DNA from: Alphaproteobacteria bacterium
GTDB taxonomy: Bacteria; Pseudomonadota; Gammaproteobacteria; JAGOUN01
Assembly: GCA_021151585.1 (NCBI GenBank)
Contig: JAGKWX010000003.1
Coordinates: 501-64,500 of the forward strand
Direction of reading: 5' to 3'
DNA length: 64,000 nt
Shown: one piece after another, positions 1-64,000 of the stretch
Layout of the letters: each line of letters begins with the position of its first letter
Numbering within the stretch: the stretch's first letter is position 1
Notes under the pieces: model-generated
Databases searched by the model: none
Seen by the model: only the letters and a program-made list of their open reading frames with translations
What the model was told of the DNA's origin: nothing
Translations under genes and position numbers: made by a program

Positions 1-645
1 AATCATGGTAATGCGTTTATCGCCTGCAATAATTTCGGGTAAAAAACGTTGTGCCATGACTAGCTCTTGGCTATGTTTGGTTGAGGTTTCTAGAATGACA
101 TTTTTATTTTTATCAGAACGCTCCAAATAAAAAATGCCACGCCCGCCCATACCATCTAATGGTTTAATAATAATACGAGACTGTTCCGTTAAAAAACTCT
201 GAAGTTGTGATATATTTTTACTGACCAGTGTCGGTGGGCACAATGTTGGAAACCATTGTGCAAATAATTTTTCATTGCAATCTCGAATGCTGCTCGGTTT
301 ATTAATAATGCGCACGCCTGTTTTTTCTACGATGTCCAAGAGATGTGTCATATAAATATATGACATATTAAAAGGTGGGTCGAGTCGCATCCAAATGATA
401 TCCATGCTTGCCAGTGGCTGATCGTGTGGTCGATCGATATAATCAAACCACTGTTGCTGATCATCTGTCACAGTTATGCAACAAATATTGGCATAAACAT
501 TGCCATCACGTAAAAAAACAGTATGTGCATTTGCGTAATAAATTTGATTGCCAGTCTTTTGTGCTGCAAGCATAACAGCGAAAGTACTATCTTTTTTTAT
601 ATTAATCGACTCGATTGGGTCCATGATGAAAAGCATTTTTTTCAT
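1..645 (-). CDS. gshB: Glutathione synthetase, N-terminal ~215 aa; the C-terminus lies beyond the window start
   Basis: Minus-strand translation from 645 reads MKKMLFIMDPIESINIKKDSTFAVMLAAQKTGNQIYYANAHTVFLRDGNVYAN..., which matches the prokaryotic GshB N-terminus (E. coli MIKLGIVMDPIANINIKKDSSFAMLLEAQ). Its ATG overlaps the upstream gene's TGA as ATGA. Confidence 0.8.
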   Translation of the reverse strand, partial: MKKMLFIMDPIESINIKKDSTFAVMLAAQKTGNQIYYANAHTVFLRDGNVYANICCITVTDDQQQWFDYIDRPHDQPLASMDIIWMRLDPPFNMSYIYMTHLLDIVEKTGVRIINKPSSIRDCNEKLFAQWFPTLCPPTLVSKNISQLQSFLTEQSRIIIKPLDGMGGRGIFYLERSDKNKNVILETSTKHSQELVMAQRFLPEIIAGDKRITMI

Positions 646-1928
646 TTTATATGTTCCTGTTCTCTTGCTGCTGCTAACATACTTAATCTTGCGACAACTC
701 CGTAAGCATAAAAACGATTTGGGCATTCATCGGGAGCGAGGGATTTGTCGGGTGAGTTACACGGTTTTGCAAATTGCAAGGGCTCGAATTCCATCCCGGG
801 AGCATTTAAGCTTTCTGAGCTGCTTTTGTTTTTATGTAAGCGATAAAACCCACCAATAACATACGGCCCCATCATGTAAATCACTGGTTCCGCAGTGCTG
901 TCTTCGAGGGCCTCAAAGCTATAAACTCCTTCTTGAATAATGACGCGGTGCACGGTTTTGCTGCCTTTTGATGCTGACATTTTTGTGCGTTGTTTGCGAT
1001 TTAATTGTCGAATGTCTTCTGCGCTTTTCACGGTCATAACACTCATGCCGTAAGTGCCTGCATCAGCTTTTACAATGACAAAGGGTTCGTGTTTTATATT
1101 ATATTGATCATATTTTTTTTGAATATCTACTAATAATTTTTCAACATTTTTTGACAAACAGTCTTCGCCGTCACGTTTCATGAAATCAACATTGCCACAA
1201 TAACGAAATAATGGATCTAAAAACCATGGATCAATATCAATAATTTTTGCAAACTCGGTGATGACATCGCGGTAATGTCCAAAATGAGCGGACTTCAAGC
1301 GGCTATGCCAGCCCAATTCCATGGGTGGACATACCGTTTGCTCTATATTTTTTAAGTAGTGAGGGATGCCGGAGGAGAGGTCATTGTTTAACCAGATAAT
1401 GCAGGGGTCAAAATCATCCACATATAGACGATTGTTTTTGCGCTGAATAGGTTCAACCAATACATGTTTATTGTGTGATAATTGTATTTTTTTTGTTTCA
1501 GGAAAGAAATCGGCATCTGCACCAATGCGCACTGAAAATCCTGCGGTTTCTAAAATGGTTAATAAAGTCCAAACATTTTCCCAATAAAATATATTACGCG
1601 AATGATTTTCAGGAATAAGTAAAATAGATTTACAGTAAGGATAGTATTGACTAATTAGGGCTTGCACGGATTGAATCGCTAAGGGTAGTAAGTCAGAACT
1701 TAAATTATTAAAACCAGCAGGATATAAATTCATATCAACTGGCGCTAATTTAAAGCCTGAATTGCGTAAATCTACCGACCCATAAATTGGCGCCGGTGTT
1801 TTCAACCATTGTTGACGAAACCATGCTTCGATGTTGGCTTGTTGTTCTAGCAATGATTTTTCTAAATATTGCAGGGGGCCTATTTGTGCCGTTGCTAATC
1901 GAGGGGTTTTGATGTCGATGGGGTTCAT
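642..1928 (-). CDS. gshA: Putative glutamate--cysteine ligase (GshA-family, ~428 aa)
   Basis: A 428-aa ORF is translationally coupled (ATGA) directly upstream of gshB, the gshA-gshB arrangement seen in many proteobacteria. Assignment rests on size and synteny; no catalytic motif was verified. Confidence 0.5.
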   Translation of the reverse strand: MNPIDIKTPRLATAQIGPLQYLEKSLLEQQANIEAWFRQQWLKTPAPIYGSVDLRNSGFKLAPVDMNLYPAGFNNLSSDLLPLAIQSVQALISQYYPYCKSILLIPENHSRNIFYWENVWTLLTILETAGFSVRIGADADFFPETKKIQLSHNKHVLVEPIQRKNNRLYVDDFDPCIIWLNNDLSSGIPHYLKNIEQTVCPPMELGWHSRLKSAHFGHYRDVITEFAKIIDIDPWFLDPLFRYCGNVDFMKRDGEDCLSKNVEKLLVDIQKKYDQYNIKHEPFVIVKADAGTYGMSVMTVKSAEDIRQLNRKQRTKMSASKGSKTVHRVIIQEGVYSFEALEDSTAEPVIYMMGPYVIGGFYRLHKNKSSSESLNAPGMEFEPLQFAKPCNSPDKSLAPDECPNRFYAYGVVARLSMLAAAREQEHIK

Positions 1929-2150
1929 GAGGATGCCTTTTTTTATTGCAAGCGGGTACTAATCTACGCCTTCTTTTTCGTTATGTATAGCTACCTTGGC
2001 AGATTTCAACCATTTATGGAATTAACGGTGGTTAATCATTACTTATCAAGCGGTCGAAAGCAAAATTTTGCGAAATTTCGTGAATTAGGGCATATTATGG
2101 GGGAGGCCTCTGCTGCCATGTGAATAGCTTTCCAAATAAAAGGACAAATC

Positions 2151-2393
2151 ATGAACATACTTGCCGATTTCATGGCTCAATTGCCCTCAATTCAATTAAT
2201 GATTTTAGCTATCTCTGTTATCTTGCACATTTTATTTGCAGGCGCTGTAGCCAAAGATGCTGGAGATTTAAATAAACGTGGTTTTCAAACACAGTTGGTT
2301 TCAGGCGCCACTTGGGCATGTGCTACATTGATTGGCGGGCCATTGGTCGCCATTGGTTATTGGTTTATGCACCACTTGAAACTTTATAAATAG
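2151..2393 (+). CDS. Small hypothetical membrane protein (80 aa, two predicted TM helices)
   Basis: ORF with two hydrophobic helices (LMILAISVILHILFAGAV and WACATLIGGPLVAIGYWF); a possible -10 CATATTAT lies upstream. No homolog recognised. Confidence 0.4.
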   Translation: MNILADFMAQLPSIQLMILAISVILHILFAGAVAKDAGDLNKRGFQTQLVSGATWACATLIGGPLVAIGYWFMHHLKLYK

Positions 2394-2402
2394 CCCCCAT
2401 CT
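2375..2402 (+). promoter_or_regulatory. Sigma-32 (RpoH) heat-shock promoter for groES-groEL
   Basis: CTTGAAA (2375-2381), a 13-nt spacer, then CCCCATCT (2395-2402). This matches the sigma-32 consensus CTTGAAA-N13/14-CCCCATNT and the E. coli groE promoter layout. It sits about 140 nt upstream of groES. Confidence 0.6.
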
Positions 2403-2541
2403 AGATCTGCGAGAATGATAATGATTTATTGAATTTTTCGGGAACGCGCACCCTGTGCTGGGGGCTCCGGACCATCTATGGTTCGCATCTTCCTCAAATT
2501 CAATAAAGCATTATTTTAAATTATAAGCAAAGGAGAAAAAA

Positions 2542-2826
2542 ATGGGCATTCGTCTATTAGAAGATCGCGTACTTGTGCATCCGCAACAAGAAGAAAAGAG
2601 TTTAGGCGGGATTGTCATTCCAACCGCTGCGCAACAAAAATCTGATTCTGGCGTTGTTAAGGCTGTCGGTGTTGGTCGTCGTGATGACAAAGGTCAATTA
2701 ATTGCTATGACAGTCAAAGTCGGCGATAAAGTCATGTACGGCAAATATTCCGGAACAGAAATTAAATTAGATGGCGAAACTATGATGATCGTCAACGAAA
2801 AAGATATCATCGGTATTTTGGATTAA
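2542..2826 (+). CDS. groES: Co-chaperonin GroES (94 aa)
   Basis: MGIRLLEDRVLVHPQQEEKSLGGIVIP...KVGDKVMYGKYSGTEIKLDGETMMIVNEKDIIGILD has the GroES length and motifs, sits directly upstream of groEL, and has an RBS aaaggag upstream. Confidence 0.92.
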   Translation: MGIRLLEDRVLVHPQQEEKSLGGIVIPTAAQQKSDSGVVKAVGVGRRDDKGQLIAMTVKVGDKVMYGKYSGTEIKLDGETMMIVNEKDIIGILD

Positions 2827-2853
2827 AAAAACGTAGGGGTGGGCTTGCGCTGA

Positions 2854-4578
<1,725 letters not shown>

Positions 4579-4725
4579 TTTTTGGCCCATAGCCGCGTTT
4601 CGCGCTTGGTGCGCATCCTGGTGTACGCCTACGTACACTGCGCTGCTCACCGACGCGGGCGACTTGCTGTGAACCAAAATTCTTTAAACAGCCCAGTCGA
4701 GCAGTCTTCTTGTATTCGACCTGTG

Positions 4726-4752
4726 AAACCCGGCTTCGGCCGGGTTTTTTAT
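4726..4752 (+). terminator. Rho-independent terminator downstream of groESL
   Basis: Perfect 7-bp stem ACCCGGC/GCCGGGT (4728-4734 and 4739-4745), loop TTCG, followed by a run of six or more T. Confidence 0.6.
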
Positions 4753-5058
4753 TTATGCTGAGAAACTGTAATTTTTTTAGACGATCGTTTGTTTGTCTGG
4801 GTGCATGCTGGTAATCGTGATAAATTCTCAGGTCTTGCCGTTACACTCATCGATAATGATGATTTTTCTATGGTTATGCAACGTGCTTTAGCATTAACGT
4901 GGATGCGCGATTCATTCGATCGCTTAATCGCTATGATATTAACACTTCAGCAGATACGATAATCTTGAAACATTACAGCGATGCTGTTTGGGAATGATGA
5001 CTTATATGTTACATTTAAGTTAACATGTTGAAAGTCGGGTTTAGCGGAACGCATACAC

Positions 5059-5706
5059 ATGATCAAAAAAATTTATATTTTTATACTTAGTTTTTTCTGT
5101 ATTTTTCTGATTGCTGCCTGCGGCTCACACTCTGCTACATCATCATCGCCAGTATCCACATCGCGCGCAGATTTATATTCGAATACGCTGTTATCACCCA
5201 ATGAAATTCATGCTGATTCATATTTTCCTTTGAATAAGACGTTGGTTTCCAATATCCGTGCTGTTGGCGGCGAGGTGTATCAATCTGGGAGTTTTGTGAC
5301 CATTGTGATTCCGGCGGACGCTTTATTTGAACCGAGTACATCGGTGATGTTGTTAAATGCCGATAAATTAATTGTTGATGTTGCAAAAATTATTGTGCGC
5401 TTTCCACATGAACAGGTGATTATCACCGCCCATACCGATAATATTGGTTCTGAATTTTCGCAGGCAAAATTAACACGAACTCAAGCGCAATTATTTGCAA
5501 TCATGTTATGGCAACAAGATGCGATTGATTTAAAAACATTTCAGCGTTTTAAATATGCTGGCATGGCTGATTCACAGCCTATTACTGATGATCCATCCCC
5601 GCATGGCCAAGCGTTGAATCGTCGCGTTCAAGTGACTGTCTACCCAACTAAGGATATGGAAGAGGCTTATCAAGCCTTGGGGAATCCTGATCTATATCAA
5701 GTGTAG
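5059..5706 (+). CDS. OmpA-family lipoprotein (215 aa)
   Basis: Signal peptide with lipobox LIAAC. C-terminal OmpA-like peptidoglycan-binding domain (ITAHTDNIGS...QAKLTRTQAQ...GMADSQPITDDPSPHGQALNRRVQVTV). Confidence 0.7.
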   Translation: MIKKIYIFILSFFCIFLIAACGSHSATSSSPVSTSRADLYSNTLLSPNEIHADSYFPLNKTLVSNIRAVGGEVYQSGSFVTIVIPADALFEPSTSVMLLNADKLIVDVAKIIVRFPHEQVIITAHTDNIGSEFSQAKLTRTQAQLFAIMLWQQDAIDLKTFQRFKYAGMADSQPITDDPSPHGQALNRRVQVTVYPTKDMEEAYQALGNPDLYQV

Positions 5707-6363
5707 GTGTATATGCCATTAACCACAATCCAGTTTATTGCAGCGGCGATTATCCCTGTTTTATTTGCCATCACCTTGCATGAAGTGGCGCATGGTTATG
5801 TTGCCAATTATTTTGGTGATTCCAGTGCTAAAATGCTCGGACGCTTGAGCTTGAATCCGATCAAGCATATTGATGTTGTGGGAACGATTATAGTGCCCGC
5901 GATTTTATTAGCCTTGGGAGGTTTTGTTTTTGGGTGGGCTAAGTCGGTGCCGGTGAATCCACGAAATTTAAAACATGCTCGCTATAATATGATGGCAGTT
6001 GCCGCAGCTGGCCCGCTAATGAATGGCGTGATGGCATTATTTTGGGCTGCAGTTTTAAAAATCACTGTGCAGTTTTTTTCAGATCAAACGATGTGCTTTG
6101 CTTTTATTCAATCCATGTCAATGATTGGGGTGCAAATTAATGTGGTATTAATGATATTGAATTTTCTTCCGATTCCACCGCTAGATGGCAGTAAAATTAT
6201 TATGGGCTTATTGCCCGGTCCTGTAGCGTATAAATTTAGTTTATTAGAATCTTACGGTTTTTTGCTCATATTGGTGTTGCTGTATTTTGGTATTTTAAGC
6301 GCTATGCTAAATCCGTTAATCAGTTTTTTTATGAGTGGCTTGAGCTGGCTATTTCACCTGTAA
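5707..6363 (+). CDS. Site-2 protease family (peptidase M50-like) membrane zinc metalloprotease, 218 aa
   Basis: HEVAH zinc motif within TM1, then GRLSLNPIKHIDVVGT; resembles YwhC-type M50B proteins. Start abuts the stop of the upstream lipoprotein gene. Confidence 0.7.
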   Translation: MYMPLTTIQFIAAAIIPVLFAITLHEVAHGYVANYFGDSSAKMLGRLSLNPIKHIDVVGTIIVPAILLALGGFVFGWAKSVPVNPRNLKHARYNMMAVAAAGPLMNGVMALFWAAVLKITVQFFSDQTMCFAFIQSMSMIGVQINVVLMILNFLPIPPLDGSKIIMGLLPGPVAYKFSLLESYGFLLILVLLYFGILSAMLNPLISFFMSGLSWLFHL

Positions 6364-6483
6364 TTTTCTTAACAAAAGGTGTTGGCGGTTTTTTATCACA
6401 TTTCGCCTGAAGTGAGCGCGAATAAGCGCAAGCAAGAGGTTTGTAACCACTGTTCGCGGGAATCATGCTCTCGTCTTGGCCGG

Positions 6484-7365
6484 TTAGTAGGGGGATTGCT
6501 CTGTTGCAACCGCCATCACTGCTTTAATCTTTTTAAATGCGGCAGCTTCAATTTGGCGAATGCGCTCTGCGGACACGCCTAATTTTGCAGCAAGCTCATG
6601 TAGTGTCAGTTTTGCATCAGAGAGCCAGCGGGCGCTTAAAATCATTTTTGAGCGCTCATCAAGGGTTTCTAATGCCTGATGAAGTAATTCTTGACGCATT
6701 TTTTCGCTAGTATTTTGCGCCAAAGCTATTTCTGGGTTAGCAGTTTGGTCTTCGAGATATTGCGCGGGAACAAGCGCTGATTCTTCGCCATCGCTGTCAG
6801 GAGTTGCGTCAAATGAAGCGTCTATCGAATTTAATCGCGCTTCCATTTGCATGACTTGTTCTGGCTCAACGCCTAAATCTTGAGCAACATCATTGATTTC
6901 TTGTTTAGAAAACCAGCCTAGCCGTGTTTTCATTCTGCGTAAGTTAAAAAATAGCTTACGTTGAGCTTTGGTTGTTGCGATTTTTACAATTCGCCAGTTC
7001 TTAATGATGAATTCATGAATTTCAGCTTTTATCCAATGTACAGCAAATGAAACTAAACGTACGCCAATATCTGGGTTAAAGCGTTGAACAGCTTTCATCA
7101 GCCCGATATTCCCTTCTTGAATCAAGTCGCCTAAAGCCAATCCGTAGCCACTGTAACCACGTGCAATTTTAATGACATAGCGTAGATGCGGCAGAATGAG
7201 GTCTTTCGCAGCGCTCAGGTCGCCATCGATAAACAACTTTCTGGCATAATTTTGCTCATCTTCCAATGACAGCATGGGAATCTGATTTGCATAATGAATA
7301 TAATTATCCAGGCTAGATGCTGGTAGGGTAGGCGTATAAACGCGTAAAGCAGTTGTTAAACTCAT
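6484..7365 (-). CDS. rpoH: RNA polymerase sigma-32 factor RpoH
   Basis: RpoH box QRKLFFNLR present; region 2 (DLIQEGNIGLMKAVQRFNP) and region 4 HTH (LHELAAKLGVSAERIRQIE) present. Confidence 0.92.
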   Translation of the reverse strand: MSLTTALRVYTPTLPASSLDNYIHYANQIPMLSLEDEQNYARKLFIDGDLSAAKDLILPHLRYVIKIARGYSGYGLALGDLIQEGNIGLMKAVQRFNPDIGVRLVSFAVHWIKAEIHEFIIKNWRIVKIATTKAQRKLFFNLRRMKTRLGWFSKQEINDVAQDLGVEPEQVMQMEARLNSIDASFDATPDSDGEESALVPAQYLEDQTANPEIALAQNTSEKMRQELLHQALETLDERSKMILSARWLSDAKLTLHELAAKLGVSAERIRQIEAAAFKKIKAVMAVATEQSPY

Positions 7366-7510
7366 AGTGTTTCACCTCTTGCACGCTATTATAAGATATT
7401 TTAAATTTATTGCAAAATTTATTCCGAAACTAATTATAATTTTTATCTCATATGAGCTACCATAGGTTCAGAAAAGTAGAGAGGTATGTTATGACTAAGG
7501 TGGCGTTTTT

Positions 7511-7789
7511 ATGAAAAACTGGTTTACGGAACACCCTCGTTCTGTCAATGAAACCTATTGGCAACATTGTTGTTTTTCTCTGTCTAGCGGAGTTCGTCTA
7601 TTTATTGCTGCTTTGGCCGCACTTGTTCACGCTATTTTTCCGTTTTTATTTGTTTACACAGTTTCTCAACTAGTTGCGAAGATGGCCAGCATTTATTGCC
7701 AAGGGGAAAGACGAGATGGCTTTCTTAATAAAGTCAATGGGTATTTAGATCCGTCAGAGAAATGCTGTATTTATAAGGATAAACAATGA
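7511..7789 (+). CDS. Hypothetical small protein (92 aa, one TM, Cys-rich)
   Basis: ORF whose stop overlaps the ATG of the downstream oxidoreductase (ATGA at 7786-7789), suggesting a co-translated pair. No homolog recognised. Confidence 0.35.
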   Translation: MKNWFTEHPRSVNETYWQHCCFSLSSGVRLFIAALAALVHAIFPFLFVYTVSQLVAKMASIYCQGERRDGFLNKVNGYLDPSEKCCIYKDKQ

Positions 7790-8835
7790 TATCAGCGCAG
7801 TGGACAATTGTAGGTGCTGGGCCTGCAGGTATATTAGCCGTTGGTCGCTTGCTAGACGCAGGTGTAGCTGTAAATGAAATTCTATGGCTTGATCCTGAGT
7901 TTAAAGTTGGTGATTTTGGTAAATATTGGTCACAGGTACCGAGTAATACGCGGGTTGAATTATTCACAAACTTTTTGTTATCTACGCAGTCTTTTGATTA
8001 TGACGATTGCCCCGTTGATATATCATTGACACAGTTAAATCAACAAGATGGTTGCTTGCTAGGTGATATGACGAAAGCATTGCAGTGGGTTAGCGATGGT
8101 TTGTGTGATAAAGTAGCCCATAAGAAATGTTTAGTAGAATCGTTGCATCACGTTGATAATGGCTGGTTGTTAACAACTGATATGCCAGAGACGGTTTTTT
8201 CCAAAAATGTCATTTTAGCTACAGGCGCTGAGCCCAAAAAATTAAATTACGATGTTCAAAAAAATGAAATCGATCTTTTTATTGCGCTTAATCCATTGCT
8301 GTTGAAAAGCAAGGTTGCAGCGAAAGAACACGTTGTTGTCTTTGGTGCTTCACATTCTGGTGTCTTGGTAATAAAAAATTTGCTAGAGGCTGGATGTCGC
8401 GTCACTAATTTTTATCGCTCACCGATAAAATATGCGTTACATCAAGATGATCATATTATTTATGACAATACTGGTTTAAAGGGGGTGGCGGCACGTTGGG
8501 CAAAAGAGCATTTGCATGGCCAGGAAATTTCAAATTTAAAGCGGTGCTACTTTTCTGATGATGTTGTATTAGAATCTTTTCTGCATGATGTTGATCATGT
8601 CGTGTATGCTACGGGTTTTTCACCGCGGTTAATAGCGTCATCGCACGTTGATAGCCGTTGTTATGATGCGCGCACGGGTATTATTGCGCCAGGATTGTTT
8701 GGCTTAGGCATAGCTTACCCAGAAGAAGTTGTCGATCGTTATGGTATTCGCGAACACAGTATTGGTTTATTCAAATTTTCTAATTATATGACTAAAGTTT
8801 TGCCTTTATGGTTGCGGTATGCTGGCCTCTGTTGA
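7786..8835 (+). CDS. FAD/NAD(P)-binding oxidoreductase (flavin monooxygenase-like, 349 aa)
   Basis: Two Rossmann dinucleotide motifs (IVGAGPAGILAVGRL at the N-terminus; VVVFGASHSGVLVI in the middle) and a C-terminal ATGFSPR motif typical of two-dinucleotide-binding flavoproteins. Confidence 0.6.
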   Translation: MISAQWTIVGAGPAGILAVGRLLDAGVAVNEILWLDPEFKVGDFGKYWSQVPSNTRVELFTNFLLSTQSFDYDDCPVDISLTQLNQQDGCLLGDMTKALQWVSDGLCDKVAHKKCLVESLHHVDNGWLLTTDMPETVFSKNVILATGAEPKKLNYDVQKNEIDLFIALNPLLLKSKVAAKEHVVVFGASHSGVLVIKNLLEAGCRVTNFYRSPIKYALHQDDHIIYDNTGLKGVAARWAKEHLHGQEISNLKRCYFSDDVVLESFLHDVDHVVYATGFSPRLIASSHVDSRCYDARTGIIAPGLFGLGIAYPEEVVDRYGIREHSIGLFKFSNYMTKVLPLWLRYAGLC

Positions 8836-8994
8836 TGTTTTCTGATGAGCTTCTATTCTGCTTTGACCGACCCCGCCCTACAGAAAAAATAACGACCATA
8901 TCAGCCCAGGCTGCGCTGGCATGGTCATTATTGTTGTTTCAGGTTGTGTGTAGGAGTTGCAAACACAATGTGTCAACGAATCTGAGATCTTTTA

Positions 8995-9918
8995 TTATTT
9001 TTGTATATGCAAACGATAATGCCTAACAATAAGCGCGGCAACAATCAATGTCATCCAGCAACCAAGCTGGTTTACAAAAACATCGGAACCGGTTAAGTGA
9101 AAATGTTCAGGTTTTAGATTTAGGAAAGTGAGTTGGTTAACCAGTTGATCTAGTAAGTGGGCAAAATAACTTACCCAGTAATCAGCAGCGATGCCTGTGA
9201 TTACGCCAAGTAGCACGCCTAAATAGACCATGGTGATTGAGGAGGTGTCTTGTAATGATTCGGGTAATAAAAAGTTTAATAAAACAACAATAATAACCAA
9301 GATGAGAAAAAATGAAATTGTCGTTGCAATTGCAAGTGAGGTTGAAATTGATGAGACAACGCTCAGGGCGTGATTAAGCCACTGGCCATTCATTACCACA
9401 TCGTCAACGCCGGGTAATTTTTCTAATTCTTTGGCTAATTGATTCAGTTGATTTATGCTTTGATTCGGCGTTGCCACTTTTAACATAATGACACCTGGGA
9501 TAGGGTTTTTATTAATGTAGTCATTGATCTTTTCAATGCCTGATTGTTTTTCAAATTCTTCTAATCCTTGATCAGGAGAGATATAGGCGACAAATTCTGT
9601 ATCGCCACGTGAATTTATTCCTGCGGTTAATTCTGTTATTTTTGCATCACTTAAGCCCGGAGTCAGATAAACACTGATTTCTGTGTTTTGATTAAGAGCA
9701 TTGTTAATGCTGCCGACCCCTTGTAGTAAATAGGTTAATGTTAACGGAAGAGCTAGTAAAATTGAGGTAAATACTATTAAAATAAAAAATCCGAATAAAT
9801 GATGGCTTAACAAATCCATAGCCTGCCATAATTCAGCCATGTGGGAACGCTTGCTTTTATAGCTAGATTTTTTTGTTATTCGCGACTCTATTTGATTCGA
9901 CTTTTTATAATCTTTCAT
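8995..9918 (-). CDS. ftsX: Cell division permease-like protein FtsX (307 aa)
   Basis: FtsX topology: TM1, a ~110-aa periplasmic loop, then three C-terminal TMs. It sits immediately downstream of ftsY with start and stop overlapping. It has no Walker A, so it is not FtsE. Confidence 0.7.
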   Translation of the reverse strand: MKDYKKSNQIESRITKKSSYKSKRSHMAELWQAMDLLSHHLFGFFILIVFTSILLALPLTLTYLLQGVGSINNALNQNTEISVYLTPGLSDAKITELTAGINSRGDTEFVAYISPDQGLEEFEKQSGIEKINDYINKNPIPGVIMLKVATPNQSINQLNQLAKELEKLPGVDDVVMNGQWLNHALSVVSSISTSLAIATTISFFLILVIIVVLLNFLLPESLQDTSSITMVYLGVLLGVITGIAADYWVSYFAHLLDQLVNQLTFLNLKPEHFHLTGSDVFVNQLGCWMTLIVAALIVRHYRLHIQK

Positions 9919-10892
9919 TATTTTTGCTCTGTAAATATAGCTTTTACGACGCTTTCTGCGTCAAAAGGTTGCATGTCATCAATGTGTTCACCTACGCCTA
10001 TAAAGCGTATAGGGATTTCTAGCGTTTTCGCAATAGACAACAATATACCACCTTTGGCAGTGCCATCAAGTTTTGTCATGACAATCCCGGTAACGCCCAT
10101 GGCTGCATGAAACTCTTTGGCTTGTTGTAAAGCATTCTGACCGATACTAGCGTCTAAAACTAATAGGACTTCATGGGGCGCTTGTGAATCAATTTTTTGA
10201 ATAACCCGCTTAATTTTACTTAGTTCGGCCATTAAGCCTTGCTGAGTATGTAAACGACCAGCGGTATCAGCGATAACTATATCGGTTTTTCGAGCTTTGG
10301 CTGATTGTAAAGCATCAAAAATGACTGATGCACTATCTGCGCCATGTTGCTGCGCAATTACGGGCGTGTCATTCCGATTTCCCCACGCGGTTAATTGTTC
10401 TATTGCTGCAGCACGGAATGTATCGCCGGCAGCTAGCATGACAGATTTTCCTTCGTCTTTAAATCGTTTTGCTAATTTTCCAATCGTGGTTGTTTTTCCT
10501 GCACCGTTAATTCCAATCATTAGAATAACAAAGGGCGAATCTGCTGCCGGAATGGTTAGTATTTCTTGTCGCGCCCGCAACATATCTATCATGATTTGCT
10601 GTAATTCATGTTGCAATTCTTCGCCAGTCGTTAGTTTTTTTTGTTTTGCGTTAGATTTTAAGGTGTCAAGAATTTCGGTTGTCGCTTCTACCCCAACATC
10701 CGCTAATAACAGATGTGTTTCTAATGTTTCCAATGTTTCTTCATCAAGCTTGATTGAACCTGAGAAGAGTTGGATCAAGCCACTGCTTAATTGGCGACGT
10801 GTTTTACTAAAGCCTTGCGATAAACGTTGTAGCCATGAAGTTTTTTCTGTTGTTTCTTCATTTTTTTGGTTTTTTTTGAGAAAATTTAGCAT
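9918..10892 (-). CDS. ftsY: Signal recognition particle receptor FtsY (short form, ~324 aa)
   Basis: NG domain with GINGAGKTTTIGKLA (G1), DTAGR, TKLDGTAKGG and LDASIGQNA motifs. Start taken at MLNFLKK (10890-10892); the listed ORF extends 17 codons further upstream. Confidence 0.9.
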   Translation of the reverse strand: MLNFLKKNQKNEETTEKTSWLQRLSQGFSKTRRQLSSGLIQLFSGSIKLDEETLETLETHLLLADVGVEATTEILDTLKSNAKQKKLTTGEELQHELQQIMIDMLRARQEILTIPAADSPFVILMIGINGAGKTTTIGKLAKRFKDEGKSVMLAAGDTFRAAAIEQLTAWGNRNDTPVIAQQHGADSASVIFDALQSAKARKTDIVIADTAGRLHTQQGLMAELSKIKRVIQKIDSQAPHEVLLVLDASIGQNALQQAKEFHAAMGVTGIVMTKLDGTAKGGILLSIAKTLEIPIRFIGVGEHIDDMQPFDAESVVKAIFTEQK

Positions 10893-10941
10893 AATACAAC
10901 CATCTGTCTTTTTATGACCTAAATAATACTGAGAAATACAC

Positions 10942-20953: not shown

Positions 20954-21837
20954 AAAAACGCGGCTTAGGACGATCACTTAATGCTATTTTATCATCAGGC
21001 GTATCACACCCCCCTGTGCTTGATCCTATCGTTGAAGATAATGCCACACACAGTCCACTGCAAAATTTGTCAGTTACGCAAATAGTCCCAGGTAAATATC
21101 AGCCTCGTCGTGATATTGATGAGGAGGCGATTAATGAATTAGCGCTGTCAATCAAGGCGCAAGGTGTTTTGCAACCGATTATAGTCCGAAAAAAAGACGA
21201 AAAATTCGAAATTATTGCTGGTGAGCGTCGTTGGCGAGCATCACAAAAGGCGGGTTTGAAAGAAGTTCCTGTAATCATCAAGGACATTCCTGATGAAACG
21301 GCGATGGCCATAGGTTTGATTGAAAATATTCAACGTGAAAACTTAAATGCAATTGATGAGGCATGTGGTTTGCAGCGTTTATTGCAAGAATTTTCCTTAA
21401 CACATCAAGAAATAGCTGATGCAATTGGTCGCTCGCGAGCCAGCGTTTCTAACCTTCTGCGATTATTAAATCTTCCAGCGGCAGTACAAAAATATTTGCA
21501 ACATGGGGATTTAGAGATGGGACATGCTCGTGCATTATTGGCGTTGCCAGCTGAGCAACAATTACGCGCGGCTGAGCATGTGGTTGAGCAAGCTTTGTCT
21601 GTGCGTGAAACAGAACATTACATTAAACAATTGCAAGTTTTGAATGTTGCTCGTACGCAAGTCAAAACATCTCCCTCAAAATCTGCACAAATTTTACAAA
21701 TGCAACAACAGTTTTCTGAGGCGCTCAAGATGAAAGTGGTTATTCAGCAAGATACACAAGGCAAGGGCAAAGTGGTTATTGCCTTTGATTCTGCGCGTGC
21801 CTTAGAAGAATTGCTTGATGTTGTAAAGAAGGGCTAA
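20950..21837 (+). CDS. parB: Chromosome partitioning protein ParB/Spo0J
   Basis: ParB box GERRWRA and HTH LTHQEIADAIGRSRASVSNLLRLL. Start overlaps the dacB stop (ATGA). No parA within the window. Confidence 0.85.
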   Translation: MKKRGLGRSLNAILSSGVSHPPVLDPIVEDNATHSPLQNLSVTQIVPGKYQPRRDIDEEAINELALSIKAQGVLQPIIVRKKDEKFEIIAGERRWRASQKAGLKEVPVIIKDIPDETAMAIGLIENIQRENLNAIDEACGLQRLLQEFSLTHQEIADAIGRSRASVSNLLRLLNLPAAVQKYLQHGDLEMGHARALLALPAEQQLRAAEHVVEQALSVRETEHYIKQLQVLNVARTQVKTSPSKSAQILQMQQQFSEALKMKVVIQQDTQGKGKVVIAFDSARALEELLDVVKKG

Positions 21838-21867
21838 CGGCGCTCGTTTTTTTGTCAAATAATTAAA

Positions 21868-22539
21868 CTATTTTTTACTTAGTAATTGTAGCAACCACGC
21901 TCGCAACGCAGTGATCTCATCTTGCCAAATGGTATGATCATAGTCATTGCTATGCCATTCGACTTGGTAGTGATTCTCAATTAATGTTTTTCGAATATAT
22001 TCCCCAACAACAAAGGGTACAATATGATCTTGTGTGCCATGCGCCAAAAACACCGGTGTTTTACGACTTGATTCCGATAAGTAATCAAACGTGTGATGAT
22101 CCTTTGCTGGTAAGGTAGAGAGCCCGATAATGCCAGCGAATTCATTTTCCGCATGTAGGCCAATTTCAAGGGCAATACTGCCTCCTTGTGAAAACCCCAT
22201 CAGAAAAATATTTTCAGGGCCAATGCCATGTTTGGCTTGCTCATCGGCAATAAGTCGCTTAATCATATTGCAACCAGCGTCAACATCAGCATAATCAGCA
22301 TAAATGGTTGAGGCGAAACTCATGTTTTTCACATCATACCAAGCTGGCATTGGGTAGCCTTGATTGATAGTCACTGGCCGCGTTGGTGCTTGAGGGAAAA
22401 CAAATCGTAAATTTGGTAAGGCTAATGCTTGTGCTATCGGCTTCAAGTCATCATTACTTGCGCCTAAGCCATGCATGCAAATGACGGAATATGTTGGAGG
22501 GCCGGTTAATTCATACTCAATCGTCTTTAAAATACTCAC
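21868..22539 (-). CDS. Phospholipase/carboxylesterase family alpha/beta hydrolase (223 aa)
   Basis: VICMHGLGASNDDL, the nucleophile elbow GFSQGG, and an HG..D tail typical of the YpfH/esterase family. Confidence 0.75.
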   Translation of the reverse strand: MSILKTIEYELTGPPTYSVICMHGLGASNDDLKPIAQALALPNLRFVFPQAPTRPVTINQGYPMPAWYDVKNMSFASTIYADYADVDAGCNMIKRLIADEQAKHGIGPENIFLMGFSQGGSIALEIGLHAENEFAGIIGLSTLPAKDHHTFDYLSESSRKTPVFLAHGTQDHIVPFVVGEYIRKTLIENHYQVEWHSNDYDHTIWQDEITALRAWLLQLLSKK

Positions 22540-22603
22540 TTTGAGTTCCGTTTTTATAATATAGAGTGCTAGTATAGCAGAAATTGTTTAAGGGGAAAAA
22601 TTA

Positions 22604-23464
22604 ATGATTGTTCGTAAAGCTGTTTTTCCTGTTGCCGGTATGGGTACTCGTTTTTTGCCTGCGACCAAAGCTACCCCAAAAGAGATGTTACCCATTGTCG
22701 ATAAGCCCTTGATTCAATACGCTGTTGAAGAAGCGATTGCTGCCGGTATTGAAGAGCTGATTTTTGTAACCAGTAGCACAAAGCGGGCCATCGAAGATCA
22801 TTTTGATTCTAATTTTGAATTAGAGTGTAAATTAGAAGAACAAAAAAAATATGATTTATTGAAATTAGTGCAAGAAATTCTACCTGCGGGGGTGAATTGT
22901 TGTTATGTGCGACAAAAAAGCCCTTTAGGTCTAGGACATGCTGTGTTGTGCGCTAAAGAGGTTGTTGGTAATGAACCATTTGCGGTATTATTGGCTGATG
23001 ATCTTATTGATGCCGCCCCCGGATGCTTAACGCAAATGCTACAAGCTTATGCGAAATATAAATGTAGTGTTGTAGCAACGCAAACTATCCAGATTAAAGA
23101 TTCGGATAAATATGGTATGGTTGATGTTGTCAATAGTGCCTTAGCCGAGAAAAAAATTAATAGCATTATAGAAAAACCAAAGCCTGAATGCGCGCCATCT
23201 AATTTTGGTGTCGTCGGGCGCTATGTGTTAACGCCACGGATTTTTGATTTATTGGCAACGACTAACCAAGGGGCTGGTGGTGAAATACAATTAACAGATG
23301 CAATTTCTGATTTGTTAACTTATGAGAATGTATATGCCTACGCCTTTGATGGACGTCGCTATGATTGTGGTAGTAAGATAGGATACTTAGAAGCAACATT
23401 CAATTTTGCTTTGAAGCATCCAGAATTGGGTGCGCAAGTTAAACAGATGTTATCTGATTTGTAG
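22604..23464 (+). CDS. galU: UTP--glucose-1-phosphate uridylyltransferase
   Basis: [35 protein letters not shown], the canonical GalU N-terminus. Confidence 0.92.
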
Positions 23465-23472
23465 GGAGAACT

Positions 23473-25107
23473 ATGATGGAATCTATAGCGTTAACGCCCA
23501 CTTGGAAAGTGTTGCAACAACATAAGCTTGATATTGCGCGGGTTCATCTGCGAGATTTGTTTTTCAATGACCCCAAACGATTTGAACGTTTTTCCTTAAA
23601 ATACGATGGCATATTATTGGATTTTTCTAAAAACCGCATCACCCAAGAAACTCTTATGCTATTACTTCAATTAGCCGAAACAGCTGAGGTCAAGTTGCGC
23701 AGTTTTGAAATGTTTGCTGGTGATAAAATTAACATCACCGAACATCGCGCTGTTTTGCATACGGCATTACGCAATATTGATCACGCACCGGTTTTTCTTG
23801 ATCATCATAATATTATGCAAGATATTGAATCTGTTTGGCATCAGATGCGCAATATCAGCGAGAAAATTCGCCAACAACAATATTTTGGTTTTAGCGGTAA
23901 GCCAATCAATACCATTGTTAATTTAGGTATTGGTGGTTCTGATTTAGGCCCTAAAATGGTTAACTATGCGCTTGAACATGTAGCCACGGATAATTTAACT
24001 TGTCATTTTGTATCAAACGTTGATGCCACAGCGATATCACGCGTTTTAAAACGCTGCGATCCAGAGACGACGCTATTTATCATTTCGTCCAAGTCATTTT
24101 CTACTATTGAGACACTGACCAATGCAAACACGGCAAAACAATGGTTGTTAAAAAATTCGGATACAAAAGCTATTGCAACGCATTTTATTGCCATCACCGC
24201 GAAAGGTGATAGGGCTAAAGCTTGGGGTATTAATGAAGAGAATATTTTACCCTTATGGGATTGGGTGGGTGGACGGTATTCACTGTGGTCGGCTATTGGT
24301 TTGCCGATCGCCATTATGTGTGGCATGAAGAATTTTAAAGAATTATTGGCTGGTGCACATGCTATGGATGAGCATTTTAAAACAGCCGAATTAGCCCAAA
24401 ATCTTCCAGTATTATTGGCGCTAATCGGTGTTTGGAATCATAATTTTTTACATATGCCATCGAATGCGATTTTGCCTTATTGTGAAGCATTAAAATATTT
24501 TCCAGAACATTTGCAGCAAGTGGATATGGAAAGCAATGGTAAGTGCGTTGATGCTTTGGGGCGCGAAATTCTTGAGTATCAAACAGGACCGATTATTTGG
24601 GGTGCTCCAGGAACTAATGGCCAGCATTCATTTCATCAATTATTGCATCAAGGTACTGCAAAAGTGTGGTGTGATTTTATATTGCCAGTTAAGCCAATTG
24701 ATAATATCGGCGAACACCATGCATTATTAAGTGCTAATTGTTTTGCGCAAAGCCAAGCATTGATGCAAGGCAAATCACTGGCAGAGGCCTATGAAGAATT
24801 ACTCGCGCAAGGCGTTGAGCATGATGTGGCTGTGGTCTTGGCAGAACATAAAATGAGCTCTGGTAATAAGCCGAGTAGTACAATTCTATTTCCGCAACTA
24901 ACCCCTTACTATTTAGGCGCCCTGATCGCTTTGTATGAGCATAAAATTTTTACGCAAGGTGTTATTTGGCAGGTAAATTCCTTTGATCAATGGGGGGTCG
25001 AGTTAGGTAAGCAACTGGCGGATCATTTGTTGCCAGCGGTTGCTGGGCAAAACATCGACGGCTTGGATGCGTCCACGCAGGGTTTGCTTGAGGCAAGCCG
25101 GATATAG
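23473..25107 (+). CDS. pgi: Glucose-6-phosphate isomerase
   Basis: GIGGSDLGP, GGRYSLWSAIGLPIA, and conserved C-terminal WGVELGK. Confidence 0.92.
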   Translation: MMESIALTPTWKVLQQHKLDIARVHLRDLFFNDPKRFERFSLKYDGILLDFSKNRITQETLMLLLQLAETAEVKLRSFEMFAGDKINITEHRAVLHTALRNIDHAPVFLDHHNIMQDIESVWHQMRNISEKIRQQQYFGFSGKPINTIVNLGIGGSDLGPKMVNYALEHVATDNLTCHFVSNVDATAISRVLKRCDPETTLFIISSKSFSTIETLTNANTAKQWLLKNSDTKAIATHFIAITAKGDRAKAWGINEENILPLWDWVGGRYSLWSAIGLPIAIMCGMKNFKELLAGAHAMDEHFKTAELAQNLPVLLALIGVWNHNFLHMPSNAILPYCEALKYFPEHLQQVDMESNGKCVDALGREILEYQTGPIIWGAPGTNGQHSFHQLLHQGTAKVWCDFILPVKPIDNIGEHHALLSANCFAQSQALMQGKSLAEAYEELLAQGVEHDVAVVLAEHKMSSGNKPSSTILFPQLTPYYLGALIALYEHKIFTQGVIWQVNSFDQWGVELGKQLADHLLPAVAGQNIDGLDASTQGLLEASRI

Positions 25108-25169
25108 GTTTTAACAATGCGCTACCCTCGATACGTTTAGAAAACGCGGGTGCTAAACGTGATAATCTC

Positions 25170-25412
25170 TCAAAAATAATGTGTTGCTTTAATTATTATT
25201 TCGCCTGTTTCAGTAAATTTTAAAGCATTGCTAACAAGATTCATGATGACGATAGTTTTGGCTAATACCGTCACCAGCAAAGTTAGTTGACATTTGATAG
25301 CTGCCTGAGCATGTTGATCAGCAATGGGGGTTGGAGGAAGTCTATCTAAAATTCGTATTTCTGTTGAAAATAAAAATAAACTTCCGAGCGAGACATTCCA
25401 TTCCGAAAACAT
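25170..25412 (-). pseudogene. Truncated remnant of a sensor histidine kinase (HATPase_c N-box only)
   Basis: The 80-aa ORF ends ...IVIMNLVSNALKFTETGEIIIKATHYF*, a BarA/ArcB-type N-box (NLvsNAiKFTe.G.I.I) followed immediately by a stop. G1/G2 boxes and the HisKA domain are absent. It lies in a 600-bp non-coding gap. Confidence 0.35.
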
Positions 25413-25706
25413 GCCAGCAAAAAATTAAATTTTATAATTTGATGAAATATGCGGGTTAAAAAAACCAAACAGATTGGAATGTTGGACGCTTTTTTTGGTA
25501 TTTTATATTCTTACACTATAGTTCATAAATTGAATAATACCATATTGTACCGCTCAAAAAATCACGTTAAGTAACAGGGTTGGTTAATGTGCCGTTATAC
25601 TGCTATGATTCATCTGCTGAACCATCGCTTTTCGCCATGGGTTTAATCACCTATGAGATTAAGGCAATAGAGTTGGAAAGCTAAATATTCCGAAATATAC
25701 TAATCC

Positions 25707-27251
25707 TTGATCTATAGGAAATCAGGCATGCTCAATACTAAGTTAACTTATCGTATAAGTTGTACGGTTATATTTTCATTTTTTATATGGCAAATACTGA
25801 AAAGTGGCTGGTTAAGTGATGATGCTCAAATCACTCTCCGATCGGTGATGAATTTTTTGAGCGGTTTTGGACCAAATTTCAATTGTGATGAACGTGTGCA
25901 AGCGTTCACTCACCCTTTGTGGTTTATGTGCTTAGCCTGTATGACTTTCATTGTTCGAAATGCTTATTACGCTACTTTTGCGCTCTCAATAAGTCTATCT
26001 AGTTTGGCGCTGTACTTATTTTTAACTAAAATTTCACCTTATGCCAAATCGGTAATTCTTGCCTCGTTATGCTTGGTTTTTTCTAAGGCTTACCTGGACT
26101 ATTCTACGTCTGGTCTTGAAAATCCACTATCTCATATTTTGCTGCTTGTTTTAGTATTGTTGGCGGAAAAGATAACAGAAAACAATCTTTCATCGCGCAA
26201 AAATCTTAGTGGTTATTTTTTATGCTGCGCATTTTTATATCTCAATCGACCTGATTTATCATTACTCATTCTTCCCTTGACTTTATGGGTATGTAAAAGA
26301 AATTTAGCTCAATTTGGTGCGCTTGTATCGTCTCTGTGTATTGGCGCTATTCCTGCCTTAATATGGACTGGCTTTTCACTTTATTATTACGGGTTTCCTT
26401 TTCCTAATACGGCTTATGCTAAATTAGGAATTACTGTCCCAATAGGGTGGCGTATTCATCATGGCGTATATTATTTATTAAACTCATTGAAGATGGATCC
26501 TCTTACTTTAATCACTATTGCTGTGGGTGTGGTTGCTAGTGTTTTTTCTTCAGCGTTGAATCGGAAAATAGCATGGGGCATTGTGCTTTATTTGGCCTAT
26601 ACCGTGTCTATTGGTGGCGATTTTATGTCTGGTCGTTTTTTAACCGAAACTTTATTGGCTGCTGCTATTATTATTGCTCGTTGCCGCTGGAGCAAAAAAT
26701 ATTTGTGGTTGTTTGCTATATCAATTACTTGTATAACTGTGGGGGAAATTATACACAATGCTTCGGTTGATCGCTCTCATTTGCAACTTAGGTTTGACCA
26801 TGGTATCGCCGATGAAAGACTATATTATGATAGTAAGTTCCAAGTGACTTCTTATAAAATGGCAGAATTATTTGCACTTAACCAATGGAAAACAAAAAAT
26901 CAAGGCGTGAAGATTATCGAATGCGGTATTTTAGGGTATCAAAGTATTAGCGCCGGGCCGGGCATGCATTTTAGCGATCAATGTGCACTAGCTGATCCAC
27001 TGTTGGCGCGCATACCTTCTCAAGGCAATGAGCACGATTGGCGTATCGGGCATATTTTACATAACATACCTGCAGGATATTATGAAAGCTTACAACAAAA
27101 TCAAAATATGCTGATCGACCCACAATTACATGAATATTATGATAAGATAAGGCTTATTACTCGCAGCCCGCTAAATTCCCGAGGCCGCTTGCATGCTATT
27201 ATTGAGCTTAACTTGCATAAAAGAGCACGCATTTCGTCTGAGTATAAATAA
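25707..27251 (+). CDS. Polytopic membrane glycosyltransferase, GT-C fold (ArnT/PMT-like), 514 aa
   Basis: About 10 TM helices with a DD motif in the first extracytoplasmic loop (GWLSDDAQI), plus a ~160-aa soluble C-terminal domain. Located at the head of the waaF-waaC-waaG/P LPS core cluster. Family assignment is tentative. Confidence 0.45.
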   Translation: MIYRKSGMLNTKLTYRISCTVIFSFFIWQILKSGWLSDDAQITLRSVMNFLSGFGPNFNCDERVQAFTHPLWFMCLACMTFIVRNAYYATFALSISLSSLALYLFLTKISPYAKSVILASLCLVFSKAYLDYSTSGLENPLSHILLLVLVLLAEKITENNLSSRKNLSGYFLCCAFLYLNRPDLSLLILPLTLWVCKRNLAQFGALVSSLCIGAIPALIWTGFSLYYYGFPFPNTAYAKLGITVPIGWRIHHGVYYLLNSLKMDPLTLITIAVGVVASVFSSALNRKIAWGIVLYLAYTVSIGGDFMSGRFLTETLLAAAIIIARCRWSKKYLWLFAISITCITVGEIIHNASVDRSHLQLRFDHGIADERLYYDSKFQVTSYKMAELFALNQWKTKNQGVKIIECGILGYQSISAGPGMHFSDQCALADPLLARIPSQGNEHDWRIGHILHNIPAGYYESLQQNQNMLIDPQLHEYYDKIRLITRSPLNSRGRLHAIIELNLHKRARISSEYK

Positions 27252-27280
27252 TGCGCTCGTGTCTTTGAAATCGAGAAAAT

Positions 27281-28312
27281 ATGACTACCAAGTATCTTAT
27301 TATAGGCCCTTCGTGGATTGGCGATATGATTATGGCCAACGCCTTGTTGCGATGTTTGAAAGCGCAAGATTCTCGTTGTGTGATTGATGTCTTAGCGCCG
27401 GAGTGGAGTCACCCTGTGCTTGCGCGTATGCCTGAAGTCCGTAGAGCACTTGTGATGCCCGTGAAGCATGGCATCTTTGGCTGGCGTATGCGTTATAAGA
27501 TTGGAATATCATTGCGCGATGAGCACTATGATCATGCAATTATATTGCCGAATTCATGGAAGTCAGCACTGATCCCCTTGTTTGCTTGTATCAAAAAACG
27601 TACTGGTTGGCGAGGTGAGTGGCGTTATGGCTTGTTAAACGATGTGCGTGTGTTGGATAAGAAAAAATTTCCATTGATGGTGGATAGATATGTAGAATTA
27701 GGGAGAATTATCGGAGCCGGCGACACTCATGCTTGTCCACCAAATGTTTATCCTCATTTACTAGTTGACCCAAATCAGCGTGACATTGCCCTAAAAAAAT
27801 ATCATTTTTCTCAAGACAAACCACTGTTGATTCTGTGTCCAGGCGCACAATATGGTAATTCAAAACGCTGGCCAGAAGAAAATTTTGCCAAAGTCGCACG
27901 ACATTTTTTAGATCAGGGTTGGCAAGTTGCTGTATTAGGTGGGAATGCCGAGGCTAATTTAGCTAATCAAATAATTGCAGCACAAGGTTTGGTTGCGTCT
28001 GATCATCAGATAGTCGATTTAACGATGACAACGCTAGCCGAAGCGATAGATATTATGTCCCTAGCGCGCGTGGTTGTCAGCAATGACTCTGGTTTGATGC
28101 ATATCGCTTGTGCTTTAACTAGGTCAATTGTTGCAATTTATGGCTCAAGTTCACCGGATTTCACACCTCCACTCAGCGATAAGGCAGTGATATTATCGAA
28201 ATCCTTGCCGTGTAAGCCATGTTTCAAGCGCGAATGTCCTTTAGGGCATATGTTATGTTTAAAAAATATTACGCCAGAGGAAGTTATCGGTGCAATCAAG
28301 ACTTTGCTATGA
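27281..28312 (+). CDS. waaF: ADP-heptose--LPS heptosyltransferase II
   Basis: YLIIGPSWIGDMIMANALLRCLKA...LPNSWKSALIPLFA..RTGWRGEWRYGLLNDVRVLDK is near-collinear with E. coli WaaF/RfaF. Confidence 0.92.
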   Translation: MTTKYLIIGPSWIGDMIMANALLRCLKAQDSRCVIDVLAPEWSHPVLARMPEVRRALVMPVKHGIFGWRMRYKIGISLRDEHYDHAIILPNSWKSALIPLFACIKKRTGWRGEWRYGLLNDVRVLDKKKFPLMVDRYVELGRIIGAGDTHACPPNVYPHLLVDPNQRDIALKKYHFSQDKPLLILCPGAQYGNSKRWPEENFAKVARHFLDQGWQVAVLGGNAEANLANQIIAAQGLVASDHQIVDLTMTTLAEAIDIMSLARVVVSNDSGLMHIACALTRSIVAIYGSSSPDFTPPLSDKAVILSKSLPCKPCFKRECPLGHMLCLKNITPEEVIGAIKTLL

Positions 28313-29348
28313 AGGAGGTAAAAAAATTCGTATTCTGCTTGTAAAAACATCATCGCTAGGCGATATAATTCATACGCTACCTGCGTTAACAGATGCCATG
28401 CGCGCAATTCCAGGGATTATTTTTGATTGGGTGATTGAAGAACGTTTTCAAGCCATTCCAGCATGGCACCCTGCGGTGGGACGAGTCATCCCTATTGCCT
28501 TGCGGCGTTGGAAGAAAAAGAAAAATTTTTTGACCATTTTTTCTTCTATAAAAGCATTTAAAAAAATAGTGAATCAACAATCTTATGATTTGGTCATTGA
28601 TGCACAAGGATTAGTAAAGTCTGCCCTAATAACATACTTGGTCAAGGCTCCCAGCGCGGGATATTCTAAAAACAGTATACGAGAAAAGTTAGCGAGTATT
28701 TTTTATGACGAAAGATACGAGGTGGCCAAAAAACAGCATGCAATCACTCGTATTCGACATTTATTTAGTCAGGCATTATATTATCCTTTGTCAGATGGCG
28801 TTATTGATTATGGCTTGACAGTGTCAGATTGCGAAGACAACTCGCAATCGTCGGCGTATGTTTTATTTTTTCACGGCACAACATGGGCTAATAAACATTG
28901 GCCAGAAAATTATTGGAAGCGCTTATTGCAGTTGCTGAATCAGCGTCAGTTTGCAGTTAAGTTAGCTTGGGGTAATCACGAGGAGTATCAGCGTAGTTTA
29001 CGTATTGCTGAATATGGCGAGGCAGATATTTTGCCTGAATTAAGCATAGAAGGGATGATGCCAGTCATTGCATCGGCGGCCGCGGTTGTTGCTGTAGATA
29101 CAGGTTTATGTCATTTGGCCGCGGCATTAAATGTTCCAACCATCGCTTTATTTGGACCGACAGATCCCTTGAAAACAGGTGTATTGGGAGATAGGCATGT
29201 GAATCTCGCGACAAATTTCACTTGCGCGCCATGTTTAAAACGACAGTGCACATATACAGAAAAAACAGATGAGTGGCCAGCATGTATGATGACCTTGCCG
29301 CCTCAGTTTGTGATTAAGAAGATGATAGAGATGAATATAACTCATTAA
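28290..29348 (+). CDS. waaC: ADP-heptose--LPS heptosyltransferase I
   Basis: IRILLVKTSSLGDIIHTLPALTDAMRAIPGIIFDWVIEERFQAIPAWHPAVGRVIPIALRRW aligns with E. coli WaaC (MRVLIVKTSSMGDVLHTLPALTDA...). The ATG at 28290 overlaps the waaF 3' end; an ATT start after the GGAGG RBS is an alternative. Confidence 0.88.
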   Translation: MQSRLCYEGGKKIRILLVKTSSLGDIIHTLPALTDAMRAIPGIIFDWVIEERFQAIPAWHPAVGRVIPIALRRWKKKKNFLTIFSSIKAFKKIVNQQSYDLVIDAQGLVKSALITYLVKAPSAGYSKNSIREKLASIFYDERYEVAKKQHAITRIRHLFSQALYYPLSDGVIDYGLTVSDCEDNSQSSAYVLFFHGTTWANKHWPENYWKRLLQLLNQRQFAVKLAWGNHEEYQRSLRIAEYGEADILPELSIEGMMPVIASAAAVVAVDTGLCHLAAALNVPTIALFGPTDPLKTGVLGDRHVNLATNFTCAPCLKRQCTYTEKTDEWPACMMTLPPQFVIKKMIEMNITH

Positions 29349-29360
29349 TTAAGGCATGAT

Positions 29361-31286
29361 ATGAAATTGGCATTTTGTATTTTTAAATATTTTCCATATG
29401 GTGGTTTGCAGCGTGATATGTATCGTGCAGCAGAAGTTGCTATAGCGCGTGGCCATTCGGTAGATATCTATACGATGGACTGGGAAGGGTTGTACATCCC
29501 TAATGCAAATATTAATATAATTAAAGTTCATTGCTGGACGAACCATGGCCGTGCTATTTCATTTATAACCAAATTAAAAAAAATACTTAATAATCGTGCC
29601 TATGATCGTGTTATTGGATTTAACAAAATTCCAGGCTTAGATATTTATTTTACTGGAGAGAATTGTTTTGCAAAGCATGTAGAAAGAAAAAGATTGCCAT
29701 TGATACATTATTTTCCTCGATATTTCTTTTTTTCATTGTTGGAGAAAAAGCTATTTGATGAGAAAAGCGAGTCAGAAATATTGTTGATATCGCCACGAGA
29801 AAAAAAAGTTTATCAAAAATTCTACCATACACAAGATGCGCGTTTTCACTTGCTTTTTCCAGGGATAGAGAAGCCTAGTTGCGACAATCAGGCGGCGATA
29901 AACATGCGCAACAGCATGCGAAAATTACATAATATTAATGAAAATAAAGTTTGGCTGTTGTTTGTTGCTTCTGATTATGCTTTAAAAGGATTGTGGCGAA
30001 TTTTGGAACTTATTCGATCTCTTGATAAAACCCATGCTGATCAAATAATTCTTTCTGTCGTTGGCCATGATAGCGCTTGCGCATATCAATCTTTTTTGAG
30101 TCGAAATAACATAAAAACACGAGTGGATTTCTTGGGAGCATCTGATGAGGTGTATGCCCTAATGGCTGGGGCAGATTTGTTAATGCATCCTGCAAAAGTA
30201 GAATTGGCTGGCAAGGTAATCTTAGAAGCGCTTGTTAATCATTTGCCAGTATTAACGACAGAAATTTGTGGGTGCGCGCATTATGTTATCGAAAGCCATG
30301 GTGGCGTTGTTTTACCTGAGCCATTTTCTCAGCAAGTATTTATGCACGCTTTTCTTCAGATTATGACGCCAGGTTATTTGCAAGGATATAGAAAAAATCT
30401 TAGTGAATATTCGATTAATGAAGGCGTTTATCGATCTCAGCAGCATATAGTTGACTGTATTGAGAATATTGATGTGCATTGTGTTCGAGAATTTTATTTA
30501 GATAAATTTTTAATAAATTTTCTCCCGCAAGACAAGAAAAAATGCATAGCTTATGTATTTTCTTTGCAGGGCGAAATTTATCGACAGGTCGAGAAGAGAA
30601 AAACTATTTTAGTTGACATAGGTGGAAACAATTATTTTATCAAAATGCACTATGGTGTTGGTTGGGCTGAAATTATAAAAAACCTATTGGTTTTTAAGTC
30701 TGTCGCTTTAGGCGCTCAGCCAGAATATGCTGCTATTCGCGAGATGCAAAAGGCCGGCATTTTGGTTCCAAAAATTTCTGCTTATGCGACGGATGGAATA
30801 AATCCTGCCAAAATTAATTCATTTATTATGACTGAGCGTATTTATTATCAATATGATTTGGAAAAGCTGTGTCAAACTTGGCCGCAGCGGCCACCAAATT
30901 TTTTATTTAAGCGACGTTTAATTCATCGCGTGGCAGAGATTGCAAGGAAAATGCATGTGCAAGGCATGAATCATCGTGATTTTTACTTATGCCATTTATT
31001 GTTAAATCAAAAAAGTGAGCTTAATTTTGACTTATATTTAATTGATTTACATCGTGTTCAAATTCGAAAGAAAACACCGTTGCGCTGGATAGTGAAGGAT
31101 TTGGCAGGCTTATATTTTTCTGCCATGGATATTGGCTTGACCCATCATGATATTTATTATTTTTTAACCCAGTATTATCAGCAGCCCTTGAGATATGTTT
31201 TTAAGAAAAAACGCTTAGTTTGTTTCTGGGTTTATCTAAGAGCAAAAATGTTACATCGTCGACATAAAAATAGGCTATCTTTATGA
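29361..31286 (+). CDS. Bifunctional WaaG-like GT4 glycosyltransferase fused to a WaaP-like LPS core heptose kinase (641 aa)
   Basis: N-terminal ~370 aa: MKLAFCIFKYFPYGGLQRDMYRAA...GFNKIPGLDIYF...AGKVILEALVNHLPVLTT aligns with E. coli WaaG. C-terminal ~270 aa: LQGEIYRQVEKRKT...YFIKMHYGVGWAEIIKNLL...NHRDFYLCHLLL...IDLHRVQIRKKTPLRWIVKDLAGLYFSAMDIGLT aligns with E. coli WaaP. One continuous reading frame. Confidence 0.8.
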   Translation: MKLAFCIFKYFPYGGLQRDMYRAAEVAIARGHSVDIYTMDWEGLYIPNANINIIKVHCWTNHGRAISFITKLKKILNNRAYDRVIGFNKIPGLDIYFTGENCFAKHVERKRLPLIHYFPRYFFFSLLEKKLFDEKSESEILLISPREKKVYQKFYHTQDARFHLLFPGIEKPSCDNQAAINMRNSMRKLHNINENKVWLLFVASDYALKGLWRILELIRSLDKTHADQIILSVVGHDSACAYQSFLSRNNIKTRVDFLGASDEVYALMAGADLLMHPAKVELAGKVILEALVNHLPVLTTEICGCAHYVIESHGGVVLPEPFSQQVFMHAFLQIMTPGYLQGYRKNLSEYSINEGVYRSQQHIVDCIENIDVHCVREFYLDKFLINFLPQDKKKCIAYVFSLQGEIYRQVEKRKTILVDIGGNNYFIKMHYGVGWAEIIKNLLVFKSVALGAQPEYAAIREMQKAGILVPKISAYATDGINPAKINSFIMTERIYYQYDLEKLCQTWPQRPPNFLFKRRLIHRVAEIARKMHVQGMNHRDFYLCHLLLNQKSELNFDLYLIDLHRVQIRKKTPLRWIVKDLAGLYFSAMDIGLTHHDIYYFLTQYYQQPLRYVFKKKRLVCFWVYLRAKMLHRRHKNRLSL

Positions 31287-31985
31287 TAAGCCACGCACAA
31301 TGTCCGTGTTGGCAGTGGTAATCGCTTGGCCTAAACTCGTGTATATATCTTGTTGAGGCATATTGTTGTCAAACGTTACTGCAATAATTCGAGTTTGGTA
31401 GCGCTCCCAGCGAGCGGTATTGCAAAGTAATAGAAGTTGTGTGTCTGTTAGATTATTCATAGAAGAGCGTGGATTAATAAGTTCTGGATTAAGAAGATCG
31501 TTACGCCCAAAATATTGTAAATCTAGAATCACAGCCTGGTTATTGGTCATTGGCTGTGAATTATTTGGCATTGCATCGGGAGATAAGATCTGCGTACTAT
31601 TACCAAACTCTGAATCTAAAAGTTCTGTTGCATCATTTTGGCTGACTCTGCCCACGCGGAATAAATTAGCTCTTAACACAAGATTAGCTTTGTCGATATT
31701 ATCGACCACTGTGAACGATTTTTCTTCCAGGCTCTTAGATAGCCAAGTCTGAAGATCAAAATCGTAAACGCCAGCATCATTTTTAATAGTGATGAAAGCG
31801 GTGCGTTCTTCTTTGGGGATAGGTGTTAAATATACATATGAGCTCGCTCTCGTTTTAACTTTTGCTACTGGTTGTGTTACCTTAGAGTCCTGTGATGGCT
31901 GTGCTTTGGCTGGCATGTGACAGGCGGTTAATAAATTCAGACCGAATAAAAAAACAAGACCGCATATAGAATATTTTTTTAACAT
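31281..31985 (-). CDS. TraT-like (complement-resistance/surface-exclusion family) lipoprotein, divergent, 234 aa
   Basis: Lipobox LLTAC. Mature region VKTRASSYVYLTPIPKEERTAFITIKNDAG...DLQTWLSKSLEEKSFTVVDNIDKANLVLRANLF parallels F-plasmid TraT ([30 protein letters not shown]...[33 protein letters not shown]). The Gly-rich central segment of TraT is absent. Confidence 0.4.
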   Translation of the reverse strand: MLKKYSICGLVFLFGLNLLTACHMPAKAQPSQDSKVTQPVAKVKTRASSYVYLTPIPKEERTAFITIKNDAGVYDFDLQTWLSKSLEEKSFTVVDNIDKANLVLRANLFRVGRVSQNDATELLDSEFGNSTQILSPDAMPNNSQPMTNNQAVILDLQYFGRNDLLNPELINPRSSMNNLTDTQLLLLCNTARWERYQTRIIAVTFDNNMPQQDIYTSLGQAITTANTDIVRGLS

Positions 31986-32041
31986 TATTGTAACAAATGA
32001 GTGAATTTTAATGACTCTTTTATACCATTCTCCTGCTCAAG

Positions 32042-33307
32042 GTGACAAGTATGTCTTTATATATTTCGCCTATTAATCGTCCGATTCAGGCCCGAATCAA
32101 CATTCCGGGATCAAAAAGTATTACTAATCGTGCATTGTTGCTCGCTGCTTTAGCGCAGGGTGAATCATTGTTGCAAAATATACTGCTAAGTGATGATAGT
32201 TGGGCCTTGATTAGAGCGTTACAAGCTTTGGGGGTAATTATTCATATTGATAGTTTGCATGATACGGCTACCGTGAGTGGTTGTTCAGGAAAATTTCCCC
32301 AGCCGCAAGCAAGTATTGATTGCCGTGACGCAGGAACTGTGGCGAGATTTTTGTTATCAGTATGTGCTAATCAGTTAGGAAGATTTCAATTAGATGGTAG
32401 CGCGCGTTTGCGACAGCGGCCTTTGCGCGATTTAATTGACGTATTGCGTGCTCAGGGGGCAATAATTTTTTCTGATGCATTGCCATTAACTATTGCAAGT
32501 TATCAAACGCTGATAGGCGGGGATATTTTTATCGCTGGCGATGTTAGCAGTCAATTTTTGTCAGGATTGCTAATGAGTGCTCCGTATTTTCAACGAGATG
32601 TGATCTTGACTACGCATAATTTAGTCAGCAAGCCTTATGTTGATATGACTTGTGCCATGATGCGAGATTTTGGTGTTGATGTGTTGCAACATCAATCTAC
32701 ATGGACTGTGAAAGCGTCTCAGTGTTACCGAGCGCGTCAGTACTGGATTGAGTCTGATTTTTCGAGCGCATCATATTTTTTTGCGGCGGCGGCGGTGACG
32801 GCTGGCGACATCACGATGTTAAATATGTCATACAAACAGAGTATTCAAGGCGATAAATATTTTTTAGATGTATTAAAAAAAATGGGTTGTGTTGTTCAGG
32901 AAAATTCTGAAGGATTGCGCGTTATTGGCCCAGAACAATTAGCAGGAATTGCGGTTGATATGGCTGACTTTTCAGATACTATGATGACGCTTGCGGCAAT
33001 TGCGCCTTTTGCCAATTCTCCAACGCGTATTTTTAATATTGCTAATACGCGCGTTAAAGAATCTGATCGTATTCGTGCGATGGCAAATAATTTACGTTGT
33101 TTGGGTGTTTCAGTTGAGGAAGAAGAGGCGGCGCTCACTATTTTCCCGGCATGTCCACATGGCGGCGTGGTCACTACCTATAATGATCATCGCATTGCAA
33201 TGGCGTGTTCGCTGATTGGTTTAAAGGTGGCTGGAGTAATCATTGATGATGAAAGCTGTGTTAATAAAACGTTTCCAGAGTTTTTTAAGAAATTCTCTTT
33301 GTTGTAA
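32042..33307 (+). CDS. aroA: 3-phosphoshikimate 1-carboxyvinyltransferase (EPSP synthase)
   Basis: INIPGSKSITNRALLLAALAQG...DCRDAGTVARFL...LRQRP motifs. Confidence 0.92.
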   Translation: MTSMSLYISPINRPIQARINIPGSKSITNRALLLAALAQGESLLQNILLSDDSWALIRALQALGVIIHIDSLHDTATVSGCSGKFPQPQASIDCRDAGTVARFLLSVCANQLGRFQLDGSARLRQRPLRDLIDVLRAQGAIIFSDALPLTIASYQTLIGGDIFIAGDVSSQFLSGLLMSAPYFQRDVILTTHNLVSKPYVDMTCAMMRDFGVDVLQHQSTWTVKASQCYRARQYWIESDFSSASYFFAAAAVTAGDITMLNMSYKQSIQGDKYFLDVLKKMGCVVQENSEGLRVIGPEQLAGIAVDMADFSDTMMTLAAIAPFANSPTRIFNIANTRVKESDRIRAMANNLRCLGVSVEEEEAALTIFPACPHGGVVTTYNDHRIAMACSLIGLKVAGVIIDDESCVNKTFPEFFKKFSLL

Positions 33308-33383
33308 TCTAAACAGCAGTGACTATGTCGTACCAGTTCGGGCGGGCTGTTAGTTTTACATGCTATAGCTGAATATAGAGTTA

Positions 33384-33404
33384 TGCCCCGGCCTGTGCCG
33401 GGGT
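33384..33404. terminator. Candidate bidirectional terminator hairpin between convergent aroA and pcnB
   Basis: GCCCCGGCCTGTGCCGGGGTG: a 7-bp GC stem CCCCGGC/GCCGGGG with a 4-nt loop. Flanking U-tracts are weak. Confidence 0.35.
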
Positions 33405-33426
33405 GGTGTGCGCTGTTATTCTCATA

Positions 33427-34761
33427 TTATTGGCGCTTCTTTTTTTCTCTCCGCTTTGGGTTTTTCGTGTATTTTTTCATTTCTTCTGTCAACATCTGTG
33501 TTTGTGTCACAGGGTCTGCTTCTTGCAAGCGTGTCCACCACTGCGCCTTTTCTTGATACTCTGGCTCGACTTCGGCGCGCAATAAAAGAAAATCATAAGC
33601 TGCGCGGAATTTGGGATGTTGTAATATTTCAAATGTTTTTTGATTAACAGGCCGTGTTAATCGATATTGTAAATGCCAAATATCACGTATTGTCATAGAT
33701 AATATTTTAGGAATAGCCGTCATTTTGGCTTGTTCACCTAAGACTTGTGACACGGCAATAGAGTTTGCTTGAGCTTGCGGCATCTCGTTGCTTAATTCAT
33801 GTGCGCGATTTTTATAGACATGCCATAAGAGCACCGCATATAAAAAAGCGGGTGTCACTTTTTTCTCAGCCTGGATGCGCGCATCAGTATTGCGGCAAGC
33901 GAGTTCGATTAAGGCGTGAATTTTTTCATTTTTTTTCATCGCAGCAGATGTTTGCGGAAACAATATCTGAAACAAATGTTGTTGCAATAGCAAATGAAAT
34001 GTTTTCAGTGCGGCACCTGTATGAAATAATTTATATACTTCATCGAATAAGCGAGCGTTTGAAATGTTATTTAACAATTTTGCCATTTTTTTAATTGGCG
34101 CTACAGATTTATTTTCAATAGTAAAATCTAATTTTGCAGCTAAACGTATCGCTCGAAGCATGCGAACGGGGTCTTCGCGATACCGCGTTTCAGGATCGCC
34201 GATGACGCGAATAATTTTATCTTTTATATCGGCAAGTCCATTAACCGCATCGACAATGCTGAAACCATCAATGTTATAATATAAAGCATTAATTGTAATA
34301 TCACGTCGCCAAATATCTTCTTCTAATGTGCCATAAACGTTATCGCGTTTGATCATGCCGCTATCATGCAGTTGATGCGCATCGCTATCTGTGTCTGTGC
34401 CGCGAAAAGTGGCGACTTCGATAATATCGCGTCCAAAATGCACATGCGCAAGACGAAAACGCCTGCCGATCAAGCGACAATTGGTAAATAATTGCTTGAC
34501 TTGTTCTGGGCGCGCATCAGTCACAATGTCAAAATCTTTGGGGCGCAAGTTTAACAATAAGTCACGCACACCGCCGCCGACGATATACGCCTGATATCCG
34601 GCCGATTTTAGGCGATACAGCACCTTAAGGGCATGCTCACTAATGTTCGCACGAGAAATGCTATGTTGCGAGCGCGGCACAATGTGATTCGCGTCAATAG
34701 CTTGAATGTTATTTTTTTTCTTTTTAGAAAAAAGTTTGGTGAGAAAGGCTTTGATGGTCAC
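33427..34761 (-). CDS. pcnB: Poly(A) polymerase I
   Basis: YIVGGGVRDLLLNLRPKDFDIVTDARPEQV... nucleotidyltransferase head; basic tail KNPKRREKKKRQ. Confidence 0.88.
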   Translation of the reverse strand: MTIKAFLTKLFSKKKKNNIQAIDANHIVPRSQHSISRANISEHALKVLYRLKSAGYQAYIVGGGVRDLLLNLRPKDFDIVTDARPEQVKQLFTNCRLIGRRFRLAHVHFGRDIIEVATFRGTDTDSDAHQLHDSGMIKRDNVYGTLEEDIWRRDITINALYYNIDGFSIVDAVNGLADIKDKIIRVIGDPETRYREDPVRMLRAIRLAAKLDFTIENKSVAPIKKMAKLLNNISNARLFDEVYKLFHTGAALKTFHLLLQQHLFQILFPQTSAAMKKNEKIHALIELACRNTDARIQAEKKVTPAFLYAVLLWHVYKNRAHELSNEMPQAQANSIAVSQVLGEQAKMTAIPKILSMTIRDIWHLQYRLTRPVNQKTFEILQHPKFRAAYDFLLLRAEVEPEYQEKAQWWTRLQEADPVTQTQMLTEEMKKYTKNPKRREKKKRQ

Positions 34762-35102
34762 GCTCCTTCTTTAGTCTTGCCTACATTCCAGTGGCCATAT
34801 TTTTGAATATTTTCGTGCATAGCATCGGGGGCCAAGTCTAGTTCTCCTGGCCATGTCGCCACGCCGTAAGAGAGATAGACTTGATTAAACAGGTTTAGAT
34901 TTTGCAGCTGAGCAAACACGCCCGCTTTAGGGCTAAAAATAAATGCTTTCAAATTGACACAGCCTTCTAGGCCGTCGATGAATACGACTTTTAAACAATA
35001 ATCATCTTGCGCAGCGACCATTTTCAAGCGCCATGGCGCTGAACAAATTATTCCAGTGGCTGAATTTTCTTCGGTGTTTGGTTGTGTTTGCATAATTTCC
35101 AA
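34758..35102 (-). CDS. DUF2442 family protein
   Basis: AAQDDYCLKVVFIDGLEGCVNLKAFI...ATWPGELDLAPDAMHE matches the DUF2442 pattern (DDY.L.V.F.DG...VDL...WPNG.D..PD). Its stop overlaps the pcnB start (ATGA). An alternative start MVAAQ lies at 35021. Confidence 0.5.
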   Translation of the reverse strand: MEIMQTQPNTEENSATGIICSAPWRLKMVAAQDDYCLKVVFIDGLEGCVNLKAFIFSPKAGVFAQLQNLNLFNQVYLSYGVATWPGELDLAPDAMHENIQKYGHWNVGKTKEGA

Positions 35103-35308
35103 TCTTCTAATAATTCGGCGCGATGCTCATTCGCCCATTCCAAAACCAACAACAATGCTCGTTTAGGTAAATAACCCTTGATAACCTCTAATGTTTTGAT
35201 TTCAATAATCGCTTCAAATTCGGCGTATAGTGCGTGAAAATGCGGTGGAGGATGTTCGCTCCAAAACATTTGAATAACAATACCATAAAAGGTGCTAACT
35301 GTTGGCAT
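35048..35308 (-). CDS. DUF4160 family protein
   Basis: MPTVSTFYGIVIQMFWSEHPPPHFHALYAEFEA matches the DUF4160 signature (MPTIS.FYGI.I.MY..DH.PPHFHA.Y). It is the canonical upstream partner of DUF2442. Confidence 0.55.
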   Translation of the reverse strand: MPTVSTFYGIVIQMFWSEHPPPHFHALYAEFEAIIEIKTLEVIKGYLPKRALLLVLEWANEHRAELLEDWKLCKHNQTPKKIQPLE

Positions 35309-35372
35309 AAACAAGCCCACGACTTATATATATGGTATTATATTCTGTATTAATATTATTGATCAATAACTT

Positions 35373-36440
35373 ATGTCCTTTATTTCGTCGCGGTTAACAC
35401 AATTGATTAAGCAGGCTATTCAGCACAAAGGCGGCTGGATCAGCTTCGCTGAATTTATGCAAAAAGCCCTATATGAGCCTGGTCTTGGTTATTACGTCGC
35501 CGGTGCTCACAAATTTGGTGAAGATGGAGATTTTGTCACTGCCCCCGAAATTTCTTCTGCGTTTAGTCGATGTTTGGCGCTACAATGCCAAAAATTTTTG
35601 CAAAACGACGATGCAATTCTAGAATTTGGTGCGGGCACGGGCATCATGGCGGCAGATATTTTGTTGGAACTCGAGAAACAGCAATCATTGCCAAAGTATT
35701 ATTTTATTTTAGAAGTCAGCCTAGATTTACAACATCGTCAACAAGAAACCTTGCAGAGAAAATGCCCTCATTTGTGTGGGCGCGTGCAATGGTTATCGCA
35801 ATTGCCGGAAAATTTTACCGGTGTTGTATTGGCGAATGAGGTATTAGACGCTATGCCGGTGCATGTTGTTGAAGTGCAGGATGGCGAATATGTTGAAAAA
35901 GGTGTTGCTGTTGAAAATGGTGAATTTATATGGAAACTCAAAAAATACATTGATCCTAGGGGCGAGCGGCGCTCGCCGTTCTTGCCGCGCGCATTTCCGC
36001 TTATTGAAGGTTATTTTTCTGAAATCTGCCCAGCCATCCACCCTTGGCTTGAAAATCTTTATAAAACGATGAAGCGCGGCTATGTCATTTTAATCGATTA
36101 CGGATTTCTCGAACACGAATACTATCACCCACAACGCGATCAAGGCACGTTAATGTGTCATTATCGTCATCGCGCGCATACAAATCCTTTTATCCATATC
36201 GGTTTGCAAGATATCACGGCGCATGTGGATTTTAGCGCTGTTGCACGCGCGGCAGAAAAATGCGGCTTTATTGTTGAAGATTTTACGACACAGGCGAAAT
36301 TTCTGATGCCGCTCGGGATTTTGGATCCTGTGGATTTGCCTCTCGCAGAACAATATCAACATGCGCAGGCTTTAAAAAAATTACTATTGCCATCGGAGAT
36401 GGGCGAGCTATTCAAAGTGATGGCTCTGCATAAAAAGTGA
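35373..36440 (+). CDS. Class I SAM-dependent methyltransferase, DUF185/MidA/NDUFAF7-like
   Basis: GWISFAEFMQKALYEPGLGYYV....DFVTAPEISSAFSRCLA...ILEFGAGTGIMAADIL is the characteristic MidA-family N-terminus and SAM motif I. Confidence 0.7.
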   Translation: MSFISSRLTQLIKQAIQHKGGWISFAEFMQKALYEPGLGYYVAGAHKFGEDGDFVTAPEISSAFSRCLALQCQKFLQNDDAILEFGAGTGIMAADILLELEKQQSLPKYYFILEVSLDLQHRQQETLQRKCPHLCGRVQWLSQLPENFTGVVLANEVLDAMPVHVVEVQDGEYVEKGVAVENGEFIWKLKKYIDPRGERRSPFLPRAFPLIEGYFSEICPAIHPWLENLYKTMKRGYVILIDYGFLEHEYYHPQRDQGTLMCHYRHRAHTNPFIHIGLQDITAHVDFSAVARAAEKCGFIVEDFTTQAKFLMPLGILDPVDLPLAEQYQHAQALKKLLLPSEMGELFKVMALHKK

Positions 36441-36587
36441 TAAATTTATATACAGATAGACTGTTTTTTGACCCGAAAGATATATTTTTTTAATTAGTTT
36501 GTTCTCAAAATCTACAATCCTTCAGCTCTACTTAAGATTTGGTCGGTATGATCAAGTTTTTCGAATAAGCAGAAAAAGGTAGACATT

Positions 36588-39500
36588 ATGCAGACCAGGC
36601 AAATCCCTTCCGTTATGGCAAGACTAAATGACACGAGTCCCCATAGAGCAACTCCAGCAATCATAGCTGAGAATTATGATAGTCGAGTTTATGGTAAACG
36701 CCAACGTTATGCGATGCCATCAGCATTGACTAGTGTAGATGGCGTGGATAGAACACAGGTTTTTCAGAATTTTACTTATGAAGATTTTACACGATTAAAA
36801 GATTTGGTTAGTACAGCGACATGTCCATTAGACCGAGCGTTGATTGATAAAATCAACTCATTAGATAAGTCAACTTATGCGCAAGCTGAATTTGATTACA
36901 ACACCGCGCGTGGTTTGGAATCTTATCTTGCATCACAAAATAATGATGTAGAAATGACTGATAAGCAAATTCAAGCAACTCAAGAAAACCCATTGGCACA
37001 TCCGAAGACCTTGGATACCAAGTTGGTGGTGAATAAAAATGCTGCGAGTTCTCAGGCACATGCTGTGTCAATTAGGCAGTTGATAAATAAATTAGCGACA
37101 GAATTTTATTCTACTACATTAATTGTTTTTTCTGATGAAGCAGCAGTCGCAGTAGATAGTGCTAAAGCCACTAATCTTTCACGTATGGTATTTTTTGATA
37201 AACAAGCGATTTATGCTCTTTGTTGTGTTTATGGTGTTGATAAAGCAGCATTGACTGATAAATTAAACAGTAAAGGTATGGCTGTAACCTTAGCTGAGAT
37301 ACGCGCTGCTCGAACGCAAGAGCCTGAAATTAAAGCATTGGCAATAGCAATAGAAACATTATTCGAGGCCGCTTATTTTGGTTCGGGTCGAGCATTTCAG
37401 TCGCTGATTGAAGCACATGAAGCAGGTATTTACGAATTTAGTGACGAAGAATTGTGCCAATTAGTAGAAGCGCAAATGGCATGGTATCGCATAGGATTAG
37501 CTGCACAAACACCACGTGATGGTAATCGCGTGCATTATGTCGCTTATCCTTTTGCGGATGACTTGAGTGCAGTGCAATGCTTGCCTGACTTAATCCTATC
37601 TCCTAAAACGTGGAAAGCAGTTCGTGTAAACCAAGCTGCATTCCAAAATTTACTTGCTAACGTTTATCATCAGCAAGGGATTAAAGCTTCTGCTTTAGTA
37701 GTTGCTAATGAGCATTTTGACGAAGAGGTAAAATTATCTAATGATGATTTGCGACAATTATTGCGAACGCTGGTTACTCTATATATTGCTGCAAAACAAT
37801 CAGGTTCTAGCGTAGAAGGCGATGATATGCAAATTTTACCAAGATTTCTACCAGAAAAACGCTATCCAAGATTGTGGGAGGCGTTAAGAGGGAAAGCGGA
37901 AGAAAGTTATCGCTTGCTCAATGATTTTTGGCCGAAATTAAGTCGAGAATTGCTGAATCAGCCGGTGGTAGCTGAACTAACTGCGCGTGGTCCGCGTAGT
38001 GAGGAAGAGCGAGCTGAGGCTGCTCATGCTGAGCTAACAATTGATGCATTGGTTTCCTCGGTACATTTAGCTGGTGAGATAGAAAAACAACCAGAGCATT
38101 TAATTAAACAGCTTCAAGAGCCGATAATGGCTATCGAATTGAGTGACACAAAACGACAGTTTGCTGCTCAGCGGATAGAGATTTTGGAAGCCATGGGTAA
38201 GTTACGTCATTATGCATTGTCTGAAAAATTAAGAACGCCTGGTCTCGATGAATCCATACAAGATGAGTTGGTGCTGGCAAAACAAAAGAATTCAGCGCAA
38301 ACGATGAGCGAAACAGAGTTAATGCAAAAAATCACAGAACAAGCAGTATTGGCGAGTGGTGGTATTTATGATATTCGAGAAGTGATTATCAAGAGGATCG
38401 CTAGTAACCAAGTAGCAGACAAAAGTGCACAAGAAAAACTTGATGAAGACAATAAGGCTTTGCAGAAACCACAACAAATATTGTTAAGACAAACGGATGA
38501 GGTAGTTAAAAAACTTCAAGAAGAAGATGAAAAAGATTTGAAAGATAGTAGTGTTGTTGAATATAAAGCAGAGAAATCGGGTTTTGCTAAGAGTAAAACA
38601 GCCAATCATGTTGAAAGAGAGTTTGAAGAAGCAAGTAATGCAGTAGAAGAACAAGCGAAATTGACAGCAGATAGAAATCGTCCTGCTTCTTTCTTATGGG
38701 GTAAATCAGATCAAGAGCTATTACAAGAAAAACAACAAAGGTTAGTAAAATGCGAAGCGCGTTTAAACACGTTACGCACTCAGCAAGCAGCGTATGTACA
38801 GCGTAAAGCTCAACGTGATAAAGATACCAAATTGGTTCAGCAATTACGGGACCAGGTGAATCAGCTTGTAACCCATGCTATTGAAGTTTTGAAAAATTTA
38901 AACATGATTAGAGCTGAACGATTGGATCAATTAGAGGCATTGAAGTTATTAAGCCAAGATATTCTAGAAGTGATTGAGAATAATCCAGTTGTTGAGTATA
39001 TGCGCGATTTTGTTGAAAAAGTTTCTGAGTTTATAATATCACAAATGAAAGAGGCTAATGCTCAAGCGGTGCGTGAAGCACGTTTGCAGGAGCTTGAAAA
39101 TAAAGAGCGAGCGTTAACTAAAGCATTGGTTGAGACTAACCCTGTAACCGAATTTATTCGTTTGGTGATGCTCGATTATGTGCAAACTTGGGTGGCGCGT
39201 AAAGGAAGGGGTGATTATTCTTATTGGAAAAACTTAATCGCACAAAGTTTACAAGAAGACATAACGGCGTATGAATATGGAGCTTTTGCGTTTAAACATC
39301 CGAATAAAAAGAACAAGGCGCGTGAAGCGTTGCCTTTATTTATAGTGGCAAATTCATCCGCTTATATAAAATTGTTAGTGATTTACATATTGAGTGTTTC
39401 TGCCGAAGATTTTTGGTTAAAAATACAAGATAAGCTCTTCGAAACGAATGGCCGGGTGGTGCCTAAAGAATCTGCATCATTGCTAAATGTTTTGTTAAGT

Positions 39501-48433: not shown

Positions 48434-48883
48434 TCAATTTTTAGGTGCTAGCTTTGTAAGTTCAATGTGTTGCACTTTAGATATTCCGGCATTAATAATT
48501 GCAATGTAATGATGAGTCCAAAAATCAATTGCGCCACCGCCGTCATTGTTTTGATTGGCATAATCTATTTGGCTCTCTATTGATTGGTGCTTTATCTTGG
48601 CTTCTGGAAATAGACCGCTATTAACGATACAAAGCGTAATCTCTGGCAACAAATTACTGCTATATTTTATTGTTTTGCAAGTATCGTAAATTTTCGAGAT
48701 AAAACTTTCTTGATCTACTGCGCTATCGCATATTGAGCGCAATGTGCGTGCTTGCATAAAATTGCTATATGGCGCTGTAATATATTTCATAAAAGCAAAA
48801 GGTGATTTTTTGAACTTTTCTGATTTTCTAATGTAGTCATTGGTAATTGTTGATATTTCATTTTTAAGTTCTTGCAAGTTCAT
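48434..48883 (-). CDS. Hypothetical protein (149 aa), ORFan, divergent from the LysR regulator
   Basis: Open frame with plausible AT-rich codon usage; no homolog recognised. Confidence 0.35.
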   Translation of the reverse strand: MNLQELKNEISTITNDYIRKSEKFKKSPFAFMKYITAPYSNFMQARTLRSICDSAVDQESFISKIYDTCKTIKYSSNLLPEITLCIVNSGLFPEAKIKHQSIESQIDYANQNNDGGGAIDFWTHHYIAIINAGISKVQHIELTKLAPKN

Positions 48884-49041
48884 AGCGCACCTCTTGTTCG
48901 GATCTAGATGTGGCGGTTTGTGCTCATTATCCGGGCTTAATATGCCGCATCTAGGATGGTTGTTTTTTATATTTACATTATAGACAAGAAGATATATATT
49001 TAAATTTTATAATATAAATAAATATTATTTGAAAAACTTAT

Positions 49042-49914
49042 ATGAAAATCACATTACGACAATTACAGCTTTTTGTGGCGGTAGTTGAGACAGAAAGTTT
49101 GACTCAGGCCGCTGCGCGAGTTTCGGTTTCGCAGCCGGCAGCAAGCCTGGCTCTCGTCACATTGGAGAAGCAAATTGGGCGTCAGCTTTTTGACAGGGTT
49201 GGTAAACGGCTCGCACTTAATGAAAATGGTGCTCAGTTCTATCCCAAAGCCAGCGCGGCTATAGAAGAGGCTGAAAAAGCAGAGAGAGTGTTTAGTGATA
49301 AGAAACACGCTCCTCGAGGTGTTATTCGTGTAGGCATGAGCATGACGATTGGTGATTATATTGCGCCAACTTATTTAGCAAAATTTATGAGTCAATATCC
49401 TGATGTACACATTGTGCAAACAGTTGCTAATAGTGAGGCTATTGTACATGCGCTTGAAAAATTTCAACTAGATATTGGTTTTATCGAGGCAGAATGCGCT
49501 TCGGAGTCATTAGAGCAAACTTTGTGGGGCTCAGATGATATGGTGATTTTTTCTGCGCCTTCCCATGCATTGGCGCAGAAAACAACGCTTACCACAGCGG
49601 ATGTAGAAGCCGCCTGCTGGGTGATGCGCGAGCGTGGTTCTGGAACAAGAGCGCTACTGGAGAAGCATCTTCGGCCAGCGCATGTTTATGCGGAAGTGGG
49701 TAGTACCACAGCGTTAAAAAATATTGTGTGCTATGGTCAGGTCATTGGTTGTATTTCTCAAGCTGCTTTACAGCAGGAGCTAGAAAATAAGCAGCTTGTA
49801 AAATTGCAGGTGCATGGGCTGACACTTAAAAGAAATCTTTACCGTGTGATACATCGTGAAAAGCACCTTAGCGATGTGTTGCGTTTGTTTATAAAGATAT
49901 TAGAAACACAATAA
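49042..49914 (+). CDS. LysR-family transcriptional regulator
   Basis: N-terminal HTH ITLRQLQLFVAVVETESLTQAAARVSVSQPAASLALVTLE, then a LysR substrate-binding domain. Length 290 aa. Confidence 0.8.
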   Translation: MKITLRQLQLFVAVVETESLTQAAARVSVSQPAASLALVTLEKQIGRQLFDRVGKRLALNENGAQFYPKASAAIEEAEKAERVFSDKKHAPRGVIRVGMSMTIGDYIAPTYLAKFMSQYPDVHIVQTVANSEAIVHALEKFQLDIGFIEAECASESLEQTLWGSDDMVIFSAPSHALAQKTTLTTADVEAACWVMRERGSGTRALLEKHLRPAHVYAEVGSTTALKNIVCYGQVIGCISQAALQQELENKQLVKLQVHGLTLKRNLYRVIHREKHLSDVLRLFIKILETQ

Positions 49915-49975
49915 ATTACATGAAAATCATCAGTCAAACGGGTAAAATGGCTTTATTATTTTTGTTACAAATGGT

Positions 49976-50494
49976 TTGATTATGGCAATTTTGCCGATTT
50001 TAACGTATCCCGATCCGCGTTTGCGTAAAAAAGCACAGCCAGTTACCTTGTTTGACCAAGGGCTTGCTCGGTTAATTGATGATTTATTTGAAACGATGTA
50101 TGACGACAATGGTGTTGGTTTGGCGGCTACGCAAGTGAATATTCAGTTGCAGGTGTTGACCGCTGATCCGATGGACAACGACGAGCGTCAACCCTTTTAC
50201 TTAATTAACCCAGAAATTATCGCGCGATCAGGGGTTATAGACTCACCAGAGGGTTGTTTATCCGTCCCTGGGGCTTATGACAAAGTAAAGCGCGCGCAGC
50301 GTATTACGGTGCGTGCACTTGATAAAGACGGTCAGGTGTTTGAGCGAGAATTCGCAGATTTTCATGCAGCGATTATCCAGCATGAAATAGATCATTTGCA
50401 TGGTATATTGTTTATCGATCATCTTTCATCGATTAAGCGTGATCGTGTAAGAAAGCATTTATTGGCAGCGAATAAGGAAAAAAAGTTCTCATGA
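49976..50494 (+). CDS. def: Peptide deformylase
   Basis: ILTYPDPRLRKKAQPV, GVGLAATQV, EGCLS, QHEIDHLHG motifs. Confidence 0.92.
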   Translation: MIMAILPILTYPDPRLRKKAQPVTLFDQGLARLIDDLFETMYDDNGVGLAATQVNIQLQVLTADPMDNDERQPFYLINPEIIARSGVIDSPEGCLSVPGAYDKVKRAQRITVRALDKDGQVFEREFADFHAAIIQHEIDHLHGILFIDHLSSIKRDRVRKHLLAANKEKKFS

Positions 50495-51408
50495 AAATTA
50501 TTTTTGCAGGTACGCCAGATGTTGCGACTGTACCTTTGCAGGCCTTGTTGCGTTCCAATCATGAGGTTGTTGCAGTTTATACCCAACCAGATCGGCCTGC
50601 CGGTCGTGGGAAAAAAATGGTTGCGAGCCCAGTGAAAACATTGGCACTAGCTTATGATATTCCTGTTGAGCAGCCTGAAAATTTTAAATCTGAAGACGCG
50701 CGTGCGACATTACACTCTTATCAGGCTGATATTATGGTGGTGATGGCTTATGGGTTGTTATTGCCAACATCTATTTTAGAAGCGCCTAAATATGGTTGTA
50801 TTAATATCCATGTATCTTTATTACCGCGTTGGCGAGGCGCCGCTCCTGTGCAACACGCCATTTTGTCAGGAGATCAAGAAACGGGTGTGACTATTATGCA
50901 AATGGATAAGGGTTTAGATACTGGCGCGATTCTCAAACAACAAACGTGTGCTATCGATAAGCATGATACCAGTGAAAGCATTTATGAAAAATTAAATACG
51001 ATTGCCCCAGAACTGTTATTAACGACATTGATTGATATACAAAGCGCAACGCTAAAATCTATGGTGCAAGATAATACACTCGCCACTTATGCGCATAAGA
51101 TTGAAAAACAAGAAGCTAAAATTTCTTGGCAGGAAACAAGTAGCATGATTGATAGAAAAGTTCGTGCTTATTATCCATCGCCTATCGCTTTTTTCGAATG
51201 GCGTGGAGAATTTGTACGTATTTGGCAAGGGCATGTTGTTTCGCACTTTGGCTCTCAACCTCCTGGTGAAGTGCTTGAGGTGAACAAACAGGGCGTAACG
51301 ATAAAAACGCAAGATGGCGCTTATTGTATTACGCGCTTGCAATTTCCTGGGAAAAACCCGCTGAGTGGGCATGAGATGTTCAACGCCTGGAGGCAAAAAT
51401 CTCATTAA
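50491..51408 (+). CDS. fmt: Methionyl-tRNA formyltransferase
   Basis: MKIIFAGTPDVA...; formyltransferase core HVSLLPRWRGAAP. Overlaps the def stop (ATGA). Confidence 0.92.
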   Translation: MKIIFAGTPDVATVPLQALLRSNHEVVAVYTQPDRPAGRGKKMVASPVKTLALAYDIPVEQPENFKSEDARATLHSYQADIMVVMAYGLLLPTSILEAPKYGCINIHVSLLPRWRGAAPVQHAILSGDQETGVTIMQMDKGLDTGAILKQQTCAIDKHDTSESIYEKLNTIAPELLLTTLIDIQSATLKSMVQDNTLATYAHKIEKQEAKISWQETSSMIDRKVRAYYPSPIAFFEWRGEFVRIWQGHVVSHFGSQPPGEVLEVNKQGVTIKTQDGAYCITRLQFPGKNPLSGHEMFNAWRQKSH

Positions 51409-51527
51409 TTTAACAAATGTCGATTTGGTGAGATTTACATGTTACAAAAATAGCTTTTCTCAACTTAGTGAGATAAAATCTTCATTATATTCGTGCTCTC
51501 TTAAGCCCTTCTTTTTTTGTATAAATA

Positions 51528-52739
51528 ATGAACCAACACGCAATAATCGCTAAAATTTTCACTGATGTTTTGCTTCATGGTAAAACGTTGGATGATGCAT
51601 TGATAAAACACAAAGCGACGGATCATCCTTTTGTGAAAGCACATTGTTATGGTCTTTGTCGTTGGTATTTCAAGTTGGATCATATAGCGAAAAAACTTTT
51701 GACTAAGCCGATGAAAGAAAAAGACACAGATATTTATGTGTTGATTTTGTTAGGTTTGCATCAAATATTTCATAGTGACATAAAAGAGCACGCGTTAGTT
51801 TCTGAGACCGTTGAAGCAGCGTTGGTTTTGAAAAAACTATGGGCGAAAGCTGTAGTGAATGCTTGTTTGCGCCGTGCTTTACGTGAAAAATCTGAATTAC
51901 AATCTATTGAGCATTATGCGCATCCACAATGGATGATTGATCATGTCAAGAAATCCTGGCCCAGTGATTGGCAAAATATTTTGCAAGCAAATAATCATCA
52001 AGCGCCGATGGCGTTGCGCGTTAACAAGCATGGTGAGCAAGCTTGTGTTTACTTAGAAGCGCCGTTACCCGTGAATGATATTGCTGGTTTTATAGAAGGA
52101 ACGGTTTCCGTGCAGGACGAGGCATCGCAATACGTTGCGCCATTATTACAACTCAAGCCTGGTGATAAAGTATTAGATGCCTGCGCTGCGCCTGGCGGTA
52201 AAACAGGGCATATGCTAGAAATAGAGCCAAATATTGAATTGACAGCCACGGATATTAGCGAGTCACGTTTAGAAAAAGTAAAAGAAAACTTACAGCGATT
52301 GCGTCTCGATAAAAATGTAACCTTTAAAGTGGTTGATGCGGTCAAGTCACATTGGCCGCCTGAGAGTTTTGATAAGATTTTAATAGATGCGCCATGTTCT
52401 GGTACAGGAGTTATTCGTCGGCATCCAGATATTAAATTATTGCGTCGTCAAAGTGATATAAAAAATTTTGCAAAACAACAATTGGAAATATTGAATACGC
52501 TTTGGTTGTCTTTAAAAAAAGACGGAAAATTAGTATATACAACTTGTTCGATCATGCCAGAAGAAAACGAACATGTCATTCACGATTTTTTAAATACGCA
52601 TGCTGACGCGAAAGTTGAGAAAATTCATGTGCCTATCGGTTTAGCACAACAATATGGCTGGCAGTGTTTTCCTCGAATTCATCGCCATGATGGTTTTTAT
52701 TATTGCTTACTTACAAAGAGTGGCAGCGAGCTTGCATAA
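51528..52739 (+). CDS. rsmB: 16S rRNA (cytosine967-C5)-methyltransferase RsmB
   Basis: VQDEASQ, LDACAAPGGKTGHMLE, ILIDAPCSGTGVIRRHPDIKLLRR, YTTCSIMPEEN motifs, collinear with E. coli RsmB. Confidence 0.85.
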   Translation: MNQHAIIAKIFTDVLLHGKTLDDALIKHKATDHPFVKAHCYGLCRWYFKLDHIAKKLLTKPMKEKDTDIYVLILLGLHQIFHSDIKEHALVSETVEAALVLKKLWAKAVVNACLRRALREKSELQSIEHYAHPQWMIDHVKKSWPSDWQNILQANNHQAPMALRVNKHGEQACVYLEAPLPVNDIAGFIEGTVSVQDEASQYVAPLLQLKPGDKVLDACAAPGGKTGHMLEIEPNIELTATDISESRLEKVKENLQRLRLDKNVTFKVVDAVKSHWPPESFDKILIDAPCSGTGVIRRHPDIKLLRRQSDIKNFAKQQLEILNTLWLSLKKDGKLVYTTCSIMPEENEHVIHDFLNTHADAKVEKIHVPIGLAQQYGWQCFPRIHRHDGFYYCLLTKSGSELA

Positions 52740-53475
52740 TTCTCGCGCTTAAATCGCTAGGAGAATAGACTAATTGCTTTGCCTCAGCTTGTGAAATTTT
52801 TTCCGGTGACGCCATATACATAACATCTTCAGGAGAGAACTGACAGAGCAATGGTTTTTGTTTCTCGTCAGTGCTGATACTCACTTCACAGGCGCCAGAC
52901 TTTAATCCTAAAATATTATATTCCGTTTTTTGCGCCCCAGTAGTTGTGTGAAAAATTCCTTCTTTACAATCTTGGCTTAAGCTGGTGAGATATTTCGCCA
53001 TTTCTGTTTGCCCGCTTTTTGCTGTGCTGTTTAATGGTGTTGTGCTAGGTGTTGTTACTACTGTTGGTGTGTATAACTGCGGCAGTGTTGTCGTTTCTCG
53101 GTACGCACAGTTAATATCATTCGGTAAAATTTTACCTGTGATAGTTATGATTAATGAATGATGATCAATGATCGCTGTCGGCGAGCACGGCACAAAACTT
53201 TGATTGGGCGCCACCATTTTTACTGGAATAATTTGGTAATGATCGCCTTGAATTTGAAAGGTTTGCAGATTCTGACCGGCATGTAAATATATTGACACTG
53301 GTGTTTTGATGCCTGAATCAATATCATCAATAATTAACATCAAATTACCATCAGAGGAATCGGGTGGTAAATGTGCAGCAATTTGTATAGTTTGTGTGGC
53401 GTAAGCAACATTAACTAGAGAGAATAAAATAAGTAAATTATGTGCAATAAAGCGTTTTAATTTGAGCGGTCTCAT
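52711..53475 (-). CDS. Hypothetical secreted protein (254 aa) with a Thr/Pro-rich linker and 8 Cys
   Basis: N-terminal signal peptide (LLILFSLVNVAYA). Start overlaps the apaH stop (ATGA at 53472-53475). Its 3' end overlaps rsmB convergently. No homolog recognised. Confidence 0.45.
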   Translation of the reverse strand: MRPLKLKRFIAHNLLILFSLVNVAYATQTIQIAAHLPPDSSDGNLMLIIDDIDSGIKTPVSIYLHAGQNLQTFQIQGDHYQIIPVKMVAPNQSFVPCSPTAIIDHHSLIITITGKILPNDINCAYRETTTLPQLYTPTVVTTPSTTPLNSTAKSGQTEMAKYLTSLSQDCKEGIFHTTTGAQKTEYNILGLKSGACEVSISTDEKQKPLLCQFSPEDVMYMASPEKISQAEAKQLVYSPSDLSARIMQARCHSL

Positions 53476-54302
53476 TTAAATACTCTCTTTTGTCGACTTG
53501 GCACTTCAAAAATTTGTAAATCTTCTAATCGCATCGCGCGTAATGATCGTCCCCATACACATCCGGTATCAAGAGAAAAAACATTGTAATCACCAAATAT
53601 TTTGCCTTCTAATGTCGCCCAATGTCCAAAAATAATTTTTTGATTTTTGGTTTTTCGGTCTGGATGTGCAAACCAAGGCATTAAGCCATTGCTTTGTGTG
53701 CCTAATTCACCTTTTTCTGTTAGTGCCATAACGCCATTTATATCGCAATAACGGATACGCGTAAAAACGTTTACTAGTGTTCGTAATCTTGATAGGCTGG
53801 TTAAATCGTCGCGCCAAACGTTATCTTGATTGCTGTACATTGATTTCAGAAACTCTTGATACGAATCTGAGCGTAACATAGCCTCAATTTCATGAGCGTA
53901 AGAGCGTACTTCGTTCATATTCCATAGAGGCAAAACGCCCGCATGGACCATGATAAATTCTAGCTGCGTATCCTCAACCAATATAGGTTGGTGACGTAAC
54001 CAATGGCATAATTCTTCACCGTCTTCTGCATCAAGAATGGCTTGTAATGTATCTTTGCTGGCAATTGCATTGCCATGTACCCATGAAGCTAGTAAATGTA
54101 AATCATGATTGCCTAAAACAATTTGATTTTTATTATCAAGGGCTTTTATAAAGCGTAAGGTTTCTAAAGACTTGGGGCCGCGATTGATTAAATCACCCGC
54201 AATCCATAATCGATCTTTTGTTGGCGTAAAATCAATTTTTTCTAACAAATCTTGAAATTCGTCAAAACAACCTTGTATATCGCCTATTGCGTAGGTAGCC
54301 AT
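53472..54302 (-). CDS. apaH: Bis(5'-nucleosyl)-tetraphosphatase (symmetrical)
   Basis: YAIGDIQGC...GDLINRGP..LGNHD metallophosphatase motifs, collinear with E. coli ApaH. Confidence 0.88.
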   Translation of the reverse strand: MATYAIGDIQGCFDEFQDLLEKIDFTPTKDRLWIAGDLINRGPKSLETLRFIKALDNKNQIVLGNHDLHLLASWVHGNAIASKDTLQAILDAEDGEELCHWLRHQPILVEDTQLEFIMVHAGVLPLWNMNEVRSYAHEIEAMLRSDSYQEFLKSMYSNQDNVWRDDLTSLSRLRTLVNVFTRIRYCDINGVMALTEKGELGTQSNGLMPWFAHPDRKTKNQKIIFGHWATLEGKIFGDYNVFSLDTGCVWGRSLRAMRLEDLQIFEVPSRQKRVFK

Positions 54303-54309
54303 GTTTTTC

Positions 54310-55077
54310 CTAAATCTTTGTAACTAATAAAACAAAATCATCGACGCTTAAGTTTTCTGCGCGCTTTTGTGGATCAATACCCACTTCTTGCCATTGTTGA
54401 TCGGTAATTATATTTTTTAAATTATTACGTAATGTTTTTCGGCGTTGCGCAAAAGCTGATTTTACTAATTCTTCTAAGCGCTCTTCTTGTTGCAAGTTTA
54501 GCGGTCGAGTTTTTTTTGGAATCAAGCGCAACAAAGCTGAATCCACTTTCGGTGCAGGATCAAACACACCCGGGGGAATTAAAAATAATCGTTGCACATC
54601 GCAAAAGTATTGTAACATAACACTTAGTCTTCCATACGTTTTGCTATTCGGTGCTGCGACAATTCGGTCTACCACCTCGCGTTGTAACATAACGTGCATA
54701 TCTTGAATATAACTAGTATAGCGCATTAAATGAAATAATAAGGGTGTCGAAATGTTATAAGGTAAATTACCGACTAAGCGAAAGCTAGGGGCGATTTTTG
54801 CAAAATCAAAACTTAAAGCATCGGCATGATGTAAAGTAAAGCGTTCGTTATCAATCATCTGTGGTAATATTTCTATCAAATCATGATCAATTTCTATCGC
54901 ATCCAGGCGGCAGCCTGATTCTAATAGTGGGCGGGTAATCGCCGCGTGCCCCGGTCCGATTTCTGCGATAATATCTGTTGATTTTGGCCTAATATTGGAC
55001 ACAATTTTGCTGATCATGGCTTTATCATGCAGAAAATTTTGACCGAAACGCTTTTTTGCTAACATAGAAAAACTCAA
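54310..55077 (-). CDS. rsmA: 16S rRNA (adenine1518/1519-N6)-dimethyltransferase
   Basis: KRFGQNFLHD, EIGPGHAAIT, VGNLPYNISTP motifs of KsgA. Confidence 0.92.
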   Translation of the reverse strand: MSFSMLAKKRFGQNFLHDKAMISKIVSNIRPKSTDIIAEIGPGHAAITRPLLESGCRLDAIEIDHDLIEILPQMIDNERFTLHHADALSFDFAKIAPSFRLVGNLPYNISTPLLFHLMRYTSYIQDMHVMLQREVVDRIVAAPNSKTYGRLSVMLQYFCDVQRLFLIPPGVFDPAPKVDSALLRLIPKKTRPLNLQQEERLEELVKSAFAQRRKTLRNNLKNIITDQQWQEVGIDPQKRAENLSVDDFVLLVTKI

Positions 55078-55170
55078 GTCTGTACTACTAGACTAGTGTA
55101 GATTACAATGGTTATATATTAATTCATTGGCACAGATTTTGTAAGAATCTGATAGTAAGATATACTTAAA

Positions 55171-56205
55171 ATGATAAAAAACGACAACTTTCTTCGCGCT
55201 CTTGCGCGACAACCTGTGACGCGACAACCGATGTGGATTATGCGCCAAGCAGGTCGTTACTTGCCAGAATATCGCGAAACGCGCGCGAAAGCTGGGAGTT
55301 TTTTAACTTTATGTAAAACGCCAGAGCTGGCATGCGAAGTAACATTGCAGCCGCTCGCACGTTATGATTTAGATGCGTCTATTTTATTTTCGGATATATT
55401 AACTATTCCGGATGCTATGGGTATGGGGTTGCATTTTGTGGAAAATGAAGGCCCGCGTTTTTCTCATGCGCTACAAACCGAACAAGATATTCGCGAATTG
55501 CCGATCCCAGATCCGAAAATTGAATTACGCTACGTCACCGACGCGGTAGAATTGATCCAGCGTGAATTAGATAAACGTATTCCTTTAATTGGTTTTGCGG
55601 GTAGTCCGTGGACTTTGGCGTGTTATATGTTGGAAGGTGGTAGTAGTGGTAAACAGTTTGAGCGCATTCGTAAAATGGCGTATCACGACCCTAAAATTGT
55701 GCATGTACTATTAGAAAAATTAACGCAAGCGACAATTTTATATTTAAATGCACAAATAGAAAGTGGCGTGAATGCCGTGATGGTATTTGATACCTGGGGT
55801 GGTTTATTAAGCCCAGCGCAGTATGAAGAATTCTCTTTGAATTACATGAAACACATTGTCGCGTCATTGCATAGCGCTCCTTCGATAATTTTTACTAAAA
55901 ACGCTGGTTTCTCATTGGAGAAAATTGCGCACAGCGGTTGCAATGCAGTGGGTGTCGATTGGACTATGTCTTTGCATGATGCAAAGAAATTAACCCAGAA
56001 TCGTGTTGCTATTCAAGGAAACTTGGACCCATTGGCTTTGTTTGCGCCAGAAGATGTTTTAGAACGAGAAGTAAAAAATATATTAGAAACTATGCGCGAT
56101 TATCCAGGGTTTGTATTTAATCTTGGTCACGGAATTTTGCCTACAACATCGCCAGAGAAAGTGAAATTTTTAGTTGATACGGTGCATGCTCATAAAATCT
56201 GCTAA
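55171..56205 (+). CDS. hemE: Uroporphyrinogen decarboxylase
   Basis: PMWIMRQAGRYLPEYRE..., ILFSDILTIP and FDTWGG motifs. Confidence 0.92.
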   Translation: MIKNDNFLRALARQPVTRQPMWIMRQAGRYLPEYRETRAKAGSFLTLCKTPELACEVTLQPLARYDLDASILFSDILTIPDAMGMGLHFVENEGPRFSHALQTEQDIRELPIPDPKIELRYVTDAVELIQRELDKRIPLIGFAGSPWTLACYMLEGGSSGKQFERIRKMAYHDPKIVHVLLEKLTQATILYLNAQIESGVNAVMVFDTWGGLLSPAQYEEFSLNYMKHIVASLHSAPSIIFTKNAGFSLEKIAHSGCNAVGVDWTMSLHDAKKLTQNRVAIQGNLDPLALFAPEDVLEREVKNILETMRDYPGFVFNLGHGILPTTSPEKVKFLVDTVHAHKIC

Positions 56206-56261
56206 CTATAATGTTAAATTCAGCGCCTTGAGCTTGTATGCTATGAGTTTAGTAGAAAAAT

Positions 56262-56771
56262 CTAGGATGCTTCAAAAATAATCGATGGTTTTTTGTTTTG
56301 ATAAACCTGAAAACTTAAAGGGTAGGCGTTTTTTTCACCAACTTGATGAAATTTTTCAGAAATTTTTTGCCATTGATGAGCGTCCACTGGTGGAAAATAG
56401 GTGTCGGCGCTATCGAAGGCGTGATGAATTTTAGTGAGAAAAATTTTATCAGCATAGCCTAGATATTGCTGGTATATTTCTCCGCCGCCAATTACCCACA
56501 AAATATCACTGTGTTTTTGGCGTAAGGCTTCTTCCATGGAAGTTACAGTGATGCACCCAAGAAATCGGGCGGAGCTTTGGCGTGTCAAAACAAAATTTTC
56601 TCGCTGAGGCAATGCTTTGCCTATGGATTCAAACGTTTTTCGTCCCATCAAGATAGATTGACCTTGTGTCATTTTCTTGAAGTAGTGTAAATCTAACGGC
56701 ACATGACATAATAATTTTCCTTGTTTCCCCAGTGCGCCACGTTCATCCACGGCCGCGATGACATGTATCAT
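56262..56771 (-). CDS. folA: Dihydrofolate reductase
   Basis: MIHVIAAVDERGALGKQGKL...ILMGRKTFESIG...VIGGGEIY. Start ATG overlaps the miaA stop (ATGA). Confidence 0.85.
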   Translation of the reverse strand: MIHVIAAVDERGALGKQGKLLCHVPLDLHYFKKMTQGQSILMGRKTFESIGKALPQRENFVLTRQSSARFLGCITVTSMEEALRQKHSDILWVIGGGEIYQQYLGYADKIFLTKIHHAFDSADTYFPPVDAHQWQKISEKFHQVGEKNAYPLSFQVYQNKKPSIIFEAS

Positions 56772-57688
56772 AGGTATTGCCTCGTTATTTTTTTTACACA
56801 ATGCACATCACTGGGGTCAATCCATTGCAATGCTGGCCAAGTACGCAACCATGTCATTTGGCGTTTCGCAAATTGTCGAGTAGCATTGATGGATATTTCG
56901 GTCATGTGTTCATACGTGATAGTCCCTTGTAAATATTGCCAGGCTTGTTGATAGCCAACAGATTTTATTGAGGGTAAATCGGCATGCATATCTTGTCTTT
57001 CGTATAAAGCGCGAACTTCATCAATGAAGCCTAGTTGTAACATCTGATGAAATCTATCCGCAATTCGCTGACGAAGTATCGGGCGATCTATGTGTAATCC
57101 AAGATTTATAAATTCATATGGCAATTTTTGTTTTTCTTGCTCGCTCCAGTACTCTGATAATGTTTTTCCAGACAGATAGAACACCTCTAATGCCCGTAAT
57201 AATCGCTGTGGATCATTAGGATGAATGCGTTGTGCCGCTCTCTGGTCAATTGCTTGTAAATCACGATGCAAAGCATCAATGCCAAGGCTATCTGCTCTTT
57301 TTTGCAATTCTGCTCGTATCTCTGTATTTGCTGGCGGCAATTCAGCAATACCGTTTTGCAATACCTGGTGATACAACATGCTGCCGCCAACTAACACAGG
57401 CACCCGGTTTTTTGCTATACTTTTTTCAATGCATTCAATGGCGTCAAGCCGGAATTGTGCGGCCGAGTATGGTGTTGCTGGGTCGCAAATATCAATTAAC
57501 GCATGTGGATAATTTTTTAAAACGCTGGCTTCCGGTTTGGCGGTTCCGATATTCATGTCGCGGTATACCATGGCAGAATCAACGCTAATCAAGTCGCAAG
57601 CACATGTATCAGCTAAGTTGATGGCAAAATCGGTTTTTCCCGAGGCTGTTGGGCCAAGGATACAGAGAAGTTTATTTTTTTGCTGCAT
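56768..57688 (-). CDS. miaA: tRNA dimethylallyltransferase
   Basis: P-loop GPTASGKT, then DSAMVYRDMNIGTAKP. Confidence 0.92.
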   Translation of the reverse strand: MQQKNKLLCILGPTASGKTDFAINLADTCACDLISVDSAMVYRDMNIGTAKPEASVLKNYPHALIDICDPATPYSAAQFRLDAIECIEKSIAKNRVPVLVGGSMLYHQVLQNGIAELPPANTEIRAELQKRADSLGIDALHRDLQAIDQRAAQRIHPNDPQRLLRALEVFYLSGKTLSEYWSEQEKQKLPYEFINLGLHIDRPILRQRIADRFHQMLQLGFIDEVRALYERQDMHADLPSIKSVGYQQAWQYLQGTITYEHMTEISINATRQFAKRQMTWLRTWPALQWIDPSDVHCVKKITRQYL

Positions 57689-58064
57689 ATTTTTCTAAAA
57701 GATTTCGTGCTACATCTTCTGTTAAAGGCTTGGCTATAAAATCTGACATGCCCGCTTTAACACAGTCCTCTTGCAAGCTCGCATAAGGATGCGCCGTTAA
57801 TGCTACGATGGGAGGGGTTTTCTTATTTTGTTGTTCATAATTTTTTGATATGTATTCTGTGACGGTGAGCGCATCGACATCAGGTAATCCTAAGTCCATA
57901 AAAATAAGATCATAATCTGGTGCAGCATTAGTTTTGATTATCGCTTCTTTTCCCGTGTTCGCCATGTCAACATGGCAACCCAAGCTTTCTAAAACCGTCG
58001 CTTCTGCGATTTGTGCAATTACTGCATCTTCAACAACTAGAATGCGCATTAAACTAATAGGCAT
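57672..58064 (-). CDS. Single-domain CheY-like response regulator receiver protein (130 aa)
   Basis: ILVVEDAV (acidic pocket), phospho-acceptor IFMDLGLPD, conserved ALTAH and KP. No output domain. It lies between mutL and miaA. Confidence 0.7.
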   Translation of the reverse strand: MPISLMRILVVEDAVIAQIAEATVLESLGCHVDMANTGKEAIIKTNAAPDYDLIFMDLGLPDVDALTVTEYISKNYEQQNKKTPPIVALTAHPYASLQEDCVKAGMSDFIAKPLTEDVARNLLEKYAAKK

Positions 58065-58076
58065 GGTGGCATCTCC

Positions 58077-64000: not shown

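Follow-up and report, generated by a model that had tools for sequence, protein, structure and literature searches.

The fused gene and its neighbourhood

Exactly one open reading frame, of 641 codons and beginning with ATG, occupies 29361..31286 of the forward strand in the window, the 64-kb stretch of DNA analysed here. Its start codon lies 12 nt downstream of the waaC stop codon, and the mass of the encoded protein can be estimated from its length at about 74 kDa. The features of the locus are as follows.

22604..25107, + strand: galU and pgi (UDP-glucose supply), listed as context only; TIGR01099, 379 bits; NF001211, 769 bits
27281..28312, + strand: waaF, heptosyltransferase II; TIGR02195, 427 bits, cutoff 134.6
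28290..29348, + strand: waaC, heptosyltransferase I, directly upstream of waaGP; TIGR02193, 334.5 bits, cutoff 185.3
29361..31286, + strand: complete waaG-waaP fusion, 641 aa plus stop, a single ORF; identical protein P0001 on an NCBI contig of 77,463 bp; AF2 model with mean pLDDT 93 and pTM 0.85
29361..30470, + strand: WaaG-like GT4 half (GT-B fold), residues 1-370; alignment with 2iv7 and P. aeruginosa WaaG 8b5s, Foldseek
30201..30227, + strand: EX7E motif, E281...E289 (ELAGKVILE), translation checked; both Glu invariant in 61 fused homologues
30471..30554, + strand: junction, residues 371-398 (DVHCVREFYLDKFLINFLPQDKKKCIAY), without stop or frameshift
30555..31283, + strand: WaaP heptose(I) kinase half, residues 399-641; NF011703, 6dfl, Foldseek
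30642..30644, + strand: K428, equivalent to the catalytic Lys K51 of P. aeruginosa WaaP (PaWaaP); 6dfl alignment, invariant in 61 sequences
30972..30980, + strand: HRD motif, H538-R539-D540, equivalent to PaWaaP H161-R162-D163; from the alignment, H and D invariant
31044..31052, + strand: DLH motif, D562-L563-H564, the Mg-binding 'DFG' equivalent, corresponding to PaWaaP D188-L189-H190; D and H invariant
31281..31985, - strand: TraT-like lipoprotein gene; PF05818, E=5.8e-16

The TIGR02193 match to waaC begins at residue 14, and the true start of this gene is probably slightly downstream of 28290. The TraT-like gene is convergent with waaGP and overlaps its end by 6 nt. It is the same neighbour in the two sister loci L082 and L083, both of which keep the fusion and have the order waaF-waaC-waaGP-traT-like-aroA; a break at the junction, which the initial annotation had proposed looking for in sister lineages, was therefore not seen there. 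In Pseudomonas the gene order is waaF-waaC-waaG-waaP, as in the window, but P. aeruginosa encodes WaaG and WaaP separately. Like E. coli waaG, the window gene lies beside other waa core genes. A tblastn search of the 64-kb window returned no second WaaG or WaaP paralogue, and no Rfam family matched the window at its gathering threshold. Around the locus, where the DNA is AT-rich, a promoter scan scored about 2 shuffle SDs above expectation and gave no interpretable site, and terminator-like sites fell below expectation. A PcnB search places the host as an uncultured gammaproteobacterium, its best agreement being with MAG proteins (70-80% identity), against about 56% at most for cultured taxa.

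The description of WaaG and WaaP as one uninterrupted 641-aa polypeptide holds: the ORF is single, and no stop codon or frame break is present in the junction DNA (30400-30640). The two halves are joined by the end of the WaaG-equivalent sequence, about five extra residues and the beginning of the WaaP-equivalent sequence. This junction is the least conserved segment of the protein, with 36-50% identity within the window clade, and its length between anchors ranges from 12 to 66 residues across fused proteins. It is nevertheless predicted to be ordered (AF2 pLDDT 88-97), and the pTM of 0.85, as indirect evidence, is consistent with a fixed arrangement of the two domains.

A WaaG-type half with an atypical sugar pocket and a WaaP kinase half

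The N-terminal half contains the two GT4 domains of Pfam, Glyco_transf_4 at residues 13-92 and Glycos_transf_1 at 184-351. When compared with PDB sequences by phmmer, residues 2-367 aligned with residues 2-368 of E. coli WaaG (2iv7; E=2.5e-74) with a single one-residue gap near residue 341, confirming the full-length match that had been claimed for residues ~1-370, and the half aligned with P. aeruginosa WaaG at E=2e-68. The AF2 model of this half superposes on 8b5s and 2iv7 with TM scores of 0.94-0.95 and an rmsd of 1.7-1.8 Å (Foldseek). E. coli WaaG (RfaG; 2iv7/2iw1) is the UDP-glucose:(heptosyl)LPS alpha-1,3-glucosyltransferase of family GT4; the query is collinear with it and has the same GT-B fold, but the E. 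coli enzyme is a free-standing protein of 374 aa whereas the query runs on into a kinase domain.

The core residues G15, R18, D19, K209, E281, G284 and E289 are all found in the query and, together with F97 and A283, are shared with E. coli WaaG; E281 and E289 serve in sugar and ribose binding, and the roles of the other core residues are likewise described in PMC10579960. Among 61 fused homologues (16 of the window clade and 45 others), six of these residues are invariant, R18 being the exception with 59 occurrences (15/16 and 44/45, respectively). Two further residues differ. R173, whose side chain hydrogen-bonds uracil and ribose, is present in 41 of the 45 other fused proteins but absent from the query, which has S173 preceded by K171 and P172; 11 of the 16 clade members carry R172 instead, which may substitute for R173 in those proteins. 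R261, which contacts the ligand through its backbone, is Ser in the query. Both arginines are replaced in most clade members.

At the five specificity positions the query has F97, L208, L282, A283 and K285. Two of these match the UDP-glucose set of E. coli (F97, R208, A282, A283, I285; PMC10579960), and R208, the key arginine for glucose specificity, is absent from all 16 clade members. None of the five residues of the P. aeruginosa set (Y97, T208, N282, T283, T285) is found in the query clade, so that the query, although collinear with the UDP-GalNAc-specific WaaG of that species (8b5q/8b5s/8b62/8b63), lacks its pocket; the same residues occur in 38-43 of the 45 other fused proteins at each position. 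Given L208, L282, K285, S173 and S261, the use of UDP-glucose by the window protein is not established, and no NCBIfam glycosyltransferase equivalog reached its cutoff for this half. The name 'LPS glucosyltransferase I' given in the initial annotation therefore stands as regards a WaaG-type GT4 enzyme but goes beyond the evidence as regards the donor, since the residues that set donor specificity fit the pattern of neither E. coli nor P. aeruginosa (PMC10579960); judged from these residues, a UDP-glucose donor is unproven. Because the sugar pocket is atypical, glycosyltransferase activity and its donor are less certain than the kinase activity.

The identification of the C-terminal half as WaaP is borne out by profile, sequence and fold. 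PF06293 (Kdo/WaaP) matches residues 401-605, and the RfaP equivalog NF011703 (cutoff 170) matches residues 393-637 with a score of 292.6 bits. Residues 399-632 match the LPS core heptose(I) kinase of P. aeruginosa (6dfl) with E=1.5e-63 to 1e-62 (phmmer, PDB), at 38% identity in the structural alignment, and the AF2 kinase half superposes on 6dfl_A with a TM score of 0.90 and an rmsd of 2.2 Å over 258 alignment columns (Foldseek), including both the eukaryotic-like kinase fold and the WaaP-specific C-terminal helical subdomain. By their scores, the domain matches of both halves are far beyond chance. On NCBIfam scores, assignment of the kinase half to KdkA (NF002475, 29.5 bits, cutoff 142) or to WaaY was ruled out.

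The HRDxYxCHxLL and IDLHR blocks are present as described, with HRD at 30972-30980 and the DLH of IDLHR at 31044-31052. Residues K51, E78, HRD, H168, DLH and D206 have been named as the catalytic or ligand residues of PaWaaP (PMC6147952); outside the two motifs their equivalents in the query are K428, E455, H545 and D580. These catalytic residues are invariant in the 61 fused sequences or nearly so, R539 and L563 each being found in 60. A kinase inactivated by substitution of the HRD aspartate, which had been raised as a concern, is not what we find: D540 is intact, and invariant in the 61 fused homologues. The glycine-loop residue G35 of PaWaaP is Lys in the query.

PaWaaP is a free protein of 268 aa that is insoluble without its partner acyl-ACP (PMC6147952), whereas the query is fused and has partly lost the corresponding basic patch. 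The ACP-contacting residues K140, R141, R221, R222, R226, R229 and R237 align with K517, R518, H595, H596, Y600, T603 and R611, three of the seven (K517, R518 and R611) being kept, in a patch that is known from PaWaaP only and may not be family-defining. R226 is replaced by Tyr in all 16 clade members. In contrast, fused proteins of other clades mostly keep both the P. aeruginosa-type sugar pocket and the ACP patch.

Distribution and origin of the fusion

The fusion is kept in the window clade, in which 15 independent sister proteins (638-647 aa, 55-68% identity) are also fused. A search of other genomes for WaaG-WaaP fusions, as had been suggested, found them in 55 or more species-representative genomes and in some 70 protein clusters. 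A single WaaG-WaaP ORF was present at 59 of the 84 loci checked (81 from a first pass, L082, L083 and the window). Database examples, from Arenicellales, Cellvibrionaceae, Poriferihabitaceae and Coxiellaceae MAGs, have the same two domains in the same order with 38-43% identity over 97-100% of the length; one of 621 aa (HSW68941.1) is annotated 'lipopolysaccharide core heptose(I) kinase RfaP'. In both halves pN/pS is ~0.26-0.43, that is, dN/dS is ~0.1-0.2, and on these ratios both the GT and the kinase half are under purifying selection of equal strength.

Fused and split forms interleave on NJ trees, which require 7-9 parsimony changes, and one clade, of about 40 taxa, contains only fused forms. 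At the split loci, waaG and waaP abut, overlap (ATGA) or share a reading frame that a single stop codon interrupts; seven split loci are one in-frame stop codon away from fusion, and others a short overlap away. As the split genes abut or overlap, a single mutation can fuse them. Judged from the sequences, the fusion is not rare and has arisen repeatedly, and the other fused clades probably became fused independently of the window clade. Other fusions, GT4-WaaG and WaaP-kinase-kinase, occur at the equivalent locus elsewhere.

Our literature search found no published description of a WaaG-WaaP fusion. The 'bifunctional WaaP' of PMC9138534 was considered as a prior report and rejected, as the term there means sugar and tyrosine kinase activity, not a fusion.

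The LPS-heptose pathway itself offers a precedent for a pair of enzymes that some lineages fuse and others keep apart. HldE, heptose-7-phosphate kinase and heptose-1-phosphate adenylyltransferase, is one protein in E. coli and two, HldA and HldC, in other bacteria. The two systems differ, however, in that their folds and reactions are unrelated, the HldE steps are not strictly consecutive, and HldE acts on soluble sugar phosphates whereas the substrate of WaaG-WaaP is the lipid-linked core.

A model for the fused enzyme and its alternatives

We believe, with a probability of roughly 80%, that the gene is a genuine chromosomal gene encoding a bifunctional LPS inner-core enzyme with WaaG and WaaP halves. 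In our model, the upstream WaaC and WaaF would make the acceptor, Hep2-Kdo2-lipid A. The N-terminal WaaG orthologue would then transfer a hexose-type sugar from a UDP-sugar to heptose II, and the C-terminal WaaP orthologue, joined to it almost end to start, would subsequently use ATP to phosphorylate heptose I on the cytoplasmic side of the inner membrane. The fusion most likely originated when the waaG stop codon was lost or bypassed in an ancestor whose waaG and waaP abutted or overlapped, and would have been kept by selection in the window lineage. The benefit probably lies in a fixed 1:1 stoichiometry and in the co-localisation of two consecutive steps on one membrane-bound substrate; it is also possible that an aggregation-prone WaaP is stabilised by the WaaG domain, which is soluble and associates with membranes. 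In E. coli the product of WaaG is the substrate of WaaP, as stated in a passage of PMC4942254 that cites Yethon 2000/2001, and since this is so, it may reasonably be inferred that the fused protein couples the two reactions physically or kinetically.

The alternative that we take most seriously, and which is quite possible without being our preferred reading, is that the protein is bifunctional but that the covalent link confers no kinetic or stability benefit, being a by-product of stop loss that drifts between lineages; the parent genes are then seen as tightly packed and probably translationally coupled. The interleaving of fused and split forms, the single stop codon or short overlap that separates the split loci from fusion, the poorly conserved junction of variable length and the other kinds of fusion at the same locus are all in keeping with such drift, and the repeated switching between forms suggests that the fusion may be nearly neutral rather than strongly advantageous. 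However, large fused clades are stable across deep divergence, with identities as low as 55% in the window clade and no exception in the clade of about 40 taxa, the junction is ordered in an AF2 model of high pTM, and the loss of the ACP patch specifically in the window clade hints at co-adaptation of the halves. It is unlikely that the kinase alone is active and that the WaaG-like half has degenerated into a scaffold or membrane anchor for WaaP. Such decay could explain the replacement of R173 and R261, the residues at positions 97, 208, 282, 283 and 285, which as a set resemble neither characterised WaaG, and the failure to reach an NCBIfam glycosyltransferase cutoff, but it is difficult to reconcile with six invariant core residues and a nearly invariant R18, with purifying selection as strong as that on the kinase half, with superposition on WaaG at 1.7-1.8 Å, with the lack of another WaaG paralogue in the 64-kb window, and with an R172 in 11 of 16 clade members that may replace R173.

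Both explanations that deny a single fused product are less probable still. Release of WaaP from the one ORF, by an internal start or by proteolysis near the junction, appears very improbable: its sole support is an in-frame GTG at the junction (V372, 30474-30476, 'gat gtg cat'), which is not conserved among the sister sequences; comparison of these revealed no internal start that is conserved, the stretch between residues 368 and 429 lacks an in-frame ATG, and the junction is predicted to be ordered. We consider it extremely unlikely that a missing stop codon or an indel has falsely joined two genes. Although the source is a 77-kb draft contig with an A6 run at the junction, homology is in frame on both sides of it, and the same continuous ORF is found in the 15 independently assembled sister proteins and at 58 other loci, several of them on complete chromosomes.

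A bolder version of the model, which we regard as rather doubtful, is that the WaaG domain has taken over the role of acyl-ACP for WaaP and that the GT half has acquired a third donor specificity. The attached WaaG domain would then keep the kinase soluble and placed at the membrane, and its presence in place of acyl-ACP would account for the decay of the ACP-binding arginine patch (R226 to Tyr, 16/16). If this were true, natural fusions would give structural and inhibitor studies a practical source of soluble WaaP, and a specificity for neither UDP-Glc nor UDP-GalNAc would imply that the first outer-core sugar of this lineage is one not seen before.

Returning to the bifunctional enzyme that we favour, its impact is limited, as neighbouring genes for consecutive steps commonly fuse in evolution, the WaaG-WaaP fusion is widespread in databases and there is no hint of new chemistry. 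The window fusion is a modest, undescribed variant, not a rarity. WaaP is nevertheless essential in P. aeruginosa and a target for antibiotic adjuvants, and WaaG is also a target; the fused protein is a ready-made construct with which substrate hand-over could be tested, and the kinase may be more tractable in this form. As a natural fusion, it provides independent 'Rosetta-stone' evidence that WaaG and WaaP act together on one lipid-linked intermediate.

A single reading frame for WaaG and WaaP

The initial annotation described a WaaG glycosyltransferase and a WaaP heptose kinase encoded as one polypeptide with neither stop nor frameshift between them. Based on a single ORF found exactly at 29361..31286 (+), matches to Pfam and NCBI models, and alignments to solved WaaG and WaaP structures, this observation is confirmed in full. 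The ATG of the fused gene, waaGP, lies 12 nt past the stop of the upstream gene, and the junction DNA (30400-30640) is an open frame throughout, without a stop or frame change.

Features of waaGP and its 641-aa product (the query)
29361..31286, + strand: waaG-waaP fusion ORF, 641 codons plus stop, ATG start
Residues 13-92: Glyco_transf_4 (Pfam)
Residues 184-351: Glycos_transf_1 (Pfam)
Residues 401-605: LPS kinase domain, PF06293 (Pfam)

As had been proposed, the N-terminal half is a WaaG-type GT4 protein: residues 2-367 align with E. coli WaaG (2iv7; E=2.5e-74) with one 1-residue gap, and with P. aeruginosa WaaG (8b5s; E=2e-68). All seven residues named as key in PaWaaG/EcWaaG (G15, R18, D19, K209, E281, G284 and E289; PMC10579960) are present in the query and, except for R18 (59/61), invariant in the 61 fused homologues, which comprise the window's clade of 16 and 45 other fused proteins. 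The C-terminal half matches the NCBI curated RfaP/WaaP heptose(I) kinase equivalog over residues 393-637 (292.6 bits; cutoff 170), and residues 399-632 align with P. aeruginosa WaaP (6dfl; E=1e-62). The key PaWaaP residues K51, E78, H161-R162-D163, H168, D188-L189-H190 and D206 (PMC6147952) correspond in the 6dfl alignment, with coordinates checked, to K428, E455, H538-R539-D540, H545, D562-L563-H564 and D580, so that the HRD catalytic Asp is intact as claimed; these positions are invariant or nearly so in the 61 homologues. A Kdo-kinase identity was also considered and rejected, as that model gave only 29.5 bits (cutoff 142).

An AlphaFold2 model, with an input alignment of 61 sequences, has a mean pLDDT of 93 and a pTM of 0.85, with all segments at least 70 and the junction (residues 371-400) at 88-97. 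Its N-terminal half matches WaaG crystal structures (TM 0.94-0.95, 1.7-1.8 Å) and its C-terminal half the WaaP structure (TM 0.90, 2.2 Å); structure comparison found no PDB entry spanning both halves. The WaaG-equivalent part stops at about residue 370 and the WaaP-equivalent N-terminus resumes a few residues on, and by chain lengths and alignments the junction holds about 5 residues more than free WaaG plus WaaP, suggesting that the two are joined almost end to start. The kinase is unlikely to be translated separately, since the sister sequences do not keep the junction's in-frame GTG and no in-frame ATG was found from residue 368 to residue 429. In each half pN/pS is ~0.26-0.43 and dN/dS roughly 0.1-0.2 (Nei-Gojobori, two sister genes, dS near saturation), which points to purifying selection on both.

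The fusion is not an artefact. A protein identical to the query is encoded on a 77,463-bp NCBI contig, fifteen independently assembled proteins (638-647 aa, 55-68% identity) have the same architecture, and in the sister loci L082 and L083 the fusion is likewise one gene.

Host and gene neighbourhood

The window is ordinary chromosomal DNA (~40% GC) carrying gshA, groEL, rpoH, ftsY/ftsX, pyk, pgk, PBP4, parB, galU, pgi, aroA, pcnB, glnA, def-fmt-rsmB, ksgA, hemE and miaA. Because PcnB is 70-80% identical only to metagenomic Gammaproteobacteria and at most ~56% identical to cultured taxa, the host is placed in an uncultured gammaproteobacterial lineage. The 64-kb window has no further WaaG or WaaP paralogue.

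Neighbouring features
15329-19054 and 36588-41150, + strand: two very long ORFs of 1241 and 1520 aa
22604-25107, + strand: galU and pgi, ~600 bp upstream of the GT-C-like ORF and ~2.2 kb upstream of waaF
25707-27251, + strand: 514-aa hydrophobic (GT-C-like) protein, TTG start, directly upstream of waaF
31281-31985, - strand: TraT-like lipoprotein gene, convergent with waaGP; 6-nt overlap with the 3' end of waaGP

The window, L082 and L083 share the order waaF, waaC, waaGP, convergent TraT-like gene (9957-10652 in L082, 9918-10625 in L083), aroA; beyond aroA the window and L082 have pcnB, which in L083 lies on the opposite side of the waa cluster. TraT is normally a plasmid surface-exclusion and serum-resistance protein; the window's TraT-like gene is chromosomal. 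With galU and pgi in this position, UDP-glucose supply may be tied to core synthesis. The 514-aa protein has no Pfam match and a weak NCBIfam match, far under cutoff, to a GT-C-type terminal arabinofuranosyltransferase (E=1e-16); it may be a membrane enzyme that glycosyl-modifies LPS or lipid A. Pfam and NCBIfam searches of the 1241-aa and 1520-aa ORFs gave zero matches, and a comparable 1355-aa orphan lies upstream of the waa cluster in L082 (151-4218).

Donor pocket and acyl-ACP patch

At five pocket positions, residue changes turn PaWaaG from a UDP-GalNAc-specific into a UDP-glucose-specific enzyme (PMC10579960).

Residues at the specificity positions
Position: 97, 208, 282, 283, 285
Window's clade (16/16 members): F, L, L, A, K
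E. coli WaaG (UDP-glucose): F, R, A, A, I
P. aeruginosa WaaG (UDP-GalNAc): Y, T, N, T, T

Most other fused proteins, in contrast to the window's clade, hold the P. aeruginosa pattern (38-43 of 45 at each position). The query also has Ser at position 173, where R173 of WaaG contacts uracil and ribose. Since the pocket fits neither reference enzyme and R173 is replaced, the label 'glucosyltransferase I' is not justified for this half, despite the nearby galU.

PaWaaP requires acyl-ACP for solubility, binding it via seven basic residues (PMC6147952). Three of the seven are left in the query (K517, R518 and R611), and R226 is Tyr in 16/16 of the window's clade, whereas R222 and R226 are mostly retained in other fused proteins. 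We speculate that in this clade the fused WaaG domain may act as a stabilising partner in place of ACP.

Recurrence and meaning of the fusion

The WaaG-WaaP fusion is not unusual, and many examples were found in other genomes. In a protein search, proteins of 600-680 aa with both PF00534 and PF06293 fell into ~70 distinct clusters (90% identity), most 38-43% identical to the query. An alignment of fused proteins, scanned against one genome for each GTDB species, gave at least 600 candidate stretches; among the best 80 plus L001, a single ORF covers both halves in 56/81, in 22 the two genes are adjacent but separate, and the other 3 are truncated or offer no usable waaP match. With L082, L083 and the window added, 59/84 are fused. 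Hosts of fused loci include Arenicellales, Poriferihabitaceae, Cellvibrionaceae, Acidiferrobacteraceae, a Thioglobus MAG and a Coxiellaceae MAG, and some of the genomes are complete chromosomes.

In split loci waaG and waaP abut or overlap (ATGA, or ~10-20 nt), and in L005, L022, L036, L041, L047, L052 and L058 they share a frame with one stop codon plus 0-10 nt between; one substitution or 1-nt indel would be enough to fuse such genes. On neighbour-joining trees, whether built from the WaaG part, the WaaP part or a concatenation of the two, fused loci are intermingled with split ones, with 7-9 parsimony changes (an approximate count, the trees being without support values) and at least four fused groups, the window's clade forming a separate one. 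A single origin is thus unlikely. Full-text literature searches turned up no description of the fusion, and databases label the proteins plain RfaP or WaaG. The architecture is widespread, apparently repeatedly evolved and visible in databases, and both component enzymes are well known.

Elsewhere, this locus has other fusions. Proteins of 750-786 aa (P0023-P0120) and loci L022 (4768-7113), L076 and L080, from OM182, Azotimanducaceae and other Gammaproteobacteria, carry an extra GT4 glycosyltransferase N-terminal to WaaG; the waaP that follows is separate: in L022 it stays in frame after one stop, and in L076 and L080 it overlaps in another frame. The 768-aa ORF at 7156-9459 of L060 combines WaaP, APH-like and protein-kinase-like domains, resembling fused Pseudomonas waaP-wapP-wapQ kinase genes. 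In L001, from a 5.18-Mb genome with fused homologue P0080, a second Kdo/WaaP-family kinase gene (10043-10840; weak match) directly follows the fusion; the window has none of this type.

In E. coli, the inner core to which the first glucose has been added serves as the WaaP substrate, and core phosphorylation is lost in waaG mutants (PMC4942254, citing Yethon 2000/2001), so WaaG and WaaP perform successive steps on one lipid-anchored intermediate. A bifunctional enzyme is the best-supported reading, and the interpretation first offered is essentially right. Hep2-Kdo2-lipid A would be built by WaaC and WaaF, encoded immediately upstream; the GT4 domain would then put the first outer-core hexose onto HepII, after which the kinase domain would phosphorylate HepI. 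Fusion would thereby provide equal amounts and co-localisation of both activities. Because loci switch often between the fused and split states, the fusion may be nearly neutral. Although a bifunctional WaaG-WaaP enzyme would not surprise a specialist, it provides useful Rosetta-stone evidence for cooperation between WaaG and WaaP, and the fused protein is perhaps a tractable form of WaaP.
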